From: Bdellovibrionales bacterium
Lineage (GTDB): Bacteria; Bdellovibrionota; Bdellovibrionia; Bdellovibrionales; UBA1609
DNA length: 64,000 nt
Reading direction: 5' to 3'
Assembly: GCA_965219095.1 (NCBI GenBank)
Contig: CBDCMT010000001.1
Coordinates: 1,312,001 to 1,376,000, forward strand
Shown: positions 1 to 64,000 of the stretch, one piece after another
Position numbering within the stretch: position 1 is the first letter of the stretch
How the letters are laid out: every line of letters starts with the position of its first letter
Notes under the pieces: model-generated
Databases searched by the model: none
What the model was told of the DNA's origin: nothing
What the model saw: the letters and a program-made list of their open reading frames with translations, nothing else
Position numbers and translations under genes: made by a program

Positions 1-817
1 ATACTTCTTAATGAATATGATAGAGCATATCACATAGAAAAACTTCGTTAACTGTCTTATAACTCCTGACTACCGTCTTCAAACTATTGATCTCAATAGC
101 TCCACAAACATTCACTCTTTTTCTCCAGCCTGAATTGGTCTTCACTTCAAACTTCTTACCCTCTCTTATCCAACCATATGAAATCGTAGGGCCCCACTCA
201 GGATGTGTGGAATCAGCAAAGTAAACAGGACCGTCTTTCTTCTTAATTCTCTTGTATTTACGCACAAACTTTTCCTGCTCTTCTTTCTTTACCTTACCTG
301 GTATCGCTGTGGCTTTTTTATAAGAAAAACCAAGGCAATGGAGAAGATCAATTACACCACTTGTTAAAGTACGTAACACCAAAATTCTCCTCAATGAACT
401 GAATAAGGGCCTGTGATGATGGAAAAATTCTTTTCTCTAATTCCTTTAAAAGCATTTTCTCCTCTTTCTTAGTTAAAAAGGACCTTTTAGGTTGTAATTG
501 TCGTTGATTAAGCACTCTATCCCGCCTTTGTTATAACGATCTCTACAGGCTCTTATCGTGCCCTCATCAATGAAAAGAAAACGGGAAATATCTTTACACA
601 ACTCACCTTTATCTAAATGGAGAATTGTCATAATCCTTTTTGCGTATTTAAGATTTTTCTCTAGAGATAGTTCATAGAGTAAATCTTTTCGCTCTTTTTT
701 TGATAGAAACCCTGATATATGAAACTATTTTTAAAAATAAATGACTTTTTATCAAGACCTTAGAACAAAAACTAGACCTCAACTCAAAAAAAACGGAAAA
801 TCTAAACGGAAGCACTA
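1..817 (-). mobile_element. IS630-family element type A, frameshifted, cut by window edge
   Basis: End ...AAACGGAAGCACTA then TA; near-identical to 32210-33347; transposase in broken frames (ORF 8-394 with FSYKK and YFADSTHP). Confidence 0.9.
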
Positions 818-819
818 TA

Positions 820-1290
820 TATGCAGTAAGGACAAGAGATTCAAATCTTGTAAAGTCTCTTCTCGAATTTCCAGTAATAAATGTAAATTATAAAGATTAT
901 GAAACAGAAATGACAACACTTATGTGGGCAGCAATTAAAGGACAGTCCGATATTGTAGAGCTTCTTTCTAAAGTTAAAGGTTTAGATGTAAATGCTAAAG
1001 ATAATGGCGGAAGGACAACACTTATGTGGGCAGCAATTGGAGGATTTTTCCATAGTGTAAAGTTTCTTTCTAAAGTTAAAGGTTTAGATGTAAATGCTAA
1101 AGATAATAACGGAATGACAGCACTTATGTTGGCCGCAAGTAAAGGACGTCTCGATAATGTAAAGGTTCTTTCTAAAGTTTCAAATGTAAATGCTAAAGAT
1201 AATAGCGGAAGGACAGCACTTATGCATGCAGAAATTCAAGGACATTTAGATGTAGTAGACTTTCTCAAAGGACTGGTATTGAAAAAGTAA
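820..1290 (+). pseudogene. Ankyrin-repeat protein, 5' end truncated by IS630 insertion
   Basis: Repeats TTLMWAA..G..VNAKD; the frame stays open upstream of ATG 910 to 820 (YAVRTRDSNLVKSLLEFPVINVNYKD, another repeat) and runs into the IS end. Confidence 0.85.
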
Positions 1291-1309
1291 AGTCAGAAAA
1301 CTGTATTAT

Positions 1310-1802
1310 GAGCCTGTAAATTAAATTGTGTAACTGATTTTTTCATTTTAAATATCACTTCCTTGACAAACAGCCATGTATCCTTTTGAAGGTTGTTTTT
1401 TTATAAACCTAGTACAGCATAACATAGTTATGTGAGTCGGTTGCTATTCTCCCTACCATTTTCTTGAGGAGTTTGTTCGTGATTTGTTCGTGATTAACTA
1501 TCCAAAACTGTGAAAAAGTGTGTGCATTTGGCCTGAAACAAGGAAGTGTTATACCAATTACAGAAATTAATTCGACATTTTTATGTTCAAATTTAAAATT
1601 TTAAAATTGACTTAAGGAAAAGTTTCAATTAGGAGGCTTTAAAAAAGTTTTTTTTGAAGGGAGGTTGAGTTTTCATAAGATATGTTTATTTTATGTATAT
1701 CTATTGTTGTGTGAATCGATTGATGGGTTAAAATAAGTGTAAAAAAGTGAGGTTAAGATGTAAAATGAAAAAAATCAGTTACGCAATTTAATTTATAGGT
1801 TC
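1310..1802. mobile_element. Pair of ~42-bp inverted repeats of IS256-family type (MITE-like remnant)
   Basis: GAGCCTGTAAATTAAATTGTGTAACTGATTTTTTCATTTTA at 1310 versus its near reverse complement at 1761-1802; resembles IS285/IS1414-type termini from memory. Confidence 0.55.
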
Positions 1803-2121
1803 AAATTAATTTACAAGCTTGATTCATCTTGTTGTTTTGCCCAAGATCGAGTGCATAATTTTTTAATCCTGCCCTCCTGATCGCAAAAAGTATTCCAGGC
1901 CTCACAACAAGTATTCAGTATATGGTCATAGTTTTTAAAACATGCATTCGATAATTTGATCCTTCGTAATTGTTGCCAGACTTGTTCCATGGGATTTAAT
2001 TCTGGACTATAAGGAGGTAAAGGCATCATGGATAAATTCTTAGGAACTATCAAAGTCTCTGTGGTATGCCAACTGGCTCTGTCCATTAAAACAATTCCAT
2101 GATAGTTTTCTTGAATATTTT
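1550..2121 (-). mobile_element. IS630-family type B, 3' part (C-terminal transposase fragment plus end)
   Basis: ORF 1811-2131 has VLMDRASWH and LPPYSPELNPMEQVW; end TATACCAATTACAGAAATTAATTCGACATT at 1550 is also present at ~6975. Confidence 0.85.
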
Positions 2122-2169
2122 GCCTCCTCAAAAGAATCTGTGGGTTCCCGGAGGTTCTTTTGAGGAGGC
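2122..2169. repeat. 48-bp mini-element made of two ISL3 right ends head to head
   Basis: GCCTCCTCAAAAGAA (2122-2136) / TTCTTTTGAGGAGGC (2155-2169), a perfect 15-bp IR identical to the ISL3 right end. Confidence 0.85.
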
Positions 2170-2505
2170 AAAAAATTAAGAATCTATCAGGGTAAGTAAT
2201 CGTAAGCAGAAAATAGGCCTAAAGAATCCCTTTAAAAGCTTGATAGCTAAACTATCAAGTAAAAAAAGCTCATCATCCACACCTACATGGAAAAACAAAA
2301 TCATTCAAGACGTAGCTCTCTTTTTTAGCGGTCTTTTTTGAACAAGTTGATAAAAGGCTTAACGGACTTAAGACTTAAGAAAAGAAAAAAAAGCTCTCTT
2401 CTTTTCTCTTCATGAGACAAGTATGGTTCAAAAAAACACTTTTTTCATAGGAGGCTTGCTTTAAAAAGAACCTTAGGTTATGGTAAAATTAGGGGGATGT
2501 GGTAG

Positions 2506-3337
2506 ATGAGTAGAGAGAGAGAGAGCGTCATGGATTCCTCTAATAACGTGTGTAACAAACTTCTTTGTCTGCTTTTTTGGTTTTTCTTTTCGAAAAAACC
2601 AAGCTAAAGAAAAACAAAAAGGATTTACTGTACTAGAGCTTCTTGTAACAGTAGCCATAGTTGGGGTTTTAGCTAGCATAGGATACTCAGCCTATAACAA
2701 CTACAAAAGAAAGGCTATTGCTTCTAACGGAAAAGTCTTAGTGTCTAATCTTTTCACAATGTACAAAACTGTGCTTTATGAACAAAATCCTAAGACAACA
2801 CTGGTAACCGGTCTGGGTGGGGGGACTTTCTCTGGCTTTAGCACTTACACTGAAGGCTTTGGTTTTAGGGATGCTTTTTATGATTTAGCATGTGATAAGA
2901 ATGACGGATCTGTATCTTACTTTACAAGTCAAGTTATTGTCTATTTTGATAGAACAAACTTTGATAGAACAAACCCTTTAAATCCACACGCAATTCTCAC
3001 TACTTTTTATTTAGGAGGCAATGGCAACGATAATCATTCAGAAGAATGTCCTAGCAAGTACGAATTTAAAGATAGTACCGACCGGACTACATCTGCTAGC
3101 AGATTACCATTAGTCAATTATCCTCCCCCACAAAGCGTATATCCAAATAGCCTTCATTTTAATTATTGTGAAAGTAATAACCCTACTCCTGGTGGTGTTC
3201 CTAACCCAATTTGTTATGATGGTGTCGGTGTTGAGATGTACCTAAACAAAACCATAAGAGTTTGCCTTAACCTTGATGGTTTGGCAACTGATAGCACGAA
3301 AGATTGGACTCCTAAAGAATGCGGTGGCTCTCTTTAA
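2506..3337 (+). CDS. Type IV prepilin-like protein; start codon out of frame across an (AG)7 tract
   Basis: KG/FTVLELLVTVAIVGVLASIG prepilin motif at 2618-2680 is in frame with ORF 2741-3337; C-terminal Cys residues; ATG at 2506 with upstream GGGGGA is in a different frame. Confidence 0.8.
2512..2525 (+). repeat. (AG)7 dinucleotide tract directly after the pilin ATG AGT
   Basis: ATGAGT AGAGAGAGAGAGAG CGTC read directly. Confidence 0.95.
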
Positions 3338-3942
3338 TAGAGTAAAAAAATCTTTTTCCCTTTACATTTTAAATAAACCTTACACAGACAAAAGAAACTT
3401 CATAAGAATAAAAACAAAAAAATAAGAACTTCGCAAACCCTACTACATAAAAAAAATGGCCTCTTCAAAAGAATCTGATTCTTTAAAACTTCCTATTCCA
3501 GTCACTTACAAGAAAAAAGTAAAAGAAAGGGTTAAAAAGCTTTTAAGCTCAAATGAGCATACTTAGTGTGTGTAACTATTTTTTTTCACTTTTCTGAGTT
3601 TTTGAGCTTTGAAAGCTCTTTGTCTTTTTTCTCAAACAAAGCTTCATTTTCCTCAAACAAAACTTGTATGAGTCGAAATAGTGGAGTAATTTTTAACGTA
3701 ACATACTTCATTTACTTCTTTTTTTCAAATTTTAATAAAAATAGTATTGCAAAAAAGACGGTATTATGAGATTGCAATTCTTTTTAAAACATGACTTCTA
3801 AAGTTATCACTTCTAAACCCTCTTGTTCTTTTAAATAAGCAAATTTAAGAAAAAATCTGAGCCTTTAAAAATCAAAGAAAGCTAAAAGGTGGAGTTTACG
3901 ACCTAAGTTTGACAACACAAGAGATACATAAACATTTTCTGA

Positions 3943-4334
3943 CCCGACTTCAGCGTTTTCCACTACTAAAACTTCATAAAGTGTGCGAGCTATGTTTAGA
4001 ACAGAGTTGGGGGGTATTTTTCCAGACAGTGCATTTGTAGTGTCAGAAATCTTTTTTTGAGGTCTTTTCAAGGCTGGAAATTTCTTTTAACATTTAAATA
4101 TGTTTGTAAAAAAGATTCCAAGAAAGAATAGTTCTATTTCAGTTCAGATTGTAGAGAACAAGAGAGTGCAGAATAAAGTCATCCAAAAAACCATTCAACA
4201 TTTGGGGCAATATACAGTTTTAACCCCTAAAATCATATAAAAATCTATAAGGCACCGTTTAAAATGTAGTGATCACGGTTTTGCGTAACTACTTGAAATC
4301 ATTAGATTCTTGAAAAGAAAACGCTGAAGTCGGG
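3943..4334 (+). mobile_element. Internally deleted IS1634-family element (MITE) with 46-aa residual ORF 4100-4240
   Basis: Perfect 18-bp IR CCCGACTTCAGCGTTTTC / GAAAACGCTGAAGTCGGG; ORF MFVKKIPRKNSSISVQIVENKRVQNKVIQKTIQHLG resembles the N-terminus of the transposase at 13238. Confidence 0.8.
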
Positions 4335-4335
4335 A

Positions 4336-4728
4336 GAAAGTAAAATTAAGGCATTTAATACAGTACAATTTAAAAAGTATCCGCTGTTATTTTTTAAAAG
4401 AAGACTTCCGACAGTTATGGACCTATGTTTCACCAACTTGGGCTGGTAAATTTATAGACAGTTGGACGAGACGAGTCATGCTTTCAAAAATTGAACCTAT
4501 GAAAAGAGAAGCAAAAACCATACGAAGACATAAGCTACTTATTCTTAATTACTTCAAGGCTAAAAAAGCCTTCTCCTCAGGGATTGTAGAGGGTTTAAAC
4601 AACAAAGTAAAACTCACTATGAGAAAATCTTACGGCTTTAGAACCTCTAAAGCTATAAAAATCACCTTATATCATAACCTTGGAAAACTGCCAGAACCTC
4701 CGGGAACCCACAGATTCTTTTGAAGAGC
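4336..4728 (+). mobile_element. ISL3 3' fragment with right end
   Basis: Near-identical to the 3' end of the full ISL3 copies; ORF 4478-4723. Confidence 0.9.
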
Positions 4729-4731
4729 AAA

Positions 4732-5452
4732 TTATCTTTGTCTCACAACTCTAGGTCGTGTGCCTTTTCTTGCCCAAATCCTGCTTAAAGAACCTTGCTG
4801 GCCTATTCTGCATTCATCCTGCCACCAAATCTCTATTTTATGAGTCTGAATCTTTTCCTTTATTTTCTCCACCTCTTCTGGAAAATGTTCCTTAAACTGT
4901 TTCATAGCTTCTTGTGAACTTTTAGGATGAAGAGAACGACCACTGATCCATACAATATTAAGGCGGTCTAAAAGAGCATAAACCCCAGAAAGAGAATAGC
5001 AACAGTCAAATTCATTTGCTAAAAGTTCCTGTATTCCCTTTGCTCCTATGCTTCCTCCTTCTCTCTTGTCTTGAATTTCATCTAACTTGATTTTGAAGTT
5101 CTCTTCTTCTGTCACTGGTAAACGAGGCTTGCGCCCTCTGCCTTCTCGATCTATCAACCCCTCGTAATCAAAGTCTACAAAAGACTGTAACCAGGATTTG
5201 ATACTGTGACGGTGATAGAAAACTATACTTGCTGTTTCTTGAATCGATTTTCCTTCTTGCATATGCTGCAAAGCTTGGAGTTTTATCTTGATGTTGGCAC
5301 TTCTTTCTACTTTGTAAGTAGCTAGAAAATTATACCCTTGAATCTGTGTAACTAAATCTTTTTTCGACACTCTAAAAATTTAACAGAGTTTGATCAAAAA
5401 GCCAGGACGCTATGCGTTAAAAGAATGTCGAATTAATTTTTGGAAATGGTAT
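4732..5452 (-). mobile_element. IS630-family type B, 5' part (HTH to first catalytic D), truncated by ISL3 end
   Basis: ORF 4732-5370 with GRGRKPRL and WWQDECRIG; left end ...GAATGTCGAATTAATTTTTGGAAATGGTA is inverted relative to the 1550 end. Confidence 0.85.
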
Positions 5453-5513
5453 TAGTTATTGTTTTTATTCTCTTTTTAGTGTTTTCAAGAGGTTATACAA
5501 AATAACCCCTCGG

Positions 5514-5757
5514 TTTAACTCGATCCGATGAAATCTCTGGAATCATGGAAGGAGCTATGACATCACAGGCTATTTTTGCTTCGTCAAACTGTCTTTTGAG
5601 ACTGAAACCTAATATACATTATATTTTTCATTGGATGACCTCCTTTTTTGTTGTTAATAGTAAGCTCCTTTTTATGAGCTTACTTCTTAGATGAGTCTAA
5701 CTCTTCTAATCAGGGTTTTTAAGTCCCAGCTTTTCAAAAAAAGGCTGGTCATCCATA
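5514..5757 (-). mobile_element. IS110-family remnant: structured left end plus deleted recombinase 5' fragment
   Basis: GGAGG-N7-ATG at 5631 gives MKNIMYI; the shifted frame gives GFSLKRQFDEAKIACDVIAPSMIPEISSDRVK, typical of IS110 (V.APS.IP....D.VKTD). Confidence 0.75.
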
Positions 5758-5772
5758 TTTTCTTTTTGATAG

Positions 5773-5858
5773 ACACTCTAAAAAATTAACAGGGTTTGAT
5801 CAAAAAGTACGTACGCTATGCGACAAAGGAATATCGCGTTAATTTTTGGAAATGATAT
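5773..5858 (-). repeat. Solo IS630 type B left end (similar solo ends at 16488-16522, 18408-18494, 38218-38305)
   Basis: GACACTCTAAAAA...TTTTTGGAAATG matches 5366-5452. Confidence 0.8.
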
Positions 5859-6017
5859 AACTAAGCTTATAAGAAAATACTACTCAGAAGTAAAGGACGA
5901 ATTATAAAATTAGCTAATTCATCTGTTATAAGATCATGTCATGTTCGGAAGGGGTTCAGGAAGGAGTCTATAAAACACTCTATGAAAAATATAGGGAAAA
6001 AATAAGGAAGTAAAAAT

Positions 6018-7028
6018 ATGAAAGAATTTATTAATACAATTGTCCATAAAGACTCTTTAAAGTTTTTACCAAAATTAAAGAATTCCTCTATTGATCTTGT
6101 CCTAACAGATCCACCCTACTTTCTTGACAAAATGGATCAAAATTGGGATACAAAAAAAGTAAATAACAAAAAAAATCTCCAAACTATAAAATCTCTTCCT
6201 GCAGGAATGAGGTTTGATAAAGAGCAGGGTAAAAAATTTTATTCGTGGTATTTTAAAATATCAAAAGAAATGTTTAGAGTCTTAAAGCCAGGGGGTTTTT
6301 TATTTTCATTTTCAAGCCCCAGACTTTATCATAGAATGACCTGTGCTATAGATGATGCAGGCTTTGAAATAAAAGATAGTTTTATATGGCTTTACACTCA
6401 AAATCAGCCCAAAGCCATGAGTTTAAACCACTTTATTAAGAAACTAGATATTTCTCAAAAAAAGAAAGAGGAAATAATTGACAATTTATCAGGCTGGAAA
6501 ACTCCTCAAGTTAAATCTTGCTTTGAACCCATTGCAATGGCTCAAAAACCTACAGAGGGAACGTTTTTGAAAAATACTTTAAAACACAATGTCTCCTTAG
6601 TGAATACAAATCTTAAGCAAGGTTTAAACAAAGACATGTTTGCTTCTAATGTTTTATCTAGTGAGGAGATAAGTAAAGTTATTGATAGGGCTTTTTTAGT
6701 TGGAAAACCCAAAAAAAGTGAAAGAGGTGCTTTTAATAATCATAAAACTGTTAAACCTCTATCTTTATGTGAGTATTTAATTGCTCTAACAACAAGAGAG
6801 GGCTCATTAGTTTTAGATCCTTTTTCAGGAAGCGGAACAACTGCTGTAGCTTGTAAAAAGCTAAAGAGAAATTTTATAGCTATTGAAATGAATAAAGAAT
6901 ACATTGATATTTCAAATCGAAGATTGAAAAATATTTCTTCTTTACCTTTCAGAGAAGTACCACACTATAGTTTAATACCAATTACAGAAATTAATTCGAC
7001 ATTTTTATGTTCAAATTTAAAATTTTAG
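6018..7028 (+). CDS. Site-specific DNA methyltransferase (N4-C/N6-A, beta-class motif order), orphan
   Basis: Motif IV DPPY near the N-terminus, motif I DPFSGSGTT near the C-terminus; the last ~17 codons come from an IS630-B end. Confidence 0.9.
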   Translation: MKEFINTIVHKDSLKFLPKLKNSSIDLVLTDPPYFLDKMDQNWDTKKVNNKKNLQTIKSLPAGMRFDKEQGKKFYSWYFKISKEMFRVLKPGGFLFSFSSPRLYHRMTCAIDDAGFEIKDSFIWLYTQNQPKAMSLNHFIKKLDISQKKKEEIIDNLSGWKTPQVKSCFEPIAMAQKPTEGTFLKNTLKHNVSLVNTNLKQGLNKDMFASNVLSSEEISKVIDRAFLVGKPKKSERGAFNNHKTVKPLSLCEYLIALTTREGSLVLDPFSGSGTTAVACKKLKRNFIAIEMNKEYIDISNRRLKNISSLPFREVPHYSLIPITEINSTFLCSNLKF

Positions 7029-7192
7029 AATTGACTTAAGGAAAAGCTTCAGTTAGGAGATTTTAAAAAAACTTCTTTTGAGGGGGGGTGAGTTTTCATA
7101 AGATATGTTTATTTCATGTATATAGTGCTTCCGCTTAGGTTTTCCGTTTTTTTTTGAGTTGAGGTCTAGTTTTTATTCTAAGGCCTATAAAA
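6975..7192. mobile_element. IS630-B right end followed by IS630-A left end
   Basis: 6975-7120 repeats 1551-1700; 7121-7186 TAGTGCTTCCG..GAGGTCTAGTTTTTATTCTAAGGCC matches the reverse complement of 33284-33347. Confidence 0.8.
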
Positions 7193-8237
7193 GAGGATGT
7201 CCGTAATCCCGTTAGGGTTTCAGAAGGGACTTTTTCATAATTAAGCTATCTCCATTTGTTTTTCAAGGGTTATTTTATTTATTTCTTCTATAAATAGAGG
7301 GATTTGTTTATGTCCCCTGATAGTGCGAAATTTTTTCTCGACATGTAACAAGGAAGCTGCGACCCATAAGGAGATTTGTCGAGGGTTTTTTTTCCAATTC
7401 TTCACTCTTCCTGTTTGTTGACGAACGATAGAGAAGGCACTTTCTATTGGGTTCGTAGAGCTTAAAGTCTTTCGTAAAAGAGGAGGAGTTTTTAAACGAA
7501 GGACTGTCAATGTTTCTAAATGGGCTTCTTTAAGACTTTCTGAAGCTTCAGAGCTTATTTTTTTAAGCCACTTCAGAAGACTATCATGTTCTTTTTTAGC
7601 ACTTTCATAATCTTCCAATCCATGAAGTTTTTTCCAACGTCTTTTAAACTCTAAGTGCTTTTCTTTGGGAAGATAGGAGAGGATATTCCTCTCCTTATGA
7701 TGAATGCATCTTTGAACCAAAGAGTTCTGTCCAAAAACATCATTGATGGATTTGCGAAGAGCTTTGCTTCCGTCAGTCACAAACAGTTTTTTGCTATCTT
7801 GTGGAAGACCACGTTCTATAAGATTTTGCAAGAGGTCTGTCATGATGACAGCGTTCTCTGTAGAGCCTTCTCTGAGACCTAAAATCATCTTTTTTCCTTC
7901 ACTTGTAATTCCAAGAACGCAAATCACTGTTCTTTTTGAAAATTCAATGCCGTCAATCATTAAAGCCACGAAACTTTCTTGTGAAAGATTCCGAGACTGA
8001 ATGGCTTCCAAAGACTTTTGACAACTCATCTTGAAAGCTTTACTGACAGAGGATTTTTTTAAACCTAAGCCGTCTTCCAACTTCCTTTGTAAAGGCTCAT
8101 AGTTTCTGGTGCTGACTCCTCATAGCCCTCATTACATCTTCACAGAGAAGATCAAAGCTCTGGAGAACTGTATAACTCTCCAGAGGAACTTCCTCTTTGT
8201 TTTTTCTAAGACGAGGACGTTGAACTCTTATCCTCTG
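7193..8237 (-). mobile_element. IS256-family element, 5'-truncated by IS3
   Basis: ORF 7241-8080 with LMIDG, FVTDGSKAL, QRCIHHK and STNPIES (Mutator/IS256 DDE motifs). Confidence 0.9.
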
Positions 8238-8266
8238 TGATCTTCCCCCAAAAAAGTGGACAGTTT

Positions 8267-9133
8267 TTATGTTCTTAAAGCCCTCCTTTGTTTAAATTCT
8301 TTTGGGCTCATGTATTTCAAGGAAGAATGCATTCTTACCTTGTTATACCAATCCATGTAAATTGCAATTTTTTTCTCCAACTCTTCCTTTGTTGTACAGT
8401 CTTTGTATTCCAGTTCATCCTTCAACGTATGGAAAAAGCTCTCCACAAACGCATTATCATAACAATTTCCTTTCCTAGACATAGATTGCTTGAGGCCAAA
8501 GAATTTCAATTCTTTTCTAAACCCTTCACAACAATATTGAACCCCTTGATCCGAGTGGATTATCAAGCCCTCTAAGTTCCCAGAAACAGATTGGACTGCG
8601 GCTCTCAGAGCCTGTTTTGAATGAACCCCGTCCAAGCTCTCACAGAGCTTCCAAGACTTAATCTCTCGATTATAGACATCTAAAAATACAACCAAATACA
8701 GAAATTTATCTCTAAAAGGAATATAGGTTAAATCCGAACACCATACCTGGTTTTCTTTTCCTGCTTGGCTCTGTCCTGTCTTAAACAACCGAGGAGACTT
8801 AATCATGAGAGGGTTATTCTTTGTTGTTCTAGGAACATAGGGTTTTTTCTGACGGGCACTGAGATTCTTTAGTTTCATAATTCGAGCTACTTTGTTTTCT
8901 CCAGCACTCACTCCGCAACGCTTTAATTCCCTATACACCCTGGGGGAACCATAACAGCCTTTATTTTTTTTAAAAATAGATTCTATGTTTTTCTCCAGAT
9001 TTTTATCCTTTTCAAGCTTTCCCCTGGTTTTTAAAAAACTATAAAAACCAGAACGAGATCCTCTTAATAATTCGCAGATGCGAAGCACTGGATGCCCTTT
9101 CTCTTTTACATAAAACATAGCCTTAAATCTCAT
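8267..9133 (-). CDS. IS3 transposase OrfB (rve integrase core)
   Basis: WCSDLTY, HSDQGVQY, GNCYDNAFVESFF. Confidence 0.95.
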   Translation of the reverse strand: MRFKAMFYVKEKGHPVLRICELLRGSRSGFYSFLKTRGKLEKDKNLEKNIESIFKKNKGCYGSPRVYRELKRCGVSAGENKVARIMKLKNLSARQKKPYVPRTTKNNPLMIKSPRLFKTGQSQAGKENQVWCSDLTYIPFRDKFLYLVVFLDVYNREIKSWKLCESLDGVHSKQALRAAVQSVSGNLEGLIIHSDQGVQYCCEGFRKELKFFGLKQSMSRKGNCYDNAFVESFFHTLKDELEYKDCTTKEELEKKIAIYMDWYNKVRMHSSLKYMSPKEFKQRRALRT

Positions 9134-9435
9134 TTCAGGATTTCCTTTGAAAAAAAAGCCGCTGCCTCTTTCAATATACCTACACTCCGCCTCTCATAGA
9201 CCAGCTCCTTTTTTAACCTCTTTATTTCCTCCAATGCCGAAGCCAAGTCATGGGAAGCTTGTCTTTCTACTTCAGGCTTTAGAAAACGCTTCCAAGAGCT
9301 TATCACTTGGAAATTTCTCAGTCCTAGCTTCTCTGAGGCTTCCTTTGCACCTATTTCCTCTGCCAATTCAATGGCTTGCTTTTTAAACTCTTCCGAGTAC
9401 TGTTTTACTTTTTCCATTCTTTCTTTTACCTCCAT
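9130..9435 (-). CDS. IS3 OrfA (HTH)
   Basis: YSEEFKKQAIEL...ILKEAAAFF; ATGA overlap with OrfB and a T8 run just before it. Confidence 0.9.
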   Translation of the reverse strand: MEVKERMEKVKQYSEEFKKQAIELAEEIGAKEASEKLGLRNFQVISSWKRFLKPEVERQASHDLASALEEIKRLKKELVYERRSVGILKEAAAFFSKEILK

Positions 9436-9488
9436 TTTATGGAGACTTTAAGAGAAAATTGACTGTCCGCAAAAACAGGGGAAGTTCA

Positions 9489-10002
9489 GGGGCCCTACGA
9501 TTTCATATGGTTGGATAAGAGAGGGTAAGAAGTTTGAAGTGAAGACCAATTCAGGCTGGAGAAAAAGAGTGAATGTTTGTGGAGCTATTGAGATCAATAG
9601 TTTGAAGACGGTAGTCAGGAGTTATAAGACAGTTAACCATGTTTCCATATGTGATATGCTCCATCATATTCGCAAGAAGCATCCCGATGAAAAAGAGATT
9701 CATCTTATCTTAGATGGGGCCGGATACAATAGATCGAAGTCTGTCAAGAAGTTAGCGAAAGAGTTGAATATAAAACTTGTTTATCTTCCTCCGTACTCAC
9801 CGAATTTAAATCCTATAGAAAGGCTTTGGAAGTTTATGAAAAAAGAGGTCACGGCGAATCGATATTATGAAAACTATGACGATTTCAAGGGAAGTTTAAG
9901 TCAATTTTTTAGAGGAATACGAAAACACAGATCTAAATTAGAAACTTTGATAACTGATAACTTCTCTATCTTAGGAAACTGAAAACCTAAACGGAAGCAC
10001 TA
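9489..10002 (+). mobile_element. IS630-family type A, 3' half with unbroken catalytic frame (ORF 9539-9982)
   Basis: ILDGAGYN, LPPYSPNLNPIERLW; end ACCTAAACGGAAGCACTA. Confidence 0.9.
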
Positions 10003-10222
10003 TATGATCTTGATTTGAAGGTTTTTTCGTTTTTGAGTTCAAAAAATGTTCATCAGTGATAAGAGAAATGGATTTTTGAACAAAGTTTTTTGGGTTTATT
10101 TTCTTAGCATAAGAGCTTTGATGAGCTTTTTTTAAAAGATCTTTTGATTTTAAAAAAATACGTTTTTCAAGAATAAGACGTGCTACTTTCTTCTTAGTGT
10201 TTTTATTTTCTTTATTTCTCAT
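9971..10222 (-). CDS. Small basic hypothetical protein, C-terminus read from the IS630-A end
   Basis: ATG with upstream AAAGG; last codons IVLPFRFSVS* are IS sequence. Confidence 0.35.
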   Translation of the reverse strand: MRNKENKNTKKKVARLILEKRIFLKSKDLLKKAHQSSYAKKINPKNFVQKSISLITDEHFLNSKTKKPSNQDHIVLPFRFSVS

Positions 10223-10285
10223 AAATGAACCTTTCTTTTTTTATTCTTTTAATTTCTAACTTAAGTGATAGTTTTTTATTTTTTT

Positions 10286-11804
10286 GGCTCCTCCCGGGAA
10301 TCTGTGGGTGAAAAGTAGTAGAAATCCCCCAAAAAGGCTCATATTAATCAAAGTAAGAGTAAGACATCCTATCTTGTATTTTTGAGTTCTTTGAGGCCCT
10401 TACTGGCCTCTATCGCCTTTGGCGATTGAACTCAAAAACATTCATTTTATTTGCTTTTATTTGCTGTGTTACATTAAAATTTTAAAAAAGAAGCACCTAC
10501 TTCCCAGATGCCTTAAAATGTTATTCAAAAAAAAAAAAAGGAGGGAAGAGATGCTTTTGAAGACTATACTAAATGATTGTTTAAGATGGAAGTCTTTTGT
10601 GTACGAAGACATTTATTTTTCAAAAGATAGAAAGTCAATTAATGTTCCTATTAAGGCTCGTAAAAATGGCCAAGCTTTTTGTAGTGTTTGTAAGAAGCCC
10701 TGTTCAGTGTATGACAGCAGTAAATCATCACGGGACTTTGAATCCCTTCCTATTTTAAGTTACAGGGTGTTCTTTGTTTATGCTGTAAGAAGAGTCAATT
10801 GTCCTTGCTGTGGGGTAAAAGTTGAACATTTACCTTGGGCCGATGGTAAGAAGAGTTTAACGATCTTTTACATGAAGTACTTAGCAGACTGGTGTCGTCA
10901 CCTGTCTTGGAAAGAGGTTTCTTGTAAGTTTCATGTCAGTTGGAATCAGGTCTATGCTTCGGTAGAATGGGTCGTAGAATATGGTTTAAAACAAAGGGTT
11001 TTAAAGGGAATACAAGCTATAGGTGTAGATGAAATACAATGGAAAAAGAACCATCAGTATCTCACCTTAGTCTATGAAATAAGCAAAACCCGTGTACGCT
11101 TGTTGTGGATAGGAGAGAAAAGAACAGAAAAGAGTTTTAGAAAATTCTTTGATTTACTAGGAGAGAAGTCAAAAGATATACGGTTTGTGTGTTCTGATAT
11201 GTGGAAGCCTTATTTAAAAGTCATAAAGGAGAGGGCAAGTGGAGCTTTACACATATTAGATCGGTTTCATATCGTAGCAAGACTCAATAAGGCTTTAGAC
11301 GAAGTGAGAGCTTCAGAACACAAAAAAATGAAAGAAGACGGGTATGAACTCCTTTTAACAAAAGCTAGATGGCCCTTGTTAAAAAATGCAGAAAATTTAA
11401 AATCTTATGAAAAAGTAAAATTAAGGCATTTAATACAGTACAATTTAAAAAGTATCCGCTGTTATTTTTTAAAAGAAGACTTCCGACAGTTATGGACCTA
11501 TGTTCCACCAACTTGGGCTGGTAAATTTATAGACAGTTGGACGAGACGAGTCATGCTTTCAAAAATTGAACCTATGAAAAGAAAAGCAAAAACCATACAA
11601 AGACATAAGCTACTTATTCTTAATTACTTCAAGGCTAAAAAAACCTTCTCCTCAGGGATTGTAGAGGGTTTAAACAACAAAGTAAAACTCACTATGAGAA
11701 AATCTTACGGCTTTAGAACCTCTAAAGCTATAAAAATCGCCTTATATCATAACCTTGGAAAACTGCCAGAACCTCCGGGAACCCACAGATTCTTTCGAGG
11801 AGGC
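10286..11804 (+). mobile_element. ISL3-family element (copy 1), 8-bp TSD ATTTTTTT
   Basis: Ends GGCTCCTCCCGGGAATCTGTGGGT / ACCCACAGATTCTTTCGAGGAGGC; TSD seen on both sides. Confidence 0.95.
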
Positions 11805-11828
11805 ATTTTTTTTAACCCTTTAGCTTAA
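10551..11828 (+). CDS. ISL3 transposase (TGA mutated to CGA, 10-aa read-through)
   Basis: Zn ribbon CxxC..CxxC, IGVDE, CSDMW, LDRFH, SSGIVEGLNNKVK. Confidence 0.95.
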   Translation: MLLKTILNDCLRWKSFVYEDIYFSKDRKSINVPIKARKNGQAFCSVCKKPCSVYDSSKSSRDFESLPILSYRVFFVYAVRRVNCPCCGVKVEHLPWADGKKSLTIFYMKYLADWCRHLSWKEVSCKFHVSWNQVYASVEWVVEYGLKQRVLKGIQAIGVDEIQWKKNHQYLTLVYEISKTRVRLLWIGEKRTEKSFRKFFDLLGEKSKDIRFVCSDMWKPYLKVIKERASGALHILDRFHIVARLNKALDEVRASEHKKMKEDGYELLLTKARWPLLKNAENLKSYEKVKLRHLIQYNLKSIRCYFLKEDFRQLWTYVPPTWAGKFIDSWTRRVMLSKIEPMKRKAKTIQRHKLLILNYFKAKKTFSSGIVEGLNNKVKLTMRKSYGFRTSKAIKIALYHNLGKLPEPPGTHRFFRGGIFFNPLA

Positions 11829-12800
11829 GAGTTTTTAAAAAAGCTGAAATAGGGGTCAGGCAGGTTTTTTAAATTTGCAGAAGATAGCTAAAAAATAAAT
11901 AATTTCAATAAGTTATAACGCTTAAAAATATTTTTTCACTGTGGAGTTCTCATCATCAATTCATCACTTGTTTTTACTCCCTTTTTTGTTTTTTAAAAAC
12001 TACAATCTCTCTTCTCTAAAATGGGCTAAGCTCATTAAATTTTTATCCATGAAATCCTCAAACAGGTATAAAAAATCTTAGAAGGGCTATTTAAAAAAAA
12101 AGGCTTTTTTCTTCATCCATTAAGTTATTTCTTCTTCTTTTTTTAAAAAAAATGTATAAAACAGCTAAATTTCAGGCTTTGAAAGTAGCTTTTTAAAGCT
12201 CTTTGAAGACGATTTTTTGACCTGTAGCTACATAGGATTTGAACCCTGTAAAAACTCTTTTTTATCTTTTAGAGATATAACATTTTCTGTCTATGGCCTC
12301 CTTTTCTTTTATGGAGCGGTTTTTTTAACTTCAAGGGGTTTGCATGGGTGTTTTTTTTTCTTATTTCTTCGAACAAATAGAGCTTATCTTGACCGGACAT
12401 GGAAAATTTCCCCCTCACTATAGGGGAGGTGCTAACCCCTATGGGGGTTAAATTCCTTCTAATTGATTGAATTTCTTAGTTTTTTTGTTTTTTAGCTTCT
12501 GAACTGGAAATGTTTAATTTTTTAGAAATCTTCCCTTCTGTCAAGTCTCATAGAGGGCCATTGGAATCACACTTTTTTTTTACTTGAAAGTAACTGAGAG
12601 TAGATTTTTTTAAGAAGCTGACCTAAAAAACTCATCTTTTAAAGCTGCTTTTGGATTTTCTTTTTGGCACTCCTTAAACCTCACATCGATACGATCCTGA
12701 TTAGAAAGTGTTTCATCTCTTAAGCTCAAATAGGTGATCCTCTGTTTTAAGAGAAAGGGCTTTTTTGAAAATATCTTTGGCTTTAATTTTTCTACTATAA

Positions 12801-12830
12801 GGGATTTTATGGGATTTTATGGGATTTTAC
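12801..12830 (+). repeat. 3 x 10-bp tandem repeat GGGATTTTA(T/C)
   Basis: Read directly. Confidence 0.9.
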
Positions 12831-13188
12831 TAAAAGCTCTTTTAATTTAAAAAAGCTCCATTTAACTTCTCAAATTAGAGCCCCCTCTTTACGATCGGTC
12901 AATAGGGAAAGCTTATGGAGGCTTTAGTACAAGGTAAGCTAGAGGATGAGAGTCAATTGATTTAATGTGCCTAACTTTTAGCCTAAGAAAGAAAATAAAA
13001 GTAGCTAAGAAGGTAGGAAGTAACAACTTAAAACATGGAAGAAGATAGAGTTTTTACTTAGCGATCGGAAAAAGACAGTAGAAGTTAGAAGCAAAAAACT
13101 TTCCAACAATTTGTTAACTTAAGCCCTGAGTTCGCCCTCAAGAAAGGATTAAATTTATAACTATTTGATTTCATTGGTATTTTTTTGC

Positions 13189-13217
13189 TTGACAACATAG
13201 TATGTCTTTAGTATGTT
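13189..13217 (+). promoter_or_regulatory. Sigma70-like promoter of the IS1634 transposase
   Basis: TTGACA-17-TATGTT, followed by a G-rich RBS and ATG 13238. Confidence 0.6.
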
Positions 13218-13237
13218 CATATTTATAGGGGGGGATT

Positions 13238-14860
13238 ATGTACATAACAAGTCCTAAACGCAAAAACGGTAGCACAGTGGTTCGTCTTGTGGAATCTTTT
13301 TGGAAAGAAGGCAAAGTAAAGAATCGCATTATCAAAACCATAGGACAATCTAAAGATTCCAAGATCGTAGAGAAATACAAACAAGAAGCTAAAAAGCTTC
13401 TTGAACAACATAAAAAGGGTCTTCTTTCACTTTCAAGCCTTTCAGAAAAGATTCCTATTGATCTCCTACGTTTCCAAGGTGAGAGAAGACATAACCATGG
13501 TTTTGAGGACATTTTCGGAACAGCATGGGAGGATTTAGGTTTTAAAGATTTAATAGAAACTGGAAGAAAAAAAGAGGCTATAAACCAAGTACTCCGTGAG
13601 GTGGTTTTTATGAGAGTTTTCTCTCCTTCAAGCAAGCTAAGAAGCTGTTCTCTAATAGAGAAGTTCTTTAGTAAACAAATATCTCATAAACAGGTCTTGA
13701 CTATGATGGATAGAGTTTTTAAAGAGGAGGATGTTTTGAGGCAAAAGGTTTTCGAATCTCTAGCATCCAAAGGTTCGGACTTTAATGTTTTACTGTTTGA
13801 TGTAACAACCCTATATTTTGAATCTACCATGCAGGGAGAATTAAGGGACTTTGGTTATAGCAAGGACGGAAAGTTTAATGAAACTCAAGTGGTTTTGGCT
13901 GTGCTAGCCAATACAGAGGGTTTGCCTTTAGCTTACGAGGTGTTTCCTGGTTGCACATCAGAGACCAAGACTTTGCAATTTGTTTTAAACCAAGCTGTAA
14001 AGAAGTATAAGGTAAAACGAATTCGTGTGGTGGCTGATAGAGCTATGTTTTCAGATAGCAATTTTAAGTTTTTTGAAAGTTTAAATAAGAAAGGAATTGA
14101 GGCTGAGTATGTGGTATCCTGCCCTTTAAAGAAACTACCTAAAGAGAAAAAAGAAAAAATTTTTGAATTTAAAGAACTTAAAAAAGAGAGCCAAAATTCT
14201 GAAGTTTATGAGTTTTCCTACAAGAATCGCAAGGTATTTGTTTCTTACAGTGAAAAGCGGAGATTACAGGATGAAAAAAAACGACAAAGATTGTTAGAAA
14301 AACTCAAAAAAATTTGTAAAGACGGTAAAATTTCAGCCACTAAGTTAGTAAGTAATCGTGGGGTTCGAAAATACCTTAAAACTCTAAAAGGAAGTGTTCA
14401 GATAGATGCAGATAAAATCTTTCAGGACAGCCTTTGGGATGGCCTCTATGGAGTTTGCTCTAACATAGAATGTGAAACAAATAGGAAACCTTTAGAATTA
14501 TACCGGTCACTTTGGAAAATTGAAGAACTGTTTCGTATTAACAAGCATACCTTGAAGATGCGTCCTATCTATCACAGACTCTCTGAAAGAATTAAATCTC
14601 ATCTTTTTATTTGTTTTTTGGCTTACACTGTCTTGAAGTATGTAGAACTCTCTTTAAAAAAAGCTACTCTTCATTACAGCCTTAATGAGCTTATTGATAC
14701 TTTAAAAGAGGTTGAATCTTTTGTGATTGGAGACAAAATGAAAAAACCTTCTGTCTCCTATTTTGTCCCCAGAGCTTTATCCAAAGAAGCCAAACAGATT
14801 TATGCTGTATTTAAAAAAGATTACATAAAAAAACCTTTTCGCATAGAAAACTCTTCCTAA
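13238..14860 (+). CDS. IS1634-family transposase
   Basis: FDVTTLYFE, GYSKDGK, VVADRAM, YRSLWKIEELFR, RPIYH. Confidence 0.95.
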   Translation: MYITSPKRKNGSTVVRLVESFWKEGKVKNRIIKTIGQSKDSKIVEKYKQEAKKLLEQHKKGLLSLSSLSEKIPIDLLRFQGERRHNHGFEDIFGTAWEDLGFKDLIETGRKKEAINQVLREVVFMRVFSPSSKLRSCSLIEKFFSKQISHKQVLTMMDRVFKEEDVLRQKVFESLASKGSDFNVLLFDVTTLYFESTMQGELRDFGYSKDGKFNETQVVLAVLANTEGLPLAYEVFPGCTSETKTLQFVLNQAVKKYKVKRIRVVADRAMFSDSNFKFFESLNKKGIEAEYVVSCPLKKLPKEKKEKIFEFKELKKESQNSEVYEFSYKNRKVFVSYSEKRRLQDEKKRQRLLEKLKKICKDGKISATKLVSNRGVRKYLKTLKGSVQIDADKIFQDSLWDGLYGVCSNIECETNRKPLELYRSLWKIEELFRINKHTLKMRPIYHRLSERIKSHLFICFLAYTVLKYVELSLKKATLHYSLNELIDTLKEVESFVIGDKMKKPSVSYFVPRALSKEAKQIYAVFKKDYIKKPFRIENSS

Positions 14861-14884
14861 ACTTAAAATAACCCATCTAAAACC

Positions 14885-16334
14885 TAGTGTTCTGACCAGT
14901 AAATTTTTTCACAATTTTCAAGCCTTTAATCCAGGTCATTTTATTAAATTATTTTTATATTAAAAAGAATAAAAGTGAAATGTTTAGAGTTATACCAATT
15001 CCAAAAGTTAATTCTACATTTTCATGTATAAGTTTGGATTTTTACTTCTAGAAATTTATAACTTTTAAGTATGGGTAAAGAGTGTATCAAATTCATTGGA
15101 AAGATATGATTTTCTAATGTTTATATACAATTTAGTTTACAGGCTCTTACAGGCTCGTCTCATTTTTTATAATGGAACTTTTCTCTGGCTGATTTTCTTG
15201 AAAAATTCCATTTTATTGTCATCTTCCGTCTGTTCATAATATTCACCCAAGCCTTGGTTCTTTTTCTTAAAGTTTCTATGTCAGGTATTCTTGATTTTCC
15301 TAAACATTGACGAGAGTACATATTGATTGCAATTTCTGCTTGATTTAACCAACTTCCATGACTCGGAGTATAATGAACCTCAAAGCGAGACCATAGATGC
15401 AAACCTCGATCTTTTCCATAAAAATCAGTAAGACTTTTTTTTCTATGAGTGTTCAAATTATCCATAACTAGAACAATCTTCTTGGAATCAGAATAATGTC
15501 TCTCAACAGAAGATAAAAACTTAGCAAAATCCGGACCTATCCTTCTCTCTGTTACCTTATTCATATAAAAACCTCTCTTAGGCTCCACAGCACAGAAAAC
15601 ATTTGCTGTACCCTCTCTTTTATACTCATAATCTACTTTTTTTACTTCCGAGGGATGACAACCCGATGGAGGACGAACATCATCAAGTAACTGAAGAGGC
15701 TTTTCATCAATACACACAACAGGCTTTCCTTTAATCGGAGGCTTCTCATACACTTTCAAAACATCCTCCATCCTCTCTATAAATTCATCATTAAGCTCTG
15801 GTACACACCAACTCTTCTGTTGCCAAGGTTTTAGATCATGTTCTAAAAGAATAATCCTAACTTTTTCTTTGCTAATAGAGTCTACAATCTTGTTTTTTTC
15901 TGCCCTCTCTTTAATGAGCTCTAAAGTCCATCGATCAAAGCCCTCCGGAGGATCTGAGCAGACCATAGCTATAATCTTTGACTTTATGCGATCATCAAAC
16001 TTTGGAGGTTTTCCAGGACGAGGATCATCTTCAAGAGCTTTTTTCAGCCCAGAATTCTCATAGTTTTTTTGGATGTTGAAAACAGTTCTAGGAGTTATCT
16101 CTAAGTAATCTGCTGTCTCTATGGCAGTTAAATTTTTGTTCCTTAAGTTTAGAACATTGGCTCGATATATGGCTCTTGGATTTTTAGACTTCTTTATAAT
16201 TTTAAGAATTTCTCTCTTATCTTTTGGCTTTAATAAATTTAACATATGAGTATTAAAACATAAAAAAAAAATAAATAAAATGACCTGGATTAAAGGCTTG
16301 AAAATTGTGAAAAAAATTACTGGTCAGAACACTA
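14885..16334 (-). mobile_element. IS630-family type C with ~61-bp terminal IRs, inserted at the TA of CTAG
   Basis: TAGTGTTCTGACCAGTAAATTTTTTCACAATTTTCAAGCCTTTAATCCAGGTCATTTTATT mirrored at 16274-16334. Confidence 0.9.
15160..16245 (-). CDS. IS630-family transposase (intact single frame)
   Basis: RPGKP, VCIDEKP, DYEYKR.GT, VMDNLNTH, TPSHGSWLNQAE. Confidence 0.95.
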   Translation of the reverse strand: MLNLLKPKDKREILKIIKKSKNPRAIYRANVLNLRNKNLTAIETADYLEITPRTVFNIQKNYENSGLKKALEDDPRPGKPPKFDDRIKSKIIAMVCSDPPEGFDRWTLELIKERAEKNKIVDSISKEKVRIILLEHDLKPWQQKSWCVPELNDEFIERMEDVLKVYEKPPIKGKPVVCIDEKPLQLLDDVRPPSGCHPSEVKKVDYEYKREGTANVFCAVEPKRGFYMNKVTERRIGPDFAKFLSSVERHYSDSKKIVLVMDNLNTHRKKSLTDFYGKDRGLHLWSRFEVHYTPSHGSWLNQAEIAINMYSRQCLGKSRIPDIETLRKRTKAWVNIMNRRKMTIKWNFSRKSAREKFHYKK

Positions 16335-16501
16335 GTATGTCTAAAATCTGGAGGCAATCCAGAAAAATCTAATATATTCAAATACTTATGAATTTTATCG
16401 TTTGTTAAAGGGCGAACTCAGGAAAAAACTTTCCAACAATTTGTTAACTTAAGCCTTTTGGAGATATCTTCCGTAACCTTATGCTATAAAAGAATGTCGA
16501 A

Positions 16502-17320
16502 TTATTTTTTGGAATTGGTATTACTAAAGTTTTTTTGTTTAAAGTGTTTGGCATTAATAATACTTGCACTACTTCCTAAAGCTCGAATCACAAAAAGACC
16601 TTCTTTCTCAGCTTTTCTAGCTGAACCTTGATTGGCCTTAAGATACGCTACAGCACCATAAATTATTTTATCTTTATACAAAGGAAGCATTTGTTTAAAG
16701 TTTTTTAATTTGTTTATAAAATGAGTCAAATCTTTTAGCCATAAGGTGGTCTTGACTTCTGTCACAACCACTTCACTGCCATTAACTACAATAATGTCAA
16801 ATTCAAAAGGCTCATCATTCCATACCCCGGAAGACTCTTGAGAAATACTCTGCACTTCAATGTTTCTTTCTTGAAGAAGTTTAACTAAATCACCTTTTAC
16901 CAGAGCCTCCATAAGCTTTCCCCATTGACCTATGAAAAGTTCGTCTAACTTTGCCATACGTTTATCAGACTTTTTGAACTGACGATCGGTCTCAAGTTTT
17001 GACTCTTTTAACAAACGCTCTGTTTCTTTGTGGGCTTTGGTGATTTCTTTTTGGGATTCTCTGAGTTGGCGGTCAGTCTCTTTTTGGGTTTCTTTGAGTT
17101 GGCGGCCAGTCTCTTTTTGGGTTTCTCTGAGCTTGCCGGTCTCTTTTTGGGATTCTCTGAGTTGGCGGTCAGTCTCTTTTTGAGCTTTAGAGGTTTCTTT
17201 GAGTTGGCGGTCAGTCTCTTTTTGAGCTTTTGCCAACTCTTTAATTCCCTTAAAAGCTCCTTTAATAGATTCCTGAAGAGCTTTGGGAATCTGGTTGTTT
17301 TTTGTTACTTTTATAGCCAT
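16502..17320 (-). CDS. Coiled-coil repeat protein with PD-(D/E)XK-like C-terminal domain (DUF3782-like)
   Basis: QKETDRQL repeats, then WGKLMEALV, EFDIIVVNG, EVKTTL, IYGAVA; likely start MAIKV at 17320. Confidence 0.75.
   Translation of the reverse strand: MAIKVTKNNQIPKALQESIKGAFKGIKELAKAQKETDRQLKETSKAQKETDRQLRESQKETGKLRETQKETGRQLKETQKETDRQLRESQKEITKAHKETERLLKESKLETDRQFKKSDKRMAKLDELFIGQWGKLMEALVKGDLVKLLQERNIEVQSISQESSGVWNDEPFEFDIIVVNGSEVVVTEVKTTLWLKDLTHFINKLKNFKQMLPLYKDKIIYGAVAYLKANQGSARKAEKEGLFVIRALGSSASIINAKHFKQKNFSNTNSKK
17030..17230 (-). repeat. Intragenic coding tandem repeats (core CAAAAAGAGACTGACCGCCAACTC)
   Basis: About six imperfect units encoding QKETDRQLxE. Confidence 0.85.
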
Positions 17321-17702
17321 ATTATTTATAATAATATAAAAAAACTTTCTTTTCAAGTGGTTTTAAAAAAATTTCTTTTAAATAGCCTCACTGCGACATC
17401 TCTCTCTAACCTACTGTGAAAACAAGAAAATAAGAAAGTGCCAGAAAGATGCCGCTAGAGATAATACAACAATTAAATCCGCTTTCAAAAGTAATACAAA
17501 AGCTAACCTTTTATAAAGCTACAAGTAACTTATCACACACTTAATTTGTTTAGAGTGAGTTCAGAGTAAAAAATTAAGGAACCTTAGAGAACTTTCAGGA
17601 AATTTTAAGATAGATAGTGACGGCTAAGTTGTTAATTTTATTATTTCCTTTTAAATTTTTTAATGATTCTAAGAACTTACAAAAGTTCACAGGCCATTTT
17701 AT

Positions 17703-18050
17703 ATGAATTCTAGTAATAAAGACATTGATAGATTGTGTACCTCAGATAGAATTCGTGGTTCTGATACAAAAACTATGTGTAAATATACGACATCAAAAAA
17801 CCTTGATGAATTTGCTAAAGCTGTAAGATTTAATGAAGATGAAAGTTATGAACTCCCACGGTATTTTTATAATGGTGAATACATTATTTTTTTCTGGACT
17901 CAAAAGGAACGATCTGTTGTTAGTCACACTTATGATGTAGAAAAGGAAGAGAATTTTGTTTCTGTTTTTAGAGGTACTTATATTGTTCAATTTACAAATG
18001 AAAATGGTCAAACCTCTGATGTTTATGGCGTTAACTCTTGGGAAGATTAA
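17703..18050 (+). CDS. Hypothetical protein, possibly a 5'-truncated fragment
   Basis: 115-aa ORF with protein-like composition and no recognised motif. Confidence 0.45.
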   Translation: MNSSNKDIDRLCTSDRIRGSDTKTMCKYTTSKNLDEFAKAVRFNEDESYELPRYFYNGEYIIFFWTQKERSVVSHTYDVEKEENFVSVFRGTYIVQFTNENGQTSDVYGVNSWED

Positions 18051-18145
18051 AACAACACAACTATCACACTTAAAAAGAGAGTCTGGAATTTAGTTTCAGC
18101 CTTTTTTTTTAGAGAACACAACTGTAAGTCGGTTTCTTAACAGCA

Positions 18146-18494
18146 ACCACTGATCCATACAATATTAAGGCGATCTAAAAGAACATAAACCCCAAAAAGA
18201 GAATAGCAACTATCACAATTCATCTGCTAAAAGTTCCTGTATTCCCTTTGCTCCTATGCTTCCTCCTTCTCTTTTGTCTTGAATTTCATCTAACTTGATT
18301 TTGAAGTTCTCTTCTTCTGTCACTGGCAAACGAGGCTTGCCTCCTCTGCCTTCTCGATCTATCAATCCCTCGTAATCAAAGTCTACAAAAGACTGTAACC
18401 AGGACTTGACACTCTAAAAATTTAACAGAGTTTGATTAAAAAGCCAGGACGCTATGCGTTAAAAGAATGTCGAATTAATTTTTGGAAAAAGTAT
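18146..18494 (-). mobile_element. Internally deleted IS630 type B fragment
   Basis: 18146-18403 matches ~4939-5195 and is joined directly to the left end. Confidence 0.85.
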
Positions 18495-18563
18495 AACCTC
18501 TAGCTCTTAACTTAAGGAAGAAATTTTTAAAGGGGGAGGTCGCCTTGCATCAAATTCCATAAC

Positions 18564-18592
18564 TTGAATTTTTCCAAAGTTTTTTCTATAAA
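18564..18592 (+). promoter_or_regulatory. Putative sigma70 promoter giving a leaderless menB mRNA
   Basis: TTGAAT-17-TATAAA, with 6 nt between it and ATG 18599; no SD. Confidence 0.45.
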
Positions 18593-18598
18593 CAACTT

Positions 18599-19414
18599 AT
18601 GTGGAAGCCCATAAAAACCTATGAAGACATCCTTTTTGAGAGGCTTTCCGATCAAGAAATTGCTAAAGTCACCATCAACCGTCCCCATGTGAGAAATGCT
18701 TTTCGTCCTGAAACGGTTATAGAGCTGAAGGATGCCTTTGAGCTTTGTCGCGATCGTCAAGATATTGGTGTTGTGATTTTAACAGGAAAAGGAAGGGAAG
18801 CTTTTTGTTCGGGAGGAGATCAAAAAGTAAGGCAAAAAGGAGGTTATAGAGGAAAAGACGGCCTTAGCCGTCTAAACATTTTAGATGTTCAAAAACAAAT
18901 ACGTTTTCTGCCAAAACCCGTTGTAGCTATGGTCTCAGGCTATGCTATTGGAGGAGGTCATATCCTCCATGTTGTTTGTGATTTAACAATTTGTTCTGAT
19001 AAAGCTCGTTTTGGTCAGACAGGCCCTAAAGTAGGATCTTTTGATGGTGGTTTAGGAAGTAGTTATTTAGCTCGTATTGTAGGTCAAAAAAAAGCTCGTG
19101 AGATTTGGTTTTTATGTCGTCAGTACTCAGCTTGGGAAGCTTATGAGATGGGTTTAGTCAATAAAGTGGTACCTTACGAGCAGTTAGAGATGGAAACTTT
19201 AAAGTGGTGTCGTGAAATGTTAGTACATTCACCTATGGCTCTTCGCTGTTTGAAGTCAGCTTTGAATGCTGACTGTGATGGCCAAATAGGCCTTTTAGAC
19301 TTTGCAAGCCAAGCCACTTTACTTTATTATTTATCTGAAGAGGCTCAGGAGGGAAAACAAGCCTTTATTGAGAAAAGGAAGCCGGACTTTTCAAAATTTC
19401 CAAGGTTTCCTTAA
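18599..19414 (+). CDS. menB: 1,4-dihydroxy-2-naphthoyl-CoA synthase
   Basis: [34 protein letters not shown]. Confidence 0.97.
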
Positions 19415-19424
19415 TAGTTTAAAA

Positions 19425-20312
19425 ATGTTAAAATACCTTTTTCTGTCTTTTCGTATGAAAACATTGACAGCCTCTTTAGCTCCTATCCTTGTAGGAAGCA
19501 GTCTAGCTTTTTTTTACAAATCCTTTTCTTTTTCCCTTATGATCTGGACTTTTTTGTCTTCTGTGTGCATTCAAATAGGAACTAATTTGTTTAATGATGT
19601 CTTAGATTTTCAAAAAGGTGTAGATCATGAGGGAAGATTAGGTCCCTTAAGAGTAAGTCAAAATCAGTTTTTTACTGAAAAGCAAGTTTTCTTTATGGCC
19701 ATGGGTTTTTTTCTCCTTTCTATGTTATTTTCTATCCCTCTTCTTTTAAAGGGAGGCCTTTTGATTTTTCTAATAGGAGTTTCCGCTCTTACTTTTGGCT
19801 ATCTTTATACAGGAACTAAGTGGGCTTTATCATACACAGGTTTAGCCGAACCTTTTGTGATTTTATTTTTTGGAATTATTTCTGTAGGAGGTATGTTTTT
19901 TCTTCACACAGGATCGTATCATTTTGAAGTGTTTTTAGCTGGTTTACAAGTGGGTCTTGTTTGCACAACTCTCTTAGTCATCAACAATTTAAGAGATATA
20001 GAGTGTGATAGAAAAGCCTCTAAAAAGACTCTTGCAGTAAGGCTTGGGTTTCAAAAAGCTCGCTTTGAACTGTTATTTCTATATGTTTTAGCTTTTATTT
20101 TACAAATTTTTTGGATTGCTAAAGGATATAGTTTTGTTTTTTCACTTTCTTTTTTACTCATTCCCTTTTGCTTCCATCTTGTCTATAAAGTGTTCTCAAG
20201 CCCCCCTTCAAAAAAGTATAATGCATACCTAGCTGAGTCGTCTTTATTTCATATCTTGTTTTGTACTCTCTTAAGCCTTGAATTTCTAATTCCTTCTGGA
20301 GGACCTTTATGA
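19425..20312 (+). CDS. menA: 1,4-dihydroxy-2-naphthoate prenyltransferase
   Basis: R.KTL.AS, QIGTNLFND..DF.KG.D, NNLRD...D....K.TL. Confidence 0.93.
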   Translation: MLKYLFLSFRMKTLTASLAPILVGSSLAFFYKSFSFSLMIWTFLSSVCIQIGTNLFNDVLDFQKGVDHEGRLGPLRVSQNQFFTEKQVFFMAMGFFLLSMLFSIPLLLKGGLLIFLIGVSALTFGYLYTGTKWALSYTGLAEPFVILFFGIISVGGMFFLHTGSYHFEVFLAGLQVGLVCTTLLVINNLRDIECDRKASKKTLAVRLGFQKARFELLFLYVLAFILQIFWIAKGYSFVFSLSFLLIPFCFHLVYKVFSSPPSKKYNAYLAESSLFHILFCTLLSLEFLIPSGGPL

Positions 20313-21232
20313 AAAAGATAAAAAAATTGAATGGTTTTATTTACGATCTTGAAAGAAGAGATTTAAAAGGAACAAGATCAGGAATTTTATTACGTTATGA
20401 ATTTGAAGATGACTCTATAGGAGTAAGCGACTGCCACCCTTGGCTTGAAAGAGGAGATCCTTCTTTGAAACAGGTCATTTTGCTTTTGAAAGCCTGCAAT
20501 TTTTCTTCTCAACTTTTAAAAAGAAGCTATGAGATTGCTATAGAAGATAGCAAAAGTACCTTAAGAATTTTAGAAGAGAAAGATAAAATCAAAAGCCATA
20601 TAATAACACCTCTTGATGAAGACTTCCCCTTAGACTTTGATGTTTTAAAAATCAAGTTAGGGAAGGATATTGAAAATGAAATAAAAATCATAAAGAAAAA
20701 AAGAAGGCCACACCAAAAACTACGTCTTGATCTTAATTACAAAGTAACTAAAAAAAGATTTCTTAGCTGGATGTCAAAAAACCTTTCATGGCTTTCCTCC
20801 TATGTTGAGTTTATAGAAGACCCTTTTTATGAAGAAGAAAATGACTGGAGTATTTGCTATAAGAATTACAAAATACCTTTAGCTTGGGATTATAATGAAA
20901 AAGGGCCTCAAGTTTTAGATTCTCAGTTCCTTGTTCTCAAACCAGCTCTTATGTCCATAGACACCATGGACTTTACAAAACCCTTTGTTATCACTTCCTA
21001 TTTAGCACATCCCATAGAACAAGTATCCTCTTACTATACAGCATGTAAAGTATCGAAAATCCATCCTAAAAATACCCTGTTCTGTGGTGTAATATCAAAT
21101 TTTTATAAAAAAAACATGTTTTCAGAAGTCTTAAGTACAGAAAACCAAAAACTTTGTTTTCCTAAGGAAAGACATTGGGGTTTTGAGAAAATTTTGAAAG
21201 GTCTAAAGTGGAAATCAATTGGCAGTCTTTAG
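20309..21232 (+). CDS. menC: o-succinylbenzoate synthase (divergent enolase-fold)
   Basis: LKIKLG, LRLDLN, FIEDP, LAWD, LVLKP; operon position. Confidence 0.75.
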   Translation: MKKIKKLNGFIYDLERRDLKGTRSGILLRYEFEDDSIGVSDCHPWLERGDPSLKQVILLLKACNFSSQLLKRSYEIAIEDSKSTLRILEEKDKIKSHIITPLDEDFPLDFDVLKIKLGKDIENEIKIIKKKRRPHQKLRLDLNYKVTKKRFLSWMSKNLSWLSSYVEFIEDPFYEEENDWSICYKNYKIPLAWDYNEKGPQVLDSQFLVLKPALMSIDTMDFTKPFVITSYLAHPIEQVSSYYTACKVSKIHPKNTLFCGVISNFYKKNMFSEVLSTENQKLCFPKERHWGFEKILKGLKWKSIGSL

Positions 21233-22293
21233 ATAATTACCTTCTTTTTAACAAAAAGCTTTCCTCTTTATGGAAAGATGTTTTAGATCTTAAAAGATTT
21301 CCGTCTTTAAAGAAAGCTTGTGTATGGCTCTTAACTTCTGGGACGACAAGTTTTAAAAAAGATTCTCTTCGGTTTGTAGCTTTGTCTAAGGAAGCTTTGC
21401 TAAATTCAGCACAGTCAGTTAATGAAACTTTTGACATTAAATCGAATGAAAGATGGCTTTGTAAGCTCCCCTTGTTTCATGTAGCAGGACTTTCTATTTT
21501 AGCAAGAGCTTTTCTTTCACAAAGTGAGGTTTATTTTTCAGAAAAATGGGATCCTTTTTTATTTGTAAAAGAAGCTAGAGGGTTTCACTTAACCTCTCTA
21601 GTCCCGCAACAAGTTTATGACCTTGTATCTTTTAACCTGAAAGCTCCCCGTTCTTTAAGAATGGTTTTTGTAGGGGGGGGGGCTTTAAACGAACATATAA
21701 GACAGAAGGCGTTACAACTTAACTGGCCTCTTTACATCTCTTATGGTTTAACAGAACTTTCCTCTCAAATAGCTACAGCAAGAAAACCCTTTTCTTCTCA
21801 AATGAAACTCTTAAAGCATGTAAAAGCCCGTTTGTCTCAAGAAGGTTGTTTACAACTTTGTTCGCCCTCGCTTTTTTCTGCTTATATAAGAGTTTTTTCA
21901 GATAAAAGAATTATTCTAGAAGAACGAAAAAATGATTGGTTTGAAACAAAAGACATAGCTTCATTAGAGGAAGACGTTCTTTTTATAAAGGGCCGTAAAG
22001 ATATGAAAAAAAAGATCTCAGGAGAGCTTATAGACCTTGAAAAATTGGAGGTTGTTTTAGAGGATATTCTTCTTTCTCGAAAACTTCCTCTCTTTAAGAG
22101 CTTTCTTAAGTTAAAAAGATACGATAGAAAAGGTTATAGCATTGAGATGGTTTGTGAAAAAGAACTTCAGAAAAAAGCTTCTCTGATTTTTTGTGAATTT
22201 AACAAAAAGGTTATGCCTTTTGAGAGAGTTTCTAGACTTGAGTTTGTGGACAGTATAGAAAAAAGTGATTTAGGAAAGGTTCTTAGATGTTAA
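21208..22293 (+). CDS. menE: o-succinylbenzoate-CoA ligase (short AMP-binding enzyme)
   Basis: LTSGTT, LPLFHVAG, SYGLTE, IKGRKD. Confidence 0.88.
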   Translation: MEINWQSLDNYLLFNKKLSSLWKDVLDLKRFPSLKKACVWLLTSGTTSFKKDSLRFVALSKEALLNSAQSVNETFDIKSNERWLCKLPLFHVAGLSILARAFLSQSEVYFSEKWDPFLFVKEARGFHLTSLVPQQVYDLVSFNLKAPRSLRMVFVGGGALNEHIRQKALQLNWPLYISYGLTELSSQIATARKPFSSQMKLLKHVKARLSQEGCLQLCSPSLFSAYIRVFSDKRIILEERKNDWFETKDIASLEEDVLFIKGRKDMKKKISGELIDLEKLEVVLEDILLSRKLPLFKSFLKLKRYDRKGYSIEMVCEKELQKKASLIFCEFNKKVMPFERVSRLEFVDSIEKSDLGKVLRC

Positions 22294-22997
22294 GGGATGA
22301 GTTTCTTCAGTTTAATAATTCATTTTCAAGAAGTCTTGAGTTTTTTCTTAGGAAAAAAAAGCCTTATATAAGAATGTTAAAACAAAACTCGCCTCTTATT
22401 TATGTTGACTTTCATGAATCAAAACCTAAAGAAGTTTCTTTAAAACAAATTTTTTCAAAGGCTTTAGGCCTAAATCATGGAGTGGAGAGTGTTTTAGATG
22501 CTACAGCAGGCTGGGCTAATGACTCTCTTTTTATGTTAGCTTGTAAAAATTCACTCAAGGTTACAGCCTTAGAATCCCACCCTCTTGTTTACTACATGTT
22601 AGCAGAAGAGCTAGAAAGACATCGTAACCAAGACAACCCTTGGAGCAAAACCCTTTCTAAAAATTTCAAGATTTTACATAAAGAAGCTCACTCCTACCTT
22701 GAAAAGAGCAATAAAATTTATGATACAATCTACTTAGATCCCATGTTCTTTAATACTAAAAAAACTCTCAGTTCTAAGAAAATTCAGTGTTTAGAGCTCT
22801 TACAAACTTCACACCCTAACCCTCACAAGGAAAACCTCTTCTCTCAGGCTTTGAAGAAAGCCCTTCGAAGGGTCGTTGTCAAGAGGCCTTTAAAATCCTC
22901 TCAAGCATTACATCCTAAACCTTCTTTGAGTTTTAAAGGAAAGTCACTAAGGTATGATGTTTATCTTGTTAATTCAAAAAGAAATCAGGATCGTTAA
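22287..22997 (+). CDS. rsmJ: RsmJ-family SAM-dependent methyltransferase (16S m2G1516)
   Basis: VLDATAG..D, IYLDPMF, RVVVKRP, RYDVY. Confidence 0.85.
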   Translation: MLRDEFLQFNNSFSRSLEFFLRKKKPYIRMLKQNSPLIYVDFHESKPKEVSLKQIFSKALGLNHGVESVLDATAGWANDSLFMLACKNSLKVTALESHPLVYYMLAEELERHRNQDNPWSKTLSKNFKILHKEAHSYLEKSNKIYDTIYLDPMFFNTKKTLSSKKIQCLELLQTSHPNPHKENLFSQALKKALRRVVVKRPLKSSQALHPKPSLSFKGKSLRYDVYLVNSKRNQDR

Positions 22998-22999
22998 CC

Positions 23000-24646
23000 A
23001 TGAACCATCTTATGCCATTCATTCCACCTCGCCTACCTGAAGCTTTATTTTTTATACTTATTTTATTCTTCTTATTTGTCTTTCAATTTTTCTTTTTAAG
23101 GTTCTCCCGGAGCTTTCAGAATTTAAACGAAAAAGCATTTGTAAAGCTTATTAACAGTTTAGGGAATAATAACCTCCTTCTTATGGCTTCTTCTTTGGGA
23201 ATTTCCTTTTTTACTCAGTCCTCTAGTGCCGTTAACGCTATGAGTTTGGCACTATCGCGCTCAGGTCTTTTAAGCTTCAAACAAACTGTAAACCTTCTTT
23301 TATGTTCTTACTTTGGGCCTCTTATAACACTTTTTATAATTCTTTCTATTCTACTTTCATCTCAAGTTTATTTGTTTTTTCTCTTACCTATAATTTTTGT
23401 AAGCTTCATTTTGCTACGGTTCAATTTAAATCAAGAACTTTCTAAGGCTCTTATTTATTTTTCTGCTCTGACGATCATCTCTCATATGGCTGTCACAGCC
23501 CTACAACATCCTTCATGGAATTTATATTTTTTAGAAGGCTCCTTTATCACAGATCATCTCTACAATCTTTCTTCTCACAAGATCCCTTTATTTTTAACTT
23601 GTATTCTTGTTTATTTTTTAACAGGAGCCAGCTTTGCGTGTTTGTCTTTTCTTGTTTTTTTAGACTTAAAGATGGGAACTCACTTTAGTTTAGTAGGATT
23701 TACAGGACTTTTGTTTGCAGGCTCTCTATGGGGACTTTTCGAAATCCGAAAAGGAGCTTTACAAGCTAAGAGGGCTGTATGCTTTCTTCTTCTCGTTCAT
23801 TGTATAGGACTTTTTTGTCTCTCTTACTTATGGTCCTACCTACCCCTCACATTTTTTGAAGAAGCTTACTCCTATGTGACATTTCATTTATTTTATGTTT
23901 TTTTCCTTATTTGCATAGGACTTTTTTTTCTGTATCTAGCAGGCTTTCTAGGTCTCTTTTCTAAGACACTTAAAAAGAGAGCTCAAAAACTAAAAGCCCC
24001 TCTTTTATCGAATCATTTTTCCTCAGTCTGGGCTCTTGAACAAATCCACCAAGAAGTAAAAAGAGCTTCAGTGAACATCTCTAATTTTTTAAACTTTAAT
24101 TTCTCAGCCTTAAGAGAGGATAACTTAGATGAGATTATCAATAAGCTTAAAAAATATGAAAGGATCATGAATTCTGTAAAAAGTGAGTTCTCCTCTTTTA
24201 TTTCCAAAGTAAGCACTTGCTCTCTTTCAAAGAAGCAAGGCAAAAAATTGAGAGGACTTATTTTGACTGTAGAAAATCTTGAAAGCTTATCTGATCATTG
24301 CCTAGAGTTTTTTCATAGCTATTCTGATCTAAAATACATGAATGTATCTATTGACAAAAAAATGGAGATCTCTTTGGAACAAACTTTAAAGAAAGTCATA
24401 AGCTACTATGAATCTGTTTTCATAGTTCTTTCAGAGCAAGGAAAACCCCCTCAAGGAGAAAGAGGCCGGAGAGAACAGCAGTTTTTATCCCAAAGTGAAG
24501 ACTTCAGAAAGCAACTCTTTGATTTTTTGTATGAAAAGAATTTATCTAAAGAGACAGCATTTTTACTTCAAAAGATGATTCTAAACCTTGAACTCATTCA
24601 AAAAGTTTCTAAGAAATTATTAAAAAACTATGCCGTTTACTTTTGA
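23000..24646 (+). CDS. Na/Pi cotransporter family membrane protein with PhoU-like C-terminus
   Basis: QSSSA motif, multiple TM segments, helical C-terminus with LE.L.DH. Confidence 0.75.
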   Translation: MNHLMPFIPPRLPEALFFILILFFLFVFQFFFLRFSRSFQNLNEKAFVKLINSLGNNNLLLMASSLGISFFTQSSSAVNAMSLALSRSGLLSFKQTVNLLLCSYFGPLITLFIILSILLSSQVYLFFLLPIIFVSFILLRFNLNQELSKALIYFSALTIISHMAVTALQHPSWNLYFLEGSFITDHLYNLSSHKIPLFLTCILVYFLTGASFACLSFLVFLDLKMGTHFSLVGFTGLLFAGSLWGLFEIRKGALQAKRAVCFLLLVHCIGLFCLSYLWSYLPLTFFEEAYSYVTFHLFYVFFLICIGLFFLYLAGFLGLFSKTLKKRAQKLKAPLLSNHFSSVWALEQIHQEVKRASVNISNFLNFNFSALREDNLDEIINKLKKYERIMNSVKSEFSSFISKVSTCSLSKKQGKKLRGLILTVENLESLSDHCLEFFHSYSDLKYMNVSIDKKMEISLEQTLKKVISYYESVFIVLSEQGKPPQGERGRREQQFLSQSEDFRKQLFDFLYEKNLSKETAFLLQKMILNLELIQKVSKKLLKNYAVYF

Positions 24647-24652
24647 TCTTCT

Positions 24653-26185
24653 GTAACTGCTCACCTACATTGTTCAGTTATCCCTAACTTTAGACCTGTT
24701 TTAAGATAAAAGTCTTGCTCTTACAGATTTTCTTTTAAATACTTTTTTCAAATGACAATAAATAAGACCTCCATCAGAAATGAGATTGAAAATATAAGAA
24801 GTGACTTTGATAAGCTTGCAAAGAAAGGTTCTGTGCCTACTGAGATTTCTGTGATTGTTGAATCTCTCTTTAAGGTTGTGAACATTCTGATTGTTGTGTT
24901 TTTAGAAAAACAGGTTCGAAAAAATTCCAGCAACAGCGGTCTTCCTCCTTCGCAAGATTTTAGTCGTCAAGGGAATCGTAATAAGAAAGCTAGTGGGAGT
25001 CAAAAAAAGGGCTCTAGACTTGATAACAGTAAAGATACAAACAGTGAGGAGACTGTCTCTCCCTCAGAGTGTTCTCAGTGTGGGATGTGTTTAAAGACAG
25101 CAGAGGTAAAAAGCCTTGAGAAGCGTAAAAAGATTGATATTTTTTATGAAATTCAGACCCATACTGTAACTTCTGAAGTTAAGGATTGTCCCTCATGTGG
25201 AGCTAGAAATAAAGGTCAATTCCCTAAAGGTATGAGTGGTCCTCTTCAGTATGGTATAGGCATTAGAGCTTCCATCATCAATTTCATTATAGTTCAGATG
25301 CTGTCTTTTAGAGCGTGTTGGGGAACATTACATGGGGCTTATAGGTCGAATGATTTCTCCTGCAGTTATGTTGAGATACATTGCTGAATTAGGAGAGTTT
25401 CTTAAAAGTTGGGAAGAGCAGATGAAAGAAAAGATACTTGAATCAGAGGTCATTCATGTTGATGAGACCTCTATGAGGGTTAAGGGTAAAAACTACTGGA
25501 TTCATACTTATAGTTCAGGAGAATTAGTCTTGCAGTTTCTCCACCTTTCAGGTGGAAAGGAAGCCATAAAAGATATTGGTCTCTTGGATAGATATGCAGG
25601 AGTGCTTGTGCATGATTGTTGGAGTCCTTACTTTTGTTATGATAAGATAACTCATGCTTTGTGTGTGGCTCACCTTTTGAGAGAGCTTAAATTTATAGAA
25701 GAAAGCAATGGATTCAAATGGGCTATAAATCTCAAAAAACTTCTTAAAGAGACTGTGGAGTTAGTTCATAAAAAAGAGTCAAGAGTTCTGACTCAAAAAG
25801 AGTACGAAACTCTTCAGAGAAGGTATAGGAGTATTCTTACAAAAGGCTTAAAAGAGCTTCCAGAATTTCCTAAGAAAAATGGCAAGAAAGGACGAATAAA
25901 GCATACACAAGCTCAAAACCTTTGGCTGCGATTTAAAAAGTATGAAGCAGAAATACTGTGCTTTGCTAAAAGAAAGAACGTAGATCCTACTAATAACAGA
26001 GCTGAAAGAGATCTAAGAATGACTAAAGTGAAAAAGAAAGTGTCAGGGTGTTTCAGAACAGAAGAAATGGCGAAATATTTTTGTCGTATTACCAGCTATG
26101 TTAAAACAATGAGAAATAAAGGGTATTCTTCTTTAGAAGCCATCTCTATGGCTTTAAATAAAAACTTACGAGAGTGAGCAGTTAC
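24653..26185 (+). mobile_element. IS66-family element (single-ORF ISBst12-like), frameshifted, copy 1
   Basis: IR GTAACTGCTCAC / GTGAGCAGTTAC; KNSSNSGLPPS, CxxC pairs, HVDET, HDCW, C.AHLLREL, TNNRAERDLR; ORFs 24752-25387 and 25332-26177. Confidence 0.93.
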
Positions 26186-26193
26186 AAAAAAAC

Positions 26194-26459
26194 AAGCTTC
26201 CCATGACTTGGCTTCGGCATTGGAAGAAATAAAGAGGTTAAAAAAGGAACTGGTCTATGAGAGGAAGAACGTGGTTATATTGAAAGAAGTAGCGACTTTT
26301 TTTTCAAGAGATTGTAGAGGGTTTAAACAACAAAGTAAAACTCACTATGAGAAAATCTTACGGTTTTAGAACCTATAAAGCTCTAAAAAAAAAGCTTTAT
26401 ATCACAGCATTGGAAAATTGCTAGAACCTTCGGGAACTCACAGATTCTTTTGAGGAGGC
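26194..26459 (+). mobile_element. Degraded IS3 orfA fragment fused to a degraded ISL3 right end
   Basis: AAGCTTCCCATGACTTGGCTTCGGC matches orfA; GATTGTAGAGGG...GAGGAGGC matches the ISL3 3' end. Confidence 0.8.
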
Positions 26460-26463
26460 AAAA

Positions 26464-27534
26464 TTATTTTCTTGCACAACTGTAATTTATAGTATAGGAG
26501 CCAGGATTAAGATGTGTTTCAAAAGTGATCTTGTCTTTATCTTGATTCAAAGTAAATTTGACTTGAGGATTAGGCTTGATTTCAATATCATCTTTAAAGT
26601 CACCATTGTCGTTGACATCTACAGACGAACATTCTAGAAAGATCTTTCTTGTAAGATCCTTTATAGACTCTGTAATCCCATCTAAAACTGTTGTGTAATC
26701 AAGACTACAAATATTTAGAATTTTCCCTGGAAGAATACCGTTTATAGGATCATTTGTATTTGATAACATTTCATAAAATCTTCCTTTCGCTGTTGTGTTT
26801 CTGCAAGATTCTTGAGAGGGGCTAACAATAGAATGAAACTGAAAAACTTTACTGTTTCCAAGAATAGCAACTTTTCTACTGATAAATTTTTGAACCAAAG
26901 AGGGAGATCCGTTAGATTCATCATTATCTGATATAAGAATGGAAATAAAATGAGCGTCTAGTCTTAAAAGATCATTTTGTGGGTATCTATCTTTATTCTC
27001 AAGAAAATTAATTAATGACTTTATACCTTGGTGTTCAGAAAATGGCTTAACAGATAAAATGGTCTGCTCTAGTATTTCTTGTTTTTTTCTATCAGAATAA
27101 GAATCTTGGTTCTTTAAAACGTATTTTTTAAAGTTTGATTCATTCCAAATTAAAGGCGTCATATTATAATTATTATATGCACCATTTGTAGACTGAATAG
27201 CAATCCTCCAATCTATGTTGTCTGCATTGAGTTTTTGAATGAATATGTTGATTCTATTAGATAAATGTTTTCTTTCATTCCGCATAGAACCCGAAGCATC
27301 AATGATAAATAAAAAATCAACAGGAACGGTTTCTTTGATCGTAAAGCTTTTTATTTTTTCTACAAAATCATGAGTGGCTTGAAGATCAAGTTCGACCCTT
27401 GTTGTATTTTCTGCCTTATCGTCATTTCTTTGCCCAAAATTGGTTTCAGAACATGAATTAAATAAAAAGGGTAAAGGAATGGATAAGATGATAAGAAAAC
27501 TTATGAAAATCTTTCTTATATGAATCTTTTTCAT
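26464..27534 (-). CDS. vWA-domain putative lipoprotein
   Basis: Signal peptide ending FNSC; MIDAS motif FIIDASGSM; ILISDND. Confidence 0.8.
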   Translation of the reverse strand: MKKIHIRKIFISFLIILSIPLPFLFNSCSETNFGQRNDDKAENTTRVELDLQATHDFVEKIKSFTIKETVPVDFLFIIDASGSMRNERKHLSNRINIFIQKLNADNIDWRIAIQSTNGAYNNYNMTPLIWNESNFKKYVLKNQDSYSDRKKQEILEQTILSVKPFSEHQGIKSLINFLENKDRYPQNDLLRLDAHFISILISDNDESNGSPSLVQKFISRKVAILGNSKVFQFHSIVSPSQESCRNTTAKGRFYEMLSNTNDPINGILPGKILNICSLDYTTVLDGITESIKDLTRKIFLECSSVDVNDNGDFKDDIEIKPNPQVKFTLNQDKDKITFETHLNPGSYTINYSCARK

Positions 27535-27609
27535 ATCTTCTTTTTCGACAGAAATGTCTCAAACCTTTAGTCTAAACCTTGTGTTTGTTTCTTTATCTTT
27601 GTTCCAGCT

Positions 27610-28045
27610 ATGGAGATGCGTCCTATTCCAACACGCACCAGTCCCATCAAGACCAGCTCCTAATGACCGTTTTTGATTCGACTATCCGAGACCTTAATCC
27701 ACCTTTTTTAGAAGACAGATCATCTCATGGTTTTATTCCTTGTTTATCAGGTTCTATCCGACTAACGAGCTTTTTTTTAACTCACCGAAAAGTGATCTGA
27801 GTTTCCTGATAAACCGAACGATCTAAATCATCACTGTTGCTTGCCATCCTCTTCGGCATTTTTTTACTTTTCTTTAGAGGTTGTTTTATTTTTTTGTTTT
27901 TTTGTCATATCTTTTTTAAGTTTTTTGTCTCATCTTTATTTCTATTTCTATCACTCAGCTATCCGTGTCTACAGCAGGAGGATTATGTCACCATCTTACC
28001 TTCTGCCCACATCCCATCTGGACTTCATTAACTTATACATTCAGT
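27610..28045 (-). ncRNA. Candidate bridge/seek RNA region in the IS110 right end
   Basis: Non-coding and locally GC-richer, with several stems and three CGGATAG motifs; function inferred from IS110 biology. Confidence 0.5.
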
Positions 28046-28544
28046 TGTCGAGCCCGAAGCTCATGGATTAAATACCTCCTTAACATCTCACACCCACTTC
28101 TCGTAATTGAACCTAACCTCTTCATCTCTCCACTTGAAAATTCCCTAGGAATTAAACCTAAATAACTTCCCCACTTATGAGCATCCGGAAAACGAGACAT
28201 TTCATCAAGAACTGCTATTAACCCGAGTTTCGACTTTTTTCAGGGCTAAAGGCTCTAGCTAATATAAACAAATACCTCAGACTTTTGTAAGATTTTCTTG
28301 AAAAAGCAACTTACAAGAAAAAACACCTTGAGAGTTATAAAAAAACATACAAGGAGGTCTAAGATGTTTAATTCTAATTATATCATATCAATTTATGTTC
28401 TTGTCGATGATTTTTTAACCCCTCTCATACAGCAGCATCCAGAACTGGTTTGCTAAAAATAAAGGAGGTTTTTCTTGTGCTATGTCTCCCAGCGAAATTG
28501 TCACTCTTTATCTTACTTTTCCAAAGTTCTGGCTTTAGGAATTT

Positions 28545-30065
28545 GCCTCCTCAAAAGAATCTGTGGGTTCCCGGAGGTTCTGGCAGTTTTCCAAGGTTAT
28601 GATATAAGGCGATTTTTATAGCTTTAGAGGTTCTAAAGCCGTAAGATTTTCTCATAGTGAGTTTTACTTTGTTGTTTAAACCCTCTACAATCCCTGAGGA
28701 GAAGGTTTTTTTAGCCTTGAAGTAATTAAGAATAAGTAGCTTATGTCTTCGTATGGTTTTTGCTTCTCTTTTCATAGGTTCAATTTTTGAAAGCATGACT
28801 CGTCTCGTCCAACTGTCTATAAATTTACCAGCCCAAGTTGGTGAAACATAGGTCCATAACTGTCGGAAGTCTTCTTTTAAAAAATAACAGCGGATACTTT
28901 TTAAATTGTACTGTATTAAATGCCTTAATTTTACTTTTTCATAAGATTTTAAATTTTCTGCATTTTTTAACAAGGGCCATCTAGCTTTTGTTAAAAGGGG
29001 TTCATACCCATCTTCTTTCATTTTTTTGTGTTCTGAAGCTCTCACTTCGTCTAAAGCCTTATTGAGTCTTGCTACGATATGAAACCGATCTAATATATTC
29101 AAAGCTTGACTTGCCCTTTCCTTTATTACTTTTAAATAGGGCTTCCACATATCAGAACACACAAACTGTATATCTTTTGACTTCTCTCCTAGTAAATCAA
29201 AAAACTTGTTGAAACTCTCCTCTGTTCTTTTTTCTCCTATCCATAGCAAACGAACACTTTCTTTGCTTATTTCATAGACTAAGGTGAGATACTGATGGTT
29301 CTTTTTCCATTGTATTTCATCTACACCTATAGCTTGTATTCCCTTTAAAACCCTTTGTTTTAAACCATATTCTACGACCCATTCTACCAAAGCATAGACC
29401 TGATTCCAACTGACATGAAACTTACAAGAAACCTCTTTCCAAGACAGGTGACGACACCAGTCAGCTAAGTACTTCATGTAAAAAATTGTTAGGTTTTTCT
29501 TCCCATCTGCCCAAGGTAAATACTCAACTTTTACTCCACAGCAAGAACAATTAACTCTTCTTACAAAATAAACAAAAAACACCCTGTAACTTAAAATAGG
29601 AAGGGATTCAAAGTCCCGTGATGATTTACTGCTGTCATACACTGAACAGGGCTTCTTACAAACACTACAAAAAGCTTGGCCATTTTTACGAGCCTTAATA
29701 GGAACATTAATTGACTTTCTATCTTTTGAAAAATAAATGTCTCCGTATACAAAAGACTTCCATCTTAAACAATCATTTAGTATAGTCTTCAAAAGCATCT
29801 CTTCCCTCCTTTTTTTTTTTTTTTGAATAACATTTTAAGGCATCTGGGAAGTAGGTGCTTCTTTTTTAAAATTTTAATGTAACACAGCAAATAAAAGCAA
29901 ATAAAATGAATGTTTTTGAGTTCAATCACCGGAGGTGATAGAGGCCAGTAAGGGCCTCAAAGAACTCAAAAATACAAGATAGAATGTCTTACTCTTACTT
30001 TGATTAATATGAGCTCTTTTGGGGGATTTCTACTACTTTTCACCCACAGATTCCCGGGAGGAGCC
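28545..30065 (-). mobile_element. ISL3 element (copy 2), 8-bp TSD AGGAATTT
   Basis: Same termini as copy 1; TSD 28537-28544 = 30066-30073. Confidence 0.95.
28551..29798 (-). CDS. ISL3 transposase
   Basis: 415-aa ORF with ISL3 motifs. Confidence 0.95.
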   Translation of the reverse strand: MLLKTILNDCLRWKSFVYGDIYFSKDRKSINVPIKARKNGQAFCSVCKKPCSVYDSSKSSRDFESLPILSYRVFFVYFVRRVNCSCCGVKVEYLPWADGKKNLTIFYMKYLADWCRHLSWKEVSCKFHVSWNQVYALVEWVVEYGLKQRVLKGIQAIGVDEIQWKKNHQYLTLVYEISKESVRLLWIGEKRTEESFNKFFDLLGEKSKDIQFVCSDMWKPYLKVIKERASQALNILDRFHIVARLNKALDEVRASEHKKMKEDGYEPLLTKARWPLLKNAENLKSYEKVKLRHLIQYNLKSIRCYFLKEDFRQLWTYVSPTWAGKFIDSWTRRVMLSKIEPMKREAKTIRRHKLLILNYFKAKKTFSSGIVEGLNNKVKLTMRKSYGFRTSKAIKIALYHNLGKLPEPPGTHRFF

Positions 30066-30848
30066 AGGAATTTTAAAGCCTTTTACCAGTTTGCAAAAGT
30101 CTATCTTAAATCTTATTTTCCTAAAATGTTGTCTTACTCCCGATTTGTGAACATCAAAAAAGACATGGCTTTTTTGATGTTTCTTTTCTTGACAAGCCTT
30201 ATGAGTAAAACCACCGGCATATCATTTATTGATTCCACATCGATTTTTCTTCAAAAATAAAAGAATAGGACAAAATAAGGTGTTTCAAAAGTTAGCTAAA
30301 AAGAGGCAAAAGTAGTATGGGCTGGTTCTTCGGATTTAAACTCCATATTGTTATCAATCACCTAGGAGAGCTTTTAAGTTTTACCTTAACTCCGGGAAAT
30401 GTAGATGATCGAAAGCTAAGTTATGGATTTATAGTAAAGGGCTGATGGGAAAACTCTTTGGGGACAGAGGTTATATTTCATCAGATCTTTTTAAACTTCT
30501 TTTAAAGAAGGGAGTTAAGCTTATTACAAACGTCAAATTAAATATGGAGAATAAATTGATTCCCTTATTTGACAAGTTGATGTTGAAAAAACGTTCTGTT
30601 GTGGAGGTTAGTGATTGGAGTGTTAAAAGGAGAGTTTCATCTTGAGCATTCTCGCCATCGTAGCCCACAAAACTTTGTCATCAATCTTTTAGGTACTCTC
30701 ATCTCTTACTTGCTTAAAACCTAAAAAACCCTCCATTCAACTTAAAACTCAAAACAGGAGCTTCTGAACAATATATAAAAGTCGAAACTCGGGTTATTAA
30801 TAAAATTGAAGTCAAAGACTGAACTTCCCCCAAAAAAGTGGACAGTTT

Positions 30849-31715
30849 TTATGTTCTTAAAGCCCTCCTTTGTTTAAATTCTTTTGGGCTCATGTATTTC
30901 AAGGAAGAATGCATTCTTACCTTGTTATACCAATCCATGTAAATTGCAATTTTTTTTTCCAACTCTTCCTTTGTTGTACAGTCTTTGTATTCCAGTTCAT
31001 CCTTCAACGTATGGAAAAAGCTCTCCACAAACGCATTATCATAACAATTTCCTTTCCTAGACATAGATTGCTTGAGGCCAAAGAATTTCAATTCTTTTCT
31101 AAACCCTTCACAACAATATTGAACCCCTTGATCCGAGTGGATTATCAAGCCCTCTAAGTTCCCAGAAACAGATTGGACTGCGGCTCTCAGAGCCTGTTTT
31201 GAATGAACCCCGTCCAAGCTCTCACAGAGCTTCCAAGACTTAATCTCTCGATTATAGACATCTAAAAATACAACCAAATACAGAAATTTATCTCTAAAAG
31301 GAATATAGGTTAAATCCGAACACCATACCTGGTTTTCTTTTCCTGCTTGGCTCTGTCCTGTCTTAAACAACCGAGGAGACTTAATCATGAGAGGGTTATT
31401 CTTTGTTGTTCTAGGAACATAGGGTTTTTTCTGACGGGCACTGAGATTCTTTAGTTTCATAATTCGAGCTACTTTGTTTTCTCCAGCACTCACTCCGCAA
31501 CGCTTTAATTCCCTATACACCCTGGGGGAACCATAACAGCCTTTATTTTTTTTAAAAATAGATTCTATGTTTTTCTCCAGATTTTTATCCTTTTCAAGCT
31601 TTCCCCTGGTTTTTAAAAAACTATAAAAACCAGAACGAGATCCTCTTAATAATTCGCAAATGCGAAGCACTGGATGCCCTTTCTCTTTTACATAAAACAT
31701 AGCCTTAAATCTCAT
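30849..31715 (-). CDS. IS3 transposase OrfB
   Basis: Same protein as 8267-9133. Confidence 0.95.
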   Translation of the reverse strand: MRFKAMFYVKEKGHPVLRICELLRGSRSGFYSFLKTRGKLEKDKNLEKNIESIFKKNKGCYGSPRVYRELKRCGVSAGENKVARIMKLKNLSARQKKPYVPRTTKNNPLMIKSPRLFKTGQSQAGKENQVWCSDLTYIPFRDKFLYLVVFLDVYNREIKSWKLCESLDGVHSKQALRAAVQSVSGNLEGLIIHSDQGVQYCCEGFRKELKFFGLKQSMSRKGNCYDNAFVESFFHTLKDELEYKDCTTKEELEKKIAIYMDWYNKVRMHSSLKYMSPKEFKQRRALRT

Positions 31716-32017
31716 TTCAGGATTTCCTTTGAAAAAAAAGCCGCTGCCTCTTTCAATATACCTACACTCCGCCTCTCATAGACCAGCTCCTTTTTTAACC
31801 TCTTTATTTCCTCCAATGCCGAAGCCAAGTCATGGGAAGCTTGTCTTTCTACTTCAGGCTTTAGAAAACGCTTCCAAGAGCTTATCACTTGGAAATTTCT
31901 CAGTCCTAGCTTCTCTGAGGCTTCCTTTGCACCTATTTCCTCTGCCAATTCAATGGCTTGCTTTTTAAACTCTTCCGAGTACTGTTTTACTTTTTCCATT
32001 CTTTCTTTTACCTCCAT
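31712..32017 (-). CDS. IS3 OrfA
   Basis: Same protein as 9130-9435. Confidence 0.9.
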   Translation of the reverse strand: MEVKERMEKVKQYSEEFKKQAIELAEEIGAKEASEKLGLRNFQVISSWKRFLKPEVERQASHDLASALEEIKRLKKELVYERRSVGILKEAAAFFSKEILK

Positions 32018-32209
32018 TTTATGGAGACTTTAAGAGAAAATTGACTGTCCGCAGAAACAGGGGAAGTTCAGCTTACCTCACTTCTTCCTAAATACTCTGA
32101 TAAGGTTTCTATAAGTCTAGCAGTGTTAATCTTTAACCTCTTTACATACTCGCCCCCCTTGTCTTTTATACACAGAGAAGATGTCTCCTTATGGAAATCA
32201 ATCCCTATA

Positions 32210-33347
32210 TAGTGCTTCCGTTTAGGTTTTCAGTTTCCTAAGATAGAGAAGTTATCAGTTATCAAAGTTTCTAATTTAGATCTGTGTTTTCGTATTCCTC
32301 TAAAAAATTGACTTAAACTTCCCTTGAAATCGTCATAGTTTTCATAATATCGATTCGCCGTGACCTCTTTTTTCATAAACTTCCAAAGCCTTTCTATAGG
32401 ATTTAAATTCGGTGAGTACGGAGGAAGATAAATAAGCTTTATATTCAACTCTTTCGCTAACTTCTTGACAGACTTCGATCTATTGTATCCGGCCCCATCT
32501 AAGATAAGATGAATCTCTTTTTCATCGGAATACTTCTTAATGAATATGATAGAGCATATCACATAGAAAAACTTCGTTAACTGTCTTATAACTCCTGACT
32601 ACCGTCTTCAAACTATTGATCTCAATAGCTCCACAAACATTCACTCTTTTTCTCCAGCCTGAATTGGTCTTCACTTCAAACTTCTTACCCTCTCTTATCC
32701 AACCATATGAAATCGTAGGGCCCCACTCAGGATGTGTGGAATCAGCAAAGTAAACAGGACCGTCTTTCTTCTTAATTCTCTTGTATTTACGCACAAACTT
32801 TTTCTGCTCTTCTTTCTTTGCCTTACCCGGTATCGCTGTGGCTTTTTTATAAGAAAAACCAAGGCGATGGAGAAGATCAATTACACCACTTGTTAAAGTA
32901 CGTAACACCAAAATTCTCCTCAATGAACTGAATAAGGGCCTGTGATGACGGAAAAATTCTTTTCTCTAATTCCTTTAAAAGCATTTTCTCCTCTTTCTTA
33001 GTTAAAAAGGACCTTTTAGGGTTATAATTGTCGTTGATTAAGCACTCTATCCCACCTTTGTTATAACGATCTCTACAGGCTCTTATCGTGCCCTCATCAA
33101 TGAAAAGAAAGCAGGCAATATCTTTACACAACTTACCTTTATCTAAATGGAGGATTGTCATAATCCTTTTTACGTATTTAAGATTTTTCTCTAGAGATAG
33201 TTCATAGAGTAAATCTTTTCGCTCTTTTTTTGATAGAAACCCTGACATATGAAACTATTTTTAAAAATAAATGACTTTTTATCAAGGCCTTAGAATAAAA
33301 ACTAGACCTCAACTCAAAAAAAACGGAAAACCTAAACGGAAGCACTA
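32210..33347 (-). mobile_element. IS630-family type A, full length, doubly frameshifted; TA TSD
   Basis: IR TAGTGCTTCCGTTTAGGTTTTC; three consecutive ORFs 32877-33248, 32537-32923, 32230-32562. Confidence 0.93.
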
Positions 33348-33473
33348 TATAAAGAATCTGATTGCTATTGATGGGCTCTTTGTCTTTGACGACCTTTGAA
33401 TTATTTTTTGTTACTTGTTTCATGTTATTTTTCCTCCTTTAGTTGATTTTTGGCTTCTTTTTTGTTACTTTTT

Positions 33474-33605
33474 TTTAGCGTCTACCTCCTCAAACTATGA
33501 GTTCTTAGGCTCGATTTATTTATGAATTTTTCCTTCGGGAAAAAATTCGTTCTTTTAACTTAGGTTAAACAACCTAATTGTGCTTGGGGAGGTTAGACGG
33601 ATCTC
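33474..33605. ncRNA. Structured IS110 left-end region (outer stem plus three hairpins)
   Basis: CGTCTACCTCC / GGAGGTTAGACG outer stem; hairpins at 33499-33512, 33524-33548 and 33560-33577. Confidence 0.45.
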
Positions 33606-33619
33606 CATAGCTAGAAAAC

Positions 33620-33649
33620 TGTCCACTTTTTTTTGGGGGGGAGAGATCA
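33620..33649 (+). repeat. Solo degenerate IS3 terminal IR
   Basis: CTGTCCACTTTTTTTTGGGGGGGAGAGATCA resembles the reverse complement of 8238-8263. Confidence 0.7.
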
Positions 33650-33747
33650 AAATTGTTTTTTTCAAAGGAAAAATAGTGTTTCATAATAAGACAAAAAAGA
33701 ATTTAAGAACTAAAAGAAGAAAGCCGATAAAGGAGTAAGAGGTTTTT

Positions 33748-34629
33748 ATGAAAGAAGTGATAAAAAAAATCTGTATTTTTTTAGTTTCTTTATCCCTAGC
33801 CCTTCAGGTCTCTTTTAAAGCTCAAGCTAGTGGGAAAAAAGTGGCTTTATTTACTGCAGGAAGTTTTATTGCGTTTTCTGTGTTTACAGGAAAATTAGGA
33901 GTAAAGAAAATTAGTAAGGCTCTATCTTCCAATCCTGTAAACTATGGACTATTAATTATAGGTTACCTTCTTATACGTCAATCAGCAAGGGATAAAAAGA
34001 ATTCGGATAAAAGTAATGATGCCGTTAACATACTTGCATCTCCTGACGATGTAATCGGAGTGGGTAATGATCCTATAAGAAATAAAGCTTTAACAGAAAT
34101 AGCAAATAACAAAAGGAAATTAGAAGCTCTTTTAGAGAAAAATAAAGACAAACTTTCTAAACTTCCCTTTAAATATAATTCTAAAACGAACTCCCTTCAG
34201 TATAGAGATGGTTCTCCTATAGAGGCTAATATTGGTGACCTTAAAAAATTAGGTTTATCAGAAGAAGATGCAAAAAAAGTTCTTAAAGATTTAGAAAAAA
34301 ACTTCCACCTTGCAGCACAGTTAAAAGAACAGTTTTTAAAAAACATACCAAGAACAACAGCAAGCACAGAGAAAAAGGATGACATTATTACTGAAAATGA
34401 AGAAGAAAGTCTATCTCAGATGCTAAAAAATTTAAGCAAAAAAGAAGAGAAAAAAGTAGATGTAAACTCTCTTTATAAAAATATTAATGGAGAAAGAATT
34501 GGGCTTTCTGAGGGCGATATTTTCGAGATGGTTCATAAAATTTACAAAAAACGTCTTGATAACGAAGAATTTTTTCTCGAAGAGAATGAAAAAAAAGGCT
34601 CCTCCCGGGAATCTGTGGGTAAAAAGTAG
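33748..34629 (+). CDS. Hypothetical secreted/membrane protein; last 10 aa from the ISL3 left end
   Basis: Signal peptide (AQA), TM segments, C-terminal IGLSEGDIFEMVHKIY reminiscent of Bdellovibrio-specific proteins. Confidence 0.75.
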   Translation: MKEVIKKICIFLVSLSLALQVSFKAQASGKKVALFTAGSFIAFSVFTGKLGVKKISKALSSNPVNYGLLIIGYLLIRQSARDKKNSDKSNDAVNILASPDDVIGVGNDPIRNKALTEIANNKRKLEALLEKNKDKLSKLPFKYNSKTNSLQYRDGSPIEANIGDLKKLGLSEEDAKKVLKDLEKNFHLAAQLKEQFLKNIPRTTASTEKKDDIITENEEESLSQMLKNLSKKEEKKVDVNSLYKNINGERIGLSEGDIFEMVHKIYKKRLDNEEFFLEENEKKGSSRESVGKK

Positions 34630-34762
34630 CTAGAAATCCCCCAAAAAGGCTCATATTAATCAAAGCAAGAGTAAGACATCCTATCTTGTATTTTTGAGTT
34701 CTTTGAGGCCCTTACTGGCCTCTATCACCTCCGGTGATTGAACTCAAAAACATTCATTTTAT
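34598..34762 (+). mobile_element. ISL3 left-end fragment cut by IS66
   Basis: GGCTCCTCCCGGGAATCTGTGGGT... matches 10286-10450. Confidence 0.9.
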
Positions 34763-36295
34763 GTAACTGCTCACTCTCGTAAGTTTTTATTTAAAGCCAT
34801 AGAGATGGTTTCTAAAGAAGAATACCCTCTATTTCTCATTGTTTTAACATAGCTGGTAATGCGACAAAAATATTTCGCCATTTCTTCTGTTCTGAAACAC
34901 CCTGACACTTTCTTTTTCACCTTAGTCATTCTTAGATCTCTTTCAGCTCTGTTATTAGTAGGATCTACGTTCTTTCTTTTAGCAAAACACAGTATTTCTG
35001 CTTCATACTTTTTAAATCGCAGCCAAAGGTTTTGAGCTTGTGTATGCTTTATTCGTCCTTTCTTGCCATTTTTCTTAGGAAATTCTGGAAGCTCTTTTAA
35101 GCCTTTTGTAAGAATACTCCTATACCTTCTCTGAAGAGTTTCGTACTCTTTTTGAGTCAGAACTCTTGACTCTTTTTTATGAACTAACTCCACAGTCTCT
35201 TTAAGAAGTTTTTTGAGATTTGTAGCCCATTTGAATCCATTGCTTTCTTCTATAAATTTAAGCTCTCTCAAAAGGTGAGCCACACACAAAGCATGAGTTA
35301 TCTTATCATAACAAAAGTAAGGACTCCAACAATCATGCACAAGCACTCCTGCATATCTATCCAAGAGACCAATATCTTTTATGGCTTCCTTTCCACCTGA
35401 AAGGTGGAGAAACTGCAAGACTAATTCTCCTGAACTATAAGTATGAATCCAGTAGTTTTTACCCTTAACCCTCATAGAGGTCTCATCAACATGAATGACC
35501 TCTGATTCAAGTATCTTTTCTTTCATCTGCTCTTCCCAACTTTTAAGAAACTCTCCTAATTCAGCAATGTATCTCAACATAACTGCAGGAGAAATCATTC
35601 GACCTATAAGCCCCATGTAATGTTCCCCAACACGCTCTAAAAGACAGCATCTGAACTATAATGAAATTGATGATGGAAGCTCTAATGCCTATACCATACT
35701 GAAGAGGACCACTCATACCTTTAGGGAATTGACCTTTATTTCTAGCTCCACATGAGGGACAATCCTTAACTTCAGAAGTTACAGTATGGGTCTGAATTTC
35801 ATAAAAAATATCAATCTTTTTACGCTTCTCAAGGCTTTTTACCTCTGCTGTCTTTAAACACATCCCACACTGAGAACACTCTGAGGGAGAGACAGTCTCC
35901 TCACTGTTTGTATCTTTACTGTTATCAAGTCTAGAGCCCTTTTTCTGACTCCCACTAGCTTTCTTATTACGATTCCCTTGACGACTAAAATCTTGCGAAG
36001 GAGGAAGACCGCTGTTGCTGGAATTTTTTCGAACCTGTTTTTCTAAAAGCACAGCAATCAGAATGTTCACAACCTTAAAGAGAGATTCAACAATCACAGA
36101 AATCTCAGTAGGCACAGAACCTTTCTTTGCAAACTTATCAAAGTCACTTCTTATATTTTCAATCTCATTTCTGATGGAGGTCTTATTTATTGTCATTTGA
36201 AAAAAGTATTTAAAAGAAAATCTGTAAGAGCAAGACTTTTATCTTAAAACAGGTCTAAAGTTAAGGATAACTGAACAATGTAGGTGAGCAGTTAC
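34763..36295 (-). mobile_element. IS66-family element, frameshifted, copy 2
   Basis: Near-identical to 24653-26185; ORFs 35561-36196 and 34771-35616. Confidence 0.93.
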
Positions 36296-36348
36296 AATAA
36301 AACAACCTTATAAAATCATCTGTTTAAAGTTTCTTGCATAGTAAGTAA

Positions 36349-37865
36349 GCATCCTCAAAAGAATCTGTGGGTTCCCGGAGGTTCTGGCAGTTTTCCAAGG
36401 TTATGATATAAGGCGATTTTTATAGCTTTAGAGGTTCTAAAGCCGTAAGATTTTCTCATAGTGAGTTTTACTTTGTTGTTTAAACCCTCTACAATCCCTG
36501 AGGAGAAGGCTTTTTTAGCCTTGAAGTAATTAAGAATAAGTAGCTTATGTCTTCGTATGGTTTTTGCTTCTCTTTTCATAGGTTCAATTTTTGAAAGCAT
36601 GACTCGTCTCGTCCAACTGTCTATAAATTTACCAGCCCAAGTTGGTGAAACATAGGTCCATAACTGTCGGAAGTCTTCTTTTAAAAAATAACAGCGGATA
36701 CTTTTTAAATTGTACTGTATTAAATGCCTTAATTTTACTTTTTCATAAGATTTTAAATTTTCTGCATTTTTTAACAAGGGCCATCTAGCTTTTGTTAAAA
36801 GGGGTTCATACCCGTCTTCTTTCATTTTTTTGTGTTCTGAAGCTCTCACTTCATCTAAAGCCTTATTGAGTCTTGCTACGATATGAAACCGATCTAATAT
36901 GTGTAAAGCTCCACTTGCCCTCTCCTTTATGACTTTTAAATAAGGCTTCCACATATCAGAACACACAAACCGTATATCTTTTGACTTCTCTCCTAGTAAA
37001 TCAAAGAATTTTCTAAAACTCTTTTCTGTTCTTTTTTCTCCTATCCACAACAAGCGTACACGGGTTTTGCTTATTTCATAGACTAAGGTGAGATACTGAT
37101 GGTTCTTTTTCCATTGTATTTCATCTACACCTATAGCTTGTATTCCCTTTAAAACCCTTTGTTTTAAACCATATTCTACGACCCATTCTACCGAAGCATA
37201 GACCTGATTCCAACTGACATGAAACTTACAAGAAACCTCTTTCCAAGACAGGTGACGACACCAGTCTGCTAAGTACTTCATGTAAAAGATCGTTAAACTC
37301 TTCTTACCATCGGCCCAAGGTAAATGTTCAACTTTTACCCCACAGCAAGGACAATTGACTCTTCTTACAGCATAAACAAAGAACACCCTGTAACTTAAAA
37401 TAGGAAGGGATTCAAAGTCCCATGATGATTTACTGCTGTCATACACTGAACAGGGCTTCTTACAAACACTACAAAAAGCTTGGCCATTTTTACGAGCCTT
37501 AATAGGAACATTAATTGACTTTCTATCTTTTGAAAAATAAATGTCTTCGTACACAAAAGACTTCCATCTTAAACAATCATTTAGTATAGTCTTCAAAAGC
37601 ATCTCTTCCCTCCTTTTTTTTTTTGAATAACATTTTAAGGCATCTGGGAAGTAGGTGCTTCTTTTTTAAAATTTTAATGTAACACAGCAAATAAAAGCAA
37701 ATAAAATGAATGTTTTTGAGTTCAATCGCCAAAGGCGATAGAGGCCAGTAAGGGCCTCAAAGAACTCAAAAATACAAGATAGGATGTCTTACTCTTACTT
37801 TGATTAATATGAGCCTTTTTGGGGGATTTCTACTACTTTTCACCCACAGATTCCCGGGAGGAGCC
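36349..37865 (-). mobile_element. ISL3 element (copy 3), 8-bp TSD GTAAGTAA
   Basis: Termini and TSD read directly. Confidence 0.95.
36355..37602 (-). CDS. ISL3 transposase
   Basis: 415-aa ORF with ISL3 motifs. Confidence 0.95.
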   Translation of the reverse strand: MLLKTILNDCLRWKSFVYEDIYFSKDRKSINVPIKARKNGQAFCSVCKKPCSVYDSSKSSWDFESLPILSYRVFFVYAVRRVNCPCCGVKVEHLPWADGKKSLTIFYMKYLADWCRHLSWKEVSCKFHVSWNQVYASVEWVVEYGLKQRVLKGIQAIGVDEIQWKKNHQYLTLVYEISKTRVRLLWIGEKRTEKSFRKFFDLLGEKSKDIRFVCSDMWKPYLKVIKERASGALHILDRFHIVARLNKALDEVRASEHKKMKEDGYEPLLTKARWPLLKNAENLKSYEKVKLRHLIQYNLKSIRCYFLKEDFRQLWTYVSPTWAGKFIDSWTRRVMLSKIEPMKREAKTIRRHKLLILNYFKAKKAFSSGIVEGLNNKVKLTMRKSYGFRTSKAIKIALYHNLGKLPEPPGTHRFF

Positions 37866-38354
37866 GTAAGTAACAATACAAATAATGACTTTATGAGGTG
37901 AGGATAGATAGCTTAATTAGAGTGATATTTATAAAAAATTCATTTCGACGAATAGCACATCCTCTATTCCTGAAATTTACTATAATCTAAGGTTTTAAAT
38001 CTTTGGAATTCATGATTTAAAACTAAAAAAGGTTCAGATAGACGCATAATAGGAATATGTTTGTTTTACAATGTGTAAAGGAAGAGTCATTAAAAATGGA
38101 AAGGAAATGCAGAAAGTTTTCTCTTAGGTGATTAGAATATTCGTGACCGTATACAAAAAAAATTTTTTATATTTTTTGTAAATGGAGAAGTGTTTTTTCT
38201 TGACATACTTTTTGATAGACACTCTAAAAATTTAACAGAGTTTGATTAAAAAGCCAGGAGGCTATACGTTAAAAAAATGTCGAATTAATTTTTGGAAATG
38301 GTATTATAACAAAGATAGGGGGATCAAAACATGCAACAAAGTCGCCAGAAAATC

Positions 38355-38810
38355 TTAACCTTCTAAAAAACTTCCTACAATTTCACATTCGGAAACAAGT
38401 TTGTCTTTGACTTGACAAAAAGCCTTCATGCAAACCATGGATTTCAAAGAACGAATGACTTCAGCTTGAATTTTTAGAACATCACCTGGCTCAACTAAAG
38501 ACTTAAACTTTGCTTTATCAATTTTAGCTAAAACAAAGTCTTTGGATTCTTTGTCTTTTTGCCCGTCTAAGAGACAAGCTAAAGCAGCTGCCTGACACAT
38601 AGCCTCTATTTGTAAAACTCCTGGCATAATAGGTCTATGAGGAAAGTGGCCCAAGAAAAAAGGCTCATTAAAACTAACATTTTTGATGGCAAGAATGGTG
38701 TTTCCTACTTTATCAGAACTTCCCTTGCTGTCAAATTTTTCTACTCTATCAATCAATAAAAAGGGATATCTATGGGGAAGATGCTTTAGAATCTCTGAAA
38801 GACCTAACAC
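38355..38810 (-). CDS. fabZ: 3-hydroxyacyl-ACP dehydratase
   Basis: LPHRYPFLLIDR, KNVSFNEPFFLGHFP, MPGVLQIEAM.Q. Confidence 0.96.
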   Translation of the reverse strand: MLGLSEILKHLPHRYPFLLIDRVEKFDSKGSSDKVGNTILAIKNVSFNEPFFLGHFPHRPIMPGVLQIEAMCQAAALACLLDGQKDKESKDFVLAKIDKAKFKSLVEPGDVLKIQAEVIRSLKSMVCMKAFCQVKDKLVSECEIVGSFLEG

Positions 38811-38813
38811 TTT

Positions 38814-39314
38814 TTACCTATGTTTTTTATTGTAAGCTTTTATGATTTCTCCTGTAAGATCTTTTCCTCCCTTAGAGTACAAAACGACCTCTTTATTCAA
38901 AACAAGAACATATTTATGTTTTTTACTATAATCTTCGATGATTTTTTGAATTTTTCCCACCATAGGTAAAGTAAGATCCCTTTCTTTTTTTTGAAGTTCA
39001 GTTTGAGCCTGAGATAAAGATTTATCGTAATTAACTTTTGCCATTTGGTGTTGTGCTACTTTATCCTCGAAAGCTTTTTTAGAGAGAATCCCTCTTTGTT
39101 TTTGAAGAGCTTTAAACTCAGCTTCAAGTTTTTTTCCTTCACGTTGAAGGATTTTTTTTCTTTTGTTAAAGAATTTTTCCAAACTTTTTTTAGCTCTTTT
39201 TCCTTCTTTAGTGACTCCTATTACAAGACTTACATTGACAAAGCCTGTTTTTGAAGTTTCAGAAAACGACGAAACACTCAAAGCTAAAATCACAAATATA
39301 ATTATTTTTTTCAT
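38814..39314 (-). CDS. skp: OmpH/Skp periplasmic chaperone
   Basis: Signal peptide, GFVNV, coiled coil, DLT..II; position after bamA. Confidence 0.85.
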   Translation of the reverse strand: MKKIIIFVILALSVSSFSETSKTGFVNVSLVIGVTKEGKRAKKSLEKFFNKRKKILQREGKKLEAEFKALQKQRGILSKKAFEDKVAQHQMAKVNYDKSLSQAQTELQKKERDLTLPMVGKIQKIIEDYSKKHKYVLVLNKEVVLYSKGGKDLTGEIIKAYNKKHR

Positions 39315-39364
39315 AACAACTCCTTTAGGTAATAAAATACAATCCCTTTACTTATAAAAGTATA

Positions 39365-41680
39365 CTAAAAAGACGGCCCCATCAAAATATAAGGTTGACT
39401 CGATGAGTTATTCTCGTCCCCTATAGGAAAACCCCAACCAAAACGTAAAGGACCAATAGGAAGCAACATAAGTATTTCAAAACCAAAGTTACTACGTAAC
39501 TTGTCTAAGTCAAAATTGTTGCCTGCTGTTCCTATATCGTAAAAAACAGAACCAAAAAAATTCAACTCTTTAAAAATAGGAAACTGAAGCTCTGTATTAA
39601 GGTAAAACTGTTGTGTCCCTCCGTAAGCTACTGTAGCTAGAGCTGTAGCTTGTTCTTCTGTTATATCCTCCCTTTCTTTAAGAAGTTTGTCTCTGTAGGC
39701 TTTTGACAATTTTTTAGGGCCTATAGCAGACCAAGAATATCCCCTTAGGCTAAAAGGCCCTCCTACTAACAAAAGCTCATCAAAAGGAATTTTTTCTCCT
39801 AATAAAACGCTATAAGACATGTTATTTCTCCAAATCAGACCTTCTGAAACCTTTTTATAAAATCTGTAATTAGATTGGACTTTTGAATAGGATGTGCTAC
39901 TTCCAGTAAGGTTTGTGAAGACAAAACCCACACTTGCATAATGACCTTTTGTTGTGATAAATCTATCGTTTCTTCCATCGTAAGCTATCCTAACATCAGC
40001 AATCCTTCGATTTTTATTGGCTAAACTAATATCGTAAATATCGGCTAAAGTTTCATCCCCCAGTTTAGTACTTATGGCATTAAGAGAAAACCCTCCAGAA
40101 ACAACTACATGAGATGAAAGATAGCGTCCTGAACGCAGGCCTATACTATTTTTTGTACGTGAAAAAAGAGTGATATTTCTTGAGCGAGAAAAACTACTGC
40201 GAGATAACTCAAAAGTCGCAAAATACTTAGAGCTTAAAAAATAAGGCTCTGTGAAAGAAAATTCAAAAAAATTAGATACACGGGATGCTAAGTTAAAACT
40301 TAAATCAAAGATCTGCCCTTTTCCTAAAAAATTCTGTTCTTTTATCTGACCTGTAAAAGAAAAGCCTTGAGAAGGAGCATAAGTCCCTCCAACATTAATA
40401 AACCCCGTATGAGGTCTTTCTTTCACAAAGATTTCTATATCCACTTCTTTTTTTTTCGTTTTAGACAGTTTGTTATTCAAATTGATCTGATTGGGCTCGA
40501 AAAATCCAAGTCTCCTTAAATTAATTTTAGAGGCTGTTTTTTCTTTTTCGCTGTAAAGACTTCCTTCTTCTATATCTAACTCTCTTAAAAGAACATAATC
40601 CCTTGTATGATGATTTCCTTTGATAGAAAACCTTCCAAAGTTAAATTTCTGTCCTATTTCAATTTTGAATTTGACATAAACTTTATCTCCTTTAAAGGTT
40701 TCTAAAGGTATCACATTACAAAAAGCGTATCCATAATCCCCGTACAGAGATTTAATGCTAAGAAGTGTTTTTACCATGTCTCCGTAGGAATAAGGACCTC
40801 CTAGTTTGAGTTTAACAAGAGGCTTTAGATCATTTTTAGACAGAAACCCATTGTTGATAAAGTCAAAACCTCCTAAATAATACTTTTTTCCCTCTTCAAT
40901 TCTAAAAACTATACTTAAAGAAGATTTATCTTGACTCACAAACACTTGGGGTGGAAGAATTTTCACTTGCAGGTAACCTTCATTTAAATACATGAAATTC
41001 AATCGTTCAAAATCTCTTTCTAAAGCTTCTTTTTTATAAGTACTACCACCAAAAAGAGAGGAAAAAAGACCTGAGCTTGTCTTTGTTTCTATGTTTTCTT
41101 TCAAACGCTCTGTAGGTATTTTCTGATTTCCAAAAAATTGAATCTCTTCAATTTGAATTCTATTGTTCTCTTCGATGGTAAAGACAAGATTGGTTTGATC
41201 TTTTTTTCTTCTTTCGAGTTTGTAAGAAATTTTAACTAAAAAGAAGCCCTCTTCTTCGTACATTTTTTTCATCTCGTTTATGAAGTTTAAAATCTGATCG
41301 GCATCAAAAATACGAAGATCCTTAATGGATAATTTCTCTATCAGTTCACTGTCCTCAAACTCATCATTCCCTTCAAAAACAATGGATGAGATCATAGGTT
41401 TTTCTTTAAATTCATAAGTGAGAATAACTCCTGAAGCACTTTTTTTTCTACTAACTTTTATGTCGAAGAAAAACCCTGTAGAAAAAAGAGCTTTTACATC
41501 TTGTGTAACTTTTTTTAATGAATAATCTTTTCCCTTTTTTAAAGACATTTTTGATCGCACAACTGAAACCTGGACCCTTTTTAATCCTTTGATGCGAACT
41601 TCCTTGATGATAAGAGCTTTAGCAAAAACGGAGGTACTCAGCAAGGTGAAAAAACAAAAAAAATAAAACAGTTTTCTCAT
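39365..41680 (-). CDS. bamA: Outer membrane protein assembly factor BamA
   Basis: POTRA repeats (I.I.GN..T.D.V..RE), FTEPYF, LRGY, GPLRFGWG. Confidence 0.95.
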   Translation of the reverse strand: MRKLFYFFCFFTLLSTSVFAKALIIKEVRIKGLKRVQVSVVRSKMSLKKGKDYSLKKVTQDVKALFSTGFFFDIKVSRKKSASGVILTYEFKEKPMISSIVFEGNDEFEDSELIEKLSIKDLRIFDADQILNFINEMKKMYEEEGFFLVKISYKLERRKKDQTNLVFTIEENNRIQIEEIQFFGNQKIPTERLKENIETKTSSGLFSSLFGGSTYKKEALERDFERLNFMYLNEGYLQVKILPPQVFVSQDKSSLSIVFRIEEGKKYYLGGFDFINNGFLSKNDLKPLVKLKLGGPYSYGDMVKTLLSIKSLYGDYGYAFCNVIPLETFKGDKVYVKFKIEIGQKFNFGRFSIKGNHHTRDYVLLRELDIEEGSLYSEKEKTASKINLRRLGFFEPNQINLNNKLSKTKKKEVDIEIFVKERPHTGFINVGGTYAPSQGFSFTGQIKEQNFLGKGQIFDLSFNLASRVSNFFEFSFTEPYFLSSKYFATFELSRSSFSRSRNITLFSRTKNSIGLRSGRYLSSHVVVSGGFSLNAISTKLGDETLADIYDISLANKNRRIADVRIAYDGRNDRFITTKGHYASVGFVFTNLTGSSTSYSKVQSNYRFYKKVSEGLIWRNNMSYSVLLGEKIPFDELLLVGGPFSLRGYSWSAIGPKKLSKAYRDKLLKEREDITEEQATALATVAYGGTQQFYLNTELQFPIFKELNFFGSVFYDIGTAGNNFDLDKLRSNFGFEILMLLPIGPLRFGWGFPIGDENNSSSQPYILMGPSF

Positions 41681-41784
41681 AGAAACTTTTCTGAGATTAA
41701 CGAGAAAGTGTCCGTTTGTCAAAGTCAGAAAACATGGACCTATCTCCCTAACAACTTAAAATGATAGTTTTTTTAGCCACGCCC

Positions 41785-42468
41785 TCAAGATAAAGCCCAG
41801 GAGCCATCCTTAAGATTCAAAAGACGACTAAAACAAGAAGCAAACTCCCAATCATGGGTGACGCAAATGAGGGCAAAATTTCTCATTTTATGAATTTCAA
41901 AAAAAAGCTCTTCTATCATGCGACTGTTATAGCTATCTAGATTACCTGTAGGTTCATCGGCCAAGAGAATTTCAGGTTCATTGAAAAGAGCTCTTGCCAC
42001 AGCTACTCTTTGTTTTTCTCCCCCTGAGAGTTGAGAAGGGTAGTGTCTAACCCTATGAGCTAAATCTAAAGTTTTTAAAAGCTCATAGGCCTTAGACTCT
42101 ATTACTTTAAGATCTTTATAAGCAATGCGTCCCGGTAACATCACATTCTCTAAGGCTGTAAGCTCTGGTATAAGATGATGAAACTGAAACACAAAGCCTA
42201 GTTTTTGGTTTCTAAACAAAGCTAACTGTTTGTCTTTTTTTAAAAACAAATCTTCGTTGCGGTAAAACACTTTACCTTTTGTAGGAACATCTAAAGTGCC
42301 AAGAATGTGAAGCAAAGTGCTTTTTCCAGCACCTGAAGCCCCTACAATGCATAACGATTCACGCTCTCTTACGTCTAGGTCTAAACCCTTTAAAACCTCT
42401 AACTTCTTATTATCATGGGTTTGAAAGGATTTAAAAAGGTGTTCTACCGACAATAGCATTTCACTCAT
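41785..42468 (-). CDS. lolD: Lipoprotein-releasing ABC transporter ATPase
   Basis: GASGAGKS, GFVFQFHHL, LSGGE.QR, ADEPTGNLD. Confidence 0.92.
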   Translation of the reverse strand: MSEMLLSVEHLFKSFQTHDNKKLEVLKGLDLDVRERESLCIVGASGAGKSTLLHILGTLDVPTKGKVFYRNEDLFLKKDKQLALFRNQKLGFVFQFHHLIPELTALENVMLPGRIAYKDLKVIESKAYELLKTLDLAHRVRHYPSQLSGGEKQRVAVARALFNEPEILLADEPTGNLDSYNSRMIEELFFEIHKMRNFALICVTHDWEFASCFSRLLNLKDGSWALS

Positions 42469-43669
42469 AACGAAGTCCTTTAGCAATAAGATGCCGTGCT
42501 CCTTTTAAAGAAGGACCATAAGAGGCAAGAAAGCAGATAAAGAGCGAGGAGAGGACAATCAGTAAAATATCAGAAAAAAGAAAATTCACTTCTAAAACGG
42601 ACACATGATAAGTCTTTGAAGGTAGAAAGGACCAAATGTTTTGTGCCTTTGTGAATAAATAGGCTGCTAAAAACCCTAAAAAAACTCCTAAACAAGAACC
42701 TATAAGTCCTATAAAAAGACCTTGAAGACAAAAAACAAAAATTATTTTTTTCTCAGTAAGTCCCATGGATTTTAGAAGACTGATATGAGAGAATTTTTTG
42801 ACCACATTCACATATAAAGTTGATGAAATGTTAAAAGCTGCAATACAAACCATAAGAAGTAAGACAAAAAACAAAGTCATTTTTTGAATTTTAACAGCTT
42901 CAAAAAGATTCGCATAACGTTGCTTGTAATGAAGGATGTCATAATCAAGGCCTTGAGTGAAAAGAATGTTCTTTTTAAATTCTGATGCTTTTTGAGGATC
43001 TTTTAATTTCAAACGAAGCCCTGAAACTTGAAAAGGTTTTTTAAGAGCTTTTTGAAATACCTTAAGATCTGTCATAATGAATCTTTGGTTGTAATCAAAA
43101 CGGCCTAAATCCAAAACCCCTTTAACCCTTAACTTAATTTTTTTAAACTCTCCTTCTGTACCTTGAGCTATGAATAAAACTATAGAAAAAACATCTCCTA
43201 AGGTAAGTTTCATTTTTTTGAAAAAATCTTTGCCTACAAAAGCCCAAGCCACCCCTTCTTGGTAATCATCCATAGAAAAATGGCCCTTTAAAAAACGCTT
43301 CTTAAGGTTTAAAACATGCTTTACACTTTGAGGGCTTACTCCTTCTAACACCACACCAGAAATCTGTCCTTTATGGGTTGCCACTCCATCCATAAGGATA
43401 AAAGGTGTTGAAGCTTCTAGGTCATCTTCAAGGTGTTTGTAGGCTTTTTTTAAAGAATTTTCAGAACTCCAGTATTTTTGTGAAATCACTAGATGTCCAA
43501 AAGAATCTATAAGGCTAGTTTCTAAAGTTTTCTCAAAACCACTCACAATCGACATAGATAAAATCAAAGCTCCTACACCTAAGCTCAAGCCTAAAACTCC
43601 TAGCTGCAAAGTTTTCTGCTTCCAAAAGTTTTTCGATAAAAAATATTTTGCACTTAAAAATAAAATCAT
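42461..43669 (-). CDS. lolE: Lipoprotein-releasing ABC transporter permease LolC/E
   Basis: LGV.ALI..MSIV.GF, IAAFNISSTL, LKSMG; adjacent to lolD. Confidence 0.85.
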   Translation of the reverse strand: MILFLSAKYFLSKNFWKQKTLQLGVLGLSLGVGALILSMSIVSGFEKTLETSLIDSFGHLVISQKYWSSENSLKKAYKHLEDDLEASTPFILMDGVATHKGQISGVVLEGVSPQSVKHVLNLKKRFLKGHFSMDDYQEGVAWAFVGKDFFKKMKLTLGDVFSIVLFIAQGTEGEFKKIKLRVKGVLDLGRFDYNQRFIMTDLKVFQKALKKPFQVSGLRLKLKDPQKASEFKKNILFTQGLDYDILHYKQRYANLFEAVKIQKMTLFFVLLLMVCIAAFNISSTLYVNVVKKFSHISLLKSMGLTEKKIIFVFCLQGLFIGLIGSCLGVFLGFLAAYLFTKAQNIWSFLPSKTYHVSVLEVNFLFSDILLIVLSSLFICFLASYGPSLKGARHLIAKGLRYE

Positions 43670-44773
43670 GATTCTTTTAAAGACCATCTTAAAAAGGAAT
43701 CCACGAAACTTTGCAAATCACCATCTAAAACTTCATGAGGTTTAGAGGATTCACAAGAGGTGCGATGATCTTTGACCATCTGATAGGGAACTAAAACATA
43801 AGACAAAATCTGACTGCCCCATTCATTGGCTTTTTTTAAAGCATCCATCTTTCCTTTTTCTTCATCCCTTTTCCTAAGCTCTCGTTGGTAAAGGGCAGCC
43901 TTTAACATTTTCAAACACTCTTGTCTGTTGGCTAATTGGCTTCTTTGGCTTTGGCATTGAACTGTTGTATGAGTGGGAAGATGAACCATACGAACTGCTG
44001 AATCGGTACGATTCACATGTTGTCCTCCTTTTCCACCAGCTCTATAAGTATCAACTCTTAAATCCTCATTTTTAATTTCAATTTCAATTTCATCATCCAC
44101 TTCAGGCCACAAAAACACAGCTGCAAAACTTGTGTGTCGCCTTTTATTGGCATCAAAGGGGCTGATTCGCACCAAACGATGCACTCCCGAAAAGGCTTTC
44201 AAGTAACCGTAGGCAAAACTTCCCTCTACTAAAACCTGAACCGATTTGAGACCAGCCTCATCACCCTCTGTTAAGGAAAGAATTTTCGCCTTAAAACCTT
44301 GTTTTTCGCTATATTTGAGAAACATTCTCAATAAAATTTCAGCCCAATCAGAAGCCTCCGTTCCCCCAGCTCCAGAATGAATGGAAAGATAACTATTATG
44401 AGAGTCCATTTTACCACTTAATAAATTCTTGATTTCTAAATGAGACATTTCTTTTTTCATAAACTCAATGTTCTGAAACAATTCTTCTTGCATAGAATGG
44501 TCATAGTCTTCTTGTAAAATTTCAACTAAGGCTTCAGAATCTTCAAAGCATGAAGCTAAACTCTCCCATTGTCCTAACACTTTTTTTAACAAGGATTTTT
44601 CTTCATTGATGTTTTTAAGTTTTTTATGATCATTCCATACTTCGGGAAGCTCAATTTGTTTTCCTAACTCTTTAACTTGAGATTTTTTAGTCTCAATGTC
44701 AAAGATACCCCCTAAGATGTTTGAGCCCTTCCCTTATTTCCTGCAAAATTTGAATTTGTTCTTCGATTGGCAA
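43666..44773 (-). CDS. prfB: Peptide chain release factor 2 with programmed +1 frameshift
   Basis: SPF and GGQ motifs; TTG start at 44773 after AAGGAG; canonical AGG GGG TAT CTT TGA C shift site at 44698-44713. Confidence 0.96.
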
Positions 44774-45373
44774 AAGGCTTAAAACTCCTTAAAAAATTTA
44801 ACTTTTCATAGGAGGGCTGGAAAACCCTCTATAAAAATTAAGATAAACCAATTCCTCTCTGAAAAGCAAGCTCTCAAAACCTATTTTTCAAGAGAAAAGC
44901 CTTTTTAGCAAAAAAAGCTAAGGCCTTTAATGTCCTAAATATGGGGGCTTTTCCCACATGAGTTTTTTTGAAAACTTCAAAAGTACTGTTTTTTTCAATA
45001 AGTAATTTCTCTAATTTTTCCTGCTACATAAGGGGGATTATGGTTTATGAAGTCATCTCGAACTTGAAATTTCCTTTAATTTTTCTCACTTTTTACTTTT
45101 TTCTTTTTCTCATTGATTTTAGGCCTTAGAGATTTAAACAAAAACCCATTCCTATACTAGACATTTTTAAACCAAAAGAATAAAACCTCACCCTTTCATG
45201 CCCCCAAAACGCTTTCTTAAAATCCTTAACAAAATGAGAAAGAGCTTCTTCTTCAAAACCCTTTCTTAAGAGTCCTTGAAGGGGGCTTTTGTAAAACAAG
45301 ACCTACTAAGACCTGCAAAGATAAGAAGAAGGCTTCAACAACTTTTGTCACTATATGTCATTCTCTTTTAGAC

Positions 45374-45402
45374 TAGACAAAGCCTCTTAATTTACTTATC
45401 TT
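45374..45402 (+). promoter_or_regulatory. Putative sigma70 promoter of the rpmI-rplT operon
   Basis: TAGACA-17-TATCTT. Confidence 0.45.
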
Positions 45403-45495
45403 AATGCAGAGTAAAACTAAGTGCAAGGAGTGTGAAGTTGTAAGAGGTCAAAAAGAGTTTTTGTTTAAAAGCCACCTCTTACTGAAAAGATTTTT

Positions 45496-45687
45496 ATGAA
45501 ACAGAAAACCCATAGTGGGGCCAAAAAACGTTTTAAGGCTTTATCTAAAGGCAAGATCAAGAGAAAACAGGCAGGAAAGAGGCATTTACTTTCTCCTCAC
45601 TCATCAAAGAACAAAAGGCAACTAGGTCTTACAAAATATGTCCATCCCACAAATAAAAAAGCCATCAAAGCTCAGTTGGTTATATAA
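45496..45687 (+). CDS. rpmI: 50S ribosomal protein L35
   Basis: [13 protein letters not shown]...HLL. Confidence 0.96.
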
Positions 45688-45697
45688 GGAGTTTGTT

Positions 45698-46048
45698 ATG
45701 AGAGTGAAAAGAGGGGTTGTTGCCAGACGAAGACGTAAGAAAATTTTAAAAAGAGCTAAAGGTTATTATTCAGCAGGTAGCCGGTGTTTTATTACAGCTA
45801 TAGAAAGATCTGATAGAGCTTTGGCTTACGCTTATCGTGATCGTCGTCAAAGACGTAGAGAGTTTAGAAAACTTTGGATTCAGAGAATTAACGCAGCCAC
45901 TAGACAAAATGGCACTAATTATTCGCTCTTTATGGGTGCTTTAGCTAAGTCAAAGGTGTGTCTTAATCGGAAAACATTAGCTGATTTAGCAGTTCATGAT
46001 AAGACAGCTTTCAGTATCTTAGTACAACAAGTCACTTCAACCTCTTAA
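45698..46048 (+). CDS. rplT: 50S ribosomal protein L20
   Basis: MRVKRG...AKGY...YAYRDRR...[21 protein letters not shown]. Confidence 0.97.
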
Positions 46049-46060
46049 AACTTAAATAAA

Positions 46061-47344
46061 ATGCTTGATTTGAAAGGTTTTTCTAAGCTCAATCGTAAAG
46101 AAAGATTTAAAAAGCTCATTGAAATAGGGGCTTTAACTTTAGAAGATGTTAAGTATTTACAAACCTCTAGCGGTTTGGATTTAAACTTAGCTGAACATTT
46201 CATTGAAAATGTTATTGGCTATTTCCACTTGCCTTTAGGTGTGGCTACGCACTTGGTGATTGACAAGAAAAAGTACACCGTCCCTATGGCCGTTGAAGAG
46301 ACTTCTATTATCGCAGCTTTAAGTAAAACAGCTAAATGGCTTGTTAAACAAAAAGCAGAGATCACAACAGAGGTCATAGGTCATAACCATATAGGACAGG
46401 TTCAAATTTCTGAAGTGAAAAACTTTAAAAAACTTTCAAATTTTTTAAAACAACAGGGAACAAACCTCATTGAAGACGTTAATAAAAAAATAGCTTATGG
46501 ACTTGTTCGTAGAGGCGGAGGAGTGAAGCAACTCTCTTTAAGAAAGATTCAACGTTCTGACAAAAAAACTATGGCTGTTGTTCATGTGGAGGTGAACACC
46601 TGCGATGCTATGGGAGCTAACATCATCAACCAAATTGTAGAGTATCTAAAACGTCCCTTAGAAGATGCTACTGGTGAAACTGTAAGTATGTGCATTTTAT
46701 CTAATCTTGTGGATACAAAAGTCACAAAAGCTTATGTAAAAATCGATCATCTTCCCGGAGCTTTTTGTAAAAAAATTGAAGAGGCAAGTCTCTTTGCAGA
46801 ACATGATCCTTATCGTGCTACAACTCACAATAAAGGGGTACTCAACGGTATTGATCCTCTCCTCATTGCTACAGGAAACGACTGGCGTGCTGTAGAGGCA
46901 GGAATCCATGCCTATGCCACACGCAAGGGCGGTTATCAACCTATTACTATATGGAGAAAAAAATCCACAAGTCTTTTAGGAACATTTCAAGCTCCTGTGA
47001 TTGTTGCTACTGTAGGAGGGGTTACGCATCTTCACCCTACAGCACAAATTAGTTTAAAAATGCTGGGAGTAAAGACATCTTGTGAGCTTTCAAGAGTTTG
47101 TGCTGCTGTAGGCTTAGTACAAAATTTAGGAGCCCTACATGCTCTTGTCACAAAAGGCATTATTGAAGGTCATATGAAGCTTCATATTAAAAATTTGATT
47201 TTAGGTGCAGGTGCAAAGAATGAAGAGATTCATGACTTAGAAAATAAATTGGAAAAAATTTTAATGTTTCATAAGAAAGTTTCTTTAAAGGATGCTGTAG
47301 AAGCTTTAAAAGATATGAGAAGAGAGCAGGATTGTTTAAATTAA
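46061..47344 (+). CDS. mvaA: HMG-CoA reductase, class II
   Basis: ENVIG, PMAVEE.S, DAMGAN, RATTHNKG..NG, GNDWRAVEAG. Confidence 0.93.
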   Translation: MLDLKGFSKLNRKERFKKLIEIGALTLEDVKYLQTSSGLDLNLAEHFIENVIGYFHLPLGVATHLVIDKKKYTVPMAVEETSIIAALSKTAKWLVKQKAEITTEVIGHNHIGQVQISEVKNFKKLSNFLKQQGTNLIEDVNKKIAYGLVRRGGGVKQLSLRKIQRSDKKTMAVVHVEVNTCDAMGANIINQIVEYLKRPLEDATGETVSMCILSNLVDTKVTKAYVKIDHLPGAFCKKIEEASLFAEHDPYRATTHNKGVLNGIDPLLIATGNDWRAVEAGIHAYATRKGGYQPITIWRKKSTSLLGTFQAPVIVATVGGVTHLHPTAQISLKMLGVKTSCELSRVCAAVGLVQNLGALHALVTKGIIEGHMKLHIKNLILGAGAKNEEIHDLENKLEKILMFHKKVSLKDAVEALKDMRREQDCLN

Positions 47345-48216
47345 AGACAAATCCAGCAAAATCTTTTTCAGTACCTAGTAAAACCTTTATTTTAGGTGAG
47401 TATGCTGTTTTGCTTGGAAAACCTTGCGTATTTGTTAACACACAGCCTCGATTTCAAATGGTTATTAAAGAAGGCTCAGGGCAATTTAAAAACATGGATG
47501 AGCGAGCCTGCTTATGGATTAAAAAGAAAGCCTCTCATTTTAAAAACTTTGACTTTGAGTTTCAAAATGATTGTTTCTCAGGAGGCTTAGGGGCTTCTAG
47601 TGCTCAATTTCTCATACTTCACCAGTGGATGAAAAAAACAAAGGCTCAAGAACTTTTAGAAGACTATAAAACACAAACAACACAAGATCACAGATCAAAA
47701 TTTTCCCCTAGTGGAGCCGACCTTATGGCTCAGTTCTCAGGGGGTTTAGGTGTTTACAGGCCTAAGCCTTTTAGTTTAGAAACACTAGGCTGGCCTTTTA
47801 AAGAGTATAGTTTTATGATTCTTAGAACCTCTTATAAAATAAACACCTATGAACATTTACAAAATTTAAAAGTCTTGTCCTCTTGTTTCTCAAATAACCT
47901 CTCCGTTCTTATAGAGAAATCCATTGAGGGTTTTAAAAAGGAAGACATTTTTTTATTTTGTGAATCTTTGAAGCAATTTTATAAAAACCTTCTTTTAGAG
48001 GGTTTAGTTTGTGAAATGACAGAGGCTTTAATCGAAGAATTTCAAAGAAGCTGTCTTTTTTTAGCTTCAAAAGGCTGTGGAGCCTTAGGAGCGGATACTG
48101 TTTTTTGTGTTTTCCGAAAGGAAAAAGCTAAGGATGTGAAAGAGTGGTTAAGAAAAAAAGATTTAAGATTTATAGCCTCTGAAGAACATATTTCAGAAGG
48201 CTTAAAAGAGTTATGA
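47332..48216 (+). CDS. GHMP kinase (mevalonate or phosphomevalonate kinase)
   Basis: PSKTFILGEYAVL, GLGASSA, SGAD, KGCGALGAD. Confidence 0.85.
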   Translation: MFKLKTNPAKSFSVPSKTFILGEYAVLLGKPCVFVNTQPRFQMVIKEGSGQFKNMDERACLWIKKKASHFKNFDFEFQNDCFSGGLGASSAQFLILHQWMKKTKAQELLEDYKTQTTQDHRSKFSPSGADLMAQFSGGLGVYRPKPFSLETLGWPFKEYSFMILRTSYKINTYEHLQNLKVLSSCFSNNLSVLIEKSIEGFKKEDIFLFCESLKQFYKNLLLEGLVCEMTEALIEEFQRSCLFLASKGCGALGADTVFCVFRKEKAKDVKEWLRKKDLRFIASEEHISEGLKEL

Positions 48217-49118
48217 GAAAAGTCTTTCGAGTACAAGCACCTTCTAACGTAGCTCTTATTAAATACATGGGGAAAAAAGATTTCTCTTTGAATATACCTT
48301 ATAACTCATCCCTATCCTACACTCTTGAAAACTTTTTTACTTGTGTTGAAATTACAGAGTCTCAAAAAAATCAAGATCACTGGAAACCTCTTAAGAAAAA
48401 GGGGCTTTATCCTATAAGCCTTTCTCAAACAGCCCAAAAAAGATTTCTTAAACACTTTCAATTTTTAAAAGAACATTTAGGGATTAAAGGGGTTTTTACT
48501 GTTTCTTCAGCTAACAACTTTCCCTCTGACTGTGGTTTAGCAAGTTCTGCTTCTAGCTTTGCAGCTCTCACAGCTTGTGTTAATGAAATGTTAGAAAAAA
48601 AACTTGATCCTCTTAAGTTAGCACGTCTGAGTCAAAGAAGTTCAGGTTCATCATGCCGTTCTTTTTTTTCTCCTTGGGTTCTTTGGCAAGAAAAGAGTAT
48701 AAAACCTTTGAACCTACCTGAATTAGAACACAGTCTTATCTTAGTGAATTCTCAAAAAAAGCACATTTCATCTTCTCAAGCTCACAGAAGGGTTTTGACA
48801 AGCCCTTTCTATCCACAAAGAGTTGATAGCACTCAAAAAAGAATTCAAAAGCTCATAGAGTGTTTAAAAAAACACCTCTGGCAAGAGGCTTTTCATATTT
48901 GCTGGGATGAATTTGAAGACATGCATCAGCTTTTTGAGACCAGCTACCCTGCTTTTTCCTATAAAACTTCAAAAACTAGGGCCATTTTAAAAGAGATTAA
49001 AAAAAGATGGAATCAATTAAAAGATGGGCCTCTTGTCACCATGGACGCAGGCCCCAATATCCACCTTTTGTGGAGAAAAAACTCACCCCACAAAGACTCT
49101 TTTTATTTTAAACCATAA
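48213..49118 (+). CDS. mvaD: Diphosphomevalonate decarboxylase
   Basis: SNVALIKYMGK, NNFP...GLASSAS, SGSSCRS, TMDAGPN. Confidence 0.93.
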   Translation: MRKVFRVQAPSNVALIKYMGKKDFSLNIPYNSSLSYTLENFFTCVEITESQKNQDHWKPLKKKGLYPISLSQTAQKRFLKHFQFLKEHLGIKGVFTVSSANNFPSDCGLASSASSFAALTACVNEMLEKKLDPLKLARLSQRSSGSSCRSFFSPWVLWQEKSIKPLNLPELEHSLILVNSQKKHISSSQAHRRVLTSPFYPQRVDSTQKRIQKLIECLKKHLWQEAFHICWDEFEDMHQLFETSYPAFSYKTSKTRAILKEIKKRWNQLKDGPLVTMDAGPNIHLLWRKNSPHKDSFYFKP

Positions 49119-49147
49119 CCTGTCAGATTAAGTCACAACTATTACAA

Positions 49148-49409
49148 TTAAGTCGATACAAAAGAAAACTTCACAGAAGAAGAAGTTCAGTTGAGGCAAT
49201 CATTGGTCATATGAAAATAGATTCTCGTATGGGAAGAAACTTTCTATTAACCCGAGTTTCGATTTTTATATAGTGCTTCCGTTTAGGTTTTCCTACAGAC
49301 AGCCGTCTTTATTACAAAGCTTTGAAGACTTTAGTTCACAGGGCTAAAAAAGAGGGTTTAGTTTTACGTCAAAGCTATAAAAGAAAGGCCAAGGAGTGTT
49401 TGTTTAAGA
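49148..49409 (+). pseudogene. Two IS5-family transposase fragments separated by IS982 and IS630 end stubs
   Basis: RRRSSVEAIIGHMKIDSRMGRNFL (to 49247) and PTDSRLYYK...GLVLRQSY (49292-49409); ACCCGAG at 49250, TAGTGCTTCC at 49271. Confidence 0.75.
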
Positions 49410-49489
49410 GTAACTGCTCACTCTCGTAAGTTTTTATTTAAAGCCATCTCTATGGCTTTAAATAAAAACTTAAAGGGGTGAGCAGTTAC
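49410..49489. repeat. 80-bp hairpin made of two IS66 right ends
   Basis: 38-bp arms around a CTCT loop, both ending in GTAACTGCTCAC. Confidence 0.9.
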
Positions 49490-49866
49490 AAATCGATGTG
49501 GAATCAATAAATGATATGCCGGTGGTTTTACTCATAAGGCTTGTCGAGAAAAGAAACATCAAAAAAGCCATGTCTTTTTTGATGTTCACAAATCGGGAGT
49601 AAGACAACATTTTAGGAAAATAAGATTTAAGATAGACTTCTGCAAACTGATAAAAGGCTTTAAAATTCCTAAAGCCAGAACTTTGGAAAAGCAAGATAGA
49701 GAGTGATAATTTCGCTGGGAGATAAGCAGAAGAAAAACCTCCTTTATTTTTGGCAAACCAGTTCTGGATGCTGCTGTATGAGAGGAGTTAAAATCATCGA
49801 CAAGAACATAAATTGATATGATATAATTAGAATTAAACATCTTAGACCTCCTTGTATGTTTTTTTA

Positions 49867-51388
49867 GGCTCCTCCCGGGAATCTGTGGGTGAAAAGTAGT
49901 AGAAATCCCCCAAAAGAGCTCATATTAATCAAAGTAAGAGTAAGACATTCTATCTTGTATTTTTGAGTTCTTTGAGGCCCTTACTGGCCTCTATCACCTC
50001 CGGTGATTGAACTCAAAAACATTCATTTTATTTGCTTTTATTTGCTGTATTACATTAAAATTTTAAAAAAGAAGCACCTACTTCCCAGATGCCTTAAAAT
50101 GTTATTCAAAAAAAAAAAAAAAAGGAGGGAAGAGATGCTTTTGAAGACTATACTAAATGATTGTTTAAGATGGAAGTCTTTTGTATACGGAGACATTTAT
50201 TTTTCAAAAGATAGAAAGTCAATTAATGTTCCTATTAAGGCTCGTAAAAATGGCCAAGCTTTTTGTAGTGTTTGTAAGAAGCCCTGTTCAGTGTATGACA
50301 GCAGTAAATCATCACGGGACTTTGAATCCCTTCCTATTTTAAGTTACAGGGTGTTTTTTGTTTATTTTGTAAGAAGAGTTAATTGTTCTTGCTGTGGAGT
50401 AAAAGTTGAGTATTTACCTTGGGCAGATGGGAAGAAAAACCTAACAATTTTTTACATGAAGTACTTAGCTGACTGGTGTCGTCACCTGTCTTGGAAAGAG
50501 GTTTCTTGTAAGTTTCATGTCAGTTGGAATCAGGTCTATGCTTTGGTAGAATGGGTCGTAGAATATGGTTTAAAACAAAGGGTTTTAAAGGGAATACAAG
50601 CTATAGGTGTAGATGAAATACAATGGAAAAAGAACCATCAGTATCTCACCTTAGTCTATGAAATAAGCAAAGAAAGTGTTCGTTTGCTATGGATAGGAGA
50701 AAAAAGAACAGAAAAGAGTTTTAGAAAATTCTTTGATTTACTAGGAGAGAAGTCAAAAGATATACAGTTTGTGTGTTCTGATATGTGGAAGCCCTATTTA
50801 AAAGTAATAAAGGAAAGGGCAAGTCAAGCTTTGAATATATTAGATCGGTTTCATATCGTAGCAAGACTCAATAAGGCTTTAGATGAAGTGAGAGCTTCAG
50901 AACACAAAAAAATGAAAGAAGACGGGTATGAACCCCTTTTAACAAAAGCTAGATGGCCCTTGTTAAAAAATGCAGAAAATTTAAAATCTTATGAAAAAGT
51001 AAAATTAAGGCATTTAATACAGTACAATTTAAAAAGTATCCGCTGTTATTTTTTAAAAGAAGACTTCCGACAGTTATGGACCTATGTTTCACCAACTTGG
51101 GCTGGTAAATTTATAGACAGTTGGACGAAACGAGTCATGCTTTCAAAAATTGAACCTATGAAAAGAGAAGCAAAAACCATACGAAGACATAAGCTACTTA
51201 TTCTTAATTACTTCAAGGCTAAAAAAACCTTCTCCTCAGGGATTGTAGAGGGTTTAAACAACAAAGTAAAACTCACTATGAGAAAATCTTACGGCTTTAG
51301 AACCTCTAAAGCTATAAAAATCGCCTTATATCATAACCTTGGAAAACTGCCAGAACCTCCGGGAACCCACAGATTCTTTTGAGGAGGC
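49867..51388 (+). mobile_element. ISL3 element (copy 4), 8-bp TSD TTTTTTTA
   Basis: Termini and TSD read directly. Confidence 0.95.
50135..51382 (+). CDS. ISL3 transposase
   Basis: 415-aa ORF from the ATG after GGAGG. Confidence 0.95.
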   Translation: MLLKTILNDCLRWKSFVYGDIYFSKDRKSINVPIKARKNGQAFCSVCKKPCSVYDSSKSSRDFESLPILSYRVFFVYFVRRVNCSCCGVKVEYLPWADGKKNLTIFYMKYLADWCRHLSWKEVSCKFHVSWNQVYALVEWVVEYGLKQRVLKGIQAIGVDEIQWKKNHQYLTLVYEISKESVRLLWIGEKRTEKSFRKFFDLLGEKSKDIQFVCSDMWKPYLKVIKERASQALNILDRFHIVARLNKALDEVRASEHKKMKEDGYEPLLTKARWPLLKNAENLKSYEKVKLRHLIQYNLKSIRCYFLKEDFRQLWTYVSPTWAGKFIDSWTKRVMLSKIEPMKREAKTIRRHKLLILNYFKAKKTFSSGIVEGLNNKVKLTMRKSYGFRTSKAIKIALYHNLGKLPEPPGTHRFF

Positions 51389-51702
51389 TTTTTTTATAAC
51401 TCTCAAGTAGTTTTTCCTTGTAAGTTGCTTCTTCAAGAAAATCTTACAAAGGTCTGAGGTGTTTGTTGATATCAGCTAACCTTTGGCCATGAAAAAAGTC
51501 GAAACTCGGGTTAGTAGTTGCAACTTATGACAAATTTTGGTAGTTTTTAAAGGGTACCGGGTACGACTCACTTATTGACTCTTTTAATTGGGTCTATTGA
51601 AAATATATGAACGTTATGCATTAAAAATGCCAAGCTAACCTTTGTAACTGGTATAATGGCTTGTCAAAGAAAATTTTTTTTGTAAAATTTAAGAAATAGG
51701 GA

Positions 51703-52194
51703 ATGAAGGAGAAAATCACTATGAATGAAATTAAAGAAAAACCAAAAAAGAAAAGAAGTATTAAAAACATTTTAATATACTCTAGAGGGCAATTACCTCT
51801 TATTATATTTACATCAATTTTCACAATTATTTTATTTCAATTTTTCTTGTTCTCTAGTAATTCTGTTCAAACTCATTTATCTAGAATATTAGATGTATAC
51901 CTCCTTGGATTTGAGAACAAAACAATCATCATGACTCAAGTTGATAAAGAGCTTTTCAGATATTTATCTATGGTAGTGTTGATTATGGGAGGGTTTCTTA
52001 TTTTGATGAACACTGCTCTTCTCATAGAAACACATAGAGTCTTTGGAGCTGCCCGAAACATAAAAAGATATATTGATGAAAAGCTTTGTAAGAAAAGGTA
52101 TGATGATCCTCTAAAACTTCGTAAAAATGATTATTTACAAGATGTCGCAAAAAGCCTCAATGGGCTAAGAGAAAAGTTAAAGGACTCTAAATAG
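51703..52194 (+). CDS. Two-TM membrane protein with HAMP-like C-terminus
   Basis: Two hydrophobic segments, then THRVFG...LRKND.LQDVA..LN. Confidence 0.7.
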   Translation: MKEKITMNEIKEKPKKKRSIKNILIYSRGQLPLIIFTSIFTIILFQFFLFSSNSVQTHLSRILDVYLLGFENKTIIMTQVDKELFRYLSMVVLIMGGFLILMNTALLIETHRVFGAARNIKRYIDEKLCKKRYDDPLKLRKNDYLQDVAKSLNGLREKLKDSK

Positions 52195-52316
52195 TCGAAC
52201 GTGAAAAATGCACAAACAGCTAAAAACACTTGTTTTTTTGTAATTTTTGCATAAAAATAATTGCAAGGAAGTGGAAAAACAGATAAAAAACCTTGCAAAA
52301 CAGAAAGGAAAAAAGA

Positions 52317-52566
52317 TGAGGCCAAAAGACATGTTCAGCACACAAAAGAGAAGCCCTCTTAATTTTAGAGTAAACGACATTGTTCATAAGAAGCATCCGC
52401 TTGTCATTTTAGCTAATAAAATAGACTGGGATCGTTTTGATAAAATTTTTGGTTCGAAGTATGATGAAAAAAAAGGTCGTCCAGGTCTTTCAACTCGTTT
52501 AATGGTGGGACTTCAGTGCTTGAAATACATTTATAATTTAAGTGACAAGAAGACAATAGAATTATT
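52317..52566 (+). pseudogene. IS5-family transposase N-terminal fragment
   Basis: HPLVILANKIDW, GRPGLSTRLMVGL..LK...NLSD. Confidence 0.85.
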
Positions 52567-53299
52567 GGCTCCTCCCGGGAACCCACAGATTCTTTTGAGG
52601 AGGCAATTGTTTTAAAAACTCACTAACTTGTTTTTTATAAAGAGATTCACAGTCACTAATTCCTCTTAGATGGGGACAGTTTAAATTTAAAGCTCTAAGA
52701 TTCAAATGCCTATGAGGTTTAAAGAGATCCTCTATAGCATAAATGGGTGTTATTTTATCTTTTAATCCTCGAATACTAAGTATAGGGACAGAAGGAGGAA
52801 AAGATTTTATCTCCTTTAAAACTCTTTTGTTTTTAAAGAACCCACCCCATAAGAAATAGTCTGTAAACACAAAAAAAACCCTTTTGGGTAAAAATTTTAC
52901 TTTCTCTGCATAAAACATATAATTGAACAAACACTCTAAAAAGTAAGTAAAGGGTCCTCCTTCGCAAACCCAAGCTTTCACATTGACATCTTTAAATTTG
53001 AACATATAGTTTAAAACCATAAATGAGGGGGCTGAAAAACTGTAAAAAATGATTTCTCTTTGTCTTATGTCATTCTTATAAAGCCATTCATTTAAATCAT
53101 ATGACCATCTGTCGATGAAATTGGATTTCAAACCTCCTGTTAAAATACTTTTTAAAACATCTCTAAAGGGACGTCCGTAATAAGGAGGTTCAAAAACTTT
53201 TGTTTCAAAATGCAAGCTTTCGATAAACTCAACGTTTTTTCTAATATTCTTTATTTTTGCCTTAAAGTACGGAATAAAAATAACAGTAGGTTTTTTCAT
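52562..53299 (-). CDS. Alpha/beta-hydrolase-fold protein (DUF829-like); C-terminus read from mini-ISL3
   Basis: FYSFS elbow, G..D.I.P, C-terminal His; ATGA coupling to the PDH stop. Confidence 0.65.
   Translation of the reverse strand: MKKPTVIFIPYFKAKIKNIRKNVEFIESLHFETKVFEPPYYGRPFRDVLKSILTGGLKSNFIDRWSYDLNEWLYKNDIRQREIIFYSFSAPSFMVLNYMFKFKDVNVKAWVCEGGPFTYFLECLFNYMFYAEKVKFLPKRVFFVFTDYFLWGGFFKNKRVLKEIKSFPPSVPILSIRGLKDKITPIYAIEDLFKPHRHLNLRALNLNCPHLRGISDCESLYKKQVSEFLKQLPPQKNLWVPGRSQ
52567..52604 (+). repeat. 38-bp mini-ISL3 (left end fused to right end)
   Basis: GGCTCCTCCCGGGAA + CCCACAGATTCTTTTGAGGAGGC. Confidence 0.9.
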
Positions 53300-56052
53300 T
53301 TTTGAAAGTTTGATCCCCAAAGTTCTTTCCAATTCGTATAAGATTGAGATGATTTTGTACGTAAAACACCCTCTCTAACTTGAACTGATTCTAAAGCTGT
53401 TTCAGCTAAAACTTTACCTACAGCTTCTATAATAGAGCCATTATCAATGCGATGAAATTTATAAATATCAGAAGGCCTCCCACACTTTGAATGTTGTCTT
53501 ACAGCTAAGGCCTCTTGTTTTACACCTATGAGGGAACCTATGTTGTCCAACAAACCAGGCTCTCCATCATGAACACTTACAATAGGTATCCTACGACCTG
53601 CTAAGAGTACCCAATCTCCTTCATAGGAAACTTTCTTTAAATGTAAATCTCCGTTAATACCTAGACCATTTTTTAAATGAAAGTAATTGTTTTTCAGGCC
53701 AAGATTTCCTAGCAACAAATCGTGGCTTGTGACAACAATTATATGGGCGTAGATACCTTGTTTAAGAAGCTTTTCAGAGGCTTTAAGTGCCTCTGTTGTA
53801 GGAGAACCCATAGAAAAAATATACACTACATTATCCCCAGGTTCATAATCGACATAGCCCCTATAATCCTTTAAATAATAAGCTCCCTTAAGGACATCCT
53901 TTCTCAGTCTTTCTAAAATTTTATCTTCATCAATGTTTTCCACTTCATTTTCTCTCATAATTCCTGACTTATCTAACACACTATCTTGAGAACAAAGATG
54001 CCCTTCAAAAGATTTTTTAAAAGTTTTCTGTGTTTTCAAATGACTCATAAGTCCTTTTTGATCTACACCTCTTGTCACACAACGAATATGAACTCCCATA
54101 CGATCCTTGTTGTCTTTTTGGAAATGTCGTTTTAAAGCATCTAAAAAGATCCAATCCAACTCTATGCAATAAAAAGGCTCCCAAGTGATCTGTCTTGGAA
54201 TTTCAAAATTAGACTTCCAGCCATGTTGTGCCCCTTCTGGAGAAAGAGTTACTCCGGAAGGTGTTCCACAAAGAAGAAAACTTGAACCCCAATACAGATT
54301 GTAAAAATGTTGATCTAAAGCTCTTTTTATAAAAAAGTCATAAATTGTCATAAGAGGAAAAAAAGGAATTCCTAGGATGTCATTAAGTTTACCAAAAGAT
54401 CCTAAACAGCTTGTAGAGTTAGCTTCTGTAATATCAAAACGAATGAAACGACTTGAAGCTTCTTCTCTAGGTACAAGATCAGGAGACTTTTTGTCTTTCA
54501 CATTCATAGCCTTTTCAAAGTCATCAACTTCAGTAGAAAAGATCTTTCCATCAAAAGCAGGATTCAAATTAGTACTTGTTGCCACATCAGGAGACATTTG
54601 TACAAATAACTCACTCATCTTTTTAAACTTTTTTTCAGAAGATTTCAGATCAGACTCATCAGTTACAGCAATTCTTGAAAGTTTTGCTGTAACCTGTCCT
54701 AACATCCATTGTGTATGGGGATAACTTACAAGTTTTAAATTAATACCAAAACTTTCCGGAAAATCTTGAAGAGAAATTTTATTTTTTACAAAAATCTTAT
54801 TTTTTTTCTTTATTTCACTTTGTTCTAATATCTCTTTATAAAGCTCATCTGATCTTCTTTTTAAAAACTGACCTTCTTTTGTTGATTTGTCAAAAGTTTT
54901 AAATTCATCCGTTTCTTTAAGTCCTGTGTTCTTTCTTAGTCTTAACATTTCCTCTTGACTGGGAAGACTTGAGTGATTAGCTTGTAGAGCCACCATATCC
55001 AAGCCCCAACCCTTTAAAGTATGACAAATGACTATGGAGGGTTGGTCCTTTGTTTCCTTGGAAGCTCTTAAAGCCTTTTCTATCAAAGACAGGTCATGCC
55101 CTCCTAAATCCCTTAAAGCTTCATAAAACTCCTCATCAGTTACAAAATCTAAAAAAGGTTTTAATTTTTTATGAGTTTCTAAAATTTTTTTCTTTAGGAA
55201 TTTTTTATCTTTGATCATTAAAAGTGCTTGAAGTTCATAATCATCAAGCTCTTTTTCTAAAAAAGTTTGAAACATTTGGCCTTGCTTTTTTCTAAATAGT
55301 TTTTGTCTTTTTTGACCATGGCACAGGTCTATAACATGCCACCCATTAGACTTCATGGTGTTGTAAATACGATCACTATCATTACCACTAAAAGCCTCTT
55401 TATGACGAATTCTATGGCCATCAAGTCCTTGTCTATTATAATCTATAATCCACGTAATCTCTCCTAACTTTCTTTCAGCAAAATCAGGAGCTGCTTCCAG
55501 TAAAGAACCTTCACGAAACTCAGCATCCCCTGCCACAGCCCAAAAATGAGCCTTCTTAGGAACCAAATAATTTTGTTTTCCAGCCATACGATAAGCCAAA
55601 GCCAAATAACCTAAACTCACAGGCGGAATTCCCACAGTTCCTGAAGGTAAAAAATTATGAAAATCAGGATCATAAGGCGAATGGTAGGACTGGAATACAA
55701 ACTCTCCTGATTGAGAAAAAGCTCTTAAACCTTTCATGGATCGATCAAATTCTTCTTCCAAACACCGTGAAAGATCTTTTTTTAAAAAAAGCCTCAACAA
55801 GTAATTAAAGGCATGATCACAGGGGGAAGCATGAGGTTTGTTAACAATAAAATCAAAACCTGTTTTTACCAGTAGATGAAGAACTCCTAAAATGTGTAGC
55901 GCACTTGCCGATCCTGAACTATGGCCTCCTACTTTAGGATCCCCCTTCTCTTTATTTTTGCGATGATTGGCCATAAAAATCATCTGGTTGAACAAATAAT
56001 GAGCTCTTTGAATGATGCTGTTGATTGTTTTTAAATCATATGTCACTTTCAT
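53296..56052 (-). CDS. aceE: Pyruvate dehydrogenase E1, homodimeric AceE-like
   Basis: KVGGH, KPHASP, QSY, GDAEFREG ThDP motif, YNRQ.LDG, GTPSGVTLSPEG..H. Confidence 0.85.
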   Translation of the reverse strand: MKVTYDLKTINSIIQRAHYLFNQMIFMANHRKNKEKGDPKVGGHSSGSASALHILGVLHLLVKTGFDFIVNKPHASPCDHAFNYLLRLFLKKDLSRCLEEEFDRSMKGLRAFSQSGEFVFQSYHSPYDPDFHNFLPSGTVGIPPVSLGYLALAYRMAGKQNYLVPKKAHFWAVAGDAEFREGSLLEAAPDFAERKLGEITWIIDYNRQGLDGHRIRHKEAFSGNDSDRIYNTMKSNGWHVIDLCHGQKRQKLFRKKQGQMFQTFLEKELDDYELQALLMIKDKKFLKKKILETHKKLKPFLDFVTDEEFYEALRDLGGHDLSLIEKALRASKETKDQPSIVICHTLKGWGLDMVALQANHSSLPSQEEMLRLRKNTGLKETDEFKTFDKSTKEGQFLKRRSDELYKEILEQSEIKKKNKIFVKNKISLQDFPESFGINLKLVSYPHTQWMLGQVTAKLSRIAVTDESDLKSSEKKFKKMSELFVQMSPDVATSTNLNPAFDGKIFSTEVDDFEKAMNVKDKKSPDLVPREEASSRFIRFDITEANSTSCLGSFGKLNDILGIPFFPLMTIYDFFIKRALDQHFYNLYWGSSFLLCGTPSGVTLSPEGAQHGWKSNFEIPRQITWEPFYCIELDWIFLDALKRHFQKDNKDRMGVHIRCVTRGVDQKGLMSHLKTQKTFKKSFEGHLCSQDSVLDKSGIMRENEVENIDEDKILERLRKDVLKGAYYLKDYRGYVDYEPGDNVVYIFSMGSPTTEALKASEKLLKQGIYAHIIVVTSHDLLLGNLGLKNNYFHLKNGLGINGDLHLKKVSYEGDWVLLAGRRIPIVSVHDGEPGLLDNIGSLIGVKQEALAVRQHSKCGRPSDIYKFHRIDNGSIIEAVGKVLAETALESVQVREGVLRTKSSQSYTNWKELWGSNFQK

Positions 56053-56129
56053 AAACAATACCTTATAAAAAGCTCTTTTATTATTATATAAAAACACAGG
56101 TAGGGTCAAAGATAGGATTCAACTTAACT

Positions 56130-56879
56130 TCAAGCCTCTACAATAAAACTCCATTCAAAGCGGACTTGGCCCTCATTTTGGATTTGTTGAGGCGGGTTAG
56201 GAAAGGGTGCGACTTCATAAAAACTCTCTACAGCGGCTTGATCCACAAAAGAAGAGCCACTAGATTGAACCACCTCAATACGAAAGATGGCTCCTCTTTG
56301 ATCTAAAAGCACAATCAATTTTGTCATACGAAACCGAGAAAATAGATTTTGTTTATTATAGGCTAGGCCTTTATAATAGGCTTCTCTTATACGACGATTC
56401 CAGATAGGACGCAGTTTCATGCGAATCTGATGATAATAAGTATAAAAGACATAGCTTTTTGTATTCAAATGAGTTTGATCACCTTCTCGGATGTTTTTTA
56501 AAAAATCATCTGTTTGACTGGTTTGAGAATTTTGAGATGATAAGGTCCATGCAGGGCCTAAACCGGCTCCTATTTTTTTTGTAAAACTCCTTCCCCCTCT
56601 TTCTTGGTTCTGAAATGATCCTATGCGAGAGGCTTTTGTTTGTATTTTCACTCTCTTATCCACAGCACTTAAAAAAAGTTTTTCACTTTCTTTGTCTTCA
56701 AGTGAATCGGTTTTATCTTGCTCTACAATTTGTCGATAGATAAGCTCCACTTCTATTTTTGTTTCTTCCTGTTTAAAAAAACTGGCCTTAGGATTCTGAG
56801 ACAGAAAAAAACCCCCTAAAACGAGGAGAAAATGACATCCTAGAGAGGTAGAAAAATACAAAAAAGCCATGCGTCTCAT
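56130..56879 (-). CDS. TonB-family C-terminal domain protein
   Basis: N-terminal TM with S...H; SSG...D.AA......APFPNPP. Confidence 0.8.
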   Translation of the reverse strand: MRRMAFLYFSTSLGCHFLLVLGGFFLSQNPKASFFKQEETKIEVELIYRQIVEQDKTDSLEDKESEKLFLSAVDKRVKIQTKASRIGSFQNQERGGRSFTKKIGAGLGPAWTLSSQNSQTSQTDDFLKNIREGDQTHLNTKSYVFYTYYHQIRMKLRPIWNRRIREAYYKGLAYNKQNLFSRFRMTKLIVLLDQRGAIFRIEVVQSSGSSFVDQAAVESFYEVAPFPNPPQQIQNEGQVRFEWSFIVEA

Positions 56880-56941
56880 TATAAGCTTTGTCGGCATTTT
56901 TTGTTAAAAACTTGAAAACAAAAATAAAAAATTGTAACCTT

Positions 56942-57670
56942 ATGTTTATGAACCTTAAATGTCATTCTTTATGCGATATCGGTCTTGTTAGACAAGACAA
57001 CCAAGACAGCATCTATACAAATGAGGACTTAGGCCTTTTTATAGTGGCAGATGGTATGGGAGGGCATGAAGGAGGGCAAGTAGCCTCTCAAATGGCCATT
57101 GAAGCAATCTCCGAGTACATTAAAAAAAACCTCAACCAAATATCTTCCCCTGTTGAACTTTTAGAAAAAGCTATCAAGAAGGCCAATACAGATATCTATG
57201 AAACTGGCTGTTACGAAAATCCTGAACTTATGGGCATGGGAACTACAGTGGTGTCAACATTTTTCTTAGGTCAAAAAGTTTATATTGCCAATGTAGGAGA
57301 TTCTAGAACTTATCTGTTTCAAAAACCTCGTTTGTGGCAACTTACCGATGATCATTCTCTTTTGTTTGAACAGGTTAGAAATGGGATCATTTCTGAAAAA
57401 CAAAGCCAATTGATTACGGGAAAAAGCATTCTCACAAGAAGTGTAGGTACAGAAAGTTTTATCGATGTAGATACTTTTATTTTTTCCGTTCCCATTGGTG
57501 GCCTTTTGATGCTATGCTCCGATGGACTTTGTGGCCTTACAACAAACCTTGAAATCATGAAAGCTATGGATAGTGCTGAAAACAGCCAACAAATGATCCC
57601 TCTTTTGTTCAATTTAGCTAAAGAAAATGGAGGGCATGATAACATTTCCATTCTTATTATTGAAATATAA
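56942..57670 (+). CDS. PP2C-type Ser/Thr phosphatase (Stp1/PrpC-like)
   Basis: R..NQD, VADGMGGH, NVGDSR, CSDGL, GG.DNIS. Confidence 0.93.
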   Translation: MFMNLKCHSLCDIGLVRQDNQDSIYTNEDLGLFIVADGMGGHEGGQVASQMAIEAISEYIKKNLNQISSPVELLEKAIKKANTDIYETGCYENPELMGMGTTVVSTFFLGQKVYIANVGDSRTYLFQKPRLWQLTDDHSLLFEQVRNGIISEKQSQLITGKSILTRSVGTESFIDVDTFIFSVPIGGLLMLCSDGLCGLTTNLEIMKAMDSAENSQQMIPLLFNLAKENGGHDNISILIIEI

Positions 57671-57743
57671 ACCTTCCTATGGTAATCAGCCACTAAAAGA
57701 AAGAGGATTTTAAGTTAAAAACAAGGTTTAAAACAAAAAATAT

Positions 57744-58715
57744 ATGAAAAAAAAAAGCTTCACTGTTTTCCTTGTTTCAAACAAACAAGACCGTACAAAA
57801 ACTTTCCATATCTCTGGAAAAATGATTTCAGTTCTAACCCTTTCTCTAAGCTTTCTGTGTTTTTTTCTCTTAGCTCTTTTGGTTGATTACACACACATAC
57901 AACTTGATACAAGTGAAAATAAAAAACTCAGAGAAAAAAACTTTTTTCTTGAAAACAAACTCTCTCACGTTGAAACACGCCTCATAGACTTAGAAAGAAA
58001 TTTGCACAAGTTACAAACACTTTCCGCAAAAATTAAAACCATTACCAATTCAGAAAGCAAAACCAGTCTTTTGAACACAGCTTTAGGACATGTTCCTATA
58101 GAATTTCAAGATCAAATCTCCTCCGAATCCTATACAGAAAAAAGCTATGAAAGGGGACATCCTGTTGAGAATTGGAGAGGAAGTCATATAGAGCTTCGTA
58201 TCGAAAAAGCTCTTGTCAAAACTCAACTAGAACAAGTCAAGCAAGTAGAACTTTTAGAAGATCTTTCACAACAAACCACTTTCTTAGCTGCCTTACCCAG
58301 CATTTCTCCTGTAAAAGGCTGGCTGAGTTCTGTGTTTGGATATAGAAAACATCCTATTACAGGACAACTTCAAATGCATTCAGGAATCGATATTGCCAGT
58401 TCCTTTGGAAAAGCAGTTCAGGCCCCTGGAGGAGGTGTTGTAAGCTTTATAGGCTATGATCCTGGATATGGAAAAACTTTTTTCATAGACCATGGTTATG
58501 GCTTACAAACCCGTTACGCTCATCTTTCTGATATTTTCGTCAAAATCGGTCAACGTGTGAAAAGAGGTGATGTTCTAGCTACTATAGGTTCTACAGGTCG
58601 CTCTACAGGACCTCACATCCACTATGAAATACGTCTTTATGGTGTACCTCTTAATCCTGTTAATTATATTTTGGATTTACCTCTTAGTTCAAAAATATCT
58701 TTTGCTAAAAAATAA
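57744..58715 (+). CDS. M23 family metallopeptidase with TM and coiled coil
   Basis: HSGID, YAHL, STGPHIHYE. Confidence 0.93.
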   Translation: MKKKSFTVFLVSNKQDRTKTFHISGKMISVLTLSLSFLCFFLLALLVDYTHIQLDTSENKKLREKNFFLENKLSHVETRLIDLERNLHKLQTLSAKIKTITNSESKTSLLNTALGHVPIEFQDQISSESYTEKSYERGHPVENWRGSHIELRIEKALVKTQLEQVKQVELLEDLSQQTTFLAALPSISPVKGWLSSVFGYRKHPITGQLQMHSGIDIASSFGKAVQAPGGGVVSFIGYDPGYGKTFFIDHGYGLQTRYAHLSDIFVKIGQRVKRGDVLATIGSTGRSTGPHIHYEIRLYGVPLNPVNYILDLPLSSKISFAKK

Positions 58716-58744
58716 GCCTCTTGTTTTTGTAGCAAGGTAAAATT

Positions 58745-59533
58745 TTAGAAAAGTTGATAAGTAACCATATAAATAACAGGAGAGGCAAAATAAAGGCTAT
58801 CCATCCTATCTAAAATACCTCCATGACCAGGTAAAATATACCCTGAATCCTTAACTCCTGTTTGTCTTTTTAAAGCTGATTCCACAAGATCACCTATTTG
58901 TGCTGTAATATTGGCTAAAAGAAAAAACACAATCCAAGAAACTAAAGAAACCTCATCTAACAAAACATAGGCCATACTCAAGCCTACAATTAAAGATCCT
59001 AAAAAGCTCATTCCAAACCCTTCCCAAGTTTTCTTAGGTGATATAGAGGGAGCAATAGAATGTTTCCCAAAGAAACTTCCTCCTAAAAAGGCTAATGTAT
59101 CAGCACCTATAATAGAAGATAGCAAAACGAAAAAATAAGCCAAATTTTTCTCAAGTGCAAGATAGCAGATCCCAGGTAAAAGACTACACAGAAAAAATCC
59201 AAAAACAATAACCGTTGTCTTTTTAAAAATGAATTCATTTTTAAAAAATAAATTTAAAATGAAAAAACCTATAAGAGGAAAAAAGCCTAAAACAGGATGA
59301 AAAAAGACTATAAGAACATAGGAAAGAGACAAGCAAGCTGTGAGTCCATATAAACTTACCCGGGTTTTAAAAACCATACGAGAGAACTCATAAGCACCCA
59401 GCATTACAATCACGAATGCAAATATTTTCATATAAGGATTAAAATAAAGGGTTGTGATAACAAAAGCTATGAAGAATAAGAAGGCTGTAAAGGTTCTCAT
59501 TCTAAGACCTATTGACTTCACAAACTCCTCCAT
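58745..59533 (-). CDS. cdsA: Phosphatidate cytidylyltransferase
   Basis: ISPKKTWEG, GDLVESALKR..GVKDSG..LPGHGG.LDR.DS. Confidence 0.95.
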   Translation of the reverse strand: MEEFVKSIGLRMRTFTAFLFFIAFVITTLYFNPYMKIFAFVIVMLGAYEFSRMVFKTRVSLYGLTACLSLSYVLIVFFHPVLGFFPLIGFFILNLFFKNEFIFKKTTVIVFGFFLCSLLPGICYLALEKNLAYFFVLLSSIIGADTLAFLGGSFFGKHSIAPSISPKKTWEGFGMSFLGSLIVGLSMAYVLLDEVSLVSWIVFFLLANITAQIGDLVESALKRQTGVKDSGYILPGHGGILDRMDSLYFASPVIYMVTYQLF

Positions 59534-60209
59534 AACGTCTTTCTATTTTTTTATAATACAATAAGGCTTCATCTAAATCACTTTCATTAAAATCAGGCCA
59601 CATTTTAGACGAAAAAAACAGCTCACTATAAGCAGTTTGCCATATAAGAAAATTAGAGAGCCTTCTTACACCTCCTGTGCGAATCACAAGATCAGGATGA
59701 GGGAAACCGTAGGTATCTAAATGAGCTTCAATAGTTTCTAAACTCATTTTATCTTCAGAAACCCCCTTGTCTTTCATTCTTTTAAAAGCCTTTAGGATTT
59801 CCTGACGTCCCCCATAACTTAAAGCTAAGATAAGGGTAAAATGTTTATAGACTTCAGTTTCTTTCTTAATAGCATGAATCTTCTCTTGCAAAGAAACAGG
59901 AAACTTTTCAATATCTCCTATAACATCAACTTTTATTTTATTTTCATGAAAAAAAGATTTCTTACAGCCTAAAACCTCTTCGCAAAGTCTAATGATCATA
60001 GAAATTTCTTTTACAGGACGTCTCCAATTTTCTGCACTAAAGGCAAAAAGAGTTAGATAAGGAATTTTTCTCCTCTGAACTCCTAATATAAGCTTTTGTG
60101 CTGTCTTCTGTCCTTTTAAATGTCCCTGAATTCTAGGCTGTTTCTTAGTTTGAGCCCAACGTCCATTACCATCCATAATGATTGCTACATGAGAAAGTGT
60201 TAAATTCAT
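59502..60209 (-). CDS. uppS: Undecaprenyl diphosphate synthase
   Basis: HVAIIMDGNGRWA, FS.ENW.R, RT.G..RLSNFL.WQ. Confidence 0.96.
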   Translation of the reverse strand: MNLTLSHVAIIMDGNGRWAQTKKQPRIQGHLKGQKTAQKLILGVQRRKIPYLTLFAFSAENWRRPVKEISMIIRLCEEVLGCKKSFFHENKIKVDVIGDIEKFPVSLQEKIHAIKKETEVYKHFTLILALSYGGRQEILKAFKRMKDKGVSEDKMSLETIEAHLDTYGFPHPDLVIRTGGVRRLSNFLIWQTAYSELFFSSKMWPDFNESDLDEALLYYKKIERRYGGVCEVNRS

Positions 60210-60232
60210 AATTTAATTAAGTTATTGAAACT

Positions 60233-60787
60233 TTAAATGGTTTTTAAATCCGCTTCTTTTTTTTCACATATGGTATCTACTTTTTTTATATAATCATCAA
60301 TAATTTTTTGAACCAGATCTATATCTGTTTTTTTCTGATCTTCACCGATCTCTTTATCCTTAAACTTTTCTTTGATTTTTTCATTAGTATCTCTTCTGAT
60401 CATACGCAAAGACACCCTTCTATCTTCTGCCATCTTTTTGATTTGCTTTATAAGATCCAAACGTCTTTGTTCGGTGAGTTCAGGAACTTTTAAACGAATG
60501 AATTTCCCATCATTTTGAGGCGACATTCCTAAATTACTTTTCACAATAGCTGCCTCAATATCTTTTAAAGTAGAACTCTCCCAAGGACTTATAAGAAAAC
60601 TTCTAGCATCAGGACAAGAAATACTCGCCACTTGATTCAATGGCGTCATATTGCCATAGTAAGATACTTGAACAGAATCAAGCATAGCCACATGGACTCT
60701 TCCTGTTCTGACTTTTTTAAGTTCTGAGCTAAAACCGTCAACACACTCATTCATAGATTTTCTTATACTATTTTCATCGATAGACAT
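60233..60787 (-). CDS. frr: Ribosome recycling factor
   Basis: RTGR, YYG..TPLNQVA, P.LTE.RR. Confidence 0.96.
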   Translation of the reverse strand: MSIDENSIRKSMNECVDGFSSELKKVRTGRVHVAMLDSVQVSYYGNMTPLNQVASISCPDARSFLISPWESSTLKDIEAAIVKSNLGMSPQNDGKFIRLKVPELTEQRRLDLIKQIKKMAEDRRVSLRMIRRDTNEKIKEKFKDKEIGEDQKKTDIDLVQKIIDDYIKKVDTICEKKEADLKTI

Positions 60788-60801
60788 ATCTTCCCTCCTT
60801 T

Positions 60802-61521
60802 TTAAATAGATACCATTGTTCCTACAGATTCTCCTCTTAAAATACGTTTCAAATTACCTTTATGATGTAAATTAAAGACATTAATTGGTAGCTTATTGTC
60901 TTTACATAAACTAATGGCTGTAGAATCTATAACCTGCAAATCCTTCTCTAAAACCTCTAAATAAGAAAGTTTTTCAAAAAATTTTGCATCCTTAAACTTC
61001 AAAGGGTCTTTATCATAAAGACCCTCAACTTTTGTGGCCTTAATAAGAATGTCAGCATTGATCTCCATAGCCTTTAGTGCGGCTGCTGTATCAGTTGTAA
61101 AATAAGGTCGACCTGTCCCTGCAGCAAAGATTACTAAACGACCTTTTTCAAGATGTCTGAGAGCACGTCGTCTTATATAAGGTTCCGCAATTTCAGACAT
61201 TTCAATAGCAGTCTGCACTCTTGTATCAATGCCATGGTGTTCAAAAACATTTTGTAGGGCTAAGGCATTGATACAGGTTGCTAACATTCCCATATAATCA
61301 CAACTCGCTCTGTCCATACCAGTAGCCTCTGAAGCGGAAAGACCTCTAAAAATATTTCCACCACCTATAACAATTCCTATTTGAATGTTTTGTTCATATA
61401 CAGATAAAACCTCTCTTGCCATAATCTCAATCGTATTTGAGCAAATACCAAAATCCTTCTTTCCGGAAAGATCCTCGCCACTTAGTTTAAGTAAAATTCT
61501 TTTGTACTTAACACTTGACAT
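60802..61521 (-). CDS. pyrH: UMP kinase
   Basis: [32 protein letters not shown]. Confidence 0.97.
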
Positions 61522-61527
61522 AGTTTT

Positions 61528-62181
61528 TCAAGAGTTTTTCATTTGTTGAGCTACTTCTTCAGCAAAATTTTTCTCATCTTTTTCAATTCCTTCACCTAAT
61601 TCAAACCGCACAAATCTTCTTATAACGATTCTTTCTCCTGTTTTAACAATTAACTCATTAAGGTGATCTTTGACCTTTTTATCTTGATTCTTAATAAAGG
61701 GTTGTTCTAAAAGGCAAATATCAGACATCCACTTTTTGATTTGTCCTTCTAAGATTTTATCTAAAAATTCTTTTTTCTTACCTTCTTTAAGAGCTCTTTG
61801 ACTTAAAATAGATCTTTCTTTTTCTATTTCATGCTGAGGAACATCTTCATAGCTCACATATTGAGGAGATGAAGCAGCAATATGCATGGCTATATCTTTC
61901 GTAAAAGTCTTGAACTCTTCATTTCTAGCAACAAAGTCAGTTTCTGAATTGACTTCTAAAAGAACACCTATACTTCCTTCTGCATGAATATAAGAAGCTA
62001 CAACTCCTTCAGCTGCAATTCTTGATGATTTTTTAGCTACTTTAGTTATACCATTTTTTCTAAGCCACTCCACAGCCTTGTCTATATTTCCTTTTGCTTC
62101 TTCTAAAGCTTTTTTGCAATCTAACATACCTGCACTTGTTTTTTCTCTTAACTCTTTAACTAAACTTTGTGTTACATTCAT
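61528..62181 (-). CDS. tsf: Elongation factor Ts (short form)
   Basis: VKELREKT.AGM.DCKKAL, EVNSETDFVA. Confidence 0.97.
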   Translation of the reverse strand: MNVTQSLVKELREKTSAGMLDCKKALEEAKGNIDKAVEWLRKNGITKVAKKSSRIAAEGVVASYIHAEGSIGVLLEVNSETDFVARNEEFKTFTKDIAMHIAASSPQYVSYEDVPQHEIEKERSILSQRALKEGKKKEFLDKILEGQIKKWMSDICLLEQPFIKNQDKKVKDHLNELIVKTGERIVIRRFVRFELGEGIEKDEKNFAEEVAQQMKNS

Positions 62182-63134
62182 TTCTTCTCTCTTTCGTTAT
62201 CATCATCATTTTTACTATGATCATCATTCTTATCGTTCTTATTGATGCTTTTATTTACATTTTTTTCATTATGTTCTCCTTGCTTAGAATCAAGCTCCAT
62301 TTCAATTTCTACATCTTCAGCCGTTCCTGCAGCCACCACCATACGAGTTTTAGTTTTTATCACACGAGGACCCTCTGAACTTCCAGAGTCTTTCATATCT
62401 TGAATACTATCATCTTCACTGTCTTTTTGCTCCTCTGATAAATGCCGTTCATACTCCTCATAACCTTCTAAATAAGAATCTGCTACAAAATCGCAAAAGA
62501 GTTTAATAGACTTTAAAGCATCATCATTTCCAGGAATAGGATAGTCTACCTCATTAGGATCTGTGTTGGTATCCACAATTCCTACAACAGGAATTCCCAA
62601 CTTACGAGCTTCTTTAACAGCAATTTTTTCACTATTAATATCTACCACAAAAAGAACATCAGGAGCTTTGTTCATATCAGGTATGCCCTCTGCGAAAACT
62701 AAAATCTTCTTATACTCTTTAAGTATTCTTGTCTGCTCTTTTTTAGTGTAATAATTTAAAATTCCTTTTTCTTTCATCTGATCAATTTTTTTCAACCGAT
62801 CCACTCTTGCTCGTATGGTTGCAAAATTGGTTAAAGTTCCTCCCAGCCATCTCTTCACAACATAAAATTGACGACATTTTTGAGCGGCTTGTTTGACTAA
62901 ATCTTGTGCTTGTTTTTTTGTTCCTACAAAGCAAATCCTCCCTCCTCTTCGCCCTACAGACTTGATAAAATCACTTGCCTTAAGAGCTGCTTGATAGGAT
63001 TTTTCTAGATCAATAATATAAATACGACCCTGCTGTCCATAGACATAAGGCTTCATAGAAGGGTTCCATTTGTTAGTTTGATGTCCAAAATGAACTCCCG
63101 CATTTAACATATCTTTAATTGTAAGTTCCGGCAT
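62178..63134 (-). CDS. rpsB: 30S ribosomal protein S2 with acidic C-terminal extension
   Basis: AGVHFGH, RWLGGTLTN, DTN, IPGNDDA. Confidence 0.97.
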   Translation of the reverse strand: MPELTIKDMLNAGVHFGHQTNKWNPSMKPYVYGQQGRIYIIDLEKSYQAALKASDFIKSVGRRGGRICFVGTKKQAQDLVKQAAQKCRQFYVVKRWLGGTLTNFATIRARVDRLKKIDQMKEKGILNYYTKKEQTRILKEYKKILVFAEGIPDMNKAPDVLFVVDINSEKIAVKEARKLGIPVVGIVDTNTDPNEVDYPIPGNDDALKSIKLFCDFVADSYLEGYEEYERHLSEEQKDSEDDSIQDMKDSGSSEGPRVIKTKTRMVVAAGTAEDVEIEMELDSKQGEHNEKNVNKSINKNDKNDDHSKNDDDNEREKK

Positions 63135-63146
63135 ACTGTTCTCCTC

Positions 63147-63210
63147 GGTTAAGCCTCCTTCTCACAAACTCCTTTTAAAGAGACCAAGGAAATGTCCTGA
63201 GAAGTGTGGT
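63147..63210 (-). promoter_or_regulatory. rpsB leader (S2 autoregulatory / t44-like RNA element)
   Basis: ACCACAC-TTCTCA...TGAGAA-GGAGGCTTAACC upstream of the RBS, like known rpsB leaders. Confidence 0.6.
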
Positions 63211-63303
63211 CTGCTTATTTCTAGTAGTAAATAGCATAGGAAAAATTCTAAATCAAGCTTTTTAGCAAGATTTCAAAGGCTTATTTTAACCGATTAGGGG
63301 CGA

Positions 63304-63987
63304 CTAAGGTGAAACTTTCTGATCCCAGATTTTTAGAGTCTCAAAAGCCGATTGAATGTAGGCTAAAACGCCTTCGCTTTCACAGTTTATAGGAGAGGCA
63401 AAGTACAGATTCTCAGGAGTTTGAAGTTCTGAAATTCTTCCATAACTATGGGGTTTCAAGCACAGAAATTCTTTTGAAACACTTTTATACCACTCAGGTT
63501 TTATTTTTTGAACCATAACTTTTATTTTTTTTAAATGCCCTACTACAGAGTCAGGCTCCGTATCTTCCACAACACTAAGCCACTGGGATGTTTGATGATC
63601 CCTAAATTTTACCATAGCAAACACCTCAGGATGAGAGGACTTCAAAGAACTCAGTAAATAAAACAGATCGTGAGGGTTTTCCTGAAGCGGGACTTTGTGA
63701 CTCCAATTAAAATACAAAAGAGATAGGATAGAAAAGGGATTAGGAGATCGAATATGAGGCATAAGTTGTTTTAGACGTTCTAAGGAGCTTGTCCAAAACA
63801 CATATTTAGAAACAATTTTTTTCTCATTGAGAGAAAAAGAAAAGCTTTTGTCTGGTTTTTCTTGAAGGGAGGTGATTTGAGCTCTCAACTTCTTTTTTCC
63901 TTGAAAAAACTGTTTTGTCTTCTCTAACCAATAAGAGGGGAAGCTCTGTAAAGTTAAAGCACGAGGTTTAAGAAAAAAATCATACAA
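63304..63987 (-). CDS. Hypothetical protein, probably continues beyond the window
   Basis: Long open frame to the window edge; no confident family. Confidence 0.6.
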   Translation of the reverse strand: MYDFFLKPRALTLQSFPSYWLEKTKQFFQGKKKLRAQITSLQEKPDKSFSFSLNEKKIVSKYVFWTSSLERLKQLMPHIRSPNPFSILSLLYFNWSHKVPLQENPHDLFYLLSSLKSSHPEVFAMVKFRDHQTSQWLSVVEDTEPDSVVGHLKKIKVMVQKIKPEWYKSVSKEFLCLKPHSYGRISELQTPENLYFASPINCESEGVLAYIQSAFETLKIWDQKVSP

Positions 63988-64000
63988 AAAAACTGATGAA

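Follow-up and report, generated by a model that had tools for sequence, protein, structure and literature searches.

Bridge recombinases are new genome-editing tools. In the IS1111 group of the IS110 family, the recognition of an element's own ends and its excision are unsettled in the literature consulted. The IS1111 elements ISEc11, ISKpn4, ISPa11 and ISPst6, which use a seekRNA, encode a DEDD/Ser recombinase and have sub-terminal repeats with extensions of 7 bp left and 3 bp right, together with a long downstream non-coding region. One long RNA of 148-172 nt was found per element, each loop of which has the top-strand complement 5' of the bottom-strand match (PMC11187229). ISAzs32 and other IS1111-group elements have their bridge RNA in the right end, and the donor nucleotides may be part of a multiloop (PMC11208160). 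Elements with two long ends have already been published and make up 26 of >350 ISfinder entries (PMC11187229).

The window (the whole stretch of 64,000 nucleotides that was analysed, from a Bdellovibrionales bacterium) harbours a hidden element on the minus strand that is a dead IS1111-group (IS110 family) element. The relic is immobile, having lost three of its four DEDD residues as well as the C-terminus, with no intact copy detected in the host genome. Our overall reading, to which we give a probability of about 0.65, is that this dead relic stems from a living family that would resemble ISEc11, with a leader at the left end and a duplicated and divided guide RNA at the right end. The initial annotation held that removal of an IS630 element and one TA restores the start of the recombinase gene. 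Indeed, joining 33423-33350 to 32209-32071 yielded 71 stop-free codons that align to residues 1-68 of P0003, the intact relative used as reference for the protein pieces, with 41/68 identical. Alignment to intact relatives places codons 1-25 at 33350..33423, while codons ~25-71, with the first catalytic Asp, lie at 32071..32209 and end right before the catalytic Glu (both minus strand). The restoration of the C-terminal part was right in substance, giving 59 codons that align to residues 243-301 of P0003 (52/59 identical) when one TATTA is removed. The proposed joint (30818-30795 + 28220-28063), in contrast, retains both TATTA copies and puts the frame off by 2. These pieces comprise six codons in the interval between IS3 and IS982 (30800..30818, minus) and a part of the C-terminal domain that carries the catalytic Ser motif (28063..28220, minus). 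As both restored parts align to P0003, the fragments belong to one IS110-family recombinase, as had been proposed. Of the two Pfam domains expected, Transposase_20 was clearly recovered on 28060-28221 (E 1.2e-12), but DEDD_Tnp_IS110 reached only E 0.026 on 32071-32208. Residues ~69-242, ~174 middle codons, are missing at the IS3 element, in line with the loss noticed there before, so that the pieces hold the first Asp and the Ser motif while E, D and D of the DEDD set are absent. The supposed gene end at RRYLIH is not the true one, because relatives continue for ~72 residues; the absence of these last ~72 codons points to a second deletion, which fused the gene to the inner part of the right end.

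The relic is split by three insertions. The IS630-family element (32210..33347, minus) is bordered by a TA duplication, as are all 38/38 full copies in the genome. The IS3-family element (30820..32070, minus), at the site of the lost codons for the rest of the DEDD triad and the coiled coil, has no target duplication; among 28 full copies of this IS3 a duplication of 3-4 bp was found in 13 and none in 10. The IS982-type element (DDE_Tnp_1_3; 28221..30794, plus) lies between TATTA copies at 28216-28220 and 30795-30799, and is itself interrupted by an ISL3 element (28545..30065, minus) with an 8-bp duplication, which had been overlooked. Short-read contigs from one study, possibly of the source sample, span the joint at 28062, the IS982 joint and the joint of the left end with an IS3 fragment with 0 differences. 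No joint bypassing IS630, IS3 or IS982 at the relic was found in these contigs, an absence that is uninformative.

The inverted repeats of 17 bp reported for the window copy (27606-27622 / 33596-33612) do match at 16/17 positions, but in the family the repeat is confined to the innermost 14 bp, with 13/14 matched in the window copy and similar repeats present in relatives. The left sub-terminal repeat lies at 33596..33609 (minus). On the right, the repeat at 27609-27622 is followed by two variable bases and a TGG core (27604..27622, minus), a boundary shared by five other right-end relics of the genome. In total the genome harbours six further right-end fragments, which fall into two subtypes. 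The left end lacks its outer TGG core; the outer bases there adjoin a 35-bp end fragment of the genome's IS3 (33615..33649, minus), a junction present in the short-read contigs. Two copies in G297 define both element ends, and relatives fit TGG+3+T on the left and 3 bp on the right when the repeat start is taken at ATGG. The idea that the family targets IS3 ends was rejected, as none of the six right flanks available from the genome resembles IS3 sequence.

Long structured non-coding DNA at both ends had been taken as the mark of a distinct subtype. The left part of this observation stood, as the left end of the window copy folds better than shuffles (z -3.2); the complete right end showed no such excess (z -0.5). 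The subtype itself fails, because intact relatives have one long end, an outcome named beforehand as counting against it. Their left ends measure 98-158 nt (median 114.5, n=30, a set that leaves out the closest proteins P0001-P0003), 1/30 reaching 150 nt, whereas their right ends measure 484-1001 nt in 24/27 (median 549, n=24), ~2x canonical length, and 280-335 nt in three short-ended sisters. The left end in the window, at 192 nt above all 30 measured relatives, consists of the family leader and a 55-nt tail. The leader (33479..33612, minus) is predicted to form a multibranch fold, with a closing helix of the inner repeat arm and a Shine-Dalgarno-like segment common to 21/22 relatives; the first 137 nt of the window left end match this family leader helix. 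The tail (33424..33478, minus) is A-rich and unstructured, contains a second Shine-Dalgarno sequence and looks like a copy of the start region duplicated in frame over 54 nt, with 25/42 positions identical, which is weak in A-rich DNA. The predicted folding suggests that the left end serves as a translation-control leader hiding the ribosome-binding site. An unanchored word test for guides in the left ends was negative, although this test is weak and recovered 1/4 guides in the right ends.

What sets the family apart at the sequence level is its doubled right end, not two long ends. Among canonical neighbours of the ISAzs32 type (~30% identity), the right end spans 204-270 nt at 5/6 loci; L095, with no credible repeat, was excluded from this control range. 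The long right ends of 24 relatives hold two homologous bridge-RNA-like units with four loops, the three short-ended sisters hold a single unit, and both units are still detectable in the window copy by models built without the window sequence. Unit 1 (27949..28070; model R2, 21.4 bits, E 0.006), its 5' part cut by the deletion, carries loop M1 (hairpin 28062-28050, 3' strand 28048-28042) and loop M2, the 3' strand of which (27962-27956) is identical to the element's right end plus core. An A-rich linker (27819..27948), 80-193 nt long in the 24 relatives, leads to unit 2 (27666..27818; model R1, 76.7 bits), with loop M3 (5' strand 27794-27787, putative right-target guide) and loop M4 (5' strand 27736-27728, putative left-end guide; 3' strand 27685-27679), all on the minus strand. 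The units are alike in size between anchors (83-128 nt and 80-107 nt), and the M2 and M4 stems, of 4 pairs each, are kept in 24/24 with two-sided changes. In the short-ended L060 and L062, the models of both units land on one place, the single unit; unit 2 is also matched, weakly, by the model of unit 1. On the homology indicated by these models, the two units appear to be products of a tandem duplication of a guide RNA. Rfam gave no match across 27000-34200 at E up to 1, and a scan of 27500-28250 found 1 promoter-like site against 1.6 expected and no terminator. When 40 relatives were searched at the DNA level with the right end as query, only low-complexity matches appeared, and no relative was found by protein search in viral contigs. 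Of 145 loci collected by pattern matching, 139 had no tblastn match and were discarded as chance matches. No description of such a doubled, divided guide was found in the literature searched.

Covariation between RNA and DNA positions across relatives was scanned in 7739 tests (family-wise 95% z 4.39, 150 shuffles), with loop anchors set visually on the very 24 loci that were scanned (in 3 rows M1 5' was misplaced by one position) and with relatives that are kin and offer few independent changes. Of the six top-scoring cells, five lie in the expected register: M4 5' with left end +2 (20/22), M2 3' and M4 3' each with right end 4 (24/24 in both cases, though the tree is poorly resolved and the change may go back to a single event or two), M3 5' with right flank +2 (20/24) and M2 3' with right end 5 (23/24). 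Left end +3 with the M1 stem (4/22) also exceeded the threshold and has no mechanistic reading, and tracking of the left flank by M1 3' (14/21, z 3.0) stayed below it. Across relatives, a complete guide for the element's right end occurs only in unit 1, and the left end and right target flank have their guides in unit 2. M2 5' (complementary to the core in 0/24) and M3 3' (matching the left flank at 1.1 of 7) are degenerate partner strands. None of the unit 2 3' strands ends in TG, the core match (0/24), against 18/24 for M1 3' and 23/24 for M2 3'. In the later-found L100 and L103, close kin of elements used in the models, every position of the right end, left end and left flank agrees with its guide; the base of the right flank does so in L103, whereas L100 needs a G-U wobble there. 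Sister pairs with differing M3 guides differ in target as predicted in 3/4 cases, while 3/7 pairs with the same M3 guide differ in target. The window's own left-end triplet misfits its M4 guide, and its right flank fits two bases only. Tracking of the left end or right flank by M1 5' was unsupported (8/22 vs 5.5; 10/24 vs 8.2), and a long-range stem of M2 3' and M3 5' closing one large loop was rejected on inspection, because the compensatory changes sit in local stems.

Established IS1111 biology and the flanks suggest that the living family would act like ISEc11: circularisation would bring the ends together in the order right repeat, 3 bp, 7 bp and left repeat, and the DEDD/Ser recombinase with the right-end RNA would recombine the circle into a short target with consensus CTGGA. 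Unit 1 would keep the strand reading the right end plus core, and probably that reading the left target flank, and unit 2 the strands reading the left end and the right target flank. Such a division of guide work between the units is what the covariation points to; the odds that both RNAs are used within one reaction are about even. More tentatively, and with odds well short of even, the family may be a natural IS1111-type clade with two separate, duplication-derived bridge RNAs, the left (bottom-strand) guides for target and donor being on one and the right (top-strand) guides on the other. Every site would then be read by two RNAs, and the pairings M1+M4 and M2+M3 would directly recognise the two junctions, left and right, of an inserted copy and could serve excision.

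We consider it unlikely, at perhaps one chance in five, that only unit 2 is a working bridge RNA and that unit 1 is a regulator or decoy binding recombinase and right end, or acts in excision only. Unit 2 combines guides for the right target and the left end with four bases of the guide for the right end, and since M4 3' also tracks the right end, unit 2 may alone be a sufficient donor loop; three sisters get by with a single unit, and in CazIS110-1 truncated RNAs with a single loop act in roles of their own (10.1101/2025.10.25.684509). The core, however, is never matched by its 3' strands. Much less probable is that the conserved motifs are repeats acting as DNA, from an old internal right end or as protein-binding boxes. 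M2 3' does repeat the terminal sequence on the same strand, and ISPpu9 was lengthened by a hitch-hiking module with its own ends (PMC12288879). However, M2 lacks the inverted-repeat arm of a true end and adjoins a stem in which compensatory changes occur, single-unit sisters use this motif as their donor guide, and the 5' strands of M3 and M4 covary, as complements, with flank and left end respectively.

Two further explanations concern the window copy. Functional long RNAs at both ends, as the initial annotation had it, are the least probable reading of all, although the left end is structured and longer than in all measured relatives, a set without the ends of P0001-P0003: its length is accounted for by the leader helix and an unstructured tail with a second ribosome-binding site, and neither R1 nor R2 matches it. 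A composite origin, in which two IS3 insertions recombined and so joined the 5' half of one copy to the 3' half of another, is also doubtful, if appreciably less so. The missing target duplication of this IS3, the other right-end fragments in the genome and the misfit of the left-end triplet with M4 would agree with it, but the halves share strand and gene order, their repeats match, the same proteins are closest to both, and the misfit triplet, at the IS3-fragment junction, may be foreign. The family-level result would be unaffected by such a joining.

The proposed two units with divided strands would permit a direct test of end recognition, in which circle formation and insertion are separable and the one-unit sisters are a natural control. 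The window copy is a relic only; the value lies in intact relatives, e.g. L045, L046, L050, L071, L073 and L100. The recombinase of the family has the DEDD RuvC-like domain and Transposase_20 with catalytic Ser of the IS110 family, relatives scoring 222-244 bits on NF033542 (cut-off 140 bits). By best match, the recombinase pairs with proteins of the ISAzs32 family (30% identity, among the best plasmid matches) and with IS4321 (24%); neither RNA model matches the ISAzs32-type neighbours. The sub-terminal repeats fall within the 7-17 bp of IS1111 elements, the 7 bp left and 3 bp right extensions without true target duplication are seen in the G297 copies and relatives, and non-coding DNA is long downstream and short upstream. 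These features are shared with ISEc11, ISKpn4, ISPa11 and ISPst6, as are, judging by covariation, right-end guides for target and donor with the top-strand complement first. The relic's family differs from these four in spreading the guides over two units in a right end of ~550 nt, in a target consensus of only about CTGGA and in proteins of 335-376 aa. The canonical single two-loop bridge RNA, each loop reading both strands, is absent from the 24 long-ended relatives, while the three short-ended sisters have it for the donor loop. IS621 and ISCro4 (PDB 8wt6, 9t56) have homologous catalytic residues (E 5e-16) and likewise four guide strands (LTG, RTG, LDG, RDG), but belong to the IS110 group, with one two-loop RNA in the left end, a single loop of which reads both strands of a site; engineered split RNAs are functional in these bridge systems (10.1101/2025.05.14.653916). 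ISPpu9 with ssr9/MITEPpu9 likewise combines a structured, translation-controlling leader with an extra downstream RNA module; ssr9 has its own ends and is dispensable (PMC12288879), whereas the extra unit of the relic's family appears to be a bridge-RNA homologue without ends of its own.

The element lies on the minus strand (~27604-33612) of the window (G000:C2:1312001-1376000), in a 3.1 Mb host genome of 34% GC in which insertion sequences are abundant. The initial annotation had described an IS110 recombinase hidden by nested insertions, which proved largely right. The N-terminal pieces (33423-33350 and 32209-32071, minus strand) join into 71 stop-free codons and the C-terminal pieces (30818-30800 and 28220-28063, minus strand) into 59. 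Alignment with the intact relative P0003 showed 41/68 identical residues for the former (residues 1-68) and 52/59 for the latter (residues 243-301). P0003 is one of 37 proteins retrieved using the C-terminal piece as query, five of which match NF033542 (IS110 family RNA-guided transposase) with 222-244 bits. The fragments represent one IS110-family recombinase. The start codon at 33423 is consistent with the N-termini of P0003 and of a second intact relative, P0002. The IS630 interruption has TA on either side, as in 38/38 full IS630 copies; IS3 interrupts the gene without target duplication, and IS982, in which ISL3 is nested with an 8-bp duplication, is flanked by duplicated TATTA. Residues ~69-242 are gone, taking three of the four DEDD residues. 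A second loss, of residues ~302-373, had been missed: the LIH codons of the gene are fused to a hairpin that in relatives is placed ~100 nt inside the right end. Since an 8-nt word is common to the gene end at these codons and the hairpin joined to it, the sequence suggests a microhomology deletion. An unrelated copy (L047:2458-2590) has likewise been deleted from the gene interior into the hairpin of right-end loop M1.

Searching the host genome by tblastn with P0002 and another close intact relative, P0001, returned the window's two pieces and no other match, and it therefore holds no intact recombinase of the family. Six right-end fragments and no left-end fragments were found elsewhere in this genome. 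The window element is dead. A second, unrelated IS110-family element occurs in many copies (G000:C2:919970-921120 and ~16 more places, L016-L030); two copies were translated and both are frameshifted. The region is bordered by an inverted pair of IS66-type elements (24752-26177 and 34771-36196), both with the transposase in two frames split at the identical place. The neighbouring genes are one for a 356-aa protein, probably a lipoprotein and weakly matching vWA (26464-27534, minus strand), and an unknown ORF of 293 aa interrupted by an ISL3 end (33748-34629, plus strand).

The family was matched in 5/384 genomes of the host's order and 5/401 of its phylum, and 33 loci of relatives were collected, from three named Bdellovibrionota MAG records and 30 metagenome contigs. 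In 30 distinct elements, with two duplicate loci and loci that stop short of the end left out, the left end (TGG core through to start codon) spans 98-158 nt, with a median of 114.5. The right end (stop codon through to core) spans 484-1001 nt in 24 elements, with a median of 549; in three short-ended sisters it measures 280, 318 and 335 nt. These lengths show the family to have a single long end, placed as in IS1111, and contradict the proposed subtype with two long guide-type ends. Elements with two long regions are already on record, 26 being listed by Siddiquee et al. (PMC11187229). Among six annotated neighbours from plasmids (~30% identity), a simple repeat search located the ends of five, with 62-87 nt on the left and 204-270 nt on the right; the sixth gave no credible repeat. 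Three particularly long right ends, L065:940-1940 (1001 nt), L080 (862 nt) and L070 (706 nt), have extra DNA after the stop codon, ahead of the first structured unit, possibly passenger or further inserted DNA; the L065 element is followed by a second copy.

In 21/22 relatives the predicted fold is closed by a helix that pairs the repeat's inner arm with the Shine-Dalgarno region before the start codon. The left end is of a leader type whose fold would hide the ribosome-binding site, which fits the post-transcriptional control reported for ISPpu9 (PMC12288879). In the window leader the same helix ends at 33479, which is 137 nt from the expected element end, and 55 unpaired nt carrying a second Shine-Dalgarno sequence follow. 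These 55 nt look like an in-frame copy of the start region, 54 nt long (25/42 identity, weak in A-rich DNA). Because an IS3 end fragment, of a type common in the host genome, stands in place of the outermost left-end bases, the 17-bp inverted repeat originally noted consists of the 14-bp family repeat and three bases of uncertain origin. Short IS3 end fragments (33615-33649 in the window) are numerous genome-wide, with ~14 palindromic minis of two back-to-back IS3 ends.

The right end consists of two homologous structured units of like size. Its alignment shows four loops, each strand-hairpin-strand, M1 and M2 in unit 1 and M3 and M4 in unit 2, with a mostly A-rich linker of 80-193 nt between the units. 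Four pairs each at the M2 and M4 hairpin bases are retained in 24/24 sequences, with two-sided changes; the M1 outer stem has many two-sided changes, yet its pairs are broken in 3-7 rows each, and RNAalifold predicted the M3 stem in one of two runs. Covariance models built with the window left out detect both units there (76.7 and 21.4 bits). Short-ended L060 and L062 have one unit, which both models match at the same place; unit 2 of six loci is also matched weakly by the unit-1 model (E 0.02-0.4, rough values). Together this points to a tandem duplication. On the tree of relatives, the short form may be either ancestral or a secondary loss. Three right-end relics of the host genome (C2:1590057-1590237, C2:16598-16766 and C1:318050-318224) are cut at nearly one spot, in the M3 hairpin at its A-rich loop, by the end of a different neighbouring IS in each case.

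Covariation between guides and DNA was scanned in 24 elements, pairing all positions within 14 nt of seven anchors, in both senses, with the variable bases at either end and ten bases from each flank. For these 7739 tests, 150 shuffles set the family-wise 95% level at z 4.39. The anchors were placed by eye on the tested elements themselves (the M1 5' anchor is one base off in three rows); L056 and L059, left out of one comparison, had a manual anchor here. Above this level, in counts where kin share states, were left end +2 with M4 5' (20/22, expected 8.4), right end 4 with both M2 3' and M4 3' (24/24, expected 12.1), right flank +2 with M3 5' (20/24, expected 9.0), right end 5 with M2 3' (23/24, expected 17.2) and one further cell without mechanistic reading (4/22). 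Four strands thus covary with DNA. The change at right-end position 4 may reflect only one or two events; several changes each are seen at right-end 5, left-end +2 and right-flank +2. Slightly below the level were left end +3 with M4 5' (20/22) and an unexplained pairing of left flank -2 with the base that follows the M3 stem (16/21). In the expected register, left flank -2 with M1 3' reached 14/21 against 7.7 expected (z 3.0, below 4.39). The later-found loci L100 and L103 fit at every donor position and at left flank -2; at right flank +2 L103 fits and L100 by wobble only. Second sites L055 and L083 fit at right flank +2, L083 not at left flank -2, and the left-end guide of L047 fits.

By analogy with IS1111 and IS621 biology (PMC11208160, PMC13626964), the element ends would join into a circle whose junction would drive transcription; the right-end RNA would be processed, and recombination at the TGG core would insert the circle into a short target resembling CTGGA. 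The best reading is that both units would load recombinase and divide the guide work. One site would then be read with strands from two loops, for which IS621 offers a precedent, since its excision substrates bind across both loops; here the two loops would belong to two RNAs. This divided-guide mechanism is put forward tentatively, at a probability of about 0.3. The main rival explanation is that unit 2 is sufficient and unit 1 a regulator or serves excision. Compared strand by strand, M4 5' of unit 2 matches the core and left end at 7.1 of 9 positions, M4 3' matches 5 of 7 and the core TG never, and for M3 3' the match to the left flank is 1.1 of 7. In unit 1, M2 3' matches the right end and core at 6.8 of 7, and M2 5' complements the core in no element. 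By inspection, the short-ended sisters hold both donor strands in one loop. Short-ended sisters L079, L067 and L062 differ in the core region and have a longer conserved right flank in common, suggesting that a single unit may target more strictly.

In the literature searched, outside which most subscription papers lay, no paper was found that describes a bridge RNA doubled or divided in nature; the one match on 'two bridge RNAs' concerned engineered guides. This clade may already be covered by a survey of 86 diverse bridge-RNA models (10.64898/2026.10.21.760802) or by Supplementary Table 5 of PMC11208160. Engineered split bridge RNAs exist (PMC13604230 (review)), CazIS110-1 has truncated loop RNAs (preprint), and IS1111 RNAs may carry donor nucleotides in multiloops (PMC11208160). 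The variant found in this element's family, other than the two-long-end subtype proposed, is a doubled right-end unit.

Follow-up and report, generated by a model that had tools for sequence, protein, structure and literature searches.

A probable third guide loop and long flanking duplications in a clade of IS1111-type IS110 elements

Comparison of sequences leads us to lean slightly towards the view that a clade of IS1111-type IS110 elements encodes a guide RNA with three loops and inserts at two separate target half-sites. The comparison starts from a decayed IS110 element of the IS1111 type, whose right end lies in a window of 64,000 nucleotides (the whole stretch of DNA analysed) from a Bdellovibrionales bacterium. 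This copy is dead and non-functional, so that function was analysed in its relatives, and the interest of the case lies with the intact relatives rather than with the copy in the window. The features of the region are listed in Table 1.

Table 1. Features of the decayed IS110 right end and its surroundings (positions in the window)
Feature	Position	Strand	Basis
Unrelated multi-copy repeat cutting off the IS110 element on its 5' side	28215..28536		about 30 further copies in the genome
IS110-family transposase gene remnant, part of the Tnp domain with the FSSG serine loop	28063..28233	-	PF02371 match, alignment
Fusion point, codons L-I-H into the conserved right-end motif ATCCATG	28062..28070	-	translation, protein and right-end alignments
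Loop A, the extra loop: 5' strand 28020-28012, GTG/CAC stem with inner hairpin, putative 3' guide ATAGCTG (27962-27956)	27954..28020	-	
A-rich linker between loop A and the two-loop unit	27824..27953	-	in all aligned right ends
Canonical two-loop bridge RNA unit (loops B and C), closed by GATCGTT / AACGGTC	27665..27823	-	
Loop B, predicted target-binding: closing 10-bp stem, 5' guide ACTTTTCGG (27793-27785), hairpin, 3' guide TTAGTCGGA (27765-27757)	27742..27814	-	
Loop C, predicted donor-binding: 5' guide ATAAAACCA (27736-27728), GAGA/TCTC stem and hairpin, 3' guide ATAGTCG (27685-27679)	27677..27736	-	
Right subterminal inverted-repeat arm, right donor arm ATAGC, core TG (27606-27605)	27605..27622	-	end common to six copies and homologues

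The transposase remnant in the window has 62 codons left, its 5' part and last ~65 codons being gone, and retains only part of PF02371; it is 80-82% identical to the full-length two-domain transposases P0001-P0003. That ~65 codons are missing follows from the direct fusion of the L-I-H codons to the right-end motif, presumably the result of a microhomology deletion. The repeat on the 5' side is itself split by an ISL3 element at 28537-30065 (PF01610), and its joint around that element (28536-30066) has 8 shared letters and is the same in four sequencing runs, all contig sets of one study. At the other side the first flank base is 27604. A left-end arm matching the right subterminal arm is seen only in homologues, the window keeping the right arm alone. 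The host genome (G000) holds six right ends of the element; neither a full transposase nor a left end was found there, and no local duplication was found around the window copy and its five sister ends, within 20 kb or genome-wide.

Right-end remnants of the element with ragged 5' ends lie in the same genome at C2:1811587-1811937, C2:1590057-1590237, C2:16598-16766, C2:731708-731792, C2:1766356-1766475 and C1:318050-318224. Two of the remnants have an identical right flank, and at least one is interrupted by a copy of the insertion sequence that ends at about 26190 in the window. The right end in the window is surrounded by a dense cluster of insertion-sequence genes (24752-26177, 28551-29798 and 30849-33248), of which only ISL3 is confirmed by Pfam; those at 24752-26177 and 30849-33248 we take to be insertion-sequence genes from their translations. 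A gene for a secreted-looking protein of 356 aa (26464-27534, minus strand) lies 70 bp past the right end, and DNA paralogous to it occurs at C2:39235 and C2:1712336. Many near-identical partial PF01548 matches without matching PF02371 are found at 17 places of this genome, possibly as another decayed element. A promoter scan of the region gave one weak site, equal to chance expectation, Rfam gave no match in the window, and a DNA search of 40 relatives returned weak matches only, in the A-rich linker.

An earlier note on this DNA had read the right end as three modules, each running from AGAT through a stem to CGGATAG. The heptamer indeed occurs three times on the minus strand (27965-27959, 27760-27754, 27688-27682) and nowhere else in the window. 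This count is ordinary (mean of 1.36 per shuffled window, with 15 of 100 shuffles reaching three); what carries weight is that the three are clustered in 284 bp and are found again in homologues. That note had also placed correctly the inner hairpin of each module, a stem of 10 bp (27814-27805/27751-27742) and the arms GATCGTT (27823-27817) and AACGGTC (27671-27665). The module boundaries did not hold up, as AGAT is not conserved as a start in the homologues and CGGATAG falls in a different register in modules A and C than in module B: in loops A and C it comprises the stem end, GG and the first four letters of the donor guide, in loop B it lies after the target guide and supplies the core-pairing and handshake letters. 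Folding of the single sequence was no better than that of shuffles (z -1.06 for the whole region and +0.23 to -1.04 for its parts), and the RNA structure presented here is therefore based on comparison and not on energy.

The relatives are IS110 elements by their full-length transposases with PF01548 (DEDD) and PF02371 (Tnp, conserved serine), in which D6, E50, D88, D91 and S258 are kept in every covered alignment row. TATGG.. / ..CCATA arms and element lengths of 1.64-2.02 kb place them in the IS1111 type. Their transposases are 35-58% identical to P0001, and their right ends are ~480-900 nt long. L054 and L063 have reading frames free of interruptions. The homologue alignment comprised 27 homologues and the window fragment, from which 17 metagenome loci were fetched; genome searches in the order, family, class and phylum of the host gave clade members in eight genomes, and extra copies were taken from G240, G266, G355 and G581. 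Additional clade members were not found in the family- and order-level genome searches, nor was a close transposase found in viral contigs, plasmids or phages. The right-end pattern occurred in 93 stretches of viral contigs, and a transposase in none of the 97 loci checked (these 93 and four genome matches). Many matches to CCATAAATGGA in G266 were rejected as clade right ends, as they sit within another repeated element. Twenty non-redundant homologous right ends and the window entered the loop analysis, which excluded the truncated L030, L036, L039 and L058, near-identical sister copies and the distant L059; L056 was treated separately.

Loops A, B and C are present in the same order in 21 of the 22 complete right ends of the clade, with 210-312 nt between loops A and C (21 right ends); the loop-A pattern included a special case for L038 with its atypical stem. 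Bridge RNAs and seekRNAs are defined by two loops, and the clade has three. The third guide suspected in the earlier note is thus borne out insofar as a conserved guide-type loop belongs to this IS1111-type right-end RNA (21/22), and fails insofar as three equivalent modules or a mini guide array were envisaged. Nor is its first module an unrelated insertion, being present in 21 of 22 complete right ends and found by a model of the donor loop. A TIGR-like array of equivalent guides was also considered and rejected, since there are three units with unequal spacing and distinct matches.

Loops A and C follow a common plan of nine letters, one spacer, a short stem of the GTGA/TCAC type with a hairpin, G and a purine, and ATA(G/A). 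RNAalifold, applied to an unguided alignment, gave the loop A stem, in which three pairs showed 1, 4 and 5 two-sided changes. When the anchors were set by hand, pairs one to three of this stem held in 20/20 right ends and pair four in 15/20. On the whole alignment the program recovered the inner stems of loops A and B, and neither the loop C stem nor the outer stem GATCGTT / AACGGTC, which was judged by eye in the alignment. The loop C stem is 85.8% paired on an alignment of its own compared to 64.5% when shuffled, and loop B is supported by flank covariation, by compensatory changes in its inner stem and by the fold. A covariance model built on loop C alone returned nine loop-A matches in a row right after its 21 loop-C matches, with rough E-values of 0.02-0.9, and did not match the loop A of the window. 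We are highly confident that the third loop is real and that it is a donor half-guide. Two further motifs are conserved in the homologous right ends, CCAT(A/G)G upstream of loop A (28068-28062 in the window) and (A/C)CGA in the A-rich linker (about 27855-27850).

The three loops appear to read different DNA: loop B the target, loop C both donor arms, and loop A only the right donor arm with the core. For the guide tests the donor junction was rebuilt from both ends of the homologues and matches were compared with permutations across elements, the p-values ignoring kinship. Covariation of loops with insertion sites, which the earlier note had proposed as a check, was found between the 3' strand of loop B and the left flank; loop C covaries with the donor. 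The 5' guide of loop C agrees with the left donor arm at positions 1-5 in 71/80 comparisons (60.0 permuted, p 1e-4, n=16), and its 3' strand follows the G/A variation of the right arm in 20/20; loop A is consequently not the sole right-arm guide. For the 3' guide of loop B and the left flank the agreement is 35/64 (23.6 permuted, p 4e-4, n=16). Where loop B has CCGGG the junction ends in CC (8/8), and where it has CCGGA in a single C (8/8), that is, an extra G in the loop goes with a junction shifted one base further on. By these matches loop C is the predicted donor loop and loop B the predicted target loop, whose 3' strand would read the site joined to the left end, always CCGAT. The 5' guide of loop B agrees with the right flank at position 5 alone (14/19 against 7.4 permuted, p 0.0017, one of five positions tested), positions 1-5 jointly being not significant (p 0.37). 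One position of this strand thus seems to track the right-end site, GA followed by A/T.

The 3' heptamer of loop A is identical to the element's own right arm and core in 18 of 20 right ends, the other two showing one A/G change; in the window, too, it equals the right donor arm and core, and the 5' strand is unmatched. Variants that track the element end include ATAACTG, ATAAGTG and ATAGGTG and represent about three or four independent changes, counted by eye on a tree with weakly supported deep forks. At positions 4-5 the agreement with the own end reaches 39/40 (24.9 permuted, p 5e-5). Neither the right flank, tried in seven registers (p of at least 0.2), nor the left donor arm (39/144 against 39.8) is matched by the 5' strand, and both tests reject it as a guide to these sites. 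With a 3' strand that matches the right end and a 5' strand that matches nothing tested, we interpret loop A as a right-donor half-guide.

Six assembled genomes contain 11 copies with both ends on one contig; in ten of these the element lies between direct repeats that adjoin its two ends. The repeats are 80, 90, 128, about 130, 242, 304, about 341, 470, about 514 and 519 bp long (only 122 bp of the 470-bp repeat being kept on the right), and the duplicated host segments span 56-519 bp when cross-contig pairs are included. The six genomes belong to four families, and in G581 (four copies) and G266 (three copies) every copy has its own host segment. The duplicated segment ends at CCGAT in 9/9 and a further 2/2 cases, against a background of 0.0004-0.003 per base for this motif, and starts with GA(A/T) in seven of eight located left copies (three were found by a pattern requiring GA). 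The donor core TG stands at both junctions, and neither target site has TG. What is duplicated is host gene sequence. The copies of rpoZ and priA to the left of the element are complete and their 3' parts recur to its right, so that the element can sit inside either gene without destroying it.

The eleventh copy, L062, has no duplication on its contig. The genome is fragmented at the element; 75 bp of the right flank of L062 match a left flank found on a different contig, and another such pair of flanks in this genome matches over 49 bp. The segments concerned are about 83 and 56 bp long, and for one left flank and two right flanks of this genome no partner was found. Insertion into a single site with a shared core and without duplication is not what the assembled copies display, as they have two sites, but none of 11 two-ended metagenome contigs carries the duplication. 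Several of these have very short flanks; L033 and L046 have long flanks and no duplication, and in L040, L042 and L045, where even a short one would show, none was seen. Chimeric assembly is a likely candidate reason for this absence. In L038 another left end begins about 220 bp into the right flank, the pattern expected of a collapsed duplication. Beside 16 distant IS110 genes, with element ends unmapped, no perfect flanking repeat of this kind was found, and four of them have short or imperfect repeats nearby. Untidy junctions occur in L054, L057, L234/L223 and L235/L229. Taken together, the long duplication is very probably a property of insertion in this clade.

Some junctions deserve separate description. 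In L060 / L116 (G266, contig C11) the junction of the right end falls inside a CRISPR-like repeat-spacer array, whose last units, with the adjoining region, belong to the duplicated segment. At the left junction of L234 (G355) eight extra bases, TGCC twice, stand between duplicated segment and left end, as if iterated. The last bases before the left end of L054 differ from the right target copy and fit the loop B guide better; perhaps they were carried over from an earlier site. From 297 to 80 bp upstream of L055 there is a tandem copy of 217 bp, containing the duplicated segment as well as ~100 bp from the start of the left end.

The one relative without loop A, L056, has loops B and C. Its junctions carry TG at the left and the target's CG at the right, its flanks rebuild one CCGAT site, and no duplication was found in 126 bp of left and 414 bp of right flank. 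The tree places L056 neither inside nor outside the three-loop group with strong support, and the association of loop A with duplication thus comes from one relative with a left flank of 126 bp.

A sequence of events that would account for these patterns begins with a recombinase dimer on loop B and another on loop C, which would pass one donor strand into CCGAT. Donor and target cores being unequal, the second exchange would stall there. A second complex, with loop A for the right donor arm and the 5' guide of loop B for the short GA(A/T) site, would then join the other strand up to several hundred bases away, and host fill-in of the two long gaps would produce the duplication. Staggered DDE transposition makes target duplications by fill-in on a small scale. 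IS621 cuts one strand just past the core and the other strand on the far side of the core (PMC11208158); with cuts of this type flanking the core, every donor 3' end would carry it. The donor core at both junctions is then what one expects if each 3' end was joined separately, one per strand, at sites 56-519 bp apart, and we infer that the two element ends were joined at two separate sites. Loop A would be the natural guide for the second transfer because it is the only loop to pair with the right arm all the way through the donor core, and the case for its driving the joining at the second site seems to us about evenly balanced. We would put at even chances the broader proposition that the clade gained a third loop and an unequal donor core, and that RNA guides the joining of the two element ends to separate sites, at a distance of tens to hundreds of bases from each other.

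Alternatively, loop A may serve excision, forming with loop C a donor-donor pair that recognises the integrated ends and forms the circle, the duplications arising separately, when a one-ended transfer into CCGAT is followed by repair in the host or by template switching, with 1-3 bases of microhomology (G, GA, GAA). We regard this as possible, if somewhat doubtful. A full guide for right arm and core beside an unmatched 5' strand would fit a junction with a variable left side, and donor-loop-only excision has been shown for IS621 (PMC13626964; 10.64898/2026.08.31.748434), although L056, which is without loop A, is also without a second site. As to the repair step, the right junction starts with G in 37/37 ends listed, though most end patterns required G; the donor continues with GA, and in L057 GA is absent from the target. 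Repair does not, however, predict that the third flank base follows the loop B guide (14/19). By sequence alone, an excision role of loop A and its role in a second transfer are not separable.

It is a good deal less plausible that loop A, as a degenerated second donor loop, has no catalytic role and is a decoy or regulator, either titrating the transposase or mimicking the right end in DNA or single-stranded DNA form, with duplications arising independently. Neither the sites tested nor the left donor arm are matched by its 5' strand, a long A-rich linker sets it apart from loops B and C, and L056 manages without it; yet, among elements whose transposases are only 35-58% identical to P0001, it follows the element end and its core letter by letter, which implies that pairing was selected, and the compensatory changes in its stem imply selection for donor pairing. 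We consider it very improbable that the flanking repeats are assembly artefacts or later rearrangements in a clade that inserts without duplication like other IS110s. Against this stand a host segment that differs at every copy within one genome (G581 with four, G266 with three), the identical CCGAT end in 11/11 cases, a donor core at each of the two junctions, the occurrence in six genomes that represent four families, and 16 distant IS110 genes without a perfect repeat of this kind; in its favour are the lack of the repeat in all 11 metagenome contigs and the stray partial duplication of the left end beside L055.

Insertion at two sites under a three-loop RNA would have consequences beyond this clade. 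Bridge recombinases are under development as scarless editors, and their second-strand completion and excision are debated in papers of 2025-2026. If the two-site reading is correct, a natural clade shows that the reactions at the two ends need not be coupled and can each have their own guide, which would offer a testable handle on half-match off-target events and an RNA-programmable model for long variable target duplications; RNA-guided insertion with such a duplication could, moreover, keep an essential gene whole. The evidence suggests an unusual mode of insertion able to spare the target gene.

Our literature search, which covered few subscription journals and the text of papers rather than figures or supplements, found neither a three-loop bridge RNA nor long flanking duplications of IS110 elements, and the clade may already be drawn in the figures or supplements of bridge-RNA surveys. 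Durrant et al. describe the two-loop bridge RNA and note that many IS1111 RNAs have a donor region with multiple loops (PMC11208160). Deviating structures are reported in a survey of 32,190 bridge RNAs, which in its available parts does not mention a third loop (10.64898/2026.10.21.760802); the available parts of PMC13604230, 10.1101/2025.05.14.653916, PMC12288879 and PMC12045711 contain no three-loop case either. According to Siddiquee et al., target duplication is apparently not characteristic of the IS110 or IS1111 family (PMC11187229).

IS621 and ISCro4 (IS622) share with the clade the DEDD and serine recombinase (PMC11208160, PMC11208158, PMC13626964, 10.1101/2025.05.14.653916), the left guide on the 5' strand, and the right guide, core and handshake letters on the 3' strand, and the 7+2+5 donor layout of IS621 fits loop C of the clade (PMC11208158). 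They have two loops, one target site and a core common to donor and target, whereas the clade has three loops, apparently two target half-sites, a donor core unlike the target core and a long duplication. The IS1111 elements ISEc11, ISPa11 and ISKpn4 with their seekRNAs resemble the clade in their subterminal inverted repeats, the short left end and the guide RNA in a long non-coding right end (PMC11187229); the clade differs by its additional donor half-loop and right ends of about 480-900 nt.

Parallels to single steps of the proposed reaction come from side pathways of known elements. Direct one-strand transfer is reported for CazIS110-1 (10.1101/2025.10.25.684509), half-match recombination is documented for IS621 (10.64898/2026.08.31.748434), and half-match-linked duplication is reported within expanded IS110 loci (10.64898/2026.08.14.744561). 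These side reactions have in common with our model the transfer of one strand, the separate handling of the ends, donor-only complexes and local duplications; as described in the available parts of these papers, they involve two-loop RNAs, without a dedicated third loop or routine flanking duplication. Long variable direct repeats of 8-514 bp, comparable with the 56-519 bp of the clade, are known from IS1549 and IS1634 of the IS1634 family, for which the 2008 paper, in its available parts, notes that a mechanism had not yet been proposed; unlike the clade, these elements have DDE transposases, terminal repeats and no guide RNA (PMC2266710). TIGR-Tas arrays, finally, resemble the clade in the repetition of related stem-loop guide units along one locus, and the paper describing them treats the IS110 RNA as a single two-stem unit (PMC12045711). 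The guides of a TIGR array are many and equivalent (PMC12045711), however, whereas the three loops of the clade appear to have different, fixed jobs.
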